Assembly: GCA_048886685.1 (NCBI GenBank) | Contig: JBHLKM010000001.1 | Location: forward strand, 160,001 to 224,000 | From: Candidatus Hodarchaeota archaeon | GTDB lineage: Archaea; Asgardarchaeota; Lokiarchaeia; Sigyniarchaeales; SOKP01 | Direction of reading: 5' to 3' | DNA: 64,000 nt | Shown: in pieces, positions 1 to 64,000 of the stretch | Numbering within the stretch: the stretch's first letter is position 1 | How the letters are laid out: every line of letters starts with the position of its first letter | Program-made: the position numbers and the translations under genes | Notes under the pieces: model-generated | The model's database searches: none | What the model was told of the DNA's origin: nothing | The model's input: the letters and a program-made list of their open reading frames with translations, nothing else

Positions 1-866
1 AAAAGCAAGAATTGATCCCCACCCTCGGAATCATGCGTACCTCTTAAATCTTGAATTACAACATGATAATCTTGAGTTAAGTAGAGTAACATTGCAATAT
101 CAACCACCCAACCGGATTTTCCATAAGGTGTTCTGTATAAAACAACAGGTCTTGGTGCTCCAAAAGAGCCAGGGGTCAAATATACGTCTGTCGCTAATTT
201 GACTCCATCTCTCGTCTCAACCATATATGTTTTCTTTTCGGGTAAAGCATAAGCGGCTGAAAGGGAAAGAATAGTTGTCGGTGTTGCGATTAATAGAAAC
301 AGGCCTAATATTTTAGCAACTTTTGGTATTTTGTTAGATCGTCTTTTGTCATATTTTTCAATTAATTTAGATAAAGAATGATCGCTAATTTTTAATCCAT
401 AATGTAAATACGCCAAGAGACTTATTCCTATTGCTGCAATCGAGTAATAGTTACGCTCTATGAAAAGAAACCAAATTATTCCTCCTATCGGAATAAGGAT
501 ATTGAAAATTCCAGCCACTAAATCAATATATTTGTATCTTATATTTTTACTAATGTGTTTAAGATAAGACAGGCTCATTAAAAGAGAATATATTGAGATA
601 AATAGAGTAATAGGAAGGTATATCATCCCGAATAGAATTAAAGATATCTGTTTTATACTAAAATATATTTTCTCATTTTTACTGAATAATTTTACTCCCT
701 TTTCTAATTCATTGTCATAATCTTTATAATACCTAAAGTAATATGTGATCACATATATTCCGCGGCAAATGATCAACAACGACAAATTTGTAAAAAAGAT
801 TTGTTCGAGGTTTAGGTACCCCAAATTATATAATTGATAAAAAAACATTATAGTCCAATCAATCAT
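1..866 (-). CDS. Membrane-anchored CocE/NonD family hydrolase (3' part runs off the window)
   Basis: Manual translation from ATG at 866: MIDWTIMFFYQ... with several hydrophobic segments, then TYMVETRDGVKLATDVYL...RPVVLYRTPYGK...VIQDLRGTHDSEG, typical CocE/NonD N-terminal motifs. Absent from the ORF track because it has no stop in the window. Confidence 0.8.
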   Translation of the reverse strand, partial: MIDWTIMFFYQLYNLGYLNLEQIFFTNLSLLIICRGIYVITYYFRYYKDYDNELEKGVKLFSKNEKIYFSIKQISLILFGMIYLPITLFISIYSLLMSLSYLKHISKNIRYKYIDLVAGIFNILIPIGGIIWFLFIERNYYSIAAIGISLLAYLHYGLKISDHSLSKLIEKYDKRRSNKIPKVAKILGLFLLIATPTTILSLSAAYALPEKKTYMVETRDGVKLATDVYLTPGSFGAPRPVVLYRTPYGKSGWVVDIAMLLYLTQDYHVVIQDLRGTHDSEGGDQFLL

Positions 867-944
867 ATCCTTATATGGAGATTAACTTATTAATAAAACT
901 ATCTCTAGATCTTTAAGAAGCAATTTATTATATTGCAGTTATAT

Positions 945-2384
945 ATGGGAAATACTAAAAACCAAACTGAGGAAAATGCATTTAGAAGATCGTATGGTAT
1001 CCATTTAACTTCACGTGATATTTTCTTAAATTATATATTTCCTGAAATAAAAGAGAAACTATGGAAATTTAGATGGATAGATTTATATGCAGGGGAAGGA
1101 AATTTAATTTTACCAGTATTGAACTCAATTCCTTCTGAAAAACGGGTAAAATTTTTTGAAAAACATATTTTTCTATTTGATATACACCCAGAAATGATAG
1201 ATAAATGTATAAAAAATGCGAAAAACTATGGAATCCCTCCAGATCTTGCATCTAACAACATTAAGCTTCGAAATAATTTAGAAAGTTTCCCTGTCTTTTT
1301 GAAAAATGAACAATTACCATTATATCACATTACAAATCCCCCATTTTTATATTTAGGATATATTAGAAAGCATAAAGAGACCGAGGAGTATTTAAAACTT
1401 TTTGAAGGAGAAAACAATGGATATCAGGATCTTTATCAAATCGCTATGATAAATGATTTAAGAAACTTTATTGAGAATTTAATATATATAATTCCTTCCA
1501 ATTTTCTATTTGGGGCTTCGGTTTCGAATAAATTTCGTTTAGATTTTTTGAAACACTATAAAATTAATAAGATATTTATCTTTGAAACTAAAATTTTTGA
1601 ATATACTGGAACAAATATCTGTATTGCATTTTTTAGTAAGAAATCAAACCCTAAATCTGAGATCTTAAAATTTAATGGTGTAAAGATTAAAAAGAAAGAT
1701 ATTCAAATGGAGAAGAGTTATTTTCTTAAACCAGAATTTAATTATCGTGCTGGTTCCGAATTTAATGAGTTTCTTGAAAAATATCAAGCTTCAAAACCAT
1801 TAACTATTAAGTTTTATCTATTAAAGAAAGATGTAGTGAATAATAAAGGAAGTAACAGATTAGAGGCGATTGATGCTAACAATTATCGTAATAATCAATA
1901 TGAGAAATTAGTGCTTCAAATAAATAGTAAATTAAAAAAAATAATCGAATCGAACATATTATATGTTCGAACAGTCGATACAGGCTCTTATAGTGGAAGG
2001 GTTGGGTTAGGAATAGTTTCAGAAGATTTTAATGTGAATGGAATTTATGTTTCTGGAAATACTTATAGAACTCATCCAATACAGATATTTTTTGAGCCTA
2101 TACTTACATCAAATAAACAAATTTTATTAAAGGATTATTTTAATTTCGTCTTAGAAACTTTTAGGGAGAAGTTAGACAGTGAATTTCTCACAACGTATAA
2201 ATATTCCAATGCTGAATATACTAGAAAATATTTAGGTTTAACTCAGACTAGAAAATTAATTCAAACCTTCCCGCATAAGGAAATGAGTCAAGAGATAAAG
2301 GAAAATTTAGTTTATTTAATTAGAGAGATGAATTTTGAAAAATTATTAGAAATATTAAAAACTTGCAAAAAGGAAAGCAATTAA
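945..2384 (+). CDS. N6-adenine DNA methyltransferase (orphan)
   Basis: Motif I DLYAGEG and motif IV NPPF. ATG at 945 preferred over the TTG at 933. Confidence 0.75.
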   Translation: MGNTKNQTEENAFRRSYGIHLTSRDIFLNYIFPEIKEKLWKFRWIDLYAGEGNLILPVLNSIPSEKRVKFFEKHIFLFDIHPEMIDKCIKNAKNYGIPPDLASNNIKLRNNLESFPVFLKNEQLPLYHITNPPFLYLGYIRKHKETEEYLKLFEGENNGYQDLYQIAMINDLRNFIENLIYIIPSNFLFGASVSNKFRLDFLKHYKINKIFIFETKIFEYTGTNICIAFFSKKSNPKSEILKFNGVKIKKKDIQMEKSYFLKPEFNYRAGSEFNEFLEKYQASKPLTIKFYLLKKDVVNNKGSNRLEAIDANNYRNNQYEKLVLQINSKLKKIIESNILYVRTVDTGSYSGRVGLGIVSEDFNVNGIYVSGNTYRTHPIQIFFEPILTSNKQILLKDYFNFVLETFREKLDSEFLTTYKYSNAEYTRKYLGLTQTRKLIQTFPHKEMSQEIKENLVYLIREMNFEKLLEILKTCKKESN

Positions 2385-3227
2385 TCCTAGATACGCACCC
2401 AATTTTAAGATTAAGCTAGCTTTTTTAAAGTCATTTCTTGTTAAATTTCGTTTCATCATTATGATTACAGCATATATAACAGCTCCTAAGCCAAAAAACA
2501 TGGAAATTAAGAAGAATAGATGATTTATTATATTGGTAAATAAAGGCAATATAAAAAATATTATAGCTAATATTGCAAATATCATGGAAATCTTAGCAGA
2601 CTTTTCAACTCCTATCCTTATAGCAAGAGTTTTGACACCTTCTTTTTTGTCACCTTCAATGTCTTCACATCCTTTAATAATTTCTCGAGATAGTAAAAGG
2701 AAAAATGATGTTAAAAAGAAGAAATAGATATAAAAAGGTATATTCGAATTATTTAAGACAGCCCCATAGACAAGTCCAATAGAAAAGGATACACTGACAA
2801 TAATGTTCCCCATAAATCCGCTCTTTTTACCCCAAGCTGCATATAACCATCCAGTAAATCCCATAAATACCGCTATGATTATATTTAGATACCCGATTTG
2901 GAAGAGAAAACTATGAAGAACCGCTATAGTTATACCAACGAGAGCTGAAATTAACCATATTATCTTCGCTTGGTTTAAAGTTATTGATCCTCTTGGAATT
3001 GGCCTTTCTGGGCGATTTATTTTATCAATTTCTATATCATAGTAATCATTTATAACGTTTCCTGAACCTGCTAGAAAAAAATATGTAAAAATTCCTAAAA
3101 TTATATTAAAAATAATGGTAGATACGTTGATTCCAATCCTAGTATTCAAAATTCCAATAATAACAGTTAAACTCCCCATAAGGCAGTTAAGAGGACGTAG
3201 AATTTCAATTGCGTCTTTAATTTTCAT
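2355..3227 (-). CDS. Digeranylgeranylglyceryl phosphate synthase (UbiA family)
   Basis: RPLN start, NDYYDIEIDKINRPERPIPRG and REIIKGCEDIEGD Asp-rich motifs, multi-TM, adjacent to GGGP synthase. Confidence 0.9.
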   Translation of the reverse strand: MKIKDAIEILRPLNCLMGSLTVIIGILNTRIGINVSTIIFNIILGIFTYFFLAGSGNVINDYYDIEIDKINRPERPIPRGSITLNQAKIIWLISALVGITIAVLHSFLFQIGYLNIIIAVFMGFTGWLYAAWGKKSGFMGNIIVSVSFSIGLVYGAVLNNSNIPFYIYFFFLTSFFLLLSREIIKGCEDIEGDKKEGVKTLAIRIGVEKSAKISMIFAILAIIFFILPLFTNIINHLFFLISMFFGLGAVIYAVIIMMKRNLTRNDFKKASLILKLGAYLGLIAFLFASF

Positions 3228-3253
3228 TTATTAATTTCTCCGAAATAAGAATT

Positions 3254-4072
3254 TCACATTAAAGCATATTTCTTCTTTTGTGTTTTTCCAGCAATTTTTA
3301 TTTCTTCTATTATTTCTTTTAATGACATTCCGTTATCTTTTAAAAGGTTATTCTCAAGAAAAGTTCCCATTACAACAATATCAGCTCCTGCTTCTACAAA
3401 ACATCTCGCATCATCTTTGTTACTAACTCCTCCACCTACAATTAAAGGAATATTTAGAATTTTTGAACACATTTCAATATGTTCTTTTGGCATTCTTTCA
3501 CTACCTGAACCAGCTTCTAAATAAATAATTTTAAATCCAAACATTTCTGCTGCTAAAGCATAAGCGGTAGTTAATTTGGGTTTATTTCTGGGTAATAATT
3601 TTGCATTACCAATCCATCCTGCACTTGCACCTGGTTCTATGATTAAATATGCCATCGATATGGCTTCTAAATTAGCAGATTTTATTGTATATGAAGCTAA
3701 GGCTTGTTGACCTACAATAAAATAAGGATCTAACGAATTTAATAAAGACATGAAGAAAATAGCATCCGCATGTTGCGAAATATTACTTACTCCTCCTGGA
3801 AAAATGATTATAGGGATATTTACTTTCTCTTTTATTGCTAATATTGTCTTATCCACGAAGGTCTGGTCAACAATGGTACTTCCACCAATTAAAATAGCAT
3901 CAGTACCAGCTTCTTCAGCATATTTAGCCATTTTTGCTGCTTTATTTGGATCTTGTCTTAAAGGGTCTGGATCAATTAGTGAGAAATGTAAAGCGCCTTC
4001 CTCATTAACTTTCTTAATGATATATTCATAAGTGCTCTTCTCAATATATTCATCAATTAAAATATCAACCAT
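3254..4072 (-). CDS. Geranylgeranylglyceryl phosphate synthase
   Basis: LIDPD, IGGST, FPG, YLEAGSG and VGGG motifs. ATG at 4072 avoids overlap with the upstream gene. Confidence 0.92.
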   Translation of the reverse strand: MVDILIDEYIEKSTYEYIIKKVNEEGALHFSLIDPDPLRQDPNKAAKMAKYAEEAGTDAILIGGSTIVDQTFVDKTILAIKEKVNIPIIIFPGGVSNISQHADAIFFMSLLNSLDPYFIVGQQALASYTIKSANLEAISMAYLIIEPGASAGWIGNAKLLPRNKPKLTTAYALAAEMFGFKIIYLEAGSGSERMPKEHIEMCSKILNIPLIVGGGVSNKDDARCFVEAGADIVVMGTFLENNLLKDNGMSLKEIIEEIKIAGKTQKKKYALM

Positions 4073-4085
4073 ATATAACACATCT

Positions 4086-5486
4086 TTATATTTGTTTACC
4101 TTTTTTAGTTTTAACAATCATTCTTTCTATTTTATTATAAATTCCAATAACTTTTTCCTTCCATTCTGGAAAATTAGCTATTTTTTCCGGAAAAGTTTTA
4201 TAAAGTTTAGATATTTCGTTCATTCTTATCCTAAGATAATTTAAATCTAATAATAAATTTGGACGAGAAATTCCTCTAATTACTTTTACTGCCATGTTAA
4301 TTAAGGATAGGTTTAATCCGCCTTTAGAGGATATTTCTAAAATTTCTTCTCCACTAAGTAAATCACGCTCTAAACCAAAATTTAGGTCATTATTAGTGAG
4401 CTGTTGAAGAACTATTCTCAGTAAATCTAAAGCAGCAAATTCAGCACCAAAACTAGTCATAACGGAATGATTATAATCCCATAACATATCTATTGAATAA
4501 TCTTCTTTTTCAATAGCTTTAATAGCTGAATTAGCGGCATAGAATCCTGCTCTCATTGATGGATCAATTCCACCCCCATGAAGAGGATTCACTTGGCAAG
4601 CCGAATCCCCAACAAACATAATACCATTGTCGGCACAAGACCATAATGGTCTTCTTACTGGAACTACGCCACCTCCAGAAGAAATAATTTCATATTTAGA
4701 TGCTTTAATATACTCCTGAAACACATTTCTTTGGTAAAAATCCTTCACTTTTCCTTTATAATCCATAAAAGTTCCTAATCCAATATTAACCGAAGATTCA
4801 TTTTTTGGAAAATACCATATGTATCCTCCTGGAGCCTTTTCTTGATCAAGAATAATCGATATATATTCAGGATCTTGGACTTCTTGATCTTCTGGTGAAA
4901 ATTTAACTATTTCCCGATAACATAAAATACTATCTTCTTTTGAAATTTTTTTTTCAATTAGAGAACTCTTTATATTTTTTCTTATAGGAGAATAAAAGCC
5001 ACTAGCATCAATTATCAGTTTTGCTTTTAATTCACTTTTTTCTCCACTTTTTAATTTAACTTTTAAACCCTTAACAGTTCCATTATCATATATTAAATCT
5101 AAAGCCATAGTTTTATCTAAAAACTGTTTTATTCCTCCGTCAATAGCCTCGTTCAACAATCTTTGACCAAATTCCAATCTGTTTACAATATATCCTGCTT
5201 GTTTAGGGTCTAACAAAGTAAGGCATTTCTTTAGATTTGGAGAATAAAGTTTTGCCCCCTTAATATGACAAGATAATTCTTCATCTTTAGGATGATTTAT
5301 ATTTAAAAGCTTGAAAATTTCGTTTCCTACAGCATCACCACATATTTTATCTCCAATTTTATCCCTTGGTTTTCTATCAATCAAACATACATCTAAACCA
5401 TTTTTAGCAACAAACCTTGCAGCAGTGGTACCTCCTGTACCAGCTCCAATTACAATAACGTCAAACGATTTTTGTATGTTTTCCAT
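4086..5486 (-). CDS. Geranylgeranyl reductase (DGGGPL reductase family)
   Basis: GAGTGG FAD motif, ICGDA, PGGYIWYFP, VGDSACQVNPLHGGGI. Start at ATG 5486 (MENIQ). Confidence 0.9.
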   Translation of the reverse strand: MENIQKSFDVIVIGAGTGGTTAARFVAKNGLDVCLIDRKPRDKIGDKICGDAVGNEIFKLLNINHPKDEELSCHIKGAKLYSPNLKKCLTLLDPKQAGYIVNRLEFGQRLLNEAIDGGIKQFLDKTMALDLIYDNGTVKGLKVKLKSGEKSELKAKLIIDASGFYSPIRKNIKSSLIEKKISKEDSILCYREIVKFSPEDQEVQDPEYISIILDQEKAPGGYIWYFPKNESSVNIGLGTFMDYKGKVKDFYQRNVFQEYIKASKYEIISSGGGVVPVRRPLWSCADNGIMFVGDSACQVNPLHGGGIDPSMRAGFYAANSAIKAIEKEDYSIDMLWDYNHSVMTSFGAEFAALDLLRIVLQQLTNNDLNFGLERDLLSGEEILEISSKGGLNLSLINMAVKVIRGISRPNLLLDLNYLRIRMNEISKLYKTFPEKIANFPEWKEKVIGIYNKIERMIVKTKKGKQI

Positions 5487-5554
5487 GACAAGAGATCTTT
5501 TTTCTTCACATATTTTTATGAATATTATAAGCAAATTATAAATTTTCAAACAAA

Positions 5555-6316
5555 TTATAATAAAGTTAATAGATATATAATTAAGGTACTTCCTAAAGGA
5601 ACTGTTAAATCATCATAAGTGCTGGGAGAAATTAATTCGATTATTGTAGCAATTGCACCAGTGATTAGAGAATAAATTATGATAGTAGCAAAAGATAATG
5701 GTTCTTGCAAAGTTGGAATGAGTAATCCGTATAAGTAAAAAGCTATAAAACAAACCAAAAAAGCTGTTAAAAAGAATGTTGCAGATCCTTCAAGTGTTCT
5801 GTGTGAATTTGTCCACGGTAAACTTATTCCCATCTTACCCCATCGTTTTCCTATGACTGAAGCTAGTGTATCAGCAACTATCATTATCAATACTCCAGCG
5901 ATAGGAAAATAAAAGTTATCAGGTGCAACAATCCCAAAAATAAATACTAGAAAGGTAATTGAAAGACAGTAGAAAAAAGGCCCTTGAAGAAAAGCTCTAT
6001 TTAAACCTTCTTCTTGTTCTTCAGATATGGCATCATATAAATCTTTTAATTGTTTTATTTTAGATTCTTTTGAACTAAAATACACGAATATTGTTAAAGT
6101 TCCTGCTATAATGGATGGCCAAAATGGCCAAAAGTAAAACGGTGAACTTAAAATTGCTAATCCTGCGAACATGTGAACTGCTTTACGTGCAGAGAATTTG
6201 GAAATTTTTTCTTTTTTATATAGAGTTAATGGTATAAAGATTGTAAGAAGAATGTAAATATAAGCAATTAATACAACAAGTAAGTCCCATAAGAAATTAT
6301 AAGGCATAATGAACAT
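5555..6316 (-). CDS. CTP-dependent polyprenol/diacylglycerol kinase family membrane protein (phytol/dolichol kinase-like)
   Basis: RKAVHMFAG, DTLASVIGKRWG, RTLEGS and DDLTVP motifs, multi-TM. Confidence 0.8.
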   Translation of the reverse strand: MFIMPYNFLWDLLVVLIAYIYILLTIFIPLTLYKKEKISKFSARKAVHMFAGLAILSSPFYFWPFWPSIIAGTLTIFVYFSSKESKIKQLKDLYDAISEEQEEGLNRAFLQGPFFYCLSITFLVFIFGIVAPDNFYFPIAGVLIMIVADTLASVIGKRWGKMGISLPWTNSHRTLEGSATFFLTAFLVCFIAFYLYGLLIPTLQEPLSFATIIIYSLITGAIATIIELISPSTYDDLTVPLGSTLIIYLLTLL

Positions 6317-6450
6317 TTTAATCTATTAATAAACCAAAAAAGAATTCTTACCAATAAAATCTTACTACCAAATGAGAGTTTACGAATTCTCCGAATCTTA
6401 TTCGTATAAGAAAAGCAAAATATTCTAAGATAAAATTACAATGAAAATTA

Positions 6451-7644
6451 TTATAGATCGATTGGTGGTAAGGGGGGCACTATATCATATTTCCACTCAT
6501 CTACAATAGGATAAGTCCACCAATGTTTGGGAATTTCTGCATATACTCCATATTTCTTCAAACCTTCACTGAAGGCATTTATATTTGCTTCAGGAGCTTG
6601 AATATGATCTACTTGAGGGTAGAAATATGCACCAAATCCCCCTTTTCGAGTTCCCAGATTGCGAACCATATGCCACACTTCTCGTTCGCATTCTTCTGGT
6701 GTACCTAATGTATAAATCGATTGAATATTGATACATCCCCACATCATTATCTTTCCACGAAATTGACTCAATTCAGGGTATCCTGTCATCCGAGGACTGT
6801 CCAGTTCTAAAGCATCTAATCCCCAATCAATTAATAAAGAGATTATTGGATCTATTTTCCCACAACAATGAATATGAAAATCACATTCTAAATCGTGTGC
6901 TGTAGCAATGAGTCGTTTATAAACAGGTTTATAAAATTCTTCGAATAACTTCGGGCTAAAAAATGGTCCCTTTTGTTCTCCTAAATCGTCGTATAATACA
7001 AAACCATGAGGTTTTGCACCATATTTTACCCACATTTTTTCTTGATCCACGTAAATATCCGTTACATATTTTAGAAGTTTCTTGAGTTCAGTTTTATTCT
7101 TAAAATGATCCAGAAGAAATTTGGAAAATCCTACCATCTGACTGGCAATTTGAAATGGTCCAAGGCCCAAATTACACATACGATATTTATTTTTTGCTTG
7201 TTCCTTGCTTCTCTGAACCATGAAGGAATATCGATCTTCTTCATCAAAATTTGGTGTATTTTTCTCAAAATATTCATCCAATTTATTATAATCTGTCAGT
7301 GAAGGTCTTCCAGGATGTCCCATAGTATTAACGCCGCCCATTATCCATATTGTCCCAAACTCATCAATTTCTTCCCTTGGTAAACTAAACCAATCCTTAT
7401 ATTTTGGATCTTTTGCCCATTCTGGAGTATCCCATTTCCACAATCCGTATCTTATTAGGTATTCAGGGATGTGAGGAAACAAATCTTTTTCATTTTCACT
7501 ATGTCCAGGTCGCCAATTTTTGGAAGGCAAAGAAATAAGTGTATAAACATCACTTCCTTTAGTGAATTTCCAAACAGGAACTTTATCTGGACCTTTGAAA
7601 TTGAGAGCTGCTTTTATACGTTCTATCGAGTTTAAAGCTTCCAC
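6451..7644 (-). CDS. Uroporphyrinogen decarboxylase / MtaA-CmuA family protein
   Basis: IDEFGTIW, YDDLG..GPFFSP, HIHCCG, GCINIQ...GTPEEC motifs. Confidence 0.8.
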   Translation of the reverse strand: MEALNSIERIKAALNFKGPDKVPVWKFTKGSDVYTLISLPSKNWRPGHSENEKDLFPHIPEYLIRYGLWKWDTPEWAKDPKYKDWFSLPREEIDEFGTIWIMGGVNTMGHPGRPSLTDYNKLDEYFEKNTPNFDEEDRYSFMVQRSKEQAKNKYRMCNLGLGPFQIASQMVGFSKFLLDHFKNKTELKKLLKYVTDIYVDQEKMWVKYGAKPHGFVLYDDLGEQKGPFFSPKLFEEFYKPVYKRLIATAHDLECDFHIHCCGKIDPIISLLIDWGLDALELDSPRMTGYPELSQFRGKIMMWGCINIQSIYTLGTPEECEREVWHMVRNLGTRKGGFGAYFYPQVDHIQAPEANINAFSEGLKKYGVYAEIPKHWWTYPIVDEWKYDIVPPLPPIDL

Positions 7645-7792
7645 CTTTAAAAAAAGATTTATATTTGACTGTATTAAATCAAAATTTCATTAAAACTTTT
7701 ATTAAGAGTAAAAGAATGACAAAAAAGTTATTTATTCCAGTGCGATTCATAAAGCTTTAAGATGGAAAAACACTCTATCACAAAATATTTAA

Positions 7793-9181
<1,389 letters not shown>

Positions 9182-9429
9182 GGATTAATGTCTCCTAATT
9201 ATTTATTACTCTTCATTTTTTACTGGATATGGTGTTTTTGAAGGCAAATCAATGTAATTTCCATTAGATCTAAAATCATTTTAACCTTTTCCCGAAAAGA
9301 TTTATCAAGAAACCAAGGATCTGGGTTTTCCAGAGAGATTTTTTAACTATTATAAACTATACAGTAAATAAATTATAGAAAAATAAAAAAAAAGAAAATT
9401 AATGGATGATTTTTCCAAAAAGAAAACAA

Positions 9430-9867
9430 CTATTCAAGAAATTCTTCTCCTAACTCCATAGCTAAGCTTAGAACCTCTCCATACGCAATTGCGTCCTGAA
9501 GATTTCCTTCAATAACAAGATCACCAGACATATATGCACTAGTTGAATCAATTTCACCTGAAGCTAATCCAGCCCAAGTAGCCTGGGTTGCCTTCATAGT
9601 AACACTTGCCTCATCACTTACGCCTTCTGCATAATCTACTACACCTTCACCAAAGCTTACCCAATATTTATAATCTATATCAGTTACTTCCATTTGGGCA
9701 ATTAATTTATCCATGTCTTCTAGTTCTTCTTTTAATTCTTCATTTTCTTGTCCAAGTTGCTTTATAAATTCATACATTTTAAGAGCATCAGAAGGTTCGC
9801 CTGGACCTTTTTCTCTCATATCTTTTAAATCTTTTATTAAACTTTCGTCAACCATTTTGTTTACCAA
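9430..9867 (-). CDS. SCP2 sterol/lipid-binding domain protein
   Basis: GEIDSTSAYMSGDLVIEGN SCP2 signature. Confidence 0.8.
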   Translation of the reverse strand: MVNKMVDESLIKDLKDMREKGPGEPSDALKMYEFIKQLGQENEELKEELEDMDKLIAQMEVTDIDYKYWVSFGEGVVDYAEGVSDEASVTMKATQATWAGLASGEIDSTSAYMSGDLVIEGNLQDAIAYGEVLSLAMELGEEFLE

Positions 9868-9997
9868 CCTTATTTTTTTTTTTTGAAAAAAAAGTTTGTT
9901 ATAGCATGCAATGTCAATTTATTTTAAAGTTTTATTTTAAAATTTTTATGGGAGGATAATGGGTAATTGTAGTAAGAGAGTAATCCAACAAGTTAAT

Positions 9998-11206
9998 TCA
10001 TCTTAGACAGCAATCTTTATACTTTTTTCCACTTCCACATGGACATGGTGAATTACGACCAATTTTTTTCGCTTTAATTTGATTAGATGAATTAATTTGA
10101 CTATTAGACTTTATCTTATTAGCTATAATTTTAAAACGAGGTAAAGTATTAGTATAAAACTTCTTCCACCCTCTACATAAAATACTTAATGCTTTCGGAA
10201 AATTTTTTCCATTGCTTCGAAATTTCTGACAATCTCCATGGCAAATATTAAGGAATGGACAACTGTTACATGTATTATTCCATTTTGCTTTTTGGGAACC
10301 AAAACTATGATATTTTGTTGAATTAATAAAATCATCCCATTTATTTGTTTTTACATTACCTAACAGTAGATCTTTACGTACAAAAAAATCACACGGGTAA
10401 ACGCTACCATCATATTCCACTACGAAATATTGACAACAATTATTTCCCATATAGCAAACACTATAATTTCCATGTACTAAATAATTTAAGATTGAATCAA
10501 ATAGGCGAATAGAGACTTTATTTATATCACTTTTTATCCACTGTTCAAATATTTCGCACAGAAAATCCCCCCATTCTTCGCCCGTAATTGAATAGGGTTC
10601 GAGATTACCATTTTGGTCAAATTCAACACAAGGTATATATTGATGGTAAAAAAATTCATTTCCTTTCAAATATTGATAAATCTCGGAAGCTTCCTTAACA
10701 GTTTTATTATTCACTAAAGTAAGTATGTTGAATTCAACTTTAAATTTTCTTAAACGTTCTATTCCTTGCATAACTAAGGAATGTGTAGGGGTATGACCAA
10801 TCGTCTTCCTATAGAAATCGTGGAGGCGAGGAGGACCATCAAGACTCACACCGAGAAGAAACCTATATTCAGCAAAAAATTTCGCCATTTCATCCGTAAT
10901 TAGAGTTCCATTTGTCTGGAGTCCATTGCTTATAACTGCTCCTGGGGGCGCATATTTAGTTTGAAGTTCTACGGCTTTTTCCCAAAATTTTAGTCCCAAT
11001 AGTGTGGGTTCACCTCCCTGCCAACCAAAAGCATATTGTTTGTTTTGATCGGTCTTCATATAACTTGCAATCATAGTTTCTAATGTACTTTCTGACATTC
11101 TAGGATTTTTTTCTACATTGTCTAGATGATCAATATAAAAACAATACTCACATCGCAGATTACAGTCTGCGGAGACAGGTTTTATCAATAAAGAAAAATT
11201 TTTCAT
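9998..11206 (-). CDS. Anaerobic sulfatase maturase (radical SAM/SPASM) with C-terminal SEC-C motif
   Basis: CNLRCEYC, WQGGEPTL, YPCDF, CxxC..C.GDC, GRNSPCPCGSGKKYKDCC. Confidence 0.93.
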   Translation of the reverse strand: MKNFSLLIKPVSADCNLRCEYCFYIDHLDNVEKNPRMSESTLETMIASYMKTDQNKQYAFGWQGGEPTLLGLKFWEKAVELQTKYAPPGAVISNGLQTNGTLITDEMAKFFAEYRFLLGVSLDGPPRLHDFYRKTIGHTPTHSLVMQGIERLRKFKVEFNILTLVNNKTVKEASEIYQYLKGNEFFYHQYIPCVEFDQNGNLEPYSITGEEWGDFLCEIFEQWIKSDINKVSIRLFDSILNYLVHGNYSVCYMGNNCCQYFVVEYDGSVYPCDFFVRKDLLLGNVKTNKWDDFINSTKYHSFGSQKAKWNNTCNSCPFLNICHGDCQKFRSNGKNFPKALSILCRGWKKFYTNTLPRFKIIANKIKSNSQINSSNQIKAKKIGRNSPCPCGSGKKYKDCCLR

Positions 11207-11238
11207 TTTTATTTTGTTCTAAACACTTCATTTTAAAT

Positions 11239-13014
11239 TTATTTGCCCTTAGTTTTGACTAATTTTGACATATTTCTAAATAGTGAGATATATCTTTCTG
11301 GGAGGAGCTTCTCGATCATGTTAACTAATAAGTCCTCATCTATTTCAGTAATATCCTTATTCTTAATCTCTTTTTCTAATTGTAATATTATTTGTTTTTG
11401 GACAACAGAAGGAACAAAACCCATAATAAGAGAATACATACTATTTCCTTTTTCATTCCATACAATTTCAGTATTCCCGATCTTGTCTTTGATTCCTGAC
11501 CGATTTTCAATCAAATCTAAATGAATCGGTTTAATTTCATTATCATATGGAATTCCAAGACGTTCAAATTGTTCTACTGGTGAATCGTTCTTTTTCATAG
11601 CTTCAACCATAGCCTTGATCATCCTATTTTCGATTTCAGAATCAATTATTGGATTTTCTTGGTGAGGATCATTTTGAAGATCAAAAAGCAAACTACCAAA
11701 AATATAAGGATTTATATATCTATGTCTTGTCTTAGTTCTTATAAGCTTAGATCCCTTTGTAAAACTAAACTGATCAGCTAAAGTCATTGTCTTCAACTCA
11801 TTAATTGAAAAAAATCCACGCATGTGGGTAGGTATAAGTGTATATTCATAAAGTGGTTGATTTAGACCATTTATAGGGCCTCTCATGTAGACAAATCTCC
11901 CATCTGTAATGTTCACATGAGCACCGTGAGTTCCAAATAAGGCATAATCCCTTATCTTAGCATCTGAATTAATAGTTTCTTTTAGAACTTTACCTTGCAT
12001 ATCTTTTGTTCGTTCAATCCCAAAAAATTCCAGAATTGTGGGGACTATATCAGTTGTTTGTGCAAGAGCATTCCTTCTCTCATTCTTTTTCTTAGATCTC
12101 GGATCCCAAATAAATAAAGGTATATTAGCTATTTCATTATAGATCGGTTGTACTACCTTTGCCCACCAATCTTTTTCGCCTAGAAGAAAGCCATGATCGG
12201 TTGTAACTATAAGCATGGTATCTTTCCACATATCATTTTCATCCATTACATCCAGAATCTTGCCAAGGTAAGTATCACACATACTTATTGAGGCAGCATA
12301 TTCTTTACGAACATGTTGTACTTGTTCTTCAGTTTCTGTTACTATACCGTAATTGGGCCAATCGAAATGTGGTCCGTTATATTCATGTTTATATAAATCT
12401 TTATATTTCTGTTGGGTAAAGAAGGGTTCATGAGGATCAAATGTTTCGATATGGAGAAACCAATTATCTTCCATATGATTTTTTTTAATAAACTCCATTC
12501 CTAGTTTAAAAGTTACAGCTTGAGGTTGGTCTTCTTCTTTTTGCATATATTTTCTATTTACCCAATCCTGACGCCAATGAGGCCAATTTTGACGCATATT
12601 AGGTACAGAATCAGGGATATCAGGATTATGTACCTCTCCTTTCCAAGGATCCCCCTCATGTCCCCGAGCAATTTCCCATGAATTATACCTACTATGATAT
12701 GTTGCCCCTCCATCTTCCCAATAATGGTAGTGATCACTTATAAGATGGGAATACACACCATTATTCTTTAAAATCTCAGGCATTGAATCATCAAAGGGTT
12801 CTAAAGGCCCCCAACTTCTATGTAGAAAATTGTGCCTTCCAGTATGTAGTTCTCTTCTAGCAGGAATGCACATTAAACTACCAGAATAACAATTGTCAAA
12901 AATAACCGTTTTTTCTGCTAATCTTTTAAAATTTGGTGCATGAACCCAATTATTCCCATAAGGTGGTAAAAAACGCCTATTTAAGGTATCAAAAAGAATA
13001 AATATTACTTTCAT
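11239..13014 (-). CDS. Cys-type sulfatase
   Basis: FDTLN, CIPARRELHTGR formylglycine motif, DPHEPF, TTDHG. Upstream of the maturase. Confidence 0.92.
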   Translation of the reverse strand: MKVIFILFDTLNRRFLPPYGNNWVHAPNFKRLAEKTVIFDNCYSGSLMCIPARRELHTGRHNFLHRSWGPLEPFDDSMPEILKNNGVYSHLISDHYHYWEDGGATYHSRYNSWEIARGHEGDPWKGEVHNPDIPDSVPNMRQNWPHWRQDWVNRKYMQKEEDQPQAVTFKLGMEFIKKNHMEDNWFLHIETFDPHEPFFTQQKYKDLYKHEYNGPHFDWPNYGIVTETEEQVQHVRKEYAASISMCDTYLGKILDVMDENDMWKDTMLIVTTDHGFLLGEKDWWAKVVQPIYNEIANIPLFIWDPRSKKKNERRNALAQTTDIVPTILEFFGIERTKDMQGKVLKETINSDAKIRDYALFGTHGAHVNITDGRFVYMRGPINGLNQPLYEYTLIPTHMRGFFSINELKTMTLADQFSFTKGSKLIRTKTRHRYINPYIFGSLLFDLQNDPHQENPIIDSEIENRMIKAMVEAMKKNDSPVEQFERLGIPYDNEIKPIHLDLIENRSGIKDKIGNTEIVWNEKGNSMYSLIMGFVPSVVQKQIILQLEKEIKNKDITEIDEDLLVNMIEKLLPERYISLFRNMSKLVKTKGK

Positions 13015-13186
13015 GTTTTTCTACGAAAAGTATTTGTTATTAGTAATGTTTAGCTTATTTTAATCTTATTTTTTAATATATATAATTTGAATTTATGAAA
13101 ATTTTTAATTTTAAGCTGACTTTCAAAATTAATAAAATTTGTTAGTAGAGATAATTGGGAATAACTAATTATTTTTCAATAAACCT

Positions 13187-13948
13187 ATGTTTAAGCATGC
13201 CATTGTGAGAAAAGTCTCAAAAAATTTTCAACAAGGTTTAAGTTCATCTAAACTAGGAAAGCCTAATTATAGAAAGACTATTATTCAGCATTCAAATTAT
13301 ATTAAAGCTTTAAACAAATGCGGTCTGAAGGTTTTGACATTAGAAGCAGATGATAGATTTCCAGACTCAACGTTTATTGAAGATACAGCAGTGATTAATG
13401 AGGATGTAGCAATTATTGCAAATTTAGGCGCAATAAGCAGGAAGGGTGAAGAAATAGAAATTAAAAATGTTCTGGATAGATTTTATGATAATGTTGAATC
13501 TATAGAAGAACCAGGAACTTTGGATGGAGGTGATGTTCTTAGAGTAGAGGATCAATATTTTGTTGGGATCTCTCAGCGAACAAATAAAGCAGGAGCATTA
13601 CGATTGAAAGATCTCTTAAAGAAATATGGATATTCTTGCTCATTAGTTAAATTAAAAGAGGTACTTCACTTAAAAACTGGATTAGCTTATATTGGAGACA
13701 ACAACTTGGTCAGTTCTGGGGAATTTATAGATAATCCTCTTTTTCAAGATTATAATATAATCAAAGTTGATGAGGATGAGAGTTATGCTGCTAATTGTAT
13801 AAGAGTTAATGATTATGTGTTAATTGCTGAAGGTTATAATAAGTTAATAGATTCAATTTCAAACCTAGGATATCAACTAATTAAACTTGATATGACTGAA
13901 TTTAGAAAGATGGATGGAGGACTTTCCTGTTTATCTTTAAGATTTTAG
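13187..13948 (+). CDS. Dimethylargininase (DDAH)/amidinotransferase family
   Basis: FPDSTFIEDT, LDGGDV, LHLKT, DGGLSCLS. Confidence 0.9.
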   Translation: MFKHAIVRKVSKNFQQGLSSSKLGKPNYRKTIIQHSNYIKALNKCGLKVLTLEADDRFPDSTFIEDTAVINEDVAIIANLGAISRKGEEIEIKNVLDRFYDNVESIEEPGTLDGGDVLRVEDQYFVGISQRTNKAGALRLKDLLKKYGYSCSLVKLKEVLHLKTGLAYIGDNNLVSSGEFIDNPLFQDYNIIKVDEDESYAANCIRVNDYVLIAEGYNKLIDSISNLGYQLIKLDMTEFRKMDGGLSCLSLRF

Positions 13949-14039
13949 GATTTGTTAAACTATTCTAAATATTTTAATTTAATTTCCTAAATTGAATAAC
14001 ATAGCAAATTTGATTAATTAAATAAATTTATAATTCTCA

Positions 14040-15707
14040 ATGTCAGTAAATCAAGATGAATTAGATCTAAGAAAGGCATATGAGAGAGCATTATATTATG
14101 GATGTGGTTATTCTCCAGATGATCTAAAGAAACCCAGAATCGCAATAGTTAATTCATGGAATGAAATTAATCCAGGTCATATTCACCTACGGAAATTAGC
14201 TGAATTTGTTAAAGAAGGTGTTAGAGAAGCAGGTGGTACTCCTATGGAATTTAACACAATAGCTTCTTGTGATGGAATCGCTAATTCAAGTAATTTTTCT
14301 AAATTTATTTTACCCTCTCGAGAAGTAATAGCAGCTTCAGTTGAGTGCACTATTAAAGCATATGATTTTAATGGAATGGTAATGTTGAGTTCTTGCGATA
14401 AAATTATTCCAGGAATGTTATTAGCTGCTGCTAGATGTAATATCCCTACGGTATTTTTAACAGGAGGAATAATGGAAGCAAAATTTTTTGAAAATGGTCC
14501 TCTTAAAGGAAAAACTTATGTAACTTCTGATATAAAAGAGGCAATTGGTAAATATATGGCAGGTAAATTAACTAAAGATGAATTTTTCTTGATAGAATCT
14601 CAAACCTGCTGCTCTCCTGGAGCATGTAATATGATGGGTACTGCAAATACGATGGCCTGTATAGTAGAAGCAATGGGACTTTCATTGCCTGGTTGTGCTA
14701 CTATGAGTGCTATTAGTGAGGAAAGAGAAGATTTATCAAAAGCTTCCGGTAGAATCATTATGAATCTAGTTGAGGAAAATGTTAAAGCATTAGATTTTAT
14801 CACCCATGAATCTATTGAAAATGCAATAAAAGTCGCCTTATCTTTTGGAGGTTCTACAAATATGGTTTTACATATGTGTGCTTTATCCCATGAGATTGGA
14901 GGGTCCCTAAGTCATTTTGATTTTGATGAATTAAGTAAATCTGTTCCACTGTTGGCGAAATTCAAACCAAGCTCAGAATATAACCTCACTGAATTTCATG
15001 AAGCGGGTGGTGTCGGTGTTTTAATGAAGAAATTATCATATGTATTAGATTTGTCTACTAAAAATGTTTTAGGGAATACATTAAAAGAATACTTAGACTC
15101 CGTTGAGATTCATGATTATCATATAATTCGCAATTTTGAAGATCCTATAGATAGTAAAGGAGGTATAGCTGTTTTAAAAGGAAATTTAGCCCCAGAGGGT
15201 GCTCTTGTAAAACAAAGTGCTGTAAATGCCAAGATGAGATATCATAAAGGACCTGCTCGAGTATTTGAATGTGAAGAGGATCTTAGAGATGCTCTGATTT
15301 CGAACCAAGTGAAACCTGGAGATGTCTTAGTGATTCGTTATGAGGGTCCGAAAGGTTCTCCAGGAATGAGAGAATTATCTATACCCGCGGCTATGCTTGT
15401 AGGGATGGGATTAAGTGATTTTGTAGCGATGATTACTGACGGTCGATATTCGGGGGCTACGCGAGGACTCTGTATAGGGCATGTATGTCCTGAAGCATAT
15501 GTGGGGGGACCTATAGCTATAGTGGAAAATGGGGATGAAATTGAAATTGATTTTGATAATCGAAAATTAGACTTATTGATCCCTCATAAAGAAATGAAAA
15601 AGAGGTTAAAAGAATGGAAAAGACCTGAACCAAGATTTATAACAGGTTATTTAAACACTTATAGAAAAATAGTAAGCTCTGCGAAAAATGGAGCATATTT
15701 ACAATGA
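14040..15707 (+). CDS. ilvD: Dihydroxy-acid dehydratase
   Basis: [50 protein letters not shown]. Confidence 0.9.
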
Positions 15708-15718
15708 ATAGTTGAACT

Positions 15719-16891
15719 ATGATTGATGAAAAACGTATATTAAAAAATCTAAATGATTTTTCTTTTCCAAGATTATCTGGAACCGAATTTGAGAGAGAAA
15801 GTTTCAACATTGCCAAACAAAAGATAGAAGATCTAAATCTTATTCCACAAATTCAAGAGTTCTCATTTCGCATATTCTATTCAAGAATCTATCCTAAAAT
15901 TTCTTTATCATTATTAAGTTGGCTCCTCGTAGTCTTATTTTTGAATATTCAACCGATTTTTAATATAGTAAATCTGTTTCTTATTTTGATATCAATACTA
16001 ATTCTTATTTTACTTACAAGATTTCCAGAAAAACTTAAAATAGGACAGGAATATAATTCCCAGAATTTATTTGTAAATTTACCATCGCAATTTAAGAATA
16101 AAATATCTGAGAATAATATTTTTTTGTTTTCACATTTAGATTCAAAAGGACAAGCTTTCTCAATAAAAACTCGTATCCAATTATATTATATCTGGATATT
16201 TTCTTTTCCTTTAAGCCTAATATTTAATATCTTCAAATTTTTTATCATTTTAGAAGATATCTTGTTATATCGTATTTTATCGTTTTTGATCTTAATTATC
16301 AATTGTTTAACGACTGTTATATTATGGTTGAATACCACAAATAATAATTCTAAAGGTGCTATAGATAACGCTTCTGGAATATCATGTGTGTTAGAAATTC
16401 TTCATTATTATTCGGATCCAGAAAATAGACTTAAAAATATTGATTTAAATTTTGTTTTTACGGGTGCAGAAGAATCGGGTACTATGGGAGTGAGAAACTT
16501 CTATAAAAAAATTCGAAATTTTGATAGAGATAAGACTTTTATAATCAACTTTGATTCAATCGCTAAAAGAGTATATTTATGGGATCATGGTCTCCTTAAT
16601 AATAAATATTTTAAATCTAACAATTTTATTTTAGAAAATAAAGATATAATGAGTTTAGAGAAAACGCGAAGAATATACATTGGTACATATAGCGACGGCT
16701 TATTTCTTCTCAGTAAGAAATTCCAAGGAATTGGTAATGGTGATAAAAGCTCTTATAATTATATACACTCTATCAATGATGATGTGGACAAAATAAAAAT
16801 AACTGCTTTGAAAAAACTCTCCCAGTTTTATACAATTCTTTTAAATGAAGTTGATATTGATTTAAATGAACAATCAAAGAGTGCTGATTAG
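15719..16891 (+). CDS. Membrane-embedded M28 family metallopeptidase
   Basis: SHLDS, GAIDNASG, GAEE, NFD and IHSINDD ligands with inserted TM segments. Confidence 0.8.
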   Translation: MIDEKRILKNLNDFSFPRLSGTEFERESFNIAKQKIEDLNLIPQIQEFSFRIFYSRIYPKISLSLLSWLLVVLFLNIQPIFNIVNLFLILISILILILLTRFPEKLKIGQEYNSQNLFVNLPSQFKNKISENNIFLFSHLDSKGQAFSIKTRIQLYYIWIFSFPLSLIFNIFKFFIILEDILLYRILSFLILIINCLTTVILWLNTTNNNSKGAIDNASGISCVLEILHYYSDPENRLKNIDLNFVFTGAEESGTMGVRNFYKKIRNFDRDKTFIINFDSIAKRVYLWDHGLLNNKYFKSNNFILENKDIMSLEKTRRIYIGTYSDGLFLLSKKFQGIGNGDKSSYNYIHSINDDVDKIKITALKKLSQFYTILLNEVDIDLNEQSKSAD

Positions 16892-18428
16892 GAATCAAGT
16901 TAATAACAAGGAGTTAGGAGTAGTAATCACTCCCCCTTTAACAGTAGAATATATTATTTCTAGATTAGGGAAGATTGAGGAAGATCAAAAAATTTTAGAT
17001 CCATGCGTTGGGCCTGGTATATTCGTAAAGAAATTAATAGAATCTGGGATAAGAAAGGATCAAATATTTACGTATGATATAAATTCAAGTATTAAAGAAG
17101 AGATAGAAAAACTCGGAGTTTCTTTTAAAGCACAGGATACACTTATCGCTTTATATCCCGATTCTTACAATGAGTTCGACTTTATTATTGGCAATCCCCC
17201 ATATCTAAATAAAGCAAGTGCATATATTCGTAAAAATAAATTGAAACTCAAAAAAATTTACGGGAAAATACATGCTCATGAAACATATGCCATGTTTATT
17301 ATAAATAGCATTTGGCGTTTAAAAGAAGGTGGAAAATTGGGTTTTATTACCAGTGATTCGTTTTTAACTCTAAGTACACATAAAAATCTACGGAAGTTTA
17401 TCCTTAATAACTGTATAATTAATGAAATTCTTTTAGCACCAAAAAATCTGTTTTCTAAGCAGAATGTAAGCACAAGTCCAGCTATTATCATCTTAACAAA
17501 ATGCTCTGGTCAAAAAAGTAAAAGGATTAGAGAAAAAAATATAATGAGGATTATTCCAAGAGTAAATAACGAGGAAGATTACAGAGTTCCAAAAGTTGTC
17601 AATGATATAGAGCAAAAAAAATATAATTCCTTACCTTATAACATATTTTTTATTGATGTTGAAGAAGAAATTATCGATTTATTTGAAAGGGCACCTAAAT
17701 TAGATAAGTATCTGAAAGGATATATTGGAATGCATACCCATAATAATAGGAAATACATAGCGGCTATTGAAGATACAGAATTAGCTGAAGTTTTTGAGGG
17801 AAGAAATAAGAGAATATCCGGTCCGAATCGAAAATATCAAATTATTTCAAAGAAAAACATTGAATCAATAAGGTGGAAGCCTTATTTAAAGAGAGGTGGT
17901 GCAGAACAATATTACAGACCAATTATGGAAGCATTAGATTGGGATCAAGAATCTAAAAAAAAATATGATATCCCCACGAATGTACCCTTTGAACAAGAGG
18001 GTATTATTATAAGCGGTGTAAGCTCAAGATTAGCCGCACGCCATATGCCAAAAGGATGTTATTGGGACTCAAATAAGGCTATCGGATTTATAATTATAGA
18101 TAAAGCTTTTACAATCGCATATTTGTTAGGTTTGTTAAACAGTTCTTTATATAATTACTTAGCTAAAGGAATTATCAATAATACCAGCAGTATTCAAATA
18201 ACAGGAATCCACTCTTTACCTATTATTTCAGTGGATGATGAAACGAAAAAAAGGGTTGAGGATTTAGTCAATGAAATTATCAGAAATAAAGAAAATAATC
18301 CAAATTATGATTACACGGAAAATCAAAAGAAAATTGATAATTTAATTTTTAACTTGTATTCAAAAAGATTTCATTTCCCATTAAGCCTGAAAAAAAAAAT
18401 AGATAAACAATTTTCAATTTATAGATAG
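16866..18428 (+). CDS. N6-adenine DNA methyltransferase, TaqI/Eco57I-like with C-terminal recognition domain (orphan)
   Basis: TPP, LDPCVGPGIF, IGNPPY, LKEGGKLGFI, YLLGLLNS. Confidence 0.88.
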   Translation: MNNQRVLIRNQVNNKELGVVITPPLTVEYIISRLGKIEEDQKILDPCVGPGIFVKKLIESGIRKDQIFTYDINSSIKEEIEKLGVSFKAQDTLIALYPDSYNEFDFIIGNPPYLNKASAYIRKNKLKLKKIYGKIHAHETYAMFIINSIWRLKEGGKLGFITSDSFLTLSTHKNLRKFILNNCIINEILLAPKNLFSKQNVSTSPAIIILTKCSGQKSKRIREKNIMRIIPRVNNEEDYRVPKVVNDIEQKKYNSLPYNIFFIDVEEEIIDLFERAPKLDKYLKGYIGMHTHNNRKYIAAIEDTELAEVFEGRNKRISGPNRKYQIISKKNIESIRWKPYLKRGGAEQYYRPIMEALDWDQESKKKYDIPTNVPFEQEGIIISGVSSRLAARHMPKGCYWDSNKAIGFIIIDKAFTIAYLLGLLNSSLYNYLAKGIINNTSSIQITGIHSLPIISVDDETKKRVEDLVNEIIRNKENNPNYDYTENQKKIDNLIFNLYSKRFHFPLSLKKKIDKQFSIYR

Positions 18429-18469
18429 TAATTAATGATAATGAATTATATAAATTCTAAACAAGAAAA

Positions 18470-19312
18470 ATGGAATACATTAAAAGATTAATTGAGATTA
18501 GACAAAAAGGCTCTGAAGCAATAAATATTGAGGATATTCCTGTTATCTTTCATGTACTCTGTGATTTTATCAATATTAATCCAGAAGTTCAAAAACTCCT
18601 TGAAGACTATAAGCTAAGGATGATGGTGAAAATTGAAAATGGTAACCCATATAATCTTACTATTGAAGATAAAAATGCCGAATTTAATGAAGGTGCTTTA
18701 AAATCTCCAGATTTTATTATAAAATCAAATCTAAAAACAATTTCTAAATTAATTCTTGGTGAAGTAGATCCTCTAGAAGCCTATTTTTCTGAGATTTTTA
18801 AAATTGAAGGGGATATGATTAAGGTAATTAAGTTTGTTGAAATTCTAGATTTAGCTTTTCAATTAGTAGAAGGTAACGACAACGAAACCAAAAGAGGGGT
18901 GATTGATGCCAATTCTTTGAAAGATCTCTTAAATGTGTATTTAGAGGGGATTTCTAATCTCAAAGCATCTCATGTTCCCCTTTTTTTAGAGATTTTAACA
19001 ACATTTGTAAACAATAATCCTGAAGCAAAAGAAGTAATCTCCGAAGAAGATCTCAATATTCAAATGAAAATCACTGATCTTGATAATTATATCATCCGTA
19101 TAACCAATAATAGAATGGAATGGTCTAAAGGGGAGATAGCCAACTCTGATTTAATTTTAGAAACAGATCTTGAAACTTCTGCAGCATTATTAATAGAAGG
19201 CAACCCTGTGTCTGCATATATGGCGGGAAAGATAAGAATAGAAGGAAATATCGCTAAAGCTTTAATTTTTCAAGATTTAATTGAAGTCTTTTTAGATTTC
19301 ATTAATTTATAA
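18470..19312 (+). CDS. Tandem SCP2-domain protein
   Basis: Two SCP2 repeats (GEVDPLEAYFSEIFKIEGD and GNPVSAYMAGKIRIEGN). Confidence 0.8.
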   Translation: MEYIKRLIEIRQKGSEAINIEDIPVIFHVLCDFININPEVQKLLEDYKLRMMVKIENGNPYNLTIEDKNAEFNEGALKSPDFIIKSNLKTISKLILGEVDPLEAYFSEIFKIEGDMIKVIKFVEILDLAFQLVEGNDNETKRGVIDANSLKDLLNVYLEGISNLKASHVPLFLEILTTFVNNNPEAKEVISEEDLNIQMKITDLDNYIIRITNNRMEWSKGEIANSDLILETDLETSAALLIEGNPVSAYMAGKIRIEGNIAKALIFQDLIEVFLDFINL

Positions 19313-19326
19313 TGATTTTATTTAAA

Positions 19327-21150
19327 TCATAGTTTTTCTCCTTTAATCTCTTCTTCATATTTCTTTCTTCTTTCTTCTAAATATTCTGGTATTGGAACAT
19401 CCCACCAACCCCATGCTGGTGAACCTGTAAAAGGGAAAGTTGTATTAACTAGTGCTTCTATAACTATTGGTTTGTTTGATTTACTTGCTCTCTCTAATGC
19501 GGGTATAATCTCTTCTTTTTCAAAAATTTTTTCAGCATAACAACCAAAACCTTCAGCTATTTTGGTAAAATCAGGTGAATAAGGATTTCCCTCCTTATCT
19601 TCAAATACAGTACCATAACCTCGATCTTCGCCGAATGTGGCTTGTTGAAGGTCTTTGATTGCAATCCAGCCATAATTATTCAATACAATAAAGAATATAT
19701 TTTTCAATCCTAATTGAACAGCAACCGATAACTCTGAAATTGTCATCATGAAGTCTCCATCACCCACAAGCGATACTACTTTACGATCAGGTTTTCCAAT
19801 ATCTATTGAGCCTAATTTTGCTCCTATTCCCGCTGGAACACTGTATCCCATAGTTGAAAATCCACCTGCCGTGATACATGTTTTTGGTTCGTAAAATTCC
19901 AGTTCTTGTATCATTTGAGCTTGTACATTTCCAGAACTAGTAATGAAAATCGTATCTCTATCAAAAAACTGCCGAATTTCTTGTAAGACTGTTGAAATCA
20001 TAACATTTGGGAAATTTTTATCTTTATTTCTTTGATCCTTTAAAATTTCAAACCATTTTCTTTTTTCTTCTTGGATTTCTTTGAAATAATCAGTTTTTTT
20101 ATACTCTTGCTTGTAATCGCCGAGTTCGTCAATAATTTGTCTTAAACATGCTTTCGCATCACCTATTATTCCAAGGTCAACAGGATAATTTTTACCTATC
20201 TCATTTTGATCAATATCAATCTGTATTAACTTTGTAGGGGGAATTGAAAAACTTACTCCTTCTTTATACGAGCTTGCTGTTTCGTCAGCAAATCTACAAC
20301 CAATCGCAAGGATTAAATCGGCTGAGGAAGTAATTTTTAAGCCAACTGTAGTTCCCTTGCTTCCAGTAGCCCAACAAAAAAGAGGATGATCATTTGGAAA
20401 TGCGTCTTTTGCCATCATGGTAGCCACAACGCCAGCACCAATCTTTTCTGCTAGGATTTTAACCTCCTCAAATGCTTCAGATGAAACAACTCCACCACCT
20501 AATAATAATACAGGTCTTTGAGCCTCTTTTAAGAAGACTACGGCACGAGTTATTAATTCCGGATCACTATAAATTCTCCCTTGAAATTTATGTTTTATAG
20601 GATTAGGGATTTCGGTAGTTATAGCAGATGATTGTACATCCATAGGGAGATCTATATGAATTGGACCTTTTCGTCCTCTCATCATTTGATTAAAAGCTCG
20701 TTGCATTATTGAGGGTAACTGTCCTACTGTATCAACCTGAAAGCTGCGTTTAACGATTGGTTCAAGGATTCTTGGCATATCAGAATCCCTTTTTCTTTCA
20801 ATTTCTTGTAAAACACCTTTGCCTCTCATGTGAACATGTGTATCACCTGTGAGGACCAAAACAGGCATACTATCTACGTATGCATCCGCAATCCCGATGG
20901 CTGTATTAATGGCTCCGGGACCAATAGAAGTAAAGACTACTAAAGGTTTCCCTGTGATTCGATAATAACCTACAGCTAGATGTACTCCACTCATCTCTTG
21001 TTTCGGTTGAATTAAAGTAAGCTTATCTTGATCTTTGAAGAAAGCATCGACAAGAGGGAGATTTCCGTGTCCTGGGATCCCGATAACATATTTCACTCCT
21101 TCTTTAATCAGATACTTGGAGATTATTTCTCCACCTGTATATTTCCGCAT
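19327..21150 (-). CDS. Thiamine-diphosphate-dependent enzyme, IolD-like/acetolactate synthase superfamily
   Basis: GIPGHGN, TSIGPG, GFSTMGY, GDGDF...NN ThDP motif, C-terminal WWDVP. Confidence 0.85.
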   Translation of the reverse strand: MRKYTGGEIISKYLIKEGVKYVIGIPGHGNLPLVDAFFKDQDKLTLIQPKQEMSGVHLAVGYYRITGKPLVVFTSIGPGAINTAIGIADAYVDSMPVLVLTGDTHVHMRGKGVLQEIERKRDSDMPRILEPIVKRSFQVDTVGQLPSIMQRAFNQMMRGRKGPIHIDLPMDVQSSAITTEIPNPIKHKFQGRIYSDPELITRAVVFLKEAQRPVLLLGGGVVSSEAFEEVKILAEKIGAGVVATMMAKDAFPNDHPLFCWATGSKGTTVGLKITSSADLILAIGCRFADETASSYKEGVSFSIPPTKLIQIDIDQNEIGKNYPVDLGIIGDAKACLRQIIDELGDYKQEYKKTDYFKEIQEEKRKWFEILKDQRNKDKNFPNVMISTVLQEIRQFFDRDTIFITSSGNVQAQMIQELEFYEPKTCITAGGFSTMGYSVPAGIGAKLGSIDIGKPDRKVVSLVGDGDFMMTISELSVAVQLGLKNIFFIVLNNYGWIAIKDLQQATFGEDRGYGTVFEDKEGNPYSPDFTKIAEGFGCYAEKIFEKEEIIPALERASKSNKPIVIEALVNTTFPFTGSPAWGWWDVPIPEYLEERRKKYEEEIKGEKL

Positions 21151-21351
21151 CTTTAATCCAAAATTATCTATAAATTTTTAAGGAATATAATTTGATAAAC
21201 TAAAAATAGATTTAAGTTTGTTTATGAACAAGAAATTGGTTATATAAGTTATTTTGAAAATTCATTATGCCCCTTCTTTTTATAAGCTAATCATTAAAAA
21301 TTAATTTATACCCCTATTGATGAATACTATTTAACTTATCGGATAAAGAAA

Positions 21352-22680
21352 GTGCCGTCTACTTTAGAAAAAATACGTGTTTTGGGAGAAAATTCGAAAT
21401 ATGATATCTGTGCTAGTACGGCTTCTAGTCGTACTGATAAATATCCAAAACTTTTTGGAAATACAAAAAGATGGATTGGGAATACAGCAAGCGCGGGAAT
21501 TTGCCATAGTTATACCCCTGATGGACGGTGTATGAGTCTTTTCAAAACTCTATACACCAATAAGTGTATTTATAATTGTAAATACTGCTTTTCACATAGC
21601 TGTAAGCGAAAGATGAGCTTTACGCCGGAGGAATACGCTCGTACATTTATGAAACTTTATTCGATGAATATTGTAGAAGGTGTATTTATTTCATCCGCAG
21701 TTTGTGGAAGTGCCGATAAAACTACTGAAGAAATGTTAGAAGCAATTCGATTGCTTCGATTTAAATATAATTTTCAGGGATATGTACATTTTAAATGCTT
21801 ACCAGGAGTCAGTCAATATCTCCTTAAAGAAGCAATAGCTTTATCTGATCGTATCTCAATCAATACAGAAGCCTCTTCTAAAGATTATCTTGCAGAAATT
21901 GCAGATCAGAAAGACTTCAATAATGATATTATTACACGTCAACGATGGTTAAAGCAGATTAGAATCAAACAAAATGATGAAGCTCTTAAAGAAATGAGAG
22001 ATATTGAGCAAGATTGTAAGTTGAGATACCAAGAAAAAATGATTAAAGATCGAAGAGAAAATGGTTATAAAAAATTTCGATGGGATGGTGCACCAATATT
22101 AAATAGCGGTCAAACAACACAATTTGTTGTAGGGGCTGCTGAAAGTGAATCCGATTATGATCTTCTTAAAAGAATTGATTGGGGATATAAAGAGATTGAT
22201 TTAAGGCGAGCGTACTTTTCTTCGTTTATTCCAATCGAGGGAACACCACTAGCCGGTAAACAGGCAGCTTCACTAGCAAGAGAACATCGGTTATATCAAA
22301 GTGATTGGCTATTAAGAATATATCACTATAAACTGAAAGATTTAGAGAAAATTTTTGATGAAGAAGGCAATTTACCTAATGGAGACCCGAAAATTCATCT
22401 AGCAAGAGAATATTTTAAAGATCGTAATCTTGTAGACCCTAATCAAGCTTCTTACCAAAAGTTATTGCGTGTTCCTGGAATTGGACCCATATCTGCAAAA
22501 CGTATAATAAATCTACAGGCTAAAAAATTCATATTTAAAAGTAGACAAGACCTTAAATCTGTTGGAGTAATATTAAAGCGAGCTGAACCTTTCCTTCTGA
22601 TAGATGGGCATAATCAAATGACTTTGAACAAATATTTTGATATAGATAATGATAAAATTTCACAAAGGGAAATCGCTTGA
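21352..22680 (+). CDS. Putative DNA modification/repair radical SAM protein with helix-hairpin-helix
   Basis: SKYDIC, GICHSYTPDGRC, CIYNCKYC, REHRLYQSDWL, LLRVPGIGP. Confidence 0.88.
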   Translation: MPSTLEKIRVLGENSKYDICASTASSRTDKYPKLFGNTKRWIGNTASAGICHSYTPDGRCMSLFKTLYTNKCIYNCKYCFSHSCKRKMSFTPEEYARTFMKLYSMNIVEGVFISSAVCGSADKTTEEMLEAIRLLRFKYNFQGYVHFKCLPGVSQYLLKEAIALSDRISINTEASSKDYLAEIADQKDFNNDIITRQRWLKQIRIKQNDEALKEMRDIEQDCKLRYQEKMIKDRRENGYKKFRWDGAPILNSGQTTQFVVGAAESESDYDLLKRIDWGYKEIDLRRAYFSSFIPIEGTPLAGKQAASLAREHRLYQSDWLLRIYHYKLKDLEKIFDEEGNLPNGDPKIHLAREYFKDRNLVDPNQASYQKLLRVPGIGPISAKRIINLQAKKFIFKSRQDLKSVGVILKRAEPFLLIDGHNQMTLNKYFDIDNDKISQREIA

Positions 22681-23339
22681 GAAAAACGTTTGAAGAAAAG
22701 GATCCGTTGGAAGTCGTTGGGTGTGCTAAAGGTCATTCACATGAGGAATTAATACATAATCTTCCCCGTCATTATGATTATTATCCTGGTCTTATCCAAC
22801 AGATTAAAAAAATTCCAGAAGTTGTCTTACGTAATTCTGGTACTCCATTCGCAAAAAAAATTAACCGTATGATGCGTGAGATTTCTAAAGAAACTTATCG
22901 GGCTATACAATTCACACGTACTGAAATTAATAATAGGGGGGTATTATTTGGAGTAGTTTCTCTCAAACACAAGGTGATAGATCGTGTCTTAAGTTATTTC
23001 CATAAGAGATGGCCAGATTGTATAATCTGTCTATATAATGAACATACCCACAGAACTTCAACAATGGATGAAGAAGGGAAATTTTGTGGGTTTGACACTC
23101 CACTAAAAGCTGTTGTAGAAAATGTAAGTAAAAATCGTCCCCTTATTCCATATTTCGATGATATCCAATTTACTGGAGAGGAAATCTTCGAGACACTATA
23201 TAAATCACAGTTTATTGCCGAACGAGAGAATCCATCCTTTTATAAAAGGATGATTCCAGATAAGTGTTTTGAATTGCCTGGGATGAGAGGTGGAGTAGAA
23301 AAGCGTTTTCGAAATAAAAGGATTAATGACTATATATAA
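22677..23339 (+). CDS. DUF4130-domain partner of the radical SAM protein
   Basis: 4-nt overlap with the radical SAM gene. E..RAIQFTR, YFHKRW and LYKSQFIAERENP pattern. Confidence 0.75.
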   Translation: MRKTFEEKDPLEVVGCAKGHSHEELIHNLPRHYDYYPGLIQQIKKIPEVVLRNSGTPFAKKINRMMREISKETYRAIQFTRTEINNRGVLFGVVSLKHKVIDRVLSYFHKRWPDCIICLYNEHTHRTSTMDEEGKFCGFDTPLKAVVENVSKNRPLIPYFDDIQFTGEEIFETLYKSQFIAERENPSFYKRMIPDKCFELPGMRGGVEKRFRNKRINDYI

Positions 23340-23341
23340 TA

Positions 23342-24118
23342 TTATATGATTTTTGCAAATATTTCTTTTGCTTCCCTGTAAGAAGAATTATCATGTGATA
23401 AATCTAGCAAATTTCCCCCAATTAAGTTAATTTCGCTGATTTCATCATTATTAGAGATAAATCCTAATAATTTTACATTTTGTTGATTGATTTTTTCAAT
23501 TTCCTTTATTAGAATATCTCTAAGGCTTTCTGGAAAACGATTTCCTAATACCCATATATTCTCAAATTGTAAATCTACTTCGTTGGCAATTTCCAGAATC
23601 CGTCTTAACGTATGGATACCCATTTTAGAAGGATCTGTGACAACTACTAAGTCAGTTACATTTCGACCTGTTTTTCGTGCGAAATGTTCTAATCCCGCAG
23701 GAGAATCTAATAAGGTGATATCATAATTTTTAGAAAGGGTATCAATCACATTCTTTAATACAGAATTAATATAACAATAGCATCCTTCTCCTTCTTGTCG
23801 ACCCATTTCTAAGAGATCAAAATCATTCATTTCTATCAAGCATTCGTAAACATCACCTTCAATAACTTGATTTTTAGGAACATCTAGAGGTAATTGTCTT
23901 TTTTGGATTTTATCTTTTAAAACTTTCATCTTTCCACCAATTGTATCGCAAAACTTTACTTCCTCTCCAATTACATCTGCAATATTAGCATCAGGATCAG
24001 AATCTATCACCAAAACATCCAGATTATTTTTATTTTCTAAGATATATTTTAAGAATAGTGCTAGAGAAGTTGTTTTTCCAACACCTCCTTTACCACTAAA
24101 TGCTATAATTTTTTTCAT
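23342..24118 (-). CDS. cooC: CooC/AcsF-type nickel-insertion ATPase
   Basis: GKGGVGKT, DSDPD, GEGCYC, DSPAGLEH. Confidence 0.85.
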   Translation of the reverse strand: MKKIIAFSGKGGVGKTTSLALFLKYILENKNNLDVLVIDSDPDANIADVIGEEVKFCDTIGGKMKVLKDKIQKRQLPLDVPKNQVIEGDVYECLIEMNDFDLLEMGRQEGEGCYCYINSVLKNVIDTLSKNYDITLLDSPAGLEHFARKTGRNVTDLVVVTDPSKMGIHTLRRILEIANEVDLQFENIWVLGNRFPESLRDILIKEIEKINQQNVKLLGFISNNDEISEINLIGGNLLDLSHDNSSYREAKEIFAKII

Positions 24119-24268
24119 TACACTCCTCTCAATGCGAGTTTTTAATCTCTAATTAAAGATAATAGATTTAAGGTTAAAAATTTATTATAAATAATTAAAA
24201 AGATAAAACTGCTTTCTAATAGGAAAAATTAACTTGTTCAATAGAGAAATTAATAATAAATAGAACTT

Positions 24269-24973
24269 TTGATTTTTCGTAATAGGAGTGATGTAACTCT
24301 GGAAAAGATAAATGAAAAAATAGAAATTAAAGGAATTATATTTGATTTTGACTTTACATTAGCAGATTCATCTAAAGGAGTTCTAGAATGCATAAATTAT
24401 GCTTTACAGGAGATTGGGTTTAAAAAGTTCCCAGCAAAAGAGATTAATAAAACGATCGGTCTTACACTTGAACACACGTTAATCAACCTAGTAGGAGAGC
24501 AACATAGAGATAAGGCTGAAAAATTCAAGCATTTTTTCATTAAAAAAGCAGATGAAGTTATGGCAGATCTTACTATATTATTTTCAGAGACACCTGCCGT
24601 AATTCAATTTTTATTCGAGAAGGGAATTAAACTAGGTATTGTCTCTACGAAATTTCGTTATAGAATTGAAGCTATTTTGAGTAGAGAAAATCTTCTAAAT
24701 TTTTTTGAAGTTATTATTGGTGGAGAAGATATATCAACTCTTAAACCCAATCCATATGGTTTGTTGTTAGCAGCTAATAAATTAAATTTACAGCCCTCAG
24801 AAGTTATCTATGTAGGAGACAGTATAATTGATGCAGAAACGGCTAATAGGGCAGGTATCTCATTTATTGCTGCCCTTTCAGGAGTTGCTACCCGAGATAC
24901 CTTCAGTCAACTTCAAGTAAAAGATTTTATTAATAATATCTCTGAAATTCCAAGCAAATTGGGTATTAAATAA
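24269..24973 (+). CDS. HAD family hydrolase (phosphoglycolate phosphatase-like)
   Basis: FDFDFTL, VST, KPNP, YVGDS..D. The start may be the CTG at 24299. Confidence 0.88.
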   Translation: MIFRNRSDVTLEKINEKIEIKGIIFDFDFTLADSSKGVLECINYALQEIGFKKFPAKEINKTIGLTLEHTLINLVGEQHRDKAEKFKHFFIKKADEVMADLTILFSETPAVIQFLFEKGIKLGIVSTKFRYRIEAILSRENLLNFFEVIIGGEDISTLKPNPYGLLLAANKLNLQPSEVIYVGDSIIDAETANRAGISFIAALSGVATRDTFSQLQVKDFINNISEIPSKLGIK

Positions 24974-24993
24974 AGAATAGAAATGAGATATTA

Positions 24994-25800
24994 TTATTGT
25001 TCCTGTCTATACACCGGAACAATTTTTGAGGTAAATTCCTCAAGTGCATAAGGAAACTCATCTTCACTAGCAATTTTCCCCAATTCTAACATTATTTGTC
25101 TGGCTAAGAGCCAAAATGCTAATCCCAATGCTTTCTTACCTCGATTGTTTGCGGGAATTGCCAGATCTATACCATCAAGGATGTCATCAGTATCAAAAAG
25201 AGCTACGACAGGAATTCGGGCTAATTTTGCTTCTCTTAAAATTACCTTATCAGCATGTGGATCAACAATTACCACAACGCTAGCATCCTTTATATAGGTT
25301 TCTATTAGCGGATTGGTTAAACTTCCTGGTATAAATCGATTTGTAACGGCTTTACACCCTAGAACTTCACAGAATCTTTTAACAGGCTCTTTTCCATATC
25401 TTCTAACAGAAGTAACTATCACTCTGTCGCTCCCTTCCTCAATATATTTGGATAAGAACTTCGCCGCAATTTTTAATCTCTCGTCTGTTTTAGTTAAGTC
25501 AATAACATATAAACCATAGTTAGTTTGTCTATAAATAAATCTTCGAGCGTCACCAGTTAATAATTTTGTACCAATATGTATACCACAACTTAAATAAAGT
25601 TGCTTTCTTTCCTCATCTTTATCAACTAATTCCTCTTTTAGTTCAATTCCAGCTTCGATGTCTTCAGCATCTAATAATTCAAGTTCTTCTTCAAGATCTA
25701 AATCTTCTTCAAAATCCACCTCTAACTCTTCTTCAAAGTCTTCTAAAGTCTCTTCGTTCTTTACGGTTTTTTCTTCAGTCTTTTTCTTCTTCTTAGCCAA
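24994..25800 (-). CDS. rps2: 30S ribosomal protein uS2 with acidic N-terminal extension
   Basis: GIHIGT, RFIPGSLTNP, EAKLARIPV, IPANNRG. TTG start. Confidence 0.95.
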   Translation of the reverse strand: MAKKKKKTEEKTVKNEETLEDFEEELEVDFEEDLDLEEELELLDAEDIEAGIELKEELVDKDEERKQLYLSCGIHIGTKLLTGDARRFIYRQTNYGLYVIDLTKTDERLKIAAKFLSKYIEEGSDRVIVTSVRRYGKEPVKRFCEVLGCKAVTNRFIPGSLTNPLIETYIKDASVVVIVDPHADKVILREAKLARIPVVALFDTDDILDGIDLAIPANNRGKKALGLAFWLLARQIMLELGKIASEDEFPYALEEFTSKIVPVYRQEQ

Positions 25801-26024
25801 TGTAGTAGCCTTATTTTTTTTATATTTTTATTCAATCTACTATTCAATAACAAAAATATCAAAGAGTTATGAATATTTGATTAAATACATCATAACTTTA
25901 ATATTTTATTGAGAGAAACTTTCTAATTATTTCAGAACTTAAGAATTAAAATAGCAAAAATGATTTTAATTATTATTCAATCATAATTATATCTTGATAA
26001 ATTAATTTTAAGCTGATATAAACA

Positions 26025-26513
26025 ATGGCTTCCTACCGTTTAATTTTTGGGATTCTTATAGGAATTATTTTGAGCTTTTTAACTGTGTTTTTCTTTAATA
26101 TGGAAAATATTTTTAACCAAATCCAAATTTATGCTGATACTGATATACTAAAAGCAATCGCATTGTTAATAGGAGCAAATTTTAAATTTGATATCATCGC
26201 TTTTTTTACTGGAACTTTAAGTGTCTCCGGTTTCTTTGCAGCCCAACTTTTAGCTTGGCTTTTTGTAGGATATATTAGCGGTACGATTGCAAAAGGCTTA
26301 CGAAGAGGGATAATTGCAGGTTTACTAGTTGTAGTTATTGATATTTTGTTATGGATAATTTTAAGCATTATTTCTGGTGAAGATTTGATGGCTTTATTCC
26401 AAGGAACACAATTATCAGAAACTTTAGGGGGAATTATAAGTGGTCTATTAGGAGCGTTTATAGGAGGTTCAATTGGAGGTTTAGTCAGCGGACCCTATGA
26501 AGAATTTTATTAG
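26025..26513 (+). CDS. Hypothetical membrane protein
   Basis: About 4 Gly-rich TM helices. Confidence 0.7.
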   Translation: MASYRLIFGILIGIILSFLTVFFFNMENIFNQIQIYADTDILKAIALLIGANFKFDIIAFFTGTLSVSGFFAAQLLAWLFVGYISGTIAKGLRRGIIAGLLVVVIDILLWIILSIISGEDLMALFQGTQLSETLGGIISGLLGAFIGGSIGGLVSGPYEEFY

Positions 26514-26677
26514 GGTATGCTTAATTAAATAATCAAGAGTTCTTTCTCAAATTCTTATTCACTATTGGAATATATAGTTTAGTGATCTTGCATTTTCAAA
26601 TAGAGATTATAATTATTGGAACGTTAATATTTGTTGATACCTAAAATTTAAAGTTAATTAATTAATTATAAAAATTA

Positions 26678-27214
26678 ATGGCTAAGGAAGAAGAAATTTT
26701 ACCAGATCGTGAATACGCAATCGATTTACTTAGAAAGTTAAAAATTCCTTATTCAGTTAGGCGTCATTCTGAAAAAGTAGCAGATAAAGCTTTGGAAATA
26801 GCAAATAAAATAACTAAGGTTAAAGTAGATAAAAATCTAATTGAAATTGGGGCGCTTCTACATGATATTGGTAGAACGAAAACACATGGCTTCAAACACG
26901 CATTAATTGGAGGTAAAATTTTGAGAGAAAGAGGCTTTTCCGATAAACTTGCCAAAATTTGTGAAACTCACATACTAGGAGGATTGGATGTAGAGGATGC
27001 AAAGAGATTCAATCTACCTGAAAAAGATTTTTTGCCATTATCGCTAGAAGAGAAGATAATATGTTTAGCAGATAAACATATGGCTGGAACGAGGGAAGTT
27101 ACAATAACAGAAAGATTTAATCGTTGGTTTCAAAAGTATGGGAGAAGTCAAATTTTACTGAAGTCTAAAAAGCGTATTGAAAGAATACAAAAAGAAATAG
27201 AGAGTCTAATGTAA
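26678..27214 (+). CDS. HDIG/HD-domain protein
   Basis: RHS, LLHDIG, H..IG, ETH, EEKIICLADK. Confidence 0.88.
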   Translation: MAKEEEILPDREYAIDLLRKLKIPYSVRRHSEKVADKALEIANKITKVKVDKNLIEIGALLHDIGRTKTHGFKHALIGGKILRERGFSDKLAKICETHILGGLDVEDAKRFNLPEKDFLPLSLEEKIICLADKHMAGTREVTITERFNRWFQKYGRSQILLKSKKRIERIQKEIESLM

Positions 27215-27219
27215 TTTGA

Positions 27220-27720
27220 TCATTTGAATAATTTCTTCTTTAATTGATTTAAAATACCTTTATCTTCTATTATTTGTGTTAGAAAATCTGGTAATTTCTT
27301 AAAACCTATTTCTTTATTTTTAGTCTTATTAAAAATAATGCCTTCATTTAATCTTATTTCTAAATAATCGTCATGAGAAAATTCCTTTTTATCCCAATTT
27401 AATTGAATTCCTGGAATACCCAGATTAATCAGATTTCTAAAATAAATTCGAGCAAAAGATTTTGCGATAATAGCTTTAACTCCAAGAATTTTAAATACAT
27501 TGACAGCTTCTTCTCTCGAACTACCTGTTCCAAAATTTTCACCAGCGATAATAATATTATTTTTTGTAACAATTTCTACAAAATTTGGGTAAAGATATCT
27601 AAGAGTTTGTTTAGCCATATCAGCGGCATCTCTAAGGGTTAATGCATTGCTTGGAACAATATAATCTGTGTTTATATCATCTCCTAATATATATGTATAA
27701 CCTCTGATTATATTAATCAA
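27220..27720 (-). CDS. leuD: 3-isopropylmalate dehydratase/homoaconitase small subunit
   Basis: DINTDYI, NFGTGSSRE, SFARIYFRN. Substrate specificity is not resolved. Confidence 0.85.
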   Translation of the reverse strand: MINIIRGYTYILGDDINTDYIVPSNALTLRDAADMAKQTLRYLYPNFVEIVTKNNIIIAGENFGTGSSREEAVNVFKILGVKAIIAKSFARIYFRNLINLGIPGIQLNWDKKEFSHDDYLEIRLNEGIIFNKTKNKEIGFKKLPDFLTQIIEDKGILNQLKKKLFK

Positions 27721-28980
27721 TTATAACACCCCTCTTGGATCTGTTATCTTTCCATTTATAGCTGAAGCTGCAACAGTGGCTGGAGAAGCCAAGTAAATTT
27801 GAGAACTAGGAGCCCCCATTCTTCCCACAAAATTACGATTTGAGCTACTAATACAAATTTCATCAGGTCCTAATACACCCATATGACCACCTACACATGG
27901 TCCACAGGTAGAATGCCCAACTATCGCCCCAACTTTTAAAAAAATATCAATTAATCCTTCTTTTAAAGCTTCTTTATATATTTCCGTAGAAGCTGGGATA
28001 ACAATTAATCGTGTTTTTGAATTAACTTTTTTTCCTTTGAGAATCTTTGCGGCTATACGGAAATCTTCCATTCTTCCATTTGTACAACTACCTATGAATG
28101 CTTGATCAATCTCAATACCCTCTACTTCCTCTACATTGGCTATATTACCTGGATTTGAAGGTTTCGCAACAATGGGAGTGATTTCCGAAAGGTTATAATT
28201 GAATTCTTTTTCATAAGTGGCATCGTTATCAGGATATACATACTTATAAGGTATGTCGGTTCTTTTTTCTAACCATCTCGTTAATTTATCATCTGCTAGA
28301 AATACCCCAAATTTAGCTCCTGCTTCTACTACCATATTTGTGATTGTCATCCTTCCATCAATAGAAATATCCCTTATAGCATTACCATGAAATTCCAATG
28401 ATTTATAAATTGCACCTTTAGTAGTTAAATCTCCTATTAGTTTCAATATAAAATCTTTAGACATTATACCTTTATCTAATACACCTTTAAGGTTTATTTT
28501 AAAAGATTCTGGTACTTTAAACCAGAGATTTCCTGTTGCGAAGGCAACAGATACATCAGTAGCACCAATACCCGTAGATAGACAATTAAAAGCGCCATAT
28601 GTAGTTGTATGACTATCAGAACCCACTATCAGCATTCCAGGCCTAGAAAAACCCATTTCTGGTAAGACTTGGTGACAAATCCCTTTATTCATTCCAACGT
28701 TATTTATAAATTTATATTTTTCAGCAAAAATTCGGCAATCTTGATGCATTTCTGCCGCAGAAATTGTAGGTGCAGGAACCCAGTGATCCAATATGAAAAA
28801 GATTTTATTTGGATCCCAAACATAATCTATTCCTAATTTTTCATACTCTTTATGAATTCTTCCTCCTAGTTGCTCGTGAACCATTATTAAATCAATGTTG
28901 CATTCAATAAATTGACCTGGAACCACTTTTTTAACATTTGAATGTTCTAACAATATTTTTTCAGCGATTGTATAACTCAT
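27721..28980 (-). CDS. leuC: 3-isopropylmalate dehydratase/homoaconitase large subunit
   Basis: DH, GICHQ, DSHT, GSCTNGR, CGPC, SNRNF. Confidence 0.88.
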   Translation of the reverse strand: MSYTIAEKILLEHSNVKKVVPGQFIECNIDLIMVHEQLGGRIHKEYEKLGIDYVWDPNKIFFILDHWVPAPTISAAEMHQDCRIFAEKYKFINNVGMNKGICHQVLPEMGFSRPGMLIVGSDSHTTTYGAFNCLSTGIGATDVSVAFATGNLWFKVPESFKINLKGVLDKGIMSKDFILKLIGDLTTKGAIYKSLEFHGNAIRDISIDGRMTITNMVVEAGAKFGVFLADDKLTRWLEKRTDIPYKYVYPDNDATYEKEFNYNLSEITPIVAKPSNPGNIANVEEVEGIEIDQAFIGSCTNGRMEDFRIAAKILKGKKVNSKTRLIVIPASTEIYKEALKEGLIDIFLKVGAIVGHSTCGPCVGGHMGVLGPDEICISSSNRNFVGRMGAPSSQIYLASPATVAASAINGKITDPRGVL

Positions 28981-30200
28981 CGTTCCTCACATAATAATTC
29001 TTTATTTTCACACAGAATTTCATAATCATTATCAAGCATTAATATTGATTTGCGAATAATTAAAAAGGCTTCGTATAAAACTTTAGGATCCACCTTATCT
29101 GGAGTATCAACCTTATTATGCGTGTATTTTCCAGCAACTCTAGTTACGATATCAATAGAATCGTATCCTTCTAGATGAAATGGAACAGAATCCGTATGTG
29201 CTCCAACAGATAAATGAAATCCACTTATTATTATATTTTCTTTAACTGCAGCTTCATCTAAATACTTACTAAGAAGTGGTGCTATTTTTTTTCTTGGCAA
29301 GACACCATATGATTCTAAATATTCTACTCTATTTCTCGAATTTCCTGCACACGAGATCATATCTAAATTAAAATGAAATGTCTTACCCTTTATGAATTGT
29401 TTTGTTCGTTTATTTACGAAATTCCGTGAGCCCATTGTCCCCAATTCTTCTGCGGAAAATTGACAGAACCAGAGATTAAAATTTGAAAGTGGATTTTCTT
29501 TAAAGTAATTACTTAAGACAAAAACAATTGCCATACCAGAAGCATTATCCAAAGCCCCCGGTGATTCATTTTGTGTATTTAGGAACAATAAAAATATATT
29601 TGATATAGAAATTATAATTGTACATACCCACATTCCAGTACCTACTACTGTTAAATTCAATTTTAGAGGTGAATAAGTCCGAATAAATAATGCAATTAAA
29701 AAACCACCTAGAAATATCCCAGTATAAAGCCAAATTCGATAAAAGACTACTCTCCAGGATGTTTTAAACGTTTGTGATTTAGAATCTAAATGAGCTGAGA
29801 TGACAATATTTCCTGCTTCAGCAGTATGCAATTTATTTGCGGGAATTTTTACAAATACATTTGTAGCTGAGAGTGTATTACCATAATATTCCCCCCAGAA
29901 ACCGGGAGTTTCCGGATGTTTCAGTCCTTTAATAATCAGGAAAATTAAGAAAATTCCAGTTCCAATAACAAATACTGAAAGAACTAAATTAACATAAGCG
30001 AACATTAGAATAAATAAGGAAAAAGTCAAATTAATCACCATAATAAGTTTAATTAATGTTGTTGAGTAAAAATCAGAGAATTCGAAAGGTTCTCTTTGTA
30101 TATTAGAATCCTCAAAACCAATTTTTCTAAATGCATCAATGGTAAGAGCAACTGCTTGTTTTTCTCCTTCAGTACCAACTAAACGGGGAAAACTAAACAT
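28977..30200 (-). CDS. Membrane-embedded M28 family metallopeptidase (paralog of 15719..16891)
   Basis: AHLDSK, GALDNASG, AEE, NLD, TH..DT. The start may extend to the CTG at 30239. Confidence 0.82.
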   Translation of the reverse strand: MFSFPRLVGTEGEKQAVALTIDAFRKIGFEDSNIQREPFEFSDFYSTTLIKLIMVINLTFSLFILMFAYVNLVLSVFVIGTGIFLIFLIIKGLKHPETPGFWGEYYGNTLSATNVFVKIPANKLHTAEAGNIVISAHLDSKSQTFKTSWRVVFYRIWLYTGIFLGGFLIALFIRTYSPLKLNLTVVGTGMWVCTIIISISNIFLLFLNTQNESPGALDNASGMAIVFVLSNYFKENPLSNFNLWFCQFSAEELGTMGSRNFVNKRTKQFIKGKTFHFNLDMISCAGNSRNRVEYLESYGVLPRKKIAPLLSKYLDEAAVKENIIISGFHLSVGAHTDSVPFHLEGYDSIDIVTRVAGKYTHNKVDTPDKVDPKVLYEAFLIIRKSILMLDNDYEILCENKELLCEER

Positions 30201-30360
30201 TTTGACATAATTATGAAGTTTATTTTTATGATTAGACAGTTTATTAGTTCCCCCTTAATCTTCAATTTTAATCGAAATTCATATTTAAATTTTGTTTAAA
30301 TTCAGCCAAATTTTTAAAATAATAAGGATAATTTAGGTTTTATCATTATAAATTTTAATT

Positions 30361-30963
30361 TTACGTATTTAGCATATCCAAAACTAATTTTTGTATCTTC
30401 TCTTGGACAAATTCTATAATATCATCTGAACTAATTATATGATATCCTTCTTGTTTAGCTCGGGAAAGATATAGATTTCTCACTTTATCTAAAAAGGTAT
30501 TATTCTCAAATTTTTCTAAATATTCTCCGTTTTTCCGAGCTAATGCAATTTTAGGATCAATATCTAAAATTATGGTAATGTCAGGATGACCTATAAATTT
30601 ATTCAACTCTTTTACCCACTCAATTGTTATCCTATCAGATTGAATAGATTGGTATATTATAGATGATTCTATATAACGATCAGAGATTACCATGTATCCA
30701 TCATCCAGTTTTTTCTTTATTTCATTATGATAATGTAAATCTCTATCTGCTGCAAACAATAAAGCATCTGTCGTAGGGGGAATTTCCTTATTTTTCAAGA
30801 ATTTTCTCAATAATTTCCCTATATCGCTTTTAGATGGTTCTTGGGTTAGGTGAACTTTAAAACCCTTCTTATGCTCTAAGAATCCGGCAAGAAGTTGACT
30901 ATGAGTAGTGGTACCACATCCATCGATGCCATCTAAAACAATAAAGAGGGATTTTTGGGTCAA
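30361..30963 (-). CDS. tmk: dTMP kinase
   Basis: DGIDGCGTTT P-loop, LLFAADR, SDRY..SS. Confidence 0.92.
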   Translation of the reverse strand: MTQKSLFIVLDGIDGCGTTTHSQLLAGFLEHKKGFKVHLTQEPSKSDIGKLLRKFLKNKEIPPTTDALLFAADRDLHYHNEIKKKLDDGYMVISDRYIESSIIYQSIQSDRITIEWVKELNKFIGHPDITIILDIDPKIALARKNGEYLEKFENNTFLDKVRNLYLSRAKQEGYHIISSDDIIEFVQEKIQKLVLDMLNT

Positions 30964-31173
30964 TATAATTTATGAAATGTAGTTTTCAATTGAAATTTTA
31001 AATGTATCTATTAATTAAATAATCAATAAGAACTTATTTGATTTAATCTTAATTAACTTAGATTATTAATTTTTTAACAAATTAAAGCATTTACAGTAAT
31101 GAAGTAAAGTGTTGTTCCAAAAAGATTAAATAGATTAAATATTACCTAAGAAAACAAAATATTATATTTCAAA

Positions 31174-31557
31174 ATGCAGACTCGTAATCCAACAGGATTT
31201 TGTCCAAGATGTAACCAAAATGTATTGTTAACCCGTAAAGATTTTGATACTTGTTTGGCAATAATTTTGTTAATTTTTACAGCGGGCATTGGTTTAATTA
31301 TTTATTTAGCCGTTTATTACAGTAGAGGTGAGGACAGATGTGTACATTGTGGTACTCAGATTACTCTTGCTCCATCTCAGAAATCCTATTCATACCAACC
31401 CCAAACGCAAACTCAATCCACATTATCTCCTACACCCGTCAGCATATCTGAAGAAATAAGAGGAGGAATACCAAATTTTTGTCCTTTATGTGGTGAAAAA
31501 TTAGAACTTGGAACAAAATTTTGTCCAAATTGTGGTAGTAAAACTACGGGAGAGTAA
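31174..31557 (+). CDS. LITAF-like zinc-ribbon membrane protein with C-terminal double zinc ribbon
   Basis: CPRC-hydrophobic stretch-CVHC, Q/S/P linker, CPLC..CPNC. Confidence 0.7.
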   Translation: MQTRNPTGFCPRCNQNVLLTRKDFDTCLAIILLIFTAGIGLIIYLAVYYSRGEDRCVHCGTQITLAPSQKSYSYQPQTQTQSTLSPTPVSISEEIRGGIPNFCPLCGEKLELGTKFCPNCGSKTTGE

Positions 31558-31701
31558 ATTTATCGAATTTACTGATTAAATCTCCATTCCAATTTAATTT
31601 TGTCTTTTAATCCAATCAAATATTGGTCTAAAGATCATTAAAGAATCAAAATAATTTAGATATCATTAAAGAATTAAAAAAAATTGGAGGTAAAATAAAT
31701 A

Positions 31702-32067
31702 ATGTATTGTACTCATTGTAATAGGAATGTAGAGACAAAAAAGATGGAGTTCAATGTTGCATTAGCGATATTCTTAGCGATATTTACAGGTGGTATTGGC
31801 TTATTAATTTATGTTGCGATATTTCTGGATAGAGAAAAAAGACCTCGCTGTATTCATTGTAATTCGGTCTGTTATACTCAAAATATTACTCAACCAAGTT
31901 CAAATTACCAGTTAATTACTACACCCAATCAATATCAGAATCAGAAAGCTATTTTAGTATCTCAACAAGTTGAGGAAAAAGCAAAATTTTGTTACAACTG
32001 TGGTGTTGAGTTGAATCAAAGAGAAGAAGCTCGATTTTGTCCTCTATGTGGAACAAGTACCCAATAA
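31702..32067 (+). CDS. LITAF-like zinc-ribbon membrane protein (tandem paralog)
   Basis: CTHC-LAIFLAIFTGGIGLLIY-CIHC, CYNC..CPLC. Confidence 0.7.
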   Translation: MYCTHCNRNVETKKMEFNVALAIFLAIFTGGIGLLIYVAIFLDREKRPRCIHCNSVCYTQNITQPSSNYQLITTPNQYQNQKAILVSQQVEEKAKFCYNCGVELNQREEARFCPLCGTSTQ

Positions 32068-32096
32068 ATATGATTTTCTTTTTATTATTTTAAAAT

Positions 32097-33311
32097 TTAT
32101 AAAGAACATGATGTCACCCTTTCTTTAATTACCTTTAAAATTGTTGATTCGACAGGTGTGCACCCTTTGATAAATATGCCATTTTCTTTTTGATGTGTTG
32201 TACAATTTCCAATAAGAAATGTGTCTGAATAAAGATCTGATTCTTTAATTCCTTTACCAATTGCTAAATTCAAGGGTTTTTCAGGAGTATAATGTTTATC
32301 AATGAAATCTTTATTATTTTTCAATAAATTGAAGATTGTTGATAAACAAGCAGAACAAGATTCAATATCTATAAGGTTAACATTTTTATATTTAATTGTT
32401 ATTGATTTTGGGGGAGGTTCTAAAGGTTTGATAAATTCATCAATATTATCTGGAATTGTTATTATATCACTAGAGGATTTAATTGATGGAAATTTAAATT
32501 CTGAAAGCAATTTTAAATGAGGAACATCTTTGAGAGACCATTTTGGTTGAGATATTGCAAGAGCAATTATATCTGCTGCTAAAGGATTAGTAGACGCGAT
32601 AATAGTATCTAATTTTATCAGATTTCCTGACGATGGTCCCATACCTTCTTGAGCGTGCGAACCATCTATTATCGCCAAATCAGGAAAAATAATATTTCCA
32701 AGATCAGCTATAGCAACATCCAATTCTTTTACTTTACTCATTTTTTTTTTTAATTCTTCAATTATTTCTGGAGCCTGAAGATGGTGTAAGGTGATTTTAT
32801 CTCTTTTATATATTAATCCCTTCATATTTTTAAAACTTAGTGAGGCCCCACAATGCATATGCATTTTTAATACGGGAATAGAAATAAAATAGTCAATTTC
32901 ATGCCAATATCCTGTTAGTCTTATGCTTTTCAGAATTTTTCCATTTAGGATATCTTTCTTCACTGGAGTGGGTTCATCTAAATCAACAAATTGAAGATCA
33001 TTGTGTTGTAATAATCTTTTATAACCTGATTGCTCAAAAGCTTTATATGTATCAGTATTAATAATTGGGGAATCCCCAATTAAATAATTTGCTTCATAAC
33101 GGTTATTTAGATAATTAAAAATTGTTTCTACCACTTCTGGGTTAGTATTAATCCCTAACTTTGGATCAACTTCTCTACTGACATTTGGCTTCAATAAAAC
33201 TGTTTTTCCAGAGAGATCTGGAATCTCAATATTATCTAGGGCAGTTTGAACTGCTTTTGAAATATCAATATTACGAGCGACAGAAACTATAGGTTTTTTC
33301 TCCCCATTCAT
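32097..33311 (-). CDS. DUF362 domain Fe-S protein
   Basis: LLKPN, PVLKMH, SFKNMKG, DG...EGMGP, C-terminal CSAC/GNC/GC. Confidence 0.85.
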   Translation of the reverse strand: MNGEKKPIVSVARNIDISKAVQTALDNIEIPDLSGKTVLLKPNVSREVDPKLGINTNPEVVETIFNYLNNRYEANYLIGDSPIINTDTYKAFEQSGYKRLLQHNDLQFVDLDEPTPVKKDILNGKILKSIRLTGYWHEIDYFISIPVLKMHMHCGASLSFKNMKGLIYKRDKITLHHLQAPEIIEELKKKMSKVKELDVAIADLGNIIFPDLAIIDGSHAQEGMGPSSGNLIKLDTIIASTNPLAADIIALAISQPKWSLKDVPHLKLLSEFKFPSIKSSSDIITIPDNIDEFIKPLEPPPKSITIKYKNVNLIDIESCSACLSTIFNLLKNNKDFIDKHYTPEKPLNLAIGKGIKESDLYSDTFLIGNCTTHQKENGIFIKGCTPVESTILKVIKERVTSCSL

Positions 33312-34180
33312 TGTGTCAAACCAAGATGTTCAATAATTTTATTCTTCATCAGATCTTTATTAGGTTTTTTATTTAACCACCATTCAAATGCTAATATTCC
33401 TTGATTAACAAGCATATCCAAACCGCCCAGTGTTACACATCCAATCTCCGCTGCCTCTTTCATCAACCTGGTTTCAAGAGGATTATAAACGACATCAAAT
33501 ACGAATAGATCATCATGAAGTAAATCTTTTGAGATGGGTGTGTCATTAACCTTAGGATACATTCCAATAGGGGTAGCATTGATAAGAATATCAGTATTCT
33601 CTATATATTTCTCAATGTTTTCCCGATTGCTTAATGTACCTTCAATATCTACTTTCATATTATCCCTAATTTCATTAGCAACTACGGTTGCCCTCTCCTC
33701 AATTAAATCAGTCAAAACAATTTTGTTTGCTTCTTCTGCTAAAATATACGCTATAGCTCTAGAAACGCCTCCTGAACCTAAAATGAGAACATTAGTTCCA
33801 GAGATATCTAATCCCATATCCAACAAGGATCTCTTTGCTCCACCAGCATCAGTATTCCTTGCCCTTAAAAACCCAGCTTCATTTTTTATTGTATTAATAG
33901 CACCTATTTTAAGTGCAATTGGATCAACTTCATCGATGTATCTAATAATTGCTTCTTTATGAGGGGTTGTGACGTTTACACCTTTGATTCCTAATGATCT
34001 TATGCCATTAATGGCTTTCTCTATACTTTCTGGGTGTACATCAAAAGCTACGTACACATAGTCAAGTTCAAGCTCTTTAAGAGCAGGATTCCACATTGTT
34101 GGAGACATACTATGTTCAATGGGGTGCCCTATGACACATAAAATATTAGTATGTGAAGTTATTCTTCTTTCAACAGGCAT
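33308..34180 (-). CDS. aroE: Shikimate dehydrogenase
   Basis: HSMSP, NVTTPHK, GAINT, NTD, GSGG, NATPIGM, DVVYNP. Confidence 0.95.
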   Translation of the reverse strand: MPVERRITSHTNILCVIGHPIEHSMSPTMWNPALKELELDYVYVAFDVHPESIEKAINGIRSLGIKGVNVTTPHKEAIIRYIDEVDPIALKIGAINTIKNEAGFLRARNTDAGGAKRSLLDMGLDISGTNVLILGSGGVSRAIAYILAEEANKIVLTDLIEERATVVANEIRDNMKVDIEGTLSNRENIEKYIENTDILINATPIGMYPKVNDTPISKDLLHDDLFVFDVVYNPLETRLMKEAAEIGCVTLGGLDMLVNQGILAFEWWLNKKPNKDLMKNKIIEHLGLTQ

Positions 34181-34287
34181 CTTGCAAGCAGAAGTTTTAA
34201 ATTTTATTTAATAATATGTTTAAGAAAAATTGTAATATATAATTATTTAGCTAAAGTGCAAGCAGTATAATGAGGTAAATATTACAT

Positions 34288-34842
34288 ATGGATAAAATTA
34301 AATTAAGTACAAGAATAGCTACGTTCCCTATGCCAGCAGCGGTTATATCTGTAGGAATTGGAGAAGAAGCGAATTTAATAACTCTCGCTTATGTTGGAAA
34401 GGTTTGCTTGAATCCACCAATTATAGCAATTTCTATACAACCAAGACGTCATTCTTATCAATTAATCGAAAAACACGGAGAATTTGTAATTAACTATCCA
34501 ACTATTAACCAATTACGAGAAATGGATTATTGTGGCACAAGATCAGGAAGAGATGTGAACAAATGGGAAGAGTTAAATCTGACTAGGGAAAAAGGGTCAG
34601 TAGTTCAAGTTCCGCTAGTAAAAGAATTCCCCTGGAACATGGAATGCAAAGTTATACAGAGAACAGAATTAGGATCACATGTTTGTTATTTTGGTGAAGT
34701 TGTTGCGGTCCATTGTGATTCGAAATTAATTAAGAATAATAATATCAATCCAGAAGAAATAAATACCTTTGTCTATGTATCAGGTAATTATATTAGTTTA
34801 GAAAAGAAGGTCATTGGAAAGCACGGGTTTTCATTGAATTGA
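34288..34842 (+). CDS. Flavin reductase family protein
   Basis: NLIT, GEFVIN, CGTRSGRDVNK, EC...GSH. Confidence 0.88.
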   Translation: MDKIKLSTRIATFPMPAAVISVGIGEEANLITLAYVGKVCLNPPIIAISIQPRRHSYQLIEKHGEFVINYPTINQLREMDYCGTRSGRDVNKWEELNLTREKGSVVQVPLVKEFPWNMECKVIQRTELGSHVCYFGEVVAVHCDSKLIKNNNINPEEINTFVYVSGNYISLEKKVIGKHGFSLN

Positions 34843-34885
34843 TTTCCTTATAAATTAGAAACTCAAATAGAATAAAAAGATAAAA

Positions 34886-35416
34886 ATGATAAAAAATTGC
34901 ATTGCCCTTATAGGATTTATGGCAACTGGTAAGACTACTATAGGAAAATATTTAGCGGAATATTTAGGAGATGCGTATAAATTCATAGAAACCGATCAAA
35001 TCATTATTGAGATGACAGGAAAATCAATCCCTGAAATTTTTTCAGAAGAAGGTGAGAAAAAATTTAGGGAATATGAAATTGAAGCTTGTAAAAAAGTTTC
35101 AAACCTTACTAAGGTAATAGTGTCATGTGGAGGTGGAGTAGTTCTAAATAAAACAAATATCGAAAACTTAAAAAAAAATTGTCATATTGTCTTGTTAGAA
35201 GCAACTATAGAGGAAATATATAAAAGAGCGATGAAAGATGGTAAAGAAACTAGACCTGTTATCAATAAGCAAGATCCTAAAAAAGAAATAGAAGATGTTC
35301 TAAATTATCGAAAATCCTATTATAAAGATGCCGCTGAGATTATTATTGAAACAACTGGGAAGAATATAGAAATGATTGTTGGGGAGATTGTTTCAAAGAC
35401 TCAATTAAATACCTAA
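34886..35416 (+). CDS. aroK: Shikimate kinase (bacterial AroK/AroL type)
   Basis: GFMATGKT, GEKKFR, CGGG, RP lid. Confidence 0.92.
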   Translation: MIKNCIALIGFMATGKTTIGKYLAEYLGDAYKFIETDQIIIEMTGKSIPEIFSEEGEKKFREYEIEACKKVSNLTKVIVSCGGGVVLNKTNIENLKKNCHIVLLEATIEEIYKRAMKDGKETRPVINKQDPKKEIEDVLNYRKSYYKDAAEIIIETTGKNIEMIVGEIVSKTQLNT

Positions 35417-35481
35417 ATTTAAATTTATTGAACCTACTAATTATTTAAATTACTTTATAAAAGGGTTAAGGTTTTTTAGAA

Positions 35482-35655
35482 ATGACTGAAGGTTGGAAAA
35501 GAGTTAAATGTCCTCAATGTGGCAATGAAAATCCACGCAAGCTTCATGAAGAAGCAGATAAGAATAGCGTGCTTTACTACAGTATGCAAGGCACCCCCGT
35601 GTATGCGAAAAGCATGAAATGTGGAGATTGCGGCAATCTTTTTAAGAAAAGCTAA
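35482..35655 (+). CDS. Small zinc-ribbon protein (57 aa, not in ORF track)
   Basis: MTEGWKRVKCPQCGNENPRKLHEEADKNSVLYYSMQGTPVYAKSMKCGDCGNLFKKS*. Two CxxCG motifs, GC-richer than its flanks. Confidence 0.75.
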   Translation: MTEGWKRVKCPQCGNENPRKLHEEADKNSVLYYSMQGTPVYAKSMKCGDCGNLFKKS

Positions 35656-35712
35656 AATTAGAATTATTCTATTTTCTTATTTTTTTAAATTTTATAATCA
35701 CTCAAAAATTTT

Positions 35713-36465
35713 TTAGTGATTTTCTTGGATTACGTCTAATACTTCTCTTATTTTATTTATACTGATTTGTCCTGGAGCAGTTTCCTCCACTAGTGAGCCA
35801 TAAGTTAAGAAAGAGCCATTTAGAACACACAAAATTCTTGAGAAGATTCCTAAATCCCCCATACAGAAGGAAATTATTTTCATATTTTGTTTCGAAATTT
35901 CTTTGCACAATTTTAAAGGGATTATATTATCTTCAAAATTTTGCGCTTTGAAAATCATTTTTAATATGATTTTTTCTCTATTTTGGGAATCTAATCCATA
36001 TTCTTCTCTTAGTCTATTTAAAAAATCTTTGATTTGATTGGAAAGTGTATCATAGGATGGTGTTTTATCAAAATCATGATATGAGAAAATCAAATTTACA
36101 TTATTTTGATTAGCTAAATTAATAATTTCACCTAAATTTCTTTTCTCTGTATTCATTTCTACATCCAGATAATTAGGTTGAGATAAAATTAGTGTTTTTA
36201 AAATTTCCAAACGCAATTTTTCATCAATTTCTATTTTTCCCCCTTCTTTATGGGTTCTAAATGTAAAGATGACAGGAATTTTAGGTTGGACATCACTTAT
36301 CAACTCATTTGTCAAATCTTGGGTAATTTTTTTAACATTATCAATGTAATCATATCTAAATTCAACTAAGTTGGGATTGGATCTTAATGAATTTTCTATT
36401 ATTGATTTTAACTCAATAATATTTGCGGATTTAACGGGTATCGGTACACATATATTAAATTTCAT
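35713..36465 (-). CDS. aroD: Type I 3-dehydroquinate dehydratase
   Basis: EFRYD, FTFRT..EGG, SYHDF, CMG..G..SR, APGQ. Confidence 0.92.
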   Translation of the reverse strand: MKFNICVPIPVKSANIIELKSIIENSLRSNPNLVEFRYDYIDNVKKITQDLTNELISDVQPKIPVIFTFRTHKEGGKIEIDEKLRLEILKTLILSQPNYLDVEMNTEKRNLGEIINLANQNNVNLIFSYHDFDKTPSYDTLSNQIKDFLNRLREEYGLDSQNREKIILKMIFKAQNFEDNIIPLKLCKEISKQNMKIISFCMGDLGIFSRILCVLNGSFLTYGSLVEETAPGQISINKIREVLDVIQENH

Positions 36466-36495
36466 AATAAATTAATAAGAATTGAAGAATTTTAT

Positions 36496-37164
36496 TTAAA
36501 TTCCTATTATTTTTTTTATATCATCCTTTGAATAACCCAATGTATCAGTAGCATCGACTTTTTTCAATTTTCCCCTTTTTTTATAATACTTAATAATAGG
36601 TTTTGCATTTTTTTCGTAAGTATCTAATCGGTTTTTCAGAGTTTCTTCAGTATCGTCACTCCTTTGCTTAAATTCTATTTCAGCTCCACACTTATCGCAT
36701 ATCCATTTATTTTCCTCTATTTGTTCTTTTGGTGGTAAAGTATATTTATTGTAGATTTCGTTGCATTCACTACAACTAAATCTTCCCAGTATTCGCTTTG
36801 TTATTATATCCCTACTGACTTCTAATAGAAGAAAAAAATCTTCTTCAGTAATTTCGCTTAATGCTTTTGCCTGAGCCATATTACGAGGAAACCCATCAAG
36901 AATGAATCCATTATTCTTTACATCTTCTTTACTCAATCTGTCTCTAACCATTTCAATGGTAACATCATCTGGAACTAATTCTCCTTTATCCATATAAGAT
37001 TTAGCTTTTAGTCCTAAGAGTGTTTGGTTTTTAAGATTCTCCCTAAATATATCTCCAGTACTAATATGAGTGATTTCTGGTAATACATCTTTAATTTGGC
37101 CAGAAAAAGTACCTTTTCCTGCACCAGGTGGCCCGAATAATATTAATTTCTTCATTTTTATCAA
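36496..37164 (-). CDS. adk: Adenylate kinase (bacterial/long type with Cys4 lid)
   Basis: GPPGAGKGT, STGDIFR, GELVPD, LDGFPR, CSEC..CDKC, QRSDD. Confidence 0.93.
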   Translation of the reverse strand: MIKMKKLILFGPPGAGKGTFSGQIKDVLPEITHISTGDIFRENLKNQTLLGLKAKSYMDKGELVPDDVTIEMVRDRLSKEDVKNNGFILDGFPRNMAQAKALSEITEEDFFLLLEVSRDIITKRILGRFSCSECNEIYNKYTLPPKEQIEENKWICDKCGAEIEFKQRSDDTEETLKNRLDTYEKNAKPIIKYYKKRGKLKKVDATDTLGYSKDDIKKIIGI

Positions 37165-37245
37165 GAATTTGATTATTTAATTGTAGATTATTAAATTTGA
37201 CATAAGTTATAATTATTTTGCTAAAATTAATGCATTTTAAAAAGT

Positions 37246-37833
37246 TTATCCCGTGAAATAAGATTTTTCTAATTTTTTAATTAAATATCCTACTTGTCGT
37301 TTTTCTCGCAAACTAAATAGGATGGCATAATCACGTTTTATTGAGGAACCATAATAAGAGTTACCAAAAAAGGTATTAGATTTATTAATTACCTCTAGTA
37401 ATAATTTTATATTTCCAATATGAAGATATATAGAAATATCATTGATTATCAGTATAGGAGTAGGATCCTTATTAAATATATGAAGAATTTCTGACGTCTG
37501 CTTAAAATTTTTACATGCATTTTGATATAGTTCAGTTTTATTACTTGATTTCAGACGAGGTGGGATAATTTCTCCTTTAAAAAAAATATTCTTACATTTA
37601 CTACTATTCTTGTAGAAATCCTGTATTTTACCACCAATTTTCAAATTTTGAATAATTTTCAATAATGGTGCAAAGTCTAAAATACTGATTTCTTTAGGAG
37701 AAATTTTTTTTGATTCGATAAGAAATTGAACAAATTTTGCCGTATAGTAAGTTTTTTTAGTATTAGTTTCACCATACAATAAAATATGGTGCCCCAAACA
37801 ATCATTAAATTCAAGTTCGTGATAAAATTTCAT
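37246..37833 (-). CDS. Hypothetical protein with degenerate P-loop
   Basis: LLYGETNTKKT and IINDISIYLH. Confidence 0.6.
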   Translation of the reverse strand: MKFYHELEFNDCLGHHILLYGETNTKKTYYTAKFVQFLIESKKISPKEISILDFAPLLKIIQNLKIGGKIQDFYKNSSKCKNIFFKGEIIPPRLKSSNKTELYQNACKNFKQTSEILHIFNKDPTPILIINDISIYLHIGNIKLLLEVINKSNTFFGNSYYGSSIKRDYAILFSLREKRQVGYLIKKLEKSYFTG

Positions 37834-37835
37834 TT

Positions 37836-38420
37836 TTAAATTAATGATTCATTATTTAATTGTCGAATAAAATCTACTCTTGAAATTCCAGCTCTTCTCA
37901 AGACTTTCAACATTAAATACCCCAATACACAACCAGGCACGCTACTCACTGTAAATAAACCCCAAAAAAACAACAATCCTTTAAGAGATACAATTCCTTG
38001 AACTGGAGTTATTATTTCTGCTATAGTACCGGCAATAAATACTGTTCCTAAAGGTTCGGTTAAAGCTGCTAAATCGATATGTTTGGGTTTATACCTCCAT
38101 AAAATATAAGCAGATGTTGACACCACGATAGCTCCAGCTAAATGACCATGAAACGCATGGATTGTTCCTAGTGCAAGTGAAAATCGTAAAATTGCTATAC
38201 CTAAAGCAGTAATGGATGAAAACAGTATTCCGATTAGAACACCCGTTATAGCATTTATAAAATGAGCAAACGGGAATATTTTGGCACCAATTATTGGTAT
38301 AAAAATAAAGGGATTGAGATGACTTAAGATTATACCGACACTGGTAAAAATGGCAGAAGTAGCAATTTTTTTTGTTGCTAAATTTTGAATTATAATTTTT
38401 TCTTTAGTTTTATCACTCAT
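37836..38420 (-). CDS. thiW: ECF thiamine-precursor transporter S component ThiW
   Basis: KIFPFAHFINAITGVLIG, GTIHAF, EPLGT. Downstream of thi4/thiN. Confidence 0.8.
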   Translation of the reverse strand: MSDKTKEKIIIQNLATKKIATSAIFTSVGIILSHLNPFIFIPIIGAKIFPFAHFINAITGVLIGILFSSITALGIAILRFSLALGTIHAFHGHLAGAIVVSTSAYILWRYKPKHIDLAALTEPLGTVFIAGTIAEIITPVQGIVSLKGLLFFWGLFTVSSVPGCVLGYLMLKVLRRAGISRVDFIRQLNNESLI

Positions 38421-38594
38421 ATGTTAGGACTTCTTTCCATTCAATTTCTCTATTTATATTAATAGGATTAATTTCATTGAATTAATTTATAGTTTAGCTT
38501 TATATTTCCTAAGTGGGAAAGAAAACACATAATAAAAATATAAGTCTGAGTCGCAGCTATCCTTTTAAAGGAGAATGATTATTTTTTTTTATTA

Positions 38595-39383
38595 TCAAAG
38601 AAGCTTTTCTATAATTAGTTTGGCAACTTTTTCACCTGAAAGTAACATACCTCCAAAAATAGGTCCCATTCGTTGTCCTCCAGAACATGCGTTTGCCGCC
38701 ATTCCCGCGACGAATAAATTCGGATAAATCTCTTTTGTAGTCTCAAGTAGTATTTTTTCACCTATTTCAGCGTTCATTGGAAGTTCACCTATTATTTTTC
38801 CTGTTGGAGTATTGATCTTTGCTCCTGGTATTTTTCGTAAAATAACTTTTACAATTTCACAATCATGACCTGTAGCGTCTATTACAGCTTTACTTTCAAA
38901 TGTCATGGGATCAACATGTAATTTTGCCATCTCTACAGCAGTCCAATTTATAACGACACCTGTAACCTTATAGTCTTTATTAATTTTTACATCTTCAACC
39001 GAAATTAAATTGAATATTTTTACTCCCATATCAATTGCTACAGCTGTTAATTTAGCAACAGATTCTACAGCATCTGCCACAAAATAATTAGGTTCATATT
39101 CCTCGGTTTTAATTTTATATAAGTCTAAAATTCTCTTAGCCTCATCTTGAACCACTATTTTATTAAACATCATCCCACCTCCAAACATACCTCCTCCCAC
39201 TGATAATTTCCTTTCGAAAATTACGGTTTTAAGTCCAGCTTCGGATAAAAATTTGGAAGCAATGAGACCAGCGGGTCCAGCACCAGCAATTATAACATCG
39301 GCTTTTAAATTATTTATCAAATCTTTTGAGTAAGCATCAATAATTGCTTTAGTTATGATAGTTTCATCCAACATATTCATCAA
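38595..39383 (-). CDS. thi4: Thiazole synthase Thi4 (sulfide-dependent type)
   Basis: GAGPAG, GGGMFGGG, LHVDP, DATGH, RMGPIFGGM. Confidence 0.93.
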   Translation of the reverse strand: MMNMLDETIITKAIIDAYSKDLINNLKADVIIAGAGPAGLIASKFLSEAGLKTVIFERKLSVGGGMFGGGMMFNKIVVQDEAKRILDLYKIKTEEYEPNYFVADAVESVAKLTAVAIDMGVKIFNLISVEDVKINKDYKVTGVVINWTAVEMAKLHVDPMTFESKAVIDATGHDCEIVKVILRKIPGAKINTPTGKIIGELPMNAEIGEKILLETTKEIYPNLFVAGMAANACSGGQRMGPIFGGMLLSGEKVAKLIIEKLL

Positions 39384-39447
39384 AACAAGTGAATAATATA
39401 ATTTTTAAATTGTTTAAATCGTATAAATACTAAATCCTTTAATAAAG

Positions 39448-40047
39448 TTATACTGGATTTAGGAGATTTATAATTTTTTCTAATTTATTTATCATATCAG
39501 AGGAATTTCTTCCAAACAATCTTATCATTGCTTCTTTCCCTATTGCTCCTTTATCCCAAATTGTATCAGGGATCTTTCCATTCTTATTAACACTCTCTTT
39601 AATTAACCATTGCATTGTAGAAAATTCTTTGTTTTTTATTTCTTTAGGTTCTTTATCTCTAGATATCTCTTTTGAAGACAAATCCGTTCTTTTCTGAATA
39701 TCTTCTATCAGTTCTGGAGTATATTTCAAATTCATTACAAAATTAATAGAATCATCGAACTCTTTCGCTGTAAGAACTAATCTTGCTGTATGTTCGGCAA
39801 CCCCAAATTTGATTTCTCCTGCAGCTTTAGGAAGTCCATTCACAATTGTAATCCTCCCATCGATTCCTGCGATATCTTCTTTGGTCTTTGCGTTTTTTAA
39901 AGCACCTGCTATATTAGTTCGTACTTCTGGAATTAATTTGCAGAATTTTTTTGTTTTAATAAAATTGTATATTTCATTAATCTGATCTATTACATTTAGC
40001 TGTTCCTTAGAATATGAAGGCTCAGTGAGCTTATTGTTTTCCATCAA
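39448..40047 (-). CDS. thiN: Thiamine-phosphate synthase ThiN family
   Basis: LIPEVRTN, GRIT, FG.AEH.AR, D.G..GKE. Confidence 0.85.
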   Translation of the reverse strand: MMENNKLTEPSYSKEQLNVIDQINEIYNFIKTKKFCKLIPEVRTNIAGALKNAKTKEDIAGIDGRITIVNGLPKAAGEIKFGVAEHTARLVLTAKEFDDSINFVMNLKYTPELIEDIQKRTDLSSKEISRDKEPKEIKNKEFSTMQWLIKESVNKNGKIPDTIWDKGAIGKEAMIRLFGRNSSDMINKLEKIINLLNPV

Positions 40048-40115
40048 ATCTATAAATAATATAAATTTATTTAATTTATCGGTTATTCCTAGATTTTTAG
40101 GTAGAGTATACTATT

Positions 40116-40805
40116 ATGATACAAATAGGAGATATTACATTAAATCCCAGTAAAATCATTTGTTTAGGTACTAATTACATGGATCATGTAGAAGAAACTG
40201 GATTAGAGGTACCTAAAGAACCATTACTCTTTCCAAAAACACTAAATTGCTTAATAACAAATAATCAACCAATTATTTATCCAAAATATTTGTATAATAA
40301 TAGAAGATATAATAGGGTAGATTATGAAGTAGAATTGGCATTTATTATTAAAGATAAATGTAAGAACATATCTTCTGATGATGCCTATGATCATATATTA
40401 GGATACACTGTTTTTAATGATATAACCGCTCGTAAGATGCAAACAAAAGATATAATTTCGCAAAAACCATGGTTTCGTTCTAAATCGTTTGATACATTCG
40501 GACCAATTGGTCCAATAATAAGAAATACAGACGAAATCAGAGATCCTCATAATCTTGATATTGAATTAAAGGTGAATGGTAAGATAAAACAGGCATCGAA
40601 TACAAAATATTTACTATTTAAGATCCCTGAGACTCTAGAATATATTACGAAATTATTTACAATGGAACCCGGAGACATAATTGCCACAGGTACTCCTGAG
40701 GGAATAGGAGCTGTTAAACCTGGAGATTTAATTGAAGCAACCATAGAAAATATTGGTACTCTTACAAATAAAGTAATTTTAGAGGGTGAGGAAGATAATT
40801 TATGA
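40116..40805 (+). CDS. Fumarylacetoacetate hydrolase family protein
   Basis: GTNY..H, DYEVEL, NDITAR, KSFDTF, ATGTP. Confidence 0.9.
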   Translation: MIQIGDITLNPSKIICLGTNYMDHVEETGLEVPKEPLLFPKTLNCLITNNQPIIYPKYLYNNRRYNRVDYEVELAFIIKDKCKNISSDDAYDHILGYTVFNDITARKMQTKDIISQKPWFRSKSFDTFGPIGPIIRNTDEIRDPHNLDIELKVNGKIKQASNTKYLLFKIPETLEYITKLFTMEPGDIIATGTPEGIGAVKPGDLIEATIENIGTLTNKVILEGEEDNL

Positions 40806-41473
40806 GAATTGGTAATACTGATATAGAGCCAACAAAAATCATTTGTATTGGTCGTAACTATTTAGAGCATGCAAAGGAGTTAGATTCTCCAATACCAACT
40901 GAGCCTGTTTTTTTTGTCAAGACTTTAAACTCACTAATAACTGGTGATAAACCCATAATTTATCCCAGAATATTATACGAAGATGAAAAATTTAACAGGG
41001 TAGACCATGAAGTAGAACTCGCTTTTATTCTATCAAAGAAATGTAAAAAAATTTCATCAAAAAATGCTTTTGATTATATCCAAGGTTATTCTGTTTTTCT
41101 GGACATTACAGCAAGAAAAATGCAAATTTTTGATAGAAACAAAAATTTACCTTGGTATCGCAGCAAAAATTTTGATACTTTTTCTGTTATCGGTCCCCGT
41201 ATAGTACCCTTAAGTGAAATTAAAGATCCTCATAATCTAAATATAGAATTAAAGGTAAATGAAGAAGTAAAACAATCTTCAAACACAAGTTATATGATTT
41301 TTAAAATTCCACGATTAATGGAATATATATCAAGTTTTTTGATGCTTGAACAAGGTGACATTGTTGCTACAGGTACACCAAACGGAGTAGGGCCAATTCA
41401 GCCAGGTGATATTATTGAAGCATCCATTGAAAACATTGGAAAAATAAGACATGAAGTTATATTAGAAGAATAG
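40802..41473 (+). CDS. Fumarylacetoacetate hydrolase family protein (tandem paralog)
   Basis: GRNY..H, DHEVEL, LDITAR, KNFDTF, ATGTP. Confidence 0.9.
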   Translation: MRIGNTDIEPTKIICIGRNYLEHAKELDSPIPTEPVFFVKTLNSLITGDKPIIYPRILYEDEKFNRVDHEVELAFILSKKCKKISSKNAFDYIQGYSVFLDITARKMQIFDRNKNLPWYRSKNFDTFSVIGPRIVPLSEIKDPHNLNIELKVNEEVKQSSNTSYMIFKIPRLMEYISSFLMLEQGDIVATGTPNGVGPIQPGDIIEASIENIGKIRHEVILEE

Positions 41474-41579
41474 AATTATTATTTATGGTTAGTTTGTTAT
41501 TCCATCTCATAACTTCTTTAATATTGCATATATATAAATTTGAATTATCTTCTTTAGAGTAGAAAAAACGATTTCAAAA

Positions 41580-42722
41580 ATGGTAAAGAGAGTATTAATT
41601 GCTTCGGAATCAGCATTTCGAAGAGATTTTCTTTCTGAAATGCTTGGGTCTCGTAAGGAGATATCGATAATTAATTCTGTAAGAAATGCTAAAGAAGCAA
41701 TTGATATAATTGAAAAAAAAAGTCTAGATGCTCTTATTTTGGATATTGAATTTGATAATAGTGAATGGGTTAACGACTTTTATCCCATAATCAAGAGCTT
41801 TCCAATTAAGACTATTATCTTGACTGATAAAAATCCGAATACGCTGGATTCTTATAAAATTCCTATTATTTTAAATTCTTATGATTATATTGTCAAGCCC
41901 GATGGCATTTGGAAAGATGAACTACCGAAGATTAGAGATAAAATAATCTCTAAAGTGTTAATGATTGATGTTCCGAAAATACATAAAATTGACAGTAAAA
42001 CAAGGCAAATAAACAAGGAAATTTTCATAAAACAAAGTCAGAAATCAAAGGTGGCAGGTATAGAAGATTCGAATAAAATAGTAAAACCTAAAATTGAATC
42101 CAGAAATGAAGAATATTTTCTAGACCTCTCACCAGTCAGCATTAAGAAATTAGACACCAGAGTTGTTGTCATAGGAGCTAGTGTTGGTGGACCCAGAACA
42201 TTAAGAACAATCTTCAGTGAAGTTCCTAAAGGATTTCCAGCGCCAATTTTAGTTGTTCAACACTTAAATCATCTATTTATGCGGCAACTTGTAACATCTT
42301 TAAGGGATATATGCAAAATGGATGTTAAAATTGGAATGAACTATGAAGAAATTCAGCCTGGGATAATATATTTTTCTCCTGGTGATAAACATATGCAAGT
42401 TACTGTTAAAAACGAAAAACCTTGCGTGAGAACCTTTGAAGGTGAACCTGTAAATTTTTGTAGGCCCTCTGTTGATGTACTTTTTTATTCTACAGCAAGA
42501 GTTTATAAAGAAAAAGCTCTAGGTATCTTGTTAACTGGTATGGGAAGAGATGGAGTTGATGGACTTCATGCAATTAAATCTAAAGGAGGAAAAACTATAG
42601 CAGAATCTGAAGAAACAAGTGTGTTATATGGGATGCCTAAAATTGCTGCTGAAACTGGTGCTGCTGATTTGATTGTACCAAATTATAAAATTGTCGAAGA
42701 AATAATTAACTTTGTGAAATAA
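41580..42722 (+). CDS. cheB: CheB-type protein-glutamate methylesterase with atypical receiver domain
   Basis: GASVGGP, VVQH, RPSVD, LTGMGRDG, YGMP. Confidence 0.88.
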   Translation: MVKRVLIASESAFRRDFLSEMLGSRKEISIINSVRNAKEAIDIIEKKSLDALILDIEFDNSEWVNDFYPIIKSFPIKTIILTDKNPNTLDSYKIPIILNSYDYIVKPDGIWKDELPKIRDKIISKVLMIDVPKIHKIDSKTRQINKEIFIKQSQKSKVAGIEDSNKIVKPKIESRNEEYFLDLSPVSIKKLDTRVVVIGASVGGPRTLRTIFSEVPKGFPAPILVVQHLNHLFMRQLVTSLRDICKMDVKIGMNYEEIQPGIIYFSPGDKHMQVTVKNEKPCVRTFEGEPVNFCRPSVDVLFYSTARVYKEKALGILLTGMGRDGVDGLHAIKSKGGKTIAESEETSVLYGMPKIAAETGAADLIVPNYKIVEEIINFVK

Positions 42723-42732
42723 TTAATCATAA

Positions 42733-44238
42733 TTAGACTTCTTTACTTCTTTTTAGACTTTTTATTATAAATCGAGAGCTAATTGTAATAATAGAGATTG
42801 CAGAAAATATTAAGATGATAACTATAAAATCATATCCCGAAATAAGGATGTCTGGAGGGCTTTCAACCAATTTTACTAGACATATATCATTACCCCCTGC
42901 TCCAAAGCTTTTTGTAAAACCGGAAATATATATGTTTCCTGAAAAGTCCAAAGCTATGCTAGTTGCTACATCATTTTCATCTCCACCCCAGTTAGTGTAA
43001 GAAATTAAAGAACCAAAACTGTTATAAATTAAAATTGTCATATCAGCCCGAGATGTTATAGGCAGTATTACATTTCCTGCAAGATAAATATTATCTTTTG
43101 AATCAATTGTAATATCAACGAATTCATCATAGTTATATTTATCCCAAGTTTGGTTCCACAATCTTACACCTAAATTATTATATTTTACTAAAAAAATATC
43201 AGACCATTCATCATCAGGACTGTTTCCCCTTACATTACCCCCGATATAAATATTATCAGAGGAATCTATAGCAATTTTCATAAAAAATACCCTCGGCGAT
43301 CTCCTCCATGTAGTGTTCCATAATTGGATCCCCGTAGGATCGTATTGCATCAGATATAAATCCATTTCATCGATACTATAGTTCGAAGATAAGATAAAAA
43401 GGTTATCTAAGGAATCAGTTGCTATTTGTGGAATTTGAGCAGCACCAATTCCTTCCATTGTATGACTCCATTGCAGATGACCGGTCATATTAAATTTCCA
43501 GATATGGAATTCCTCAGTGTCTGCCCCATTTAAAGTAGTACCGCTAATATAGATATCATCAACGGAATCAATTGTAATTATAGACTCACTAAGATCACTA
43601 ATATAACCCCATGTATGAATCCATTCCAAATCACCTGAACTGTTAAATTTTATTAATAAAATATTATCAGTTAGATCTGTTGTGTTTTCTGTCTTTCCTA
43701 AAAGATAAATGTTATTCATTGAATCTAATACTATTTCTGCTATGATTGAATCCCCATCTCCACACCAGATATAATCCCATTGTAAATCATCTGAACTGTT
43801 GAATTTTTTTAGATAAATTGCGTCAGTGTCTCCAGTAATGTTTCTCGTTCGTCCTGTTATATATATATTATTTTGTGAATCTAAAATAGCTCTACTGAAT
43901 GGGTTATCTCCTTCTTTTCCCCAGGAATAGTTCCATAGTAGTTCACCATTACTATTATATTTCAGTAGACATGGATAAGGCATTCCCGAACCATTAATAT
44001 AGCTAATTCCCGATAAATAGACATTATTCAATGAATCTATGTTTATTTCGATCCCTCTATCATCATGTGTATATCCCCATGTGCGAAACCAAGCAGTATT
44101 AAGTGAATTTGGTCCAGATATAAGAGGTTCATAATTCAAATTAGGATTATTAAATATTAAATTAGTTTCTTGGAGTAGTACACTGGAACACAAGCCAAAA
44201 ATAAATAGCATTAGAATATAGTTTCTATTAGATTTCAT
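42733..44238 (-). CDS. Cell-surface SBBP/beta-propeller repeat protein with C-terminal membrane anchor
   Basis: Signal-like N-terminus, repeated IDSxxNIYxxG...LLKFNSSGxLxW units, C-terminal ISGY+TM+basic tail. Confidence 0.8.
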   Translation of the reverse strand: MKSNRNYILMLFIFGLCSSVLLQETNLIFNNPNLNYEPLISGPNSLNTAWFRTWGYTHDDRGIEINIDSLNNVYLSGISYINGSGMPYPCLLKYNSNGELLWNYSWGKEGDNPFSRAILDSQNNIYITGRTRNITGDTDAIYLKKFNSSDDLQWDYIWCGDGDSIIAEIVLDSMNNIYLLGKTENTTDLTDNILLIKFNSSGDLEWIHTWGYISDLSESIITIDSVDDIYISGTTLNGADTEEFHIWKFNMTGHLQWSHTMEGIGAAQIPQIATDSLDNLFILSSNYSIDEMDLYLMQYDPTGIQLWNTTWRRSPRVFFMKIAIDSSDNIYIGGNVRGNSPDDEWSDIFLVKYNNLGVRLWNQTWDKYNYDEFVDITIDSKDNIYLAGNVILPITSRADMTILIYNSFGSLISYTNWGGDENDVATSIALDFSGNIYISGFTKSFGAGGNDICLVKLVESPPDILISGYDFIVIILIFSAISIITISSRFIIKSLKRSKEV

Positions 44239-44395
44239 ATATTTTCACCTGAATCTTGACCTCTCAAATATCATAGTTTATTAAACCATCCTTAAATTTA
44301 AGTTTATTTAAAGACAAATAATTCATTCACTTTTTTAAGAAAAAATCAAGCTTTCTATATCGAATAAATTTTTTAACTATAGTCAATTTTAATAG

Positions 44396-44584
44396 GTGAT
44401 GAAAATAGAAATCAATGAAGAATTGAAAAGAGAAATTCTGAAATTGATCTCGACTCCCGGAATTCAAATTGAGGATATAGTCGAGCAGCTAAAAATAGAC
44501 TATGATATAATAATGAACTTCTTATCTGAAGAATACTTAAAGCATAATTTTGATCATGGTCGAAGACTCTGTTGCAGATTTTAA
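44396..44584 (+). CDS. Small hypothetical protein (possible HTH-like, C-terminal CC)
   Basis: 62-aa ORF alone in an intergenic gap, GGTGA SD-like sequence at its start. Confidence 0.55.
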   Translation: MMKIEINEELKREILKLISTPGIQIEDIVEQLKIDYDIIMNFLSEEYLKHNFDHGRRLCCRF

Positions 44585-44654
44585 ATTATACTTTTTTTGA
44601 TAAAACTTTTTAACATTGATTTATTCTCTATCTCACTAAGTTTAAAAAAAGATC

Positions 44655-44755
44655 ATTCTAAGAAACTTAGGACGCAAATTAAAGCGGTTTCGATATATAT
44701 TAGATATTGAAATAAGTTACCATGATTTTAATCTCGCGTTCTTAGGTTTCAGAAT
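44655..44755 (+). ncRNA. Long imperfect stem-loop upstream of rpl11 (candidate structured RNA or leader)
   Basis: ATTCT/AGAAT, GAAACTTAGGACGC/GCGTTCTTAGGTTTC, ATTAAAG/TTTTAAT and GTTTCGATAT/ATATTGAAAT arms, several G-U pairs on the + strand, followed by a T-run. Confidence 0.5.
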
Positions 44756-44795
44756 ATTTTTTTAAACCATACTAATTGGATAAAAGTGAAATCAT

Positions 44796-45328
44796 ATGAG
44801 TACTAAAGGAAAAGTAACTGTTAAAGCCCTTGTGACCGGTGGAAGTGCGTCAGGTGGACCGCCTATTACATAAAACATATCGTTTTTGTGAATTTTGGCA
44901 AAGGTCCAGCAGTTGGTCCAACAGGAATAAATATCAAAGATGTTGTCGACGAAATCAACGCACAAACGATGGTATTTAAAGGCTTAACAGTACCTGTCAG
45001 GATAGAATGTGATCCAGAAACAAAACAATTTGAAATTTTTATTGAAACACCTTCCACAGCCTCATTATTACTTAAAGAAGCCGGTGTAGAAAAAGGAAGT
45101 TCAGCATCTTCGGAAACTAAAATCGGTAATCTCACAATTGACCAGATTATTAGCGTTGTTGAAGCAAAGAAAGATAGGTTTCTAGATAAAAATTTTAAAA
45201 AAGCTGTTAAAACAGTTTTAGGGACTGCCTTATCTGCTGGAATAACTGTTGAGGGAGAGGATCCCAGAGAAATTCAAAGAAGAATAGAAAGGGGAGAATA
45301 TGACGAAAAAATCAGGGGTGAATTATAA
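44796..45328 (+). CDS. rpl11: 50S ribosomal protein uL11, split gene: join(44796..44866,44902..45328), 165 aa
   Basis: Exon 1 MSTKGKVTVKALVTGGSASGGPPI and exon 2 GPAVGPTGINIKDVV...TPSTASLL...GTALSAG lie in different frames and join to give the conserved GPPIGPA motif. Confidence 0.9.
44867..44901 (+). other. Candidate BHB-type intron in rpl11 mRNA (35 nt)
   Basis: Outer stem TGGACC/GGTCCA, central helix GCCT/TGGC, bulges ATT and AAA, inner hairpin ACA(T)AAAAC/GTTTTTGT, in-frame TAA at 44871. Confidence 0.78.
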
Positions 45329-45330
45329 AA

Positions 45331-46059
45331 GTGAAAGTAGATGATAAATTGTTAAGAAGATCTTTAAATGCAGCTATAGATTTTTCAGTAATTAAAAAGG
45401 AGGGATTTAAAGATAAGATACGAAAATTCGATGAATCTATTGATCTTATCATTAATATTAAAGATGTTAATCTAAACGACCCAAAAAATAGAATTGATAA
45501 AGAAATTATCCTTTCGAACGAAGTAATTACAGAGAATAAACCTAATATATGTGTTATTGCTTCTGACGAAATATTACTCGAAGCAAAAAAGATTGGTGTT
45601 GATACTCTTGATTTAGATGGATTAGTTAAACTAAATAACGAAGAAAAGAAGTATAAGAAGAAATTTGCCAAAAAATATGAGTATTTTGTTGTCGAAGATA
45701 AAATGATGCGTGATGTCGCTCGTTATTTAGCAAGATTTCTTGGTCCTTTAGGTAAAATGCCAAAACCCTTCCCTACTGGCTATGGAATAATCTCTAGTCC
45801 GGATGATTTGAAAGTCGCCTTTGATAGGTATAAGAAGGTAATTCGTGTTCAAATGAAAAAACAACCTATCATTTTTGCAAAAATAGGAAAAAAATCAATG
45901 GAATTTGATAAATTATTTGAAAATATGAAAACGGTCGTAAATTTTATAGGAGATCAAATGCCACATAAATTCAATAACTTTAAATCGATATATTTAAAGT
46001 CTACTATGGGAAAACCAGTAAAAGTAACTGAAGATTTTTTAAAGAGTATAGAGGTGTGA
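45331..46059 (+). CDS. rpl1: 50S ribosomal protein uL1
   Basis: RKFDESIDL, LGPLGKMP, KSTMG. Follows rpl11. Confidence 0.95.
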   Translation: MKVDDKLLRRSLNAAIDFSVIKKEGFKDKIRKFDESIDLIINIKDVNLNDPKNRIDKEIILSNEVITENKPNICVIASDEILLEAKKIGVDTLDLDGLVKLNNEEKKYKKKFAKKYEYFVVEDKMMRDVARYLARFLGPLGKMPKPFPTGYGIISSPDDLKVAFDRYKKVIRVQMKKQPIIFAKIGKKSMEFDKLFENMKTVVNFIGDQMPHKFNNFKSIYLKSTMGKPVKVTEDFLKSIEV

Positions 46060-46063
46060 AAAA

Positions 46064-46951
46064 ATGATCAAAAAACAACATATACCTCAATGGAAATTAG
46101 ATGAAGTTAACAATCTAGTTGAATTGTTTAAAACCTATAATAATGTTGCTGTTATAGAAGTTGCTCATATCAATGATAAGCAAATTCAGTCAATGCGTAA
46201 GATTTTAAGGGGGAAGGCGGTATTTCGTATGTCTAAAAAATCCCTACAACTTCGAGCGATAGAACAATACAAAAAAGAGTCAAAAAAAACAAATTTAGAT
46301 GAACTAGCAATACATATTCCTGGTCAATCAAGCCTAGTTTTTACGAATCTTGATCTAATAGAATTAAAGGAGATCTTCCATGACTACGAATGGATGGTTC
46401 CGGCAAAACCAAATGAAATCACATCTGTAGATATTTGGGTGCCTGCTGGAGATACAGGATTACCAACTGGTCAAGTTATTAGTGAATTGAATATGACTTT
46501 AAAACTCCCTACAAGAATAATGAATGATACAATACACATTCGAGAAGATACAAGAACACATAAAGCAGGCGATTTGGTTACTGTAAAACAAGCCGCCGTA
46601 CTAAAAAAACTGGGTATAACACCAATAGAATCATTGATTAAAATCCATTTTGCTTGGAGTGATGGAGAAATTATTCCAAAAGATATCCTATATATGGATT
46701 TGAACAAATTTAAACAGGATATCGCTACTGGATATAGGCAAGCACTCGCTATTCTCTTTGAAATGCCCGTTTTTGAAGAAAGTATGACTAAAGATTATAT
46801 TCGGAAAGCTGTTTCTGAAGCTAATACACTGGATGCGATGATATTTGGAGAGGGATTAGCGGTGTCTGCCGAACTTGAAACTAAAGTTGAAGAAAAAGAA
46901 GCTGAAGAAGAGCCCGAGGAAGAAGTTGGGATTGGAGGATTATTTGGATAA
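46064..46951 (+). CDS. rpl10: 50S ribosomal protein uL10 (P0)
   Basis: PQWK, PAGDTGL, acidic tail ending GIGGLFG. Confidence 0.95.
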   Translation: MIKKQHIPQWKLDEVNNLVELFKTYNNVAVIEVAHINDKQIQSMRKILRGKAVFRMSKKSLQLRAIEQYKKESKKTNLDELAIHIPGQSSLVFTNLDLIELKEIFHDYEWMVPAKPNEITSVDIWVPAGDTGLPTGQVISELNMTLKLPTRIMNDTIHIREDTRTHKAGDLVTVKQAAVLKKLGITPIESLIKIHFAWSDGEIIPKDILYMDLNKFKQDIATGYRQALAILFEMPVFEESMTKDYIRKAVSEANTLDAMIFGEGLAVSAELETKVEEKEAEEEPEEEVGIGGLFG

Positions 46952-47026
46952 TTATTAAGATTTTTTTAAATTTCAATTAAAATTACAAATATAATGGTAA
47001 AAAAAGTATAAAAGAGGTTAGATAAT

Positions 47027-47314
47027 ATGGAAAGTATTTATGCTGCATTATTGCTTCACAAGGCTGGAGGAAAAATTACAGAGGCCAATGTAGAAAAGGT
47101 ATTAACTGCTGCCGGTGCGAAAGCCGATAAAACAGAAATTGCGAAATTAATTGCTGGCTTGAAAGGAACAAACATCGAAGATATCATTAAATCTGCTGGC
47201 ACTATGCCTGTAATGGCTGCTCCAGCTGCTGAAAAGAAAGAAGCAAAGAAAGAAGAGAAGAAAAAAGAAGAAGAAGTCGAAGAAGAGCCTACGGGGATAG
47301 GAAGTCTTTTTTAG
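47027..47314 (+). CDS. rpl12: Ribosomal stalk protein P1 (archaeal L12)
   Basis: IYAALLLH, Ala/Glu-rich hinge, GIGSLF. Confidence 0.95.
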   Translation: MESIYAALLLHKAGGKITEANVEKVLTAAGAKADKTEIAKLIAGLKGTNIEDIIKSAGTMPVMAAPAAEKKEAKKEEKKKEEEVEEEPTGIGSLF

Positions 47315-47331
47315 AACTAAATGAAGCAACT

Positions 47332-47362
47332 ATTTTTTTATTTATTTTTTTAAAATTTTTTT
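47332..47362 (+). terminator. Oligo-T archaeal terminator after the L11-L1-L10-P1 operon
   Basis: Several consecutive T-runs just after the P1 stop codon. Confidence 0.45.
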
Positions 47363-47557
47363 AAAAAATAGTATGTAATAGCTTGTTCTTAACCGGTCTA
47401 ATTTGAGGGAACTTGTTAAATCAAAAACTTTTTTTAAAATTCATATTTTTTTAAATTACTATTTAAAAATAAGAAACTGAAAAAAAACACCTCAGAAAAA
47501 CTTATTATAATATCTTTTAAAAAAGCTGCTCAAATAAACTCTCGTTGTTGATAAAAA

Positions 47558-49024
47558 GTGACTGGTAGATTTCTAAAATTCTTTTCACCGTTTGTAAGAG
47601 CAATGCCAGAAATTAAAAATCCTCAACGTGAGGTTTCTTTTAAAGAAAAGTTTATTTGGACTGCTGTCGTGCTCATCATTTATTTAATTATGTCAAATAT
47701 TCCCCTATATGGGATCGAAATTGGGGAATCAACAGATTATTTTTATTGGTTGCGGGTAATTCTCGCTAGCCAAAGAGGAACCCTCACAGAATTGGGTATA
47801 GGTCCTATTGTAACATCAGGACTTATAATGCAATTACTTTTAGGTTCTCGAATTATCAATGTGAATATGGCTGATCCATATGATAGAGCATTATTTAGTG
47901 GATCTCAAAAAGTTCTTGCTGTATTTCTAACAATCTTTAACGCTATTGCTTACATAATGGGAGGTGCTTTTGGTAGTTTATCAATAGATAGAGCATTTTT
48001 TGTTTTTTTCCAATTACTTTTTGCAGGAGTGGTTATAATCCTACTTGATGAAATACTTCAAAAAGGATGGGGACTTGGCAGTGGAGTGTCTTTGTTTATT
48101 GCTGCGGGTGTCGCTGGTCAAATCTTTTGGAACACTTTCAGTTTCATCGAGGGTCCAGATGGTATCCCAAGGGGAATTATTATAGCATTCTTTTCAGTAA
48201 TCTTTGATGGTGATCCTAATACCAACTTAGGAGATATTGTTGTAAGACAGCAACTTCCGTCATTATTAGGTATTATAACTACAGTTGTAATACTCGTTAT
48301 AGTCATTTGGTTTGAATCAACTCGCGTTGAGATTCCTCTTACTTATAGAGGCTATCGAGGATACAAAGGTAAATACCCCATGAAACTGCTGTATGTCTCC
48401 AATATCCCCGTGATATTGGTTAATGCGTTATATGCAAATATTCTGTTTTTTGGGCAGTTAATAGCCGGTCCCGAATCTGGCTTTCGTGTTAGAAACGGTG
48501 GACTTATTCCGGATTTTTGGGTTGATATACTTGGAGTGTTTAGATTAGAAGAAACGGGAGGGGGTATGGGAGGACAGTTAATACCAAAAGGCGGTTTGAT
48601 ATGGTTACTTACACCACCATTAGGAATAAATGATCTAGTCAACTATCCATTAAGAGCAGTAATCTATCTAATAATCTTTATTTTTCTATGTATAATGCTT
48701 GGAAGGGTTTGGGTGGAAGTAAGTGGTCTTGCTCCACGTGATATAGCTGGACAAATAATTGACTCTCAAATGCAAGTTCCTGGATTCAGAAGTTCTGAAA
48801 AAATTCTAGAAAGGATTTTAAAGAGATATATCCCCACTTTAGTGATTCTAAACGGAATATTAATAGCAGTATTGAGTTTCGGTGCAGATAGTTTGGGTGC
48901 ATTAACCTCTGGTACTGGACTTTTGATTGCCATTGGAATTATCCACCAATACGGGGAAACATTGGCTAAGGAAATGGCTGCGGCGCAATACCCAGGATTA
49001 AGAGGACTTCTTGGCATGGATTAA
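47558..49024 (+). CDS. secY: Preprotein translocase SecY/Sec61alpha
   Basis: GTLTELGIGPIVT, KGWGLGSGVSLFIA, YVSNIP, PGFR, SGTGLL. Confidence 0.97.
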   Translation: MTGRFLKFFSPFVRAMPEIKNPQREVSFKEKFIWTAVVLIIYLIMSNIPLYGIEIGESTDYFYWLRVILASQRGTLTELGIGPIVTSGLIMQLLLGSRIINVNMADPYDRALFSGSQKVLAVFLTIFNAIAYIMGGAFGSLSIDRAFFVFFQLLFAGVVIILLDEILQKGWGLGSGVSLFIAAGVAGQIFWNTFSFIEGPDGIPRGIIIAFFSVIFDGDPNTNLGDIVVRQQLPSLLGIITTVVILVIVIWFESTRVEIPLTYRGYRGYKGKYPMKLLYVSNIPVILVNALYANILFFGQLIAGPESGFRVRNGGLIPDFWVDILGVFRLEETGGGMGGQLIPKGGLIWLLTPPLGINDLVNYPLRAVIYLIIFIFLCIMLGRVWVEVSGLAPRDIAGQIIDSQMQVPGFRSSEKILERILKRYIPTLVILNGILIAVLSFGADSLGALTSGTGLLIAIGIIHQYGETLAKEMAAAQYPGLRGLLGMD

Positions 49025-49090
49025 TTTCCAAAATAATAAAGATTCTATCTATAAAGTTTAAAATGGTTTATAAATAATTCAAATATAGAT

Positions 49091-49693
49091 ATGATGTTTT
49101 TAATATTTGAAAATGTTTTTAAAGAATGGATTTCAAATCCCCCAGGCTCGATGTTTTTTGTGTTAATTTTAGCATTAACCACAGCATTAATCAGTGCAGG
49201 TTTGACAAAATGGTTAGTTGATACAGAAGAAATTGCCCGTAAACAACGGCAAATTAAAGGTCATGAAGAAGAAAAGGAAAAAATTATCGAATTGGCAGAA
49301 GTTGATCCTGAACGTTATAGAAAAGCGCGAAAAAGATGGGAACGTAAAGATGCAATGTTAAAGCAAACGCAGCAGAGAATGGCACTCCAGCGCTTAAAAC
49401 CAACTTGTGTAACTTTTCTTCCTATGATTATTATTTTTGGGGTCGTGAATGCTATTCTTAGAGGTGCTCACGTAGCACTAAGTCCTATGCATGCAAACGA
49501 TATACCACTTATAGGAACTCTTATAAGTGCTGGTCCAGTTTGGATAAATTTTACTGCTTGGTATTTCTTATGTTCTTTAGGAATTAATACACTAATTCAA
49601 AGAATCCTTAAGCTTCAAACCCAAGCATCAGGTGGAATGGGACAAATGATGGGTGCTAGTAAAGCAAAAACATTGGAATTTCCAGATGTATAA
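49091..49693 (+). CDS. EMC3/TMCO1 (DUF106, Oxa1 superfamily) membrane insertase
   Basis: TM-coiled coil-LKP..VTFLP-WYFLCS. Canonical position after secY. Confidence 0.85.
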   Translation: MMFLIFENVFKEWISNPPGSMFFVLILALTTALISAGLTKWLVDTEEIARKQRQIKGHEEEKEKIIELAEVDPERYRKARKRWERKDAMLKQTQQRMALQRLKPTCVTFLPMIIIFGVVNAILRGAHVALSPMHANDIPLIGTLISAGPVWINFTAWYFLCSLGINTLIQRILKLQTQASGGMGQMMGASKAKTLEFPDV

Positions 49694-49789
49694 ATCTTTT
49701 CTAAAACGGTACTCTGAGAATTAATTCAAGACTTAATGAAATTAATTTATAGAATATTACTTTATTTTTTTTTCATAAAAATGAAGAAA

Positions 49790-49890
49790 CGCAGACAGAG
49801 GGATTCGAACCCTCGAGTGCATTCACACACTGGCTTTCTGGGAATATTTCCGCTCCAAGCCAGCGCCGTACCGGGCTAGGCAATGTCTGC
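49790..49890 (-). tRNA. tRNA-Ser(GGA) with 17-nt canonical 37/38 intron (49836..49852)
   Basis: Acceptor GCAGACA/TGTCTGC, G73, anticodon stem CTGGC/GCCAG, long variable arm, BHB helix TTGG/CCAG. Confidence 0.92.
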
Positions 49891-50031
49891 ACAAAATCTA
49901 AACTAATTTTATTTCCTACATTTTCAAATAACAATTTAAAATTTTAATATTTTATCATAGAAATAAATGGAAAAGTGAAGAGAACATAAAAAAAAGAATA
50001 AATTAAAAAAAACCACATGAAAAAATGGATT

Positions 50032-50319
50032 TTACTTAAGAGGAATAGAAACAGTTTCCTTCATTTTTTTGTCTAATTTAGCTTTTTTAATAGCAGCTTC
50101 AACATCTTCATGATTAGCTCCTTTTTTGAGTTCAATTATTTCAGTTAATGGTTCAATGTGCTTATAATTAACTCTTCTTCTTCTAACGTTTAAACCATCA
50201 ATTAATAAATAATTTTTATCAATAACATCAACAATAATGCAATAGTGACCCGCTTCTCTTCCCATGCTCTTGACGCAGAGCCTTCCTATATCATAAACAC
50301 TCATATAATTTGTCACCAA
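50032..50319 (-). CDS. rpl14e: 50S ribosomal protein eL14
   Basis: IGRLCVKSMGREAG, KOW-like, RRRVNYKHIEP. Confidence 0.95.
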   Translation of the reverse strand: MVTNYMSVYDIGRLCVKSMGREAGHYCIIVDVIDKNYLLIDGLNVRRRRVNYKHIEPLTEIIELKKGANHEDVEAAIKKAKLDKKMKETVSIPLK

Positions 50320-50425
50320 ACTATTTTTATGGTTACTGGTATTGATAATTCCAGTAAATTATTACATTTATTAGTAAGTTAGTAAATTAATGAAAGAATA
50401 AATTATTTTTGATTTTTAGAAAAAC

Positions 50426-50968
50426 TTAACTAAATTTTTGTCCTCTTACTGCAGAAAGAATTTGTTCTAATACATCATCAATCGTTAAGGTTCCTGTATC
50501 TATAATCAAGTTATAGAGTTTTACTATTTTCTCTTCATCTTTCAAATCAATATTATAAAGTTTTTTATATCGATTTAATTCAGAATCTTCTCTCATTATT
50601 GTTTCTTTTAATTTTTCATCATATGATTCATTATCCCTTTCTGCCATTCTCTTAACTCGTATTTCTAATGGACATATTAATAATATTTTAAAGTCGGCAA
50701 TAGTTTCAAGAATGTAAGCACTTAGTTGACTGTCAATAATTATATTTCCTTTTTGAGCAATTTCAATAATTTTATGATCTAATTTTTTATCTATTTCAGG
50801 ATTATTTTCTACATATTCTGTGAACTCTTCTAGGGTTAAATTCATTTCATTCGCAAGATCTCTAAAAGCTTGTCCAGTACTATAATATCTGATTGCTAAT
50901 CTTTCAGCAACTAATCTTCCTATTGTGCTTTTTCCAGTTCCGTGAAGTCCAGATATTGTTAAGATCAT
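50426..50968 (-). CDS. cmk: Archaeal cytidylate kinase
   Basis: ISGLHGTGKST, STGQAFR, RYKKLYNID. Lies between rpl34e and rpl14e. Confidence 0.92.
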   Translation of the reverse strand: MILTISGLHGTGKSTIGRLVAERLAIRYYSTGQAFRDLANEMNLTLEEFTEYVENNPEIDKKLDHKIIEIAQKGNIIIDSQLSAYILETIADFKILLICPLEIRVKRMAERDNESYDEKLKETIMREDSELNRYKKLYNIDLKDEEKIVKLYNLIIDTGTLTIDDVLEQILSAVRGQKFS

Positions 50969-51060
50969 TATTATCTTAATTTAAGGAAATGATAATATTT
51001 CAAATCAATTAATGAAATTTTAGTAATTATATATAAGAATATGTTCAAATTAAAAAAAGA

Positions 51061-51330
51061 TTATTGGCTCCTGACTGTCTCTTTTATCATTGTTTGAAGA
51101 CATTTGGCACAATACCTTCCACTTTCCATCCTATTTGCTCTTCTAGAAGTCTTATTAGTTTTTCTCATTTCAGAGGGTCGTAATCGCGGAATAGACTGGA
51201 TAGGTCTTTTACAAATGGCACAGTGTGCTCTTTTAGGTTTTCTTCTCCAATAGTGAGACACATTTCTATTTCCCGGTGTTCTAACCTTCTTTCTACCTTG
51301 AGCTTTGGATCGTAAGCCTGGACGTGGAAT
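51061..51330 (-). CDS. rpl34e: 50S ribosomal protein eL34 (89 aa, ATT start)
   Basis: Frame extends upstream of the ORF-track start: (ATT)PRPGLRSKAQGRKKVRTPGNRNVSHYWRRKP..CAIC...CAKC. In-frame TAG four codons upstream. Confidence 0.9.
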   Translation of the reverse strand: MPRPGLRSKAQGRKKVRTPGNRNVSHYWRRKPKRAHCAICKRPIQSIPRLRPSEMRKTNKTSRRANRMESGRYCAKCLQTMIKETVRSQ

Positions 51331-51422
51331 AATGATTACCTAATATCTTTAGTTTTAAATCGATTCTAATAAAGCTAATATAATTTTAAAGAATAGAAAG
51401 AATATTAATTTTATTGTTTTAA

Positions 51423-52079
51423 TTAGGCTTTTAGATTTATTTTGTTTTGAAATTTTAGGAAGATCTGATATAAATCATCCACTATTTCCTCCATTAATCT
51501 AGTAGCATTATCTGTGTTATGTAGTTTAGTTAAAGTGTTATTATGTATAGTTTTAATTTTTGCGGAGAGCTTATCCATTCCAGGAAATTTTTTTAAACTT
51601 TTAATTAAATCTTTAAATAAATTATCAATTAGCTCAATCTCTTGAAAGCCTTTCAACTTTAATGCATCCATTAATGTGATAAAGGATGAAGTTATTTCTA
51701 AAGTAATCGCTGGGAGTCCTAAAACTGTTGAACTCAAAGTTTTGGTAGGGCGAGATTGTTCTATTCCATCTCTTTCAGAGAGTACGTGAGGAAATTCTAG
51801 AGCTGATATTTTATTAATGATATCAATCGCAGTAAAATATTGATTAGTAAAATTCATTTTCCTAAGGAGTACAGAAAGATCAATATCATTTTCGTCTAAA
51901 TACATATTAAATTTTAATAATTCATTGATTGTATTTTTAACTTTTTTATGAAAAAAGTGTTCTTTAATCACTCCATTTTTATATTTTTCATATGCATTTA
52001 GAATCGTATTTACTAACGCGTATAGTTCAGATTCAACATCAGATTCTTCTTCTGAACTGAAATTGTTTTCTTCAACCAT
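51423..52079 (-). CDS. Vps28-like ESCRT-I protein
   Basis: ELYALV..I..YEK N-terminal part and EITSSFITLMDALKL C-terminal Vps28 signature. Confidence 0.8.
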   Translation of the reverse strand: MVEENNFSSEEESDVESELYALVNTILNAYEKYKNGVIKEHFFHKKVKNTINELLKFNMYLDENDIDLSVLLRKMNFTNQYFTAIDIINKISALEFPHVLSERDGIEQSRPTKTLSSTVLGLPAITLEITSSFITLMDALKLKGFQEIELIDNLFKDLIKSLKKFPGMDKLSAKIKTIHNNTLTKLHNTDNATRLMEEIVDDLYQIFLKFQNKINLKA

Positions 52080-52131
52080 TTTAGTTATTTCGAATGAAAT
52101 TTTTTAAATTTTTGAATATAAACTAAAAATC

Positions 52132-53055
52132 TTAACCTAATAATGTAGGACGTAAGAAATAGTACAAAATTGCTACAAGGACACCAATAATAACAGTTGG
52201 AATTAATACTCGAGTGGTAGAAGAATTACTTAGTTCTCTAATAGATAAAGTCATCAAAATAGGTACCCATATAGCAATAGTTAAAGCATCCAATACATCT
52301 AAAACGGCCCAAGTTCCAGATGGAAACACTTGGTCAAATATGAGCTCATCAAATGTTGCAGTACTCGTATTTATAGTTGGGAAGCCAACGAGAACAACAA
52401 GAGTCTTAATTGCATTAATAAGCAAGAATGGAGCAAACGCGCATAACATCATTTTAAATTTATAGGAACCCTCTAATTGTAGCATTGTACCACCCTTGTA
52501 AATACTAAACGGGCTTATCTCTGCTTCTTTATATTTCTCTTGAGCTTCTCTTAACCCTCCAAAGCGTGTTTCTAGTCTCTCGGTGAATCCAACTGCGACA
52601 TTAGCTCCTTTTGTGAATAACCAAATCAAAATGGCAAATAAAATCAACTGAGACAAAAATCCAAAAATGAAAAAAGTAGCAAAGAAGCTCAAATTATATA
52701 CAAAGCGGGTTAAGGAATAAGTGCCAATTCCAGCAAAATTAAAGTGAGAAAAAAATGCTAAGCCCATAAGTCCGTAAAGTAAAGAGCTAAATAATAAAAT
52801 CAACCAACCTGGGGCCTTACTTCTTTTATGATTGATGTCCCAGAAAGCTTTGTTCGCAGAAATAAAGAGATAAAGAATTTTTAGATACCAGGGATATGGA
52901 GTTATCCATTCTGCTTCAATTCTTCGAAAAAACCGTACTGTTTCAATCCTCTCAACTTTTAGACGAAAGCCACAAAAATTACAGGCAAAACTTTCAACAG
53001 TATTCTCATTTCCACATCTAGGACAACGTTGGAATGCTGCTACCGTTTGAGACAT
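52132..53055 (-). CDS. Zinc-ribbon plus Yip1-like membrane protein
   Basis: CPRC..CNFC N-terminus, LFISANKAFWDI, about 5 TM helices. Confidence 0.65.
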   Translation of the reverse strand: MSQTVAAFQRCPRCGNENTVESFACNFCGFRLKVERIETVRFFRRIEAEWITPYPWYLKILYLFISANKAFWDINHKRSKAPGWLILLFSSLLYGLMGLAFFSHFNFAGIGTYSLTRFVYNLSFFATFFIFGFLSQLILFAILIWLFTKGANVAVGFTERLETRFGGLREAQEKYKEAEISPFSIYKGGTMLQLEGSYKFKMMLCAFAPFLLINAIKTLVVLVGFPTINTSTATFDELIFDQVFPSGTWAVLDVLDALTIAIWVPILMTLSIRELSNSSTTRVLIPTVIIGVLVAILYYFLRPTLLG

Positions 53056-53198
53056 TCTTATTACAACATTCTAAAATTTTTTATATTAAACTTATAATAA
53101 ATTATTCTTATAAAAATTTCTTTCAAATTTTTATTATTTCCCTATTGTATATTTATTTGTTGCTTTTATATAATAATGATTTGAAGAATACTAATTTC

Positions 53199-54272
53199 TC
53201 AAGGATATTCTATGATATAATAATTATCCTCTGTAATAATACAATAATCACGCTGTGTAAATAATTTAACTAATTCCAGATTAGTTTGTGTATGGCTTGT
53301 TATTTGGTGTACTTTAATTCTTGAAGGTTTTTTAACAAAGGCCATTAATGGTATTAGTTGATCACTTAAATAATTGTCAACGGGGATATCATTTTTAATA
53401 TATTTGATTATTTCATTAGCAGCCATTCTACCTAGATCTTCAGATCTTATTTTTCTATCTCCTAATATCGTTCCTGTAGAAATTATAGCTCCCTTATCCG
53501 AATTAGCCCATAAGGAGAGACCTACTCCAGGACTGGTTGAATCAACCCACATAAATTTTATATCCGTCTCAACTTTTAATAATTTTTTTATTTGTTGTGT
53601 GATAGATTTTCTTATTCTTGTTCCGATATTGTCTCTGTTTCGCATTAAATGTTTAGTAATAATAATTTCTCCTCGGACTAAATCGATGTTTCCTAATTCA
53701 GTTAAATTTACGGGATTAAGTTTTATTTTTGAAGGATTTATAGTACATTTTATTCGAGCTCCACCTTTAGGGTAAAAACCATGTTTTTGGATCTCTATAT
53801 CAATCTTTAGTCCAGATCTCTTTAAAATCTCATAAGTAACTTTCTGAAGATAATTAAGACTTGGAGCCCAGTTCCCAAAGCTACCCCCTCCTGAAAGAGA
53901 AATCTCAATTTTCTCAACATTTTCAAATCCTAGACTTGCTATTTGAATCGGTTGTAACAACAATCCAATACTTGCTGCAGTGTTAATGTTGACGTGAAAA
54001 TTAGTTTTAATTTCTCTTTCCGGTTTAGGAATAAAGGTAAGTTCTTCAGTTCCAACCTTACAATCACTTAATATACTATTTGTTAATCCTGCAATCGTAT
54101 TTAGACCTAATAAATGTTGAGTTCTCAGGCCTGGTTTAGGACGATTAGCACGAATGTTTCTAATTTTTATGGGTTGGTTAAATAAATAAGAGAAACCTGC
54201 GGATAGTCTAAGTATAGCACCTCCGCCTTCTCCAAAAGAACCATCAATTTCAAGGATATTTTTTTCAGTCAT
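53199..54272 (-). CDS. rtcA: RNA 3'-terminal phosphate cyclase
   Basis: IDGSFGEGGGAILR, RPKPGLRTQH, GFYPKGG, LSDQL, TSHTQTN. Confidence 0.95.
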   Translation of the reverse strand: MTEKNILEIDGSFGEGGGAILRLSAGFSYLFNQPIKIRNIRANRPKPGLRTQHLLGLNTIAGLTNSILSDCKVGTEELTFIPKPEREIKTNFHVNINTAASIGLLLQPIQIASLGFENVEKIEISLSGGGSFGNWAPSLNYLQKVTYEILKRSGLKIDIEIQKHGFYPKGGARIKCTINPSKIKLNPVNLTELGNIDLVRGEIIITKHLMRNRDNIGTRIRKSITQQIKKLLKVETDIKFMWVDSTSPGVGLSLWANSDKGAIISTGTILGDRKIRSEDLGRMAANEIIKYIKNDIPVDNYLSDQLIPLMAFVKKPSRIKVHQITSHTQTNLELVKLFTQRDYCIITEDNYYIIEYP

Positions 54273-55414
54273 GAATTTTCAGCTGTATTAGAGAGATACT
54301 TTAAACGATTTATTCCGTCAAATTTTTCTATTAATTCCCTAACTTCTTTTGGTACTAATGGTGTCCAAGATTTATCATTTTTTAGAATTAGGCGTCTAAT
54401 ATTATTGCCATTAAATTTCTTTTTAAAAATTTCTACTTTTTTTTCAACTTTATATCCCTTATTATGAAAAAGTGCTCTTATCCAATCGCTATTTGAAAAA
54501 ACGGTATTGAATTCCCCAATAATAGAAACAACGTGATCTACCCATTTATTCGCGTCAAAGATATCGACGATGTAAAATATTTGGTATCTGCTTGAAGAAA
54601 TACTGCGTTTCTTGAAAGCTGCGTTTAAAAATTCTTTTCTTTCTATGTTAGTAAAAGGATCATTAATAGTATTTGACAATTGAGAGCTACCTATCCCAAT
54701 TTTCACTTTTTTATATGATTTTAAAATTGTTTGAAGAACATATATATGTCCATGATGTAATGGTTGAAATCTTCCTATAAACAACGCAATATCATTATTC
54801 TGGGATAGATTCAATTCACTTTCATCTCCAAAAAGTAAGTTTAAATCAGTATTTAGGATTATTCTCCAGATTTTTCTGCTATGATCAACTGATTTCTCAT
54901 TTTTTAATAAATTATCCAATTCATTTTTGGTATAAAATTTACTCTGTTCAATATCTAATTCATCAGGATCAGGATTTAAAGGAATTCCATAATCAACTAA
55001 TCCAAAAAAAACATAAGCAATTTCTTTTGTTTTATCATCTTGTTCATCATTTAACTCATAAAATCTAACATTTCGGATCGCTTTTGAGGGAATTCCGAAC
55101 TCCTCTTCTAGTTCTCTCAAAGCATCATTTTTGATCTTAACAAGATCTAAATTTTTTTGCCATTGGATATGACCAGAAGAAGAATCTGTGAAATACCCAG
55201 GATATGAACTCTTACTTTTACTTCTTTTTTGCACTAAATATTTAATTTCTCCTTTAGGTGATTTTGAAATTATGAAAAATCGAGTAATTAAATGACTGAT
55301 ATGTTTCTCATGTGCTTGTTTTCTTTCAATAGGATAAATATATTTAGAAATTTGGCCTGACTGTAAATATTTTATATTTTCATCATCAATACAAGCCAGA
55401 ATTTCATTTTTCAT
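54269..55414 (-). CDS. Nudix domain fused to nicotinamide-nucleotide adenylyltransferase
   Basis: N-terminal QKRS..K..YPG.F..SGH and LRELEEEFG. C-terminal FIGRFQPLHHGH, GSSQ, DPFT..ER, NIRR. Confidence 0.85.
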   Translation of the reverse strand: MKNEILACIDDENIKYLQSGQISKYIYPIERKQAHEKHISHLITRFFIISKSPKGEIKYLVQKRSKSKSSYPGYFTDSSSGHIQWQKNLDLVKIKNDALRELEEEFGIPSKAIRNVRFYELNDEQDDKTKEIAYVFFGLVDYGIPLNPDPDELDIEQSKFYTKNELDNLLKNEKSVDHSRKIWRIILNTDLNLLFGDESELNLSQNNDIALFIGRFQPLHHGHIYVLQTILKSYKKVKIGIGSSQLSNTINDPFTNIERKEFLNAAFKKRSISSSRYQIFYIVDIFDANKWVDHVVSIIGEFNTVFSNSDWIRALFHNKGYKVEKKVEIFKKKFNGNNIRRLILKNDKSWTPLVPKEVRELIEKFDGINRLKYLSNTAENS

Positions 55415-55429
55415 ATTTAATTTTTCCTC

Positions 55430-56257
55430 CTATACTTGGATATTTATAAGATCTCCTGATTTGAAACCTAATTTTTTAGATGCATTTCCCTGGTTAATTG
55501 AGATTTCAAGATATCCTGTGGAACCAACAAGAAGTAGCAATGAATCAATAGATACGCTTGAAAAATGAGAAGTGAATACCCCTTCATATTTATTATCATT
55601 CACAATTATATTAATTTTTGCACCAACTTCTAAGGTTAAATTTAAATCTATTATTTTATTCCCAACCATTTGAATGGTTGTTGTTCCATTCCCAAAAGAA
55701 TCAATATATTGTATCGAACCAATAATACTTTTATTTTCTAAATTTACTTCATGAGTTATTATGGTCTTTATTAAATTGTTAAGATTAAATTTTGGACCAA
55801 GATCACTTAAAGGAAAGTTCTGATCTTTCGTGATATAAGCACCTATAGGTGCCATAATATCTCTCCCATGAAATGTAGCAGAGATCGGTTGATTAAAATA
55901 TTCTTCATTTTGAACGCTAATACATTCTGATATTTCAGATATATCAAAAACATTTGAAAAAATCCCATTATTTGGACCGATAAAAAAATAATTGGAATTT
56001 GTTTTTAAGGCCAAGATTTCTCTTGAACCCCCAACCCCTGGATCAACTACAGTTATAAAAGTAGTACCTTTAGGAAAATGTTGATATGTCGTTTTTAAAA
56101 TATAAGATGCCTCAATTATTGAATATGGAGAAATATCATGAGATATATCAATTATTTTTACAAGAGGATTTATTTTCAAAATAACTGCTTTCATAGCAGC
56201 TACATAATGCTGACCTCTAGATCCAAAATCAGTTAACAAAGCAATAGTACTTTCCAT
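55430..56257 (-). CDS. SAM hydroxide adenosyltransferase (DUF62; chlorinase/fluorinase family)
   Basis: LLTDFG, VVDPGVG, GPNNG, TFHGRD, DSFGN, EISINQG. Confidence 0.9.
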   Translation of the reverse strand: MESTIALLTDFGSRGQHYVAAMKAVILKINPLVKIIDISHDISPYSIIEASYILKTTYQHFPKGTTFITVVDPGVGGSREILALKTNSNYFFIGPNNGIFSNVFDISEISECISVQNEEYFNQPISATFHGRDIMAPIGAYITKDQNFPLSDLGPKFNLNNLIKTIITHEVNLENKSIIGSIQYIDSFGNGTTTIQMVGNKIIDLNLTLEVGAKINIIVNDNKYEGVFTSHFSSVSIDSLLLLVGSTGYLEISINQGNASKKLGFKSGDLINIQV

Positions 56258-56351
56258 TTTTTTAAAAAGGTGGTTGAATTCTTCTTAGAAGAAATATTAA
56301 TGCTATTTTATGAACACATCAAGAAATTCTCATAGAAAAAATTTATGAAAA

Positions 56352-57254
56352 TTACTCTTTCTTATACTTCTGATCTATTTTATAAAAATCTTCTAGAGCT
56401 TTAGATTTTAGCCTAAATTCCTCCTCCTTATCAAATTGCACTAGCTTTTTAGATATTTCACTTGCCTTTCTGTATGAAGTATATGCTGTATGAAAATCCT
56501 CGTTCCTTAAAGCATTACGAGCTTCTTGAATTATCTTTTCTCTTTCTTTTGAATATTCTGGAATTTGTTGAGAAAAATCTCCCTTTTCTTTTAATGAGAC
56601 TGCTATATCCATAAGATATAATTCTTCCGCCAACTCCGCTGCTTTTAGATAAGATTTTGCAGCTTTTTCATATTCTAAAGATTTTATAGCAGTTTCAGCT
56701 GTTTTATAAAAATCAGATATTTTTATATGCTCACCATTCTCAACTTTTTCCAAAAGTTCTTGAGCAATCTTTCTTTCTTTTTTTTCCCCGCTTAACATTA
56801 GCTTAGTTATATCTATGATATTACTTTTCAAAGCATTAGGCTGGAGAATATCAATCAAAGGTTCTAAATATTCAAAATAAATATCTTTTAGTATTGATTC
56901 AAATTCTTCCTCTGTTTTATTTAAAATATTAAGACTTGGCATCTCTAATGCTTCAGCAGCTTCTTTAAGAAAAGAGCGAAACTTTTCTGGCTTATCTTCT
57001 TCAGTTATTAACAAACCTATTATAATTCCAGAAGCTTTTCTCCCTAGCTTCCCTTTCAATTTATGAATATATGAAAAGATGCGATGTTCTTTTAATTTAA
57101 GCAAATTATAGTCGTTCTTTGAATGATCCAGGTTCAATCTTAGAAAAAGATCATTTGTTATTTCAAATCGCGATTGCCCTTCTTTAAAATAATATCCCAT
57201 TATTTTATAATCTGAATCTGTTGGAAGTAATACTACAAAGCAACCAGTTGGCAT
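56352..57254 (-). CDS. Hypothetical protein, possible longin-like N-terminus with helical TPR/MIT-like C-terminus
   Basis: Beta-rich N-terminal ~120 aa followed by repeated A...Y.KA.E helical pairs. Confidence 0.55.
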   Translation of the reverse strand: MPTGCFVVLLPTDSDYKIMGYYFKEGQSRFEITNDLFLRLNLDHSKNDYNLLKLKEHRIFSYIHKLKGKLGRKASGIIIGLLITEEDKPEKFRSFLKEAAEALEMPSLNILNKTEEEFESILKDIYFEYLEPLIDILQPNALKSNIIDITKLMLSGEKKERKIAQELLEKVENGEHIKISDFYKTAETAIKSLEYEKAAKSYLKAAELAEELYLMDIAVSLKEKGDFSQQIPEYSKEREKIIQEARNALRNEDFHTAYTSYRKASEISKKLVQFDKEEEFRLKSKALEDFYKIDQKYKKE

Positions 57255-57319
57255 CTTAAATTATGCACCTCTTAATTATTTAAAGATAAAATGAGTCATT
57301 ATAAAAGAATTCATAACGT

Positions 57320-57751
57320 TTAAGATTGACTTGTACTAATTATTCTATTGGTTTCTTCTCTAATACTTTGGATAATATTTAATAATTGAGCGAAATAGAG
57401 ATTATCAGCAACGGCTTTTGAAGCCTGTTTAATTGTATCGATAGCTTTCTTTTCTTCCTCCGTTATTGCTTCAATCGATTTTTTATCCCATAGTTCTTTT
57501 ATTTTATTATTAAAATCTTCAGATAATTCCTTTAAACTATTACTAGATTGAATTCTGAATTGTTTTAAAACCTCTACTATTAGTCTAATATTTTCAGTCA
57601 TCGAAACTGTTTGTTCAGAGAAGCTCTGACTCATTTGGGCAATTGCACCACCCATTTGGTTAATTTGAGCTATGGTTCCATCTAATGAACTCATAATCTG
57701 ATTAATTTTTTGAATCATCTCATCTAATAATTGTTCTGCCATTTTTTTCAC
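57320..57751 (-). CDS. Coiled-coil hypothetical protein
   Basis: Heptad-patterned throughout. Confidence 0.7.
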   Translation of the reverse strand: MKKMAEQLLDEMIQKINQIMSSLDGTIAQINQMGGAIAQMSQSFSEQTVSMTENIRLIVEVLKQFRIQSSNSLKELSEDFNNKIKELWDKKSIEAITEEEKKAIDTIKQASKAVADNLYFAQLLNIIQSIREETNRIISTSQS

Positions 57752-57770
57752 CTACATGATTTAAATTTTA

Positions 57771-58184
57771 TTATTCTACTACCTCTTCTTCTTTAAGAGA
57801 TTCTTTTAGGATTTTTACAGAATCGATAGCTTCTGATAATAACAAATTTACTGTATCTTGATTAAGAATTCCCTCAGAAAGTTTAGAAAAATCTTCAAGC
57901 TTGTTAATTAAATTTTTAAGCGCATCCAATCCTAAGCCTTCTTGTATTATTTTTAGCTCCTTTGTTGCTTCTCCTCCGATTTCCTTTACTGCATCAATGT
58001 GTTTAGTCTGCGTAACATTAATTTCATTAGAAAATTCTACCAATTTCTCAGTAAGGTTTGAAATTTTTTCTTCGATGTTTTGATTGAGCTTGTTAAGGGA
58101 TTCGTTAAGAGATTGAATGGATTGTCCTAACTGGGCAATCCTTTTATAAATATTTTGAAGAAGGTCGGTTAGCATCTCAGCCAT
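57771..58184 (-). CDS. Coiled-coil hypothetical protein
   Basis: Heptad-patterned, N-terminus (MAEML..L.Q.I) resembles that of its neighbour. Confidence 0.7.
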   Translation of the reverse strand: MAEMLTDLLQNIYKRIAQLGQSIQSLNESLNKLNQNIEEKISNLTEKLVEFSNEINVTQTKHIDAVKEIGGEATKELKIIQEGLGLDALKNLINKLEDFSKLSEGILNQDTVNLLLSEAIDSVKILKESLKEEEVVE

Positions 58185-58423
58185 AGAAAATCAACTTTTT
58201 TAATTTTTTTTTTAATTTACTGAAGTCTCTTTTTGTTACTTCAATTATAAATATAACAGATTACATCAATAAAAAAATATTCAATAAAAAAATATTTATC
58301 TTTTTTCTTATTTATTTAGAATATAAACGCAAGCAAGATTAATAGCCATCGGATTAATTAATAAATATTAAAGAGTAATAATAAGAGATACTTTAGAAAG
58401 ATTATTTGTGTTTCTAACAATTA

Positions 58424-58598
58424 GGGCCATTTGCTTAGCCTGGTTAACAAGGTTTTATATGCTTGGTCAACAAGCGCAGGTCTTATAAATGATCATCGGA
58501 CATACAATAATTAAATTGTCCGAAAAAGTAAAAACCTGAGATAAAAAGGGTTTATCCCTTTTACGAGGAAATCCGGGGTTCAAATCCCCGATGGCCCA
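58424..58598 (+). tRNA. tRNA-Ile(TAT) with three introns (58447..58471, ~58489..58533, 58541..58570)
   Basis: Removing the three inserts gives a 75-nt cloverleaf GGGCCATTTGCTTAGCCTGGTTAAAGCGCAGGTCTTATAAACCTGAGATCCGGGGTTCAAATCCCCGATGGCCCA. Each insert has a hairpin and BHB-like ends. Confidence 0.85.
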
Positions 58599-58750
58599 TT
58601 TTTTTCCTATCTTATAGTTTTAAATACGTAATTCTTCGTGAAACATCAATTTCACGATTTATCATATATCTCAGAGAAATATCTCTATATGTATTAAGAT
58701 ATTATCTTAAGGTTTTTGAAATAAATTTTAAAAGAGTGTGAGAAGAATTT

Positions 58751-59431
58751 TTACTTATCTAAATGAAGACTAATTAAATCAAGAAGCCATCTTTTTATTT
58801 GGGTAAGATTTTTAATAATACCTGGTATAAGATTCTCAGGAAAATTTTCTTCATGGTTTAATCTCTGAGCGGTTTCCATCCATTTGTTTAAGGCTAGTTG
58901 TACAAGACTCGCGCCTTCAGCTTCCATGAAGATCGGAATAACAGCAGCAGATTCTCGAGCATCGCCAATCGCAAAATATACTCTGCGATTATTTCCTTTT
59001 AGCATTACTAAATTAGCACACTCATCAAGTTTTCGTTCAACTAGAATACTCTTTAAGATCTGAGCTTTCAAATCTTGATCTTTTGACGTAAATTTCTCCT
59101 TTCTTCCCTTAAGAGCAGGTTGAATTTCGGTTACCACCTTATCACCTGTACCTTCTGGGCTAAAGTATTTTGTAATTTTAAGACTATCTTCTAATGCTTC
59201 TATAGATGTGAATTTTTTAGTATTTGAATAAAAAACAGCTTTAGAACCAGCTTGATCTTCACCAGTAGATAATTTTATATAAATATTTCTCATAGCTACA
59301 GAATTACATGTATGATAGGCTATTTCAAACAACTCTCTTGGTAATAAAGTACCATAAGGTTCTTCTATATGTTTGGAAAGCCATTGAGAAGTAATAACCT
59401 CGTTAAATTGGGATAAAAGTCGGTTTTCCAT
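58751..59431 (-). CDS. Hypothetical protein
   Basis: 226-aa ORF with no recognised motif. Confidence 0.65.
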   Translation of the reverse strand: MENRLLSQFNEVITSQWLSKHIEEPYGTLLPRELFEIAYHTCNSVAMRNIYIKLSTGEDQAGSKAVFYSNTKKFTSIEALEDSLKITKYFSPEGTGDKVVTEIQPALKGRKEKFTSKDQDLKAQILKSILVERKLDECANLVMLKGNNRRVYFAIGDARESAAVIPIFMEAEGASLVQLALNKWMETAQRLNHEENFPENLIPGIIKNLTQIKRWLLDLISLHLDK

Positions 59432-59551
59432 AATATTCGCTAAAAATTTGTAAATATATAGTTAGAACAAATTTTATTAAAATATAGTACTTCTAGTTTT
59501 TAATTATTTTTATTTCTGATTGAGTAGAAATTTTAAAACTGTTGAGGATTT

Positions 59552-60919
59552 CTATTTCTGAGTTATTTGTTTATAAGCCTTTTCAAATCTTTCAACAGCA
59601 GAGATAATATCTTCTTTTCTTGAGCCTATTGCAGCATTCATGACAATATATGGTGTTGGATAATTTTCGCAACACGTACCAAATGCATTTTCTTTTGGAT
59701 TATACACTCGAGGACCTGTAACTCTTAAATTATATAAAGCTCCACCGATAGCAAATAAATGTTCTTCTTTTAAATTTTCAAGAGATAGAGCCACTGCTAC
59801 AGGATTATAAATTTCTAATATTCGCTCATTTAAATTCTTCGCTACAATTGATAATTCATCTTCAAGTAATTTTCTGTTTTGTTGTTGTTCTTCAATCAAT
59901 TTTTGATAACCATTAATTCCTAAAGAGAGCATAGATATTAAAAAATTAACAACTGGGGTAGCTGATGCCCGTCCAGCATAAGTTTGGCTGATTTTAAGTA
60001 TATTTTCTTTAAGGGGAGATGCAATTACGGCTCCTCCAACGGGAGTGAGAAAATTTTTATCAGTTGATTGAATTATCGCGTCAACTCTCCCAGCATCAAT
60101 TGCGGAACGAATTAATTTCATCCATTCCGGGCTTTGAACACCATAGGCATTGATAATTATATGAACCAAGTCATTTTCTTGTGCTAATTTGCTAATTTCC
60201 TTTAGATTGTCAGGTTCTCGTGGCGGAAAAAAACTTGTAATAGAGATTATTGAATAACAATCATTATCAATTTTAGTTTCTATATCTTTGGGAGGAATCC
60301 TTACGGCATCTCCAAAAATTTTACCTTTTACAATTTTTGTTTTAAATCCCATTAATTCTATCGATTTTAACAATGACTTGTGGTCAATTTGAGGAACTAA
60401 TACCGTTCTTTTACCATTTGAATATTGTTCATTCTCATCTGGCCTTAAAGCACCTAATGTTAAGGATAAAGACATCCCTGTGCATAATGGAACTACAATT
60501 GCTTCTTTTATATTTGGTAATCCGGAATTCCTTAATATATCTCGCGCTAAATAATTAGAGATTTCATACATTATAGAACCCCCAGGTGCTTTAGGTTGTG
60601 GAGCCGTTAAAAATCCACTTCTTCCTACTCCATGACAAAATCCTGCAGAAGTTTGAAGATGTAGTTTTGATGCTATTCTTGCCTCTCTTTCTCCTACTCT
60701 TGCTGCATTACTATCTTTATCAGTGTCCATATTCGAAAGAGTCTGTAAGAAGAATTCGATTTGTTCATCACTCCAAGGTTTCTTTGGAACACTTTTTTGT
60801 TCAAACAAAGTCTTTATTGGTTTCATGAAATTATTGAGTACAATTTGCCCTCTATCTAGCATATTTTGAGGAATAGCAGAATTTTGAAAAAACTCACTTA
60901 TCTTATTAAAATCCACCAT
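59552..60919 (-). CDS. spcS: O-phosphoseryl-tRNA(Sec) selenium transferase (SepSecS)
   Basis: GEREAR, HGVGRSG.L.APQPKAPG, QSTDKNF PLP lysine, YAGRAS. Adjacent to tRNA-Sec. Confidence 0.95.
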   Translation of the reverse strand: MVDFNKISEFFQNSAIPQNMLDRGQIVLNNFMKPIKTLFEQKSVPKKPWSDEQIEFFLQTLSNMDTDKDSNAARVGEREARIASKLHLQTSAGFCHGVGRSGFLTAPQPKAPGGSIMYEISNYLARDILRNSGLPNIKEAIVVPLCTGMSLSLTLGALRPDENEQYSNGKRTVLVPQIDHKSLLKSIELMGFKTKIVKGKIFGDAVRIPPKDIETKIDNDCYSIISITSFFPPREPDNLKEISKLAQENDLVHIIINAYGVQSPEWMKLIRSAIDAGRVDAIIQSTDKNFLTPVGGAVIASPLKENILKISQTYAGRASATPVVNFLISMLSLGINGYQKLIEEQQQNRKLLEDELSIVAKNLNERILEIYNPVAVALSLENLKEEHLFAIGGALYNLRVTGPRVYNPKENAFGTCCENYPTPYIVMNAAIGSRKEDIISAVERFEKAYKQITQK

Positions 60920-61072
60920 GATATATCACTTATCCAATCATACAAAGTAAATAAAATAAATAAAGCATTTTGTCAAATAATTCTTTTGATATTTTTTAAT
61001 TAAAGCATTTTAAGTCATCTTAAGTAAAATTAAAAAAAATTGAAAAAAAAGAATAGTGTAATAGGAGAAATT

Positions 61073-61165
61073 TGGCGGCCCTCGAGGGGAATCGAACCCC
61101 TATCCCTCCGCAGGATAACTGGGTTTGAAGCCCAGTGTCAGAGACCACTCTAACCGTCAAGGGCC
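61073..61165 (-). tRNA. selC: tRNA-Sec(TCA), 9/4 fold, CCA encoded
   Basis: Acceptor GGCCCTTGA/TCGAGGGCC (9 bp), D-stem GTTAGAG/CTCTGAC with 4-nt loop, anticodon TCA, long variable arm, 4-bp T-stem, G73-CCA. Confidence 0.95.
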
Positions 61166-61169
61166 TTAG

Positions 61170-62387
61170 CTAATCAAAAACTTTTGAAAGACGTTCTCCA
61201 TTTTCAAATATAGCATTAGCTTTTTCCATAAAAGAGGGTATATCAATCTGTTGAGGACACTTATCAAGACATTCACCACACTCAATACAGAGGGCAGCAG
61301 CACCTTCAACATCTTCACCTTCAGCCTTCCTTTTCTCTAAATCTTCATCTGTTTTTGCCATCCTATCATAGAAAAAATTAATTCTAGGTTTCCCCCTGTC
61401 ACCCCAATAATAGAGATCATTTACTAATCTAAGAACATTGGGGATACTAACTCCATTGGGACATGGAAGACAATAACCACAACTTGTACATGGAATTATT
61501 GTATAATTATTATATGCTTCACGTAATTCAGAAATAGTTTTTAATTCTTTATCGGTTAGTAAGTTTATTCTTGAATTTTCTGCGGATTCAATATTTTCTA
61601 CAACTTGCTCCATAGCACTCATTCCACTTAATACTACTGATACTTCAGGATGGTTCCAAACGAATTGCAAAGCCCAATCAGGCATTCTTCTTTTAATCTC
61701 AGATTTATCCAGCACTTCTTTAATTTCAGGCTTTCTGTCTAATACACGATCAGGAATGGCTAATTTTCCTCCACGAATTGGTTCCATAATTATCAAAGCA
61801 ATTCCCTTACTACCAGCGTATTGCACTCCTTTAGTACCAGCTTGATAATCAATGTCAAGGTAGTTATATTGGATTTGACAGCAATCCCAATTATAATAGT
61901 CTATGATCTCTTTAAACACCTCATAATTATCATGAAAAGAAAAGCCAATGTATTTAATTAATCCCTTTTCTTTAGCTTCTTCCATTTTTTTGATTAAGTT
62001 CAAGTTTTTAATCTTCTCTAATCTATTTCTATTTAATCCGTGAAAGAGATAGATATCAGGTTTAGTTTGTAAACGTTCAATTTGTTCATTGAGAAATTTA
62101 TCAAAATCTTCAGTTTTTTTTACCATCCATACAGGTGATTTAGTTGCGAGATGTACTTTGTCTCGGTATCCTTCTTTTAAAGCTTTTCCTACAATAATTT
62201 CACTCTGACCATTATGATAAGGGTAAGCAGTATCAACATAATTCACTCCATTATCAATTGCATATCGAATCATTTTGATTGCTTCTTCTTCATTTACTTT
62301 TAGTGGGTTAAATGAGGGTAATCTCATTGCCCCAAATCCAAGAGCAGAGACTTCCCAATCAAGTGAACCCATTTTTCTATACTTCAT
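61170..62387 (-). CDS. Aldo/keto reductase with C-terminal 4Fe-4S dicluster
   Basis: LGFGAMRLP, DTAYPY, IGFSFH, MEPIRGG, CTSCGYCLPCP, CIECGECLDKCP. Confidence 0.92.
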   Translation of the reverse strand: MKYRKMGSLDWEVSALGFGAMRLPSFNPLKVNEEEAIKMIRYAIDNGVNYVDTAYPYHNGQSEIIVGKALKEGYRDKVHLATKSPVWMVKKTEDFDKFLNEQIERLQTKPDIYLFHGLNRNRLEKIKNLNLIKKMEEAKEKGLIKYIGFSFHDNYEVFKEIIDYYNWDCCQIQYNYLDIDYQAGTKGVQYAGSKGIALIIMEPIRGGKLAIPDRVLDRKPEIKEVLDKSEIKRRMPDWALQFVWNHPEVSVVLSGMSAMEQVVENIESAENSRINLLTDKELKTISELREAYNNYTIIPCTSCGYCLPCPNGVSIPNVLRLVNDLYYWGDRGKPRINFFYDRMAKTDEDLEKRKAEGEDVEGAAALCIECGECLDKCPQQIDIPSFMEKANAIFENGERLSKVFD

Positions 62388-62624
62388 GGTAATCTTTATT
62401 ATTGTTTTTTATATAATTAATACAAAAAAGAAACAATTCTAATTGAAGTTTATTCTTTATTTATATTAGGAAAAATTATTGCAGAGATATTATAATGTCT
62501 TAAAATATATTCTATTTTAAGTAGAACTATTTTAAATAACGAATTACTAAATTTGAACTGTTTTTCTCTTTATAAATAAATAACTGCTAGATTCATAGAA
62601 AAATAAAGTATTAAGGAAAATGAT

Positions 62625-62777
62625 ATGAGTAGTGATGCAGATCTTTCAATAGTTCTAAATTTGCTTGAATGCCCCTTTTATTCAAGTTGTTCTCTTCCAA
62701 AAATAAATTTCTTATGTAAAATTCCAGAATGTAAAAGTTGCTCAGAATATAATGCCAAATTAATAAAAATACAATGA
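62625..62777 (+). CDS. Small Cys-rich protein (50 aa, not in ORF track)
   Basis: MSSDADLSIVLNLLECPFYSSCSLPKINFLCKIPECKSCSEYNAKLIKIQ*, preceded by an AAGGA SD-like sequence. Confidence 0.6.
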   Translation: MSSDADLSIVLNLLECPFYSSCSLPKINFLCKIPECKSCSEYNAKLIKIQ

Positions 62778-62870
62778 AAATCATTTTACAATTTTATCTT
62801 TTATATCATCAATAGTAGCCCTTCTTAGGTTTAATGATTTCATTATTATGATCAAACTTTTATATAAAAT

Positions 62871-63569
62871 TTATTCTTCAAAATCCTCATATCTCATTTT
62901 GATATCCTCTATTGTCGGTCTCCTTGCCTTGTTTGAACCTATTTGAATATTATAAACCAATTCAAGGAAATATGTAATTAAAAAGGCGGTGGCTCCCCAA
63001 ATAGTATAGGTTCGCCAATTTTCTTCATTTAAAAAATTGAAATAAAAAACAGGGAATTTTATACCTTTAATATCAAAAGTTTGCTCTTTAAAATTGGATT
63101 TATCTACAAAAAAATTAATAGGGACTTTCAAGATTTTTTGAACTTCTCTCTCATCTCTTTGGAGTTTTTGATTTTCATCAATAATTCCTAGAAAGGGGGT
63201 AACAATATATTTCGTTGTCGTAGGAAAGTCATTTAAGCATCCGATTATTCTAATTTTACCTCGGGGAACCCCTATCTCCTCTTCAGTTTCTCTTAAGGCC
63301 GTGTCTTTTAAGGATTTATCAACATCAATCTCAAATTTTCCACCAGGAAAAGATATTTCACCTCTATGTCGTGTTCCTTCATCGGAACGGTGAATCAAAA
63401 CTAGTTCATAAGGTTTATTTTCATAAGGAATTATTAAAAAGACAACCGCAGCTTTAGTAAAAAAATCGTCTTGTAGAGAAACCCGTGAGAGTGAATCACA
63501 TGGGTATAGTTTTTTTTTTATCAAATTTTCGTTGAAAAGTAAGTCTATTGTGTCCATCTGTTTTTGCAA
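62871..63569 (-). CDS. Nudix CoA pyrophosphatase
   Basis: HRGEISFPGG, ALRETEEEIG, IWGATA. Confidence 0.9.
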   Translation of the reverse strand: MQKQMDTIDLLFNENLIKKKLYPCDSLSRVSLQDDFFTKAAVVFLIIPYENKPYELVLIHRSDEGTRHRGEISFPGGKFEIDVDKSLKDTALRETEEEIGVPRGKIRIIGCLNDFPTTTKYIVTPFLGIIDENQKLQRDEREVQKILKVPINFFVDKSNFKEQTFDIKGIKFPVFYFNFLNEENWRTYTIWGATAFLITYFLELVYNIQIGSNKARRPTIEDIKMRYEDFEE

Positions 63570-63636
63570 AAAATTTTAAGATATTAAATATTTAAAAAAC
63601 ATAATATTTAATCCTAATAAAGTTTTTAGCAAGTGT

Positions 63637-63942
63637 TTGATTATGAAGCTTCCAAAGGAACTTAGAGATAAAAGAGATATGGGAGGAACAACTAAGACGA
63701 GAAAGTGTTCAGTAAAAGAATGTAATGAGAATGCAATCCGTTCTCTCTCTGAGAATGCGTGGAAGTTATATGTCGAAAAAGCAGGTTTAAAACTTAAAGA
63801 TAGCTCCAATCGTAAAATTTATTTGTGTAAACCACATTATAGTCAATCTAATAAATTTCGAAAATCACAAGAAAAGAATTTTCAGAAGAAAGGTTTTTTA
63901 GATAATTCAACTTCTCTTAAAAGAGGAAGGTGGGAGATTTAA
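63637..63942 (+). CDS. Small basic zinc-binding hypothetical protein
   Basis: CSVKEC...LCKPHY. The real start may be the ATG of MGGTT. Confidence 0.65.
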   Translation: MIMKLPKELRDKRDMGGTTKTRKCSVKECNENAIRSLSENAWKLYVEKAGLKLKDSSNRKIYLCKPHYSQSNKFRKSQEKNFQKKGFLDNSTSLKRGRWEI

Positions 63943-64000
63943 GGATTTCCTACCATTTTATCATAAAAAGAATTTATCAAATTATGCTGTCCTTGCGCGA

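What the first reader, a model, noticed from the sequence alone, without database searches (positions are those of the whole stretch)
44796..45328. Candidate splicing-endonuclease (BHB-type) intron inside the ribosomal protein uL11 mRNA
Seen: the uL11 N-terminus (ATG 44796, MSTKGKVTVKALVTGGSASGGPPI) hits TAA at 44871. The rest of the protein (GPAVGPTG...) resumes at 44903 in another frame, so 35 nt are inserted in the conserved GPPIGPA motif. The junction folds like an archaeal intron: exon-exon stem TGGACC(44855-60)/GGTCCA(44903-08), central helix GCCT(44861-64)/TGGC(44896-99) with 3 G-C pairs and a U-U, 3-nt bulges ATT(44865-67) and AAA(44900-02), and an internal hairpin ACA(T)AAAAC/GTTTTTGT. 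The 5' side is relaxed because GAATTT(44890-95) is unpaired. Cutting after the second nt of each bulge (the EndA rule) removes 44867..44901 and gives CCG CCT ATA GGT CCA = P-P-I-G-P, an intact 165-aa uL11. Established: EndA/RtcB-spliced mRNA introns in archaea are classically known from crenarchaeal cbf5. Inference: this organism splices the first gene of the L11-L1-L10-P1 operon with tRNA-splicing machinery, so unspliced mRNA yields only a 25-aa peptide. This could couple ribosome synthesis to splicing activity and bears on intron origins at the archaea-eukaryote boundary. I cannot check whether it has already been described.
Basis: partly seen in the sequence, partly recalled or inferred. 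Interest (0 to 1): 0.95.

Follow-up and report, generated by a model that had tools for sequence, protein, structure and literature searches.

The report
tRNA-type mini-intron splits Asgard uL11 gene
The only gene for ribosomal protein uL11 in this Loki-type Asgard archaeon is broken by a 35-base insert shaped like the introns archaea cut out of tRNAs, so its messenger RNA very probably has to be spliced; the papers I could search report this inside an archaeal coding sequence only for cbf5.

Summary
uL11 is single-copy and split. Exon 1 (44796-44866) runs into TAA at 44871. Exon 2 resumes at 44902/44903 in another frame.

Comparison makes it a real intron. Of 47 same-genus species, 22 have a contiguous gene. 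The rest carry 28-37-nt inserts at three sites (A, B and C; a fourth, D, in one metagenome contig). This window has site B only. One orthologous site-B insert folds as a textbook hBHBh' motif. Across 58 distinct inserts, cutting after the second base of each bulge restores the invariant protein every time; other registers fail at sites A and C. Pairing covaries, and exon 1 is under purifying selection. The genome encodes two EndA paralogues and RtcB. I also confirmed ~30-nt inserts in purA, PFK and rnhB.

Presence is very patchy between sister species, which argues against a conserved regulatory role.

This scan had already noted the same rpl11 introns in sister genomes and other mRNA introns in this genome.

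The parts
44796..44866 (+). rpl11 exon 1: ATG plus 23 codons plus AU of the split Ile codon. Unspliced, the frame ends at TAA 44871-73.
   Evidence: Identical to the N-terminus of intronless relatives. pN/pS is about 0.06 against the G003 orthologue (1 nonsynonymous and 7 synonymous differences).
44855..44860 (+). Exon-exon helix H1, 5' strand (UGGACC). It pairs with 44903-44908.
   Evidence: MFE fold. 89% of cells are paired in 18 orthologues, and 2 pairs show double changes.
44861..44864 (+). Central helix, 5' strand (GCCU, exon). It pairs with 44896-44899 as 3 G-C pairs plus U.U.
   Evidence: The core is 3 of 4 pairs here and 4 of 4 in 6 of 18 orthologous inserts.
44865..44867 (+). 5' splice-site bulge/loop AU|U. 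The predicted cut is after 44866.
   Evidence: Register test. The loop is relaxed because 44890-95 is unpaired.
44867..44901 (+). 35-nt intron, with boundaries set by the EndA rule.
   Evidence: Absent from 22 of 47 congeners; present with sequence changes in 18 distinct orthologous versions.
44868..44889 (+). Intron hairpin ACAUAAAAC-AUAUC-GUUUUUGU.
   Evidence: 91% of cells paired; 3 pairs keep pairing through changes on both sides.
44890..44895 (+). Unpaired spacer GAAUUU. It makes the 5' side of the motif relaxed.
   Evidence: The spacer is missing in the 29-nt near-canonical version L105 and in the 31-nt canonical version L035.
44896..44899 (+). Central helix, 3' strand (UGGC, intron).
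44900..44902 (+). 3' splice-site bulge AA|A. The predicted cut is after 44901.
   Evidence: A 3-nt bulge in the MFE fold. It reads AAA in 17 of 18 orthologues and UAA in 1.
44902..45328 (+). rpl11 exon 2: A of the Ile codon, 141 codons and TAA.
   Evidence: Pfam PF03946 positions 17-58 and PF00298. Only one copy in the genome.
45331..47314 (+). The rest of the operon: uL1 (45331-46059), uL10/P0 (46064-46951) and P1 (47027-47314). All are uninterrupted.

Best explanation
The 35 nt at 44867-44901 are an archaeal bulge-helix-bulge-type intron in the rpl11 pre-mRNA. Exon sequence encoding G-P...G-P (GGACC/GGUCC) forms the outer helix. GCCU/UGGC forms the central helix. The 3' splice site sits in a canonical AAA bulge, and the 5' site sits in a relaxed loop next to an intron hairpin. 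The heteromeric (alpha-beta type) splicing endonuclease cuts after the second base of each bulge and RtcB joins the exons. The result is an mRNA for an intact 165-aa uL11 (...GGPP-I-GPAVG...). Unspliced RNA can give only a 25-aa peptide, or an N-terminally truncated protein. Shown here: the anatomy, homologous inserts, conservation of pairing, the register, selection on both exons, and the presence of the enzymes. Inferred: cleavage and ligation in vivo, and which enzymes do it. The intron is one member of a fast-turning-over population of 28-37-nt introns at four sites in the first ~110 nt of rpl11 in this family. It also belongs to a wider set of ~30-nt mRNA introns in this genome.
For:: rpl11 is single-copy; of 47 congeners, 22 are intronless, 12 have C only, 4 B only, 4 A only, 3 A+B and 2 A+B+C. 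Independent assemblies therefore carry diverged orthologous inserts; the site-B insert of G065 (L035) folds, MFE equal to centroid, into 5-bp H1 / 3-nt bulge / 4-bp helix / 3-nt bulge / 9-bp H2; there are 18 distinct site-B inserts of 29-36 nt; 88.5% of cells are paired against 26-55% when partners are slid; 6 pairs have changes on both sides; 0 of 500 shuffles reach the score; cutting after the second bulge base restores GPTGINIKD in 27/27 (site C), VTGGSASGG in 13/13 (site A) and GGPPIGP in 18/18 (site B). Cutting after the third base fails in 4/27 and 5/13, and after the first in 17/27, 12/13 and 18/18; exon 1 is under purifying selection among carriers; two EndA-family ORFs (198 aa with the Y..H..K pattern; 200 aa lacking the His) and one RtcB; a tRNA-Ser 5 kb away has a canonical 17-nt BHB intron with the same AAA 3' bulge; purA, PFK (two inserts) and rnhB of this genome carry ~30-nt inserts inside invariant motifs; for purA and rnhB I showed that the same rule repairs the motif. 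PMC2738675 states that the cbf5 intron often has a relaxed motif and that heterotetrameric endonucleases cleave relaxed motifs outside tRNA. PMC5829648 assigns Asgard archaea an (alpha-beta)2 EndA with the L1 insert.
Against: This particular copy does not meet the strict motif: the central helix has 3 pairs plus U.U, and the 5' cut site lies in a 4 x 7-nt internal loop. In the MFE fold U66/U67 are even paired. At site B the register cannot be told from the protein, since AUU and AUA both give Ile. The z-score of the fold alone is modest (-1.9 to -2.4). No pair of contigs identical except for the intron was found.
Confidence: 0.88

Rival explanations
1. The insert is not removed. Translation restarts at GTG 44888 and the cell uses a 146-aa uL11 that lacks the first strand and the GGPP loop. 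Exon 1 would then be a leftover or a separate small peptide. This is how gene callers annotate it.
For: An ORF 44888-45328 exists. Public databases hold many 146-160-aa 'L11' proteins that start inside this insert.
Against: Exon 1 is conserved at the protein level while synonymous sites change. It is identical to the N-terminus of intronless relatives. The in-insert start differs between carriers (GTG, ATG, TTG; MKFGK, MRFGK, MSNYGK, LLNIGK...), so it is not conserved as a start. No GGTGA-like ribosome-binding motif precedes 44888, whereas relatives have GGTGA 7-8 nt before the exon-1 start. This reading does not explain the pairing covariation.
Confidence: 0.04
2. The ribosome bypasses the 35 nt during translation (a gene-60-like hop or another recoding event) without any RNA cleavage.
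For: A stop codon (UAA) follows two codons after the gap start, and a hairpin lies in the gap. Superficially this resembles T4 gene 60.
Against: There are no matched take-off and landing codons: AUU or CCU before the gap, and AAA or GCA before the resumption. Three further sites in the same gene and inserts in purA and rnhB all obey the EndA bulge geometry and register. Bypassing predicts none of this. A canonical BHB sits at the same site in G065.
Confidence: 0.03
3. The RNA is cut and rejoined, but by machinery other than EndA/RtcB, for example an unknown nuclease that recognises the hairpin, or a different ligase.
For: The 5' site is not in a canonical bulge. Intron hairpin loops share a Y-ANNUC-G pattern, which could be a separate recognition signal.
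Against: The two-bulge, 4-bp geometry and the second-base register are what EndA specifies, and they hold in 58 of 58 inserts. The loop pattern is not enriched in the genome (202 against 300 in the reversed control).
Confidence: 0.04
4. Assembly artefact or decaying pseudogene.
For: The genome is a MAG with 8% estimated contamination.
Against: The same insert, with substitutions, occurs in independent assemblies and in JGI metagenome contigs. rpl11 is single-copy and essential. Both exons are under purifying selection.
Confidence: 0.01

Closest known systems
BHB intron of the cbf5 pre-mRNA in Desulfurococcales and Sulfolobales (Watanabe 2002; Yokobori 2009, PMC2738675)
   Same: [quoted passage not shown] The host has a heteromeric splicing endonuclease. 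Lineage-specific loss occurs, and genome annotation gets the gene wrong.
   Different: The gene (a ribosomal protein) and the phylum (Asgard, not Thermoproteota) differ. The cbf5 paper describes a single intron per gene, whereas rpl11 here carries up to three (four sites known). Turnover is far faster: sister species differ, against two inferred losses for cbf5. cbf5 splicing was shown experimentally; this one was not.
BHB intron in the 5' UTR of HVO_1309 of Haloferax volcanii (PMC7714728)
   Same: An mRNA substrate of the tRNA splicing endonuclease, found as a circular excised RNA and cleaved in vitro.
   Different: It lies in the untranslated leader and does not interrupt the reading frame. 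It is 46 nt long, and the host is a euryarchaeon with a homodimeric-type enzyme.
Non-canonical and multiple tRNA introns of Asgard archaea and Thermoproteales (PMC11291895; bioRxiv 10.64898/2026.10.13.758758; PMC5829648)
   Same: The same size range, relaxed motifs at unusual positions, several introns per gene and repeated gains. The same enzymes are presumed. A tRNA-Ser in this window has a 17-nt example.
   Different: Those are in tRNA genes. None of these papers reports inserts in protein-coding genes.
HAC1/XBP1 unconventional mRNA splicing in eukaryotes (IRE1 plus tRNA ligase/RtcB)
   Same: Spliceosome-independent removal of a short intron from an mRNA, with RtcB-type ligation that changes the reading frame (my own knowledge; RtcB/XBP1 is mentioned in PMC8718801).
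   Different: A different nuclease (IRE1) and a different motif (two stem-loops). It is a regulated stress response, and nothing here indicates regulation.

Membership tests
Archaeal BHB (splicing-endonuclease) intron, strict hBHBh' form | Two 3-nt bulges on opposite strands, separated by exactly 4 bp and flanked by helices on both sides | tested here: not met
   In this window the central helix has 3 pairs plus U.U, and the 5' site lies in an internal loop because GAAUUU 44890-95 is unpaired. The strict form is met by the orthologous site-B intron of G065 (L035) and nearly met by L105.
Archaeal BHB intron, relaxed form (hBH / BHL-like) | At least one canonical 3-nt bulge next to the central helix, with the other cut site at the equivalent distance in a loop | tested here: met
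   The AAA bulge 44900-02 lies between a 6-bp exon helix and GCC/GGC. It is conserved in 18 of 18 orthologues.
Archaeal BHB intron | Cleavage after the second base of each bulge yields the functional product | tested here: met
   This register restores the invariant protein in 58 of 58 distinct inserts at sites A, B and C. The alternative registers fail at A and C. Site B alone cannot separate second-base from third-base cuts.
Archaeal BHB intron | Pairing is maintained by compensatory change | tested here: met
   6 pairs with changes on both sides and 0 of 500 shuffles reaching the score. One search covers site C. One search shows site A UGGG/CCCA changing to AGGG/CCCU.
Archaeal BHB intron | The host encodes a splicing endonuclease able to cut relaxed motifs ((alpha-beta)2 or epsilon2 type) and an RtcB ligase | tested here: met
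   Two PF01974 ORFs are present; by eye, one has the catalytic Y/H/K pattern and one lacks the His. One PF01139 ORF is present. I did not examine the L1 specificity loop or heterotetramer formation.
Archaeal BHB intron | Excision and exon ligation occur in vivo (spliced junction, linear or circular excised intron) | not testable with these tools
cbf5 intron (orthologous element) | Located in cbf5 at the conserved crenarchaeal position | tested here: not met
   The host gene is rpl11. The mechanism is analogous, but this is not the same element.
Group I / group II self-splicing introns | A ribozyme core of hundreds of nt | tested here: not met
   The insert is 35 nt. Rfam finds only two tRNAs in the window.
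Programmed translational bypass (T4 gene 60 type) | Matched take-off and landing codons flanking the gap | tested here: not met
   AUU/CCU before the gap against AAA/GCA after it.

The most novel reading that the evidence does not exclude
In this family of Loki-type Asgard archaea, splicing of messenger RNA by the tRNA machinery is routine rather than a curiosity. Essential genes (rpl11, purA, PFK, rnhB and others) carry ~30-nt introns that are gained and lost so fast that sister species differ. The same site can be occupied by unrelated intron sequences (the G065 form against the common site-B form). This would imply an active, site-selective insertion or transfer process, and a need to keep translation away from unspliced RNA in the closest prokaryotic relatives of eukaryotes.
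Probability: 0.55. Interest if true: 0.92.

Novelty: new member of a known kind. Interest (0 to 1): 0.8.

Why it matters
Inside an archaeal coding sequence, endonuclease-type splicing is documented in the papers I could search only for cbf5 of Crenarchaeota. One 5'-UTR case in Haloferax is also known. Here an essential ribosomal protein gene of an Asgard archaeon depends on it, and this is one of many such genes.

If RNA data confirm it, three things follow. (1) Asgard gene catalogues are systematically wrong at such sites; public databases already hold dozens of truncated 'L11' proteins that start inside this intron. (2) Cells without a nucleus must cope with ribosomes meeting unspliced mRNA 71 nt after the start codon. 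(3) Gain and loss of protein-gene introns can be watched at the species level in the lineage nearest to eukaryotes, which makes questions about how introns spread directly testable.

It does not by itself link these introns to spliceosomal ones.

Tried and rejected

(2) Spliced transcripts hidden in protein or contig collections. I found no 165-aa protein identical to a truncated carrier. I found no pair of loci identical except for the insert; the closest pairs are 96.5-96.7% identical.

(3) Genome-wide scan of G000 for BHB motifs whose removal fuses two ORFs. Counts in the correct register equal those in shifted registers (for example 1641 against 1541-1607), because neighbouring genes on one strand swamp the signal. 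My thresholds even excluded the rpl11 site. The scan is useless as a census and I used it only for motif frequencies.

(4) Hairpin-loop (Y-ANNUC-G) guided scan. There is no enrichment (202 against 300 in the control; 8 against 8 by register), although it turned up the rnhB intron.

(5) A repeated or mobile source copy. BLAST of the introns against G000 gives only 14-18-nt chance matches. The G065 intron occurs once in G065.

(6) Considered and rejected: assembly artefact, pseudogene, restart at GTG 44888, translational bypass and self-splicing intron (see the rival explanations).

No support was found; the intron is absent from about half of the congeners.

Full report
OBSERVATION. From ATG 44796 the frame reads MSTKGKVTVKALVTGGSASGGPPIT and stops at TAA 44871. 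The remainder of uL11 is open in another frame up to 45328. It matches Pfam Ribosomal_L11_N only from profile position 17, plus the whole C-domain. uL1, uL10/P0 and P1 follow, all uninterrupted. The genome (4.4 Mb, 47 contigs, 31% G+C) has a single rpl11. Public proteins nearest to it are labelled Promethearchaeota / Lokiarchaeia MAGs.

Unconstrained folding of 44845-44918 gives the 6-bp helix UGGACC/GGUCCA, then GCC/GGC, with AAA 44900-02 as a 3-nt bulge and an intron hairpin. The 5' side is an asymmetric loop (z = -1.9, or -2.4 on a slightly different stretch). The order helix / central helix / 5' bulge ... central helix / 3' bulge / helix is the topology of real tRNA BHB motifs. A tRNA-Ser(GGA) 5 kb downstream (49790-49890, minus strand) shows it with a 17-nt intron and the same AAA 3' bulge.

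COMPARATIVE EVIDENCE THAT IT IS AN INTRON. I collected rpl11 from all 52 species genomes of the genus. The 5' end was recovered in 47.
- 22 have a contiguous gene.
- 12 carry a 28-nt insert at site C (GIN|IKD).
- 4, including this window, carry only site B (PPI|GP).
- 4 carry only site A (GGS|ASGG, 36-37 nt).
- 3 carry A+B, and 2 carry A+B+C.

A fourth site (29 nt, PAV|GPTG) appears in a metagenome contig (L118). Other genera of the same family also show split matches. 20 genomes of six other families in the class do not, apart from one unexplained in-frame TAA in G068. Independent assemblies and JGI metagenome contigs carry the site-B insert with substitutions: 18 distinct versions of 29-36 nt. 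This excludes an assembly artefact.

STRUCTURE. The site-B insert of G065 (L035, 31 nt) has no sequence resemblance to the common form beyond the central helix. Its MFE equals its centroid, and it folds into a textbook hBHBh': 5-bp exon helix, UAA bulge, 4-bp helix ACCU/GGGU, AUA bulge and a 9-bp intron helix. L105 (29 nt) is near-canonical. The 35-36-nt form in this window is the same hairpin plus a 6-7-nt spacer between the hairpin and the central helix. The window's copy is therefore a relaxed derivative.

On the 18-sequence alignment, 88.5% of cells pair, against 26-55% when the partners are slid. Six pairs keep pairing through changes on both sides, for example A-U to G-C twice in the hairpin. 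None of 500 column shuffles reaches the covariation score (the 8-sequence subset is). Site C has a 4-of-4 central helix in 26 of 27 versions and an 8-bp intron helix with compensatory changes. Site A has 4 of 4 in 13 of 13, including UGGG/CCCA changing to AGGG/CCCU.

REGISTER TEST. The endonuclease rule is a cut after the second base of each 3-nt bulge.
- This rule restores GPTGINIKD in 27 of 27 site-C inserts, VTGGSASGG in 13 of 13 site-A inserts and GGPPIGP in 18 of 18 site-B inserts.
- A cut after the third base gives Thr/Ser/Ile for the invariant Asn in 4 of 27, and Arg for Ser in 5 of 13.
- A cut after the first base fails in 17 of 27, 12 of 13 and 18 of 18.

The third bulge base therefore evolves freely, as intron sequence should. 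At site B the second- and third-base registers both give Ile, so AUA against AUU remains a prediction.

FUNCTIONALITY. Exon 1 is under purifying selection among carriers. The window against G003 shows 7 synonymous and 1 non-synonymous difference, and pooled pN/pS is 0.24. The predicted spliced N-terminus (43 residues) is identical to that of intronless relatives.

The genome encodes two EndA-family ORFs. One (198 aa) has the Tyr/His/Lys pattern, and the other (200 aa) lacks the His. This fits catalytic alpha and structural beta subunits, though I read that by eye. It also encodes one RtcB. PMC5829648 assigns Asgard archaea an (alpha-beta)2 enzyme with the L1 insert associated with broad specificity. 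PMC2738675 notes that the cbf5 intron often has a relaxed motif and that heterotetrameric enzymes cut such motifs outside tRNA.

CONTEXT IN THE SAME GENOME. Following leads from earlier notes of this scan, I checked other genes myself.
- purA has a 30-nt insert inside GDEGKGK. Its bulge rule rebuilds GAC (Asp).
- PFK has two ~30-nt inserts in IGG|DDT and TGGG|DCPG.
- My own hairpin scan found a 30-nt in-frame insert with a TAA inside DEAGR|GP of rnhB. Its helix is UGGU/ACCA, its bulges are AGA and AAA, and the same rule repairs it.

The rpl11 intron is thus one of a class. The scan had already noted rpl11 introns in sister genomes. My survey agrees with those notes and extends them.

DYNAMICS. 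I built a tree from uL1, uL10 and the intron-free part of uL11 (54 rows, 640 columns; quick IQ-TREE, LG+G4, SH-aLRT only). On it, the 9 carriers of A need at least 7 changes, the 9 carriers of B at least 7, and the 13 carriers of C at least 11.

The window's well-supported clade of six holds A-only, B-only (three), C-only and intronless species. Starred sister pairs differ, for example G016 (none) against G065 (B), and G062 (none) against G057 (B). The closest pairs of loci with different intron content are 96.5-96.7% identical in exon 2.

Caveats: the tree is a quick tree of three linked genes, MAGs can be population mosaics, and recombination of the 5' end would give the same pattern. Either way, the intron is dispensable and short-lived. 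No other copy of the intron exists in G000 or, for the G065 form, in G065. All four sites, and the purA, PFK and rnhB sites, lie in Gly/Pro-rich motifs. Their G+C-rich codons can supply stable helices in a 31% G+C genome.

LITERATURE. Eight full-text searches and five papers gave the following. The known cases are cbf5 as the one coding-sequence BHB intron, the HVO_1309 5'-UTR intron, and abundant tRNA introns in Asgard archaea. I found no report of BHB introns in Asgard protein-coding genes. The library is incomplete, so prior description elsewhere cannot be excluded.

WHAT IS MISSING. There is no transcript evidence. My genome-wide census failed, with no register enrichment. The identity of the nuclease and ligase is inferred.

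VERDICT. This is a real, very probably endonuclease-spliced mRNA intron (confidence 0.88). It is a relaxed-motif member of the known BHB kind, in a new gene and a new lineage, and part of a larger unpublished phenomenon in this Asgard family.

Noticed in passing
G000:C2, L141:2745-2775 (minus strand): purA carries a 30-nt BHB-type insert inside the GDEGKGK motif. Cutting after the second base of bulges AGU and AUA rebuilds GAC (catalytic Asp).
   Followed up: partly
G000:C16, L142:1501-2700 (minus strand): The phosphofructokinase gene has two ~30-nt inserts: one in frame with two TAA (IGG|..|DDT) and one between TGGG and DCPG.
   Followed up: partly
G000:C15, around 2958 (minus strand): rnhB (RNase HII) has a 30-nt in-frame insert with a TAA inside DEAGR|GP. 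The central helix is UGGU/ACCA and the bulges are AGA and AAA. The endonuclease rule restores AGRGP.
   Followed up: partly
window 49790-49890 (minus strand): tRNA-Ser(GGA) has a 17-nt canonical BHB intron at 37/38 and an AAA 3' bulge. Rfam finds the gene but ARAGORN misses it.
   Followed up: partly
window 61073-61165 (minus strand): A selenocysteine tRNA gene, so the organism uses Sec.
   Followed up: no
L118:601-760 (JGI contig Ga0315284_10002360): A fourth rpl11 intron site (D): 29 nt between PAV and GPTG, with a hairpin AAUC-AUCUC-GAAUU.
   Followed up: no
rpl11 site A, purA, PFK (two sites), rnhB: The 5' exon ends in GGNAG| at five of the sites examined. This may be an insertion-site preference, or simply a need for G-rich codons to build the central helix.
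   Followed up: no
intron hairpins at sites A-D, purA, rnhB: The loops share Y-ANNUC-G (CAUAUCG, UAUUUCG, CAUUUCG, CAUCUCG, CAAAUCG, CACUUCG). Such hairpins are not enriched genome-wide against a reversed-sequence control (202 against 300).
   Followed up: partly
public protein collections (P0001-P0011, P0015, P0017, P0018, P0026, P0028, P0033, P0056, P0069, P0070, P0079, P0115): Dozens of database 'L11' proteins of 146-160 aa begin inside the site-B intron (MKFGKGP..., MSNYGKGP...). Others of 141-142 aa begin at a miscalled start at the first exon-2 codon (MGPAVGP...). This is systematic mis-annotation of intron-bearing genes.
   Followed up: partly
G068:C128:36979-37398 and G094/G113 (genus g16): rpl11 matches with one in-frame TAA, in another family of the class and in another genus of the family. 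These may be further intron sites.
   Followed up: no
window 42733-44238 (minus strand): A 501-aa ORF with a signal-like N-terminus, many repeats of the type DS..NIY(I/L)(S/T)G and a C-terminal hydrophobic segment, directly upstream of the rpl11 operon on the other strand.
   Followed up: no

Follow-up and report, generated by a model that had tools for sequence, protein, structure and literature searches.

Analysis of the window, by which we mean the whole stretch of 64,000 nucleotides studied here, confirmed that positions 58424-58598 of its plus strand are a genuine tRNA-Ile gene with the anticodon UAU, interrupted by three small introns. We consider it highly likely that the transcript of this single-copy gene is spliced by EndA and RtcB and that the resulting tRNA-Ile(UAU) decodes AUA in place of an agmatidine-modified tRNA-Ile2(CAU). 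The genome of origin is a 47-contig MAG of a Lokiarchaeia-type Asgard archaeon (Promethearchaeota), rated 100% complete with 8.4% contamination and having 30.9% G+C.

Reading AUA as isoleucine without misreading AUG is achieved in bacteria with lysidine and in most archaea with agmatidine, while eukaryotes use inosine together with a Psi-A-Psi tRNA-Ile(UAU) that needs its intron in order to be modified. In the lineage described here a single intron-laden tRNA-Ile(UAU) gene would serve a codon used 34 times per 1000, and a tRNA that is probably essential would hang on three or four splicing events. This raises the questions of how U34 is restrained and of whether a eukaryote-like solution combined with an obligatory anticodon intron is pre-eukaryotic or convergent.

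The gene, its spliced product and the splice motifs

The gene is 175 nt long, 100 nt beyond the length of a tRNA, and lies alone in a gap of 566 bp with a minus-strand ORF on either side. The acceptor stem GGGCCAT/ATGGCCC is a perfect 7-bp helix followed by the discriminator A73, the T arm reads CGGGG-TTCAAAT-CCCCG, and CCA is absent from the encoded 3' end. The features of the locus are the following.

58424..58446, plus strand: exon 1, with the 5' strand of the acceptor stem, U8-U9, the 5' strand of the D stem and the D loop to A21; kept in orthologues
58447..58471, plus strand: intron 1, 25 nt, at 21/22, central helix (H) TGGT/GTCA and h' CAAG/CTTG
58472..58488, plus strand: exon 2, with the 3' strand of the D stem, G26, the 5' strand of the anticodon stem and the loop CTTATAA
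58484..58486, plus strand: anticodon TAT (UAU), positions 34-36, as called by ARAGORN on the spliced product
58489..58533, plus strand: intron 2, 45 nt, in the anticodon loop, H TTAT/GTAA and hairpin TCGGACA/TGTCCGA
58534..58540, plus strand: exon 3, a 7-nt micro-exon (ACCTGAG) with the 3' strand of the anticodon stem, A44 and G45
58541..58570, plus strand: intron 3, 30 nt, at 45/46, inner hairpin AAAAGGG/CCCTTTT
58571..58598, plus strand: exon 4, with A46-C48, the T arm, the 3' strand of the acceptor stem and A73
58599..58605, plus strand: T7 run in the sequence directly 3' of A73, a likely transcription stop

About 40 nt downstream of the tRNA, at 58636-58657, there is a hairpin, TCGTGAAA-CATCAA-TTTCACGA, followed by T-rich sequence, and CGTGAAACAT... 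likewise stands downstream of the orthologous tRNA in the relatives L004, L006, L012, L015 and L017. The hairpin may terminate transcription of the tRNA as well as of the minus-strand ORF at 58751-59431 that converges on it, or may act as a small regulatory element. The window also contains a tRNA-Sec gene at 61073-61165 (minus strand; Rfam, 63 bits) and an intron-containing tRNA at 49790-49890 (minus strand), which ARAGORN called Ser(gga).

Excision of 58447-58471, 58489-58533 and 58541-58570 yielded a 75-nt product that ARAGORN identified as tRNA-Ile(tat), a cloverleaf of standard form that has a D loop of 10 nt, the anticodon loop CTTATAA with A37/A38, the variable loop AGATC and A73. The preliminary description of this DNA had claimed just such a 75-nt Ile-type cloverleaf with the loop CT-TAT-AA and A73, and the gene and its three inserts (21/22, 37/38-38/39 and 45/46) all lie where it had placed them. 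With fewer inserts removed the ARAGORN call shifted or failed, and a clean Ile(tat) call required the removal of introns 1 and 3, or of all three. The mature sequence is identical to the tRNA-Ile(GAU) at 56 of 75 positions, a value that does not discriminate. The fold of the precursor has a z of -4.95.

Neither default ARAGORN nor the Rfam tRNA models (in gathering and E-value modes) reported the interrupted gene. Because the gene is thus invisible to standard tRNA finders, genomes that carry such genes will look unable to decode AUA.

The splice motifs were located by a rule in which the last six exon bases supply four helix and two bulge bases and the last six intron bases supply the partner strand and two bulge bases; the same rule, as a check, returned a perfect hBHBh' motif for the T-loop introns of relatives. 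The introns display the 4-bp central helix and two 3-nt bulges on opposite strands of an EndA-type motif, in relaxed form in intron 3. For the first two inserts the helices reported earlier (TGGT/GTCA and CAAG/CTTG; TTAT/GTAA and TCGGACA/TGTCCGA) were found again as described.

Intron 1 has a motif of the HBh' type, with the 3-nt bulges TA^A and AC^A (the caret marks the junction) and without an outer exon helix. Of the 31 orthologue copies tabulated, 27 have this H fully paired (4/4), and the intron-strand variants GCCA, ATCG and ATCA keep the pairing. The end of the intron nearly copies the preceding exon, TGGTTAACAAG at 58441-58451 and TGGTCAACAAG at 58464-58474 agreeing at 10 of 11 bases 23 nt apart. 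Judging from this repeat, intron 1 looks like the outcome of a local duplication in the D-loop region, or like a sequence that preserves the form of one.

The boundaries of intron 2 fall in an A-run, and removal of 58488-58532 (37/38) or 58489-58533 (38/39) gives an identical product; the register 38/39 is favoured because of the bulge-helix-bulge geometry. The motif has the bulge AA^A, with the 3' bulge offset by C32. H is paired 4/4 in every orthologue scored at 38/39, relatives pairing TTAT with ATGA or ATAA, and in five orthologues with a G-initial 39-43 strand the aligner used another register of intron 2 (3/4). In an alignment of 25 sequences the structure made up of the anticodon stem and of intron 2's central helix and hairpin was paired in 99.8% of cells as against 33-47% in slid controls. 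Six pairs of this structure have changes on both sides, and none of 500 shuffles scored as high; in the hairpin, five pairs have both-side changes among the orthologues.

The third helix, CCTG/GAGG, lies where it had been reported, with only 3 of its 4 pairs formed (CCT/AGG and a G.G mismatch) and with irregular bulges, so that the motif of intron 3 is a relaxed one. It borrows the 3' strand of the anticodon stem, and the inner hairpin has one bulged A. Among orthologues 2 to 4 of the 4 pairs are formed; CAGG (4/4) occurs in other lineages, as does CGGG with a bulge of 4 nt, and the inner hairpins are wholly different in sequence between lineages with the pairing kept.

Orthologues and the distribution of the introns

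A DNA search of 40 related genomes detected an orthologue in 21 of the 23 other genomes of the genus, and several relatives matched the query at 1-119 and 148-175 back to back, that is, exactly without the 30-nt insert. Intron-aware alignment extended the set to about 35 orthologues from several genera. Across these the tRNA-Ile(UAU) gene has five insertion sites and carries one to four introns.

D loop, 16/17: an intron in some relatives only
Intron 1 site, 21/22: occupied in most orthologues; absent in L020, L157-L161, L149 and L156
Intron 2 site, anticodon loop: occupied in every orthologue seen
Intron 3 site, 45/46: polymorphic within the genus; absent in L009-L011, L013, L014, L016, L018 and L019, the junction being CCTGAG^ATCC
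T loop: an intron in many relatives

Orthologues that lack intron 1 have a 10-nt D loop, the same as the spliced product predicts. Versions with four introns occur in L004, L006, L017, L164 and L165, where the gene measures 205-217 nt and the T-loop introns form perfect hBHBh' motifs.

Comparison with the orthologues lacking the 30-nt insert also refuted a different identity for the gene, a tRNA-Leu(GAG) with its anticodon at 58538-58540 and one intron of 77 nt. ARAGORN run with the -i option does return Leu(gag) at identical gene ends; the call, however, is forced by the one-intron model, it changes with each insert removed until Ile(tat) emerges cleanly once introns 1 and 3 are out, with or without intron 2, and in the relatives without the insert GAG falls in the variable loop. 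A tRNA-Leu(GAG) is therefore almost certainly the wrong reading, and the gene is treated as tRNA-Ile(UAU) in what follows.

The exons are near-invariant across the orthologues, and the loop CTTATAA and the anticodon are identical in 39 distinct sequences. The anticodon-arm sequence AGCGCNGGTCTTATAA occurs exactly or with one mismatch in nearly all genomes of the family. A covariance model built on the anticodon arm and intron 2 matched once in each of 32 out of 33 family genomes and gave no match outside the family; weak matches of the model in other TiaS-less Asgard genomes were rejected as coding DNA. Two genes from the sister family are likewise tRNA-Ile(UAU), with one intron each. A gapped pattern scan of public contigs was too loose, most of its 113 or more matches being due to chance, and the genuine matches came only from Promethearchaeota contigs and from four contigs labelled 'uncultured archaeon'. 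All 11 of the public Promethearchaeota/Promethearchaeia contigs returned by the scan have this arm together with the intron, scoring 75-83 bits.

The exact gain or loss of inserts from one orthologue to another, together with the compensatory changes, supports their reading as introns. A decaying tRNA pseudogene, or a gene whose inserts are retained so that it is without a functional product, might equally be missed by the standard finders and have a relaxed motif at intron 3. Yet the exons have stayed near-invariant across several genera, the introns vary in the compensatory and precise manner just described, and the genome, with ATA at 34 per 1000 codons, offers no other candidate for reading AUA, which makes a loss of function very improbable.

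Decoding of AUA and the splicing machinery

As a check the preliminary description had named a search of the genome for tiaS. TiaS was not found in it with the Pfam models TiaS_FLD and TiaS_TCKD or with a full-length Asgard TiaS query (taken from another Asgard genome and having all four TiaS domains), while four archaeal controls were positive; a bacterial TilS query also found nothing in the genome. These empty searches support the reading of a UAU tRNA in an archaeon that does not use the TiaS route. Of 200 sampled Asgard genomes with a completeness of 80% or more, TiaS turned up in 115 and in most other Asgard families, as against 0 of 44 genomes of the family studied here, 0 of 4 in the sister family and none in five other families.

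ATA accounts for 34.3 per 1000 codons in 1673 long ORFs, being the eighth commonest codon and 34% of the Ile codons. The only other Ile tRNA found has the anticodon GAU, and by standard wobble rules a tRNA-Ile(GAU) reads AUU and AUC and does not read AUA. Scans for CAU tRNAs (ARAGORN, Rfam, four home-made scans and the CAU tRNA of a relative) detected only the initiator, at C30:10443-10543; the elongator tRNA-Met was undetected too.

As the lineage has no TiaS that could be found and the GAU tRNA misses AUA, the tRNA-Ile(UAU) is very probably the essential AUA decoder. The tRNA census of the genome is incomplete, with about 33-36 tRNA genes detected and the elongator tRNA-Met missing, so a third CAU tRNA may be hidden. 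AUA could accordingly be read mainly by another route, for instance by a heavily interrupted tRNA-Ile2(CAU) with an unidentified modifier, leaving the UAU tRNA redundant or minor, and the missing elongator tRNA-Met indicates that hidden tRNA genes exist. Against this stand the failure to find TiaS or TilS domains in the genome and TiaS in the 44 family genomes, and the single-copy UAU gene itself, which 32 of 33 family genomes retain and whose anticodon loop is invariant; the pattern moreover fits that of known TiaS-less archaea (PMC6000648, PMC3239211, PMC8450103). We regard such a route as quite unlikely and retain the tRNA-Ile(UAU) as the principal reader of AUA.

Outside the window, at C1:17821-17980 (minus strand) of the same genome (G000), there is a tRNA gene 160 nt long, perfect in its acceptor stem and T arm, that ARAGORN miscalled as His(atg); it evidently holds several introns.

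The preliminary description had also drawn attention to an insert in the uL11 (rpl11) gene. The gene (44796-45328) is broken by a 35-nt insert at 44867-44901 with a bulge-helix-bulge-like motif, the best register of which has H 3/4, an outer helix of 6 bp and the flanks AT^A. Removal of the insert restores GGPPIGPAVGP in a 165-aa protein and creates an AUA codon at the junction. The AUA junction claimed earlier is thus obtained in the best motif register (AT^A), but the link drawn from it to the tRNA means little, since so common a codon gives the junction no special meaning.

Two EndA genes were identified in the genome, encoding proteins of 198 aa (alpha; L138:1453-2049, minus strand) and 200 aa (beta; L139:1438-2040, minus strand). 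The alpha protein keeps the Tyr/His/Lys residues, has its nearest match in the catalytic subunit of the Aeropyrum pernix heterotetramer (3p1z_B, E = 5e-34) and aligns through the crenarchaeal-type N-terminal loop region. In the second protein Thr replaces the catalytic His, and it is for this reason assigned as the structural beta subunit. From these sequences the EndA of the genome is predicted to be an (alpha-beta)2 enzyme, which answers the question of subunit type that had been raised, the enzyme having a catalytic alpha and a His-less beta. RtcB is present (558 bits). Asgard archaea are reported to have (alpha-beta)2 EndA, and the L1 loop has been linked to the cleavage of relaxed motifs (PMC5829648); by analogy with that work the enzyme probably has a broad specificity. 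The preliminary claim of a broad-specificity EndA is thereby made plausible, the predicted two-subunit enzyme having the crenarchaeal-type N-terminal loop that one of broad specificity would need.

In the pathway that we propose, the gene would be transcribed as a 175-nt precursor with introns of 25, 45 and 30 nt, all three of which would very probably be cut by the (alpha-beta)2 EndA. RtcB would then join the four exons, one of only 7 nt, into the 75-nt tRNA, to which CCA would be added after splicing. The product would presumably be charged by IleRS, and its U34 would presumably avoid reading AUG.

Precursor folding, intron 2 and known systems

The helix of intron 3 takes CCUG (positions 40-43) and is mutually exclusive with the anticodon stem. 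The pairing of intron 3 with the 3' strand of the anticodon stem, as first described, was therefore upheld, while the statement that it implies ordered splicing was too strong, since the three helices can coexist: a fold that unites the three central helices is possible at -41.0 kcal/mol, compared with -59.0 for the MFE, and rules out a strict order as a necessity. In the unconstrained fold of the full precursor the pairing of GGUC (29-32) with GAUC had a probability of 0.97, the intron 3 helix 0.64 and the anticodon stem 0.03; when intron 2 was removed first, the anticodon stem reached 0.84 and the intron 3 helix 0.0. The folding model suggests that intron 3 may be spliced before intron 2, being presented while intron 2 holds the anticodon stem open. 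ViennaRNA gave the central helices of introns 1 and 2 an almost zero equilibrium probability, and the motifs of these two introns would for that reason need to be captured by the enzyme; folding thermodynamics is a poor guide to what EndA captures.

No orthologue seen lacks intron 2, and its conservation goes beyond what the splice motif needs. Two elements of the intron stand out.

58491..58494, plus strand: GAUC element (GRYC in relatives), bases +3 to +6 of the intron, complementary to exon positions 29-32 (GGUC) in the RNAalifold consensus
58504..58506, plus strand: ACA at the start of the intron 2 hairpin loop, ACA in 38 of 39 distinct sequences and ATA in one

The variation of GRYC is always complementary to positions 29-32, including GGGUC/GGCCC where the exon has G28, and the resulting helix reaches 4 bp or more in 35 of the 39 orthologues, versus 39% of shuffles. 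In the gene studied here the GAUC/GGUC helix is an alternative fold that excludes the anticodon stem. The ACA is conserved at 95% or more among the 39 distinct sequences, the rest of the loop being variable in sequence and length and the preceding stem covarying. It is placed 4+1+7+1 nt beyond the GRYC element, and L149 of the sister family f2 has a different stem with the same GACC-N-7-N-ACA spacing. The geometry is that of two stackable helices on a continuous strand of 12 nt, followed by N-ACA, with U33-U34 in the loop. This fold resembles a T arm with acceptor strand and N73-CCA, the substrate of the guide-independent Psi55 activity of Cbf5.

Cbf5 makes Psi55 of tRNA without a guide RNA (PMC6138745), H/ACA RNPs of Sulfolobales can make Psi35 on the intron-containing pre-tRNA-Tyr (PMC2651775), and in yeast tRNA-Ile(UAU) Psi34 and Psi36 need the intron (PMC9602550). 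By analogy with these systems an intron-directed modification of the wobble U would be reasonable, and the conserved features of intron 2 are suggestive of it. In a more specific form, which we offer tentatively and think unlikely, intron 2 would direct the modification of the precursor's own wobble U34 (e.g. to pseudouridine) before splicing and so bar the reading of AUG, in parallel with the intron-dependent Psi34/Psi36 of the eukaryotic tRNA-Ile(UAU), the same fold ordering the splicing with intron 3 first.

Several known RNA elements were sought in intron 2 and rejected. Inspection by eye found no tandem G.A/A.G beside a helix, as a K-turn would have; a C/D box guide was likewise dismissed by eye, since AUGAUCA (6/7 here) is unconserved and the rule would target U33. 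In a classical H/ACA hairpin the ACA follows a complete hairpin on its 3' side, which is not so here, and a GUCU/GGAC stem is lost in relatives. The sole Rfam H/ACA match was on the wrong strand, with E = 0.78.

In the literature search no report turned up on AUA decoding, on the loss of agmatidine or on tRNA-Ile(UAU) in Asgard archaea, and the ingredients are already known separately, namely multi-intron Asgard tRNAs, and a tRNA-Ile(UAU) without TiaS in Nanoarchaeum, Korarchaeum and ARMAN. In Nanoarchaeum and Korarchaeum, 2 of 167 archaeal genomes, tRNA-Ile(UAU) replaces TiaS and tRNA-Ile2 (PMC6000648; also PMC8450103), and in ARMAN archaea it likewise stands in place of TiaS/tRNA-Ile2 (PMC3239211). 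The present gene shares with Nanoarchaeum equitans, Candidatus Korarchaeum cryptofilum and the ARMAN 'tRNA-Ile3' the UAU anticodon, TiaS not being found, and the presumed direct reading of AUA, and in Korarchaeum and ARMAN-2 an intron also lies beside the anticodon. It differs from them in belonging to the Asgard phylum, in having three introns instead of one, in being a trait common to a whole family and its sister family, and in the anticodon intron of 44-55 nt, which is unusually conserved.

The red alga Cyanidioschyzon merolae has a three-intron tRNA-Ile(UAU) with introns in the D arm, anticodon loop and T arm (PMC9602550; PMC6582322). As in the eukaryotic tRNA-Ile(UAU), UAU is here presumably used for AUA and the anticodon-adjacent intron is always present; unlike in eukaryotes, no extra Pus1-like paralogue is seen, a second TruA/Pus1-like gene not having been found in the genome, in which the TruA family is represented by one gene.

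Heavily interrupted tRNA genes, with D-arm introns missed by tRNAscan-SE and up to five inserts per gene, have been described from Asgard archaea (bioRxiv 10.64898/2026.10.13.758758). The gene, taken with its orthologues, resembles the multi-intron tRNAs of Asgard archaea and Thermoproteales in its short introns at the D arm, variable loop and T loop with bulge-helix-bulge motifs (bioRxiv 10.64898/2026.10.13.758758; PMC5829648), in being missed by standard finders, in the predicted (alpha-beta)2 EndA with an L1 loop and in lineage-specific gains. The preprint (10.64898/2026.10.13.758758) centres on the Freyr-, Jordi- and Atabeyarchaeaceae and leaves Ile, UAU and TiaS unmentioned; unlike there, the presence and absence of introns is here resolved for one gene within one genus. 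Compared with these systems, what is worth following is the lineage-wide trait together with the constrained intron 2.
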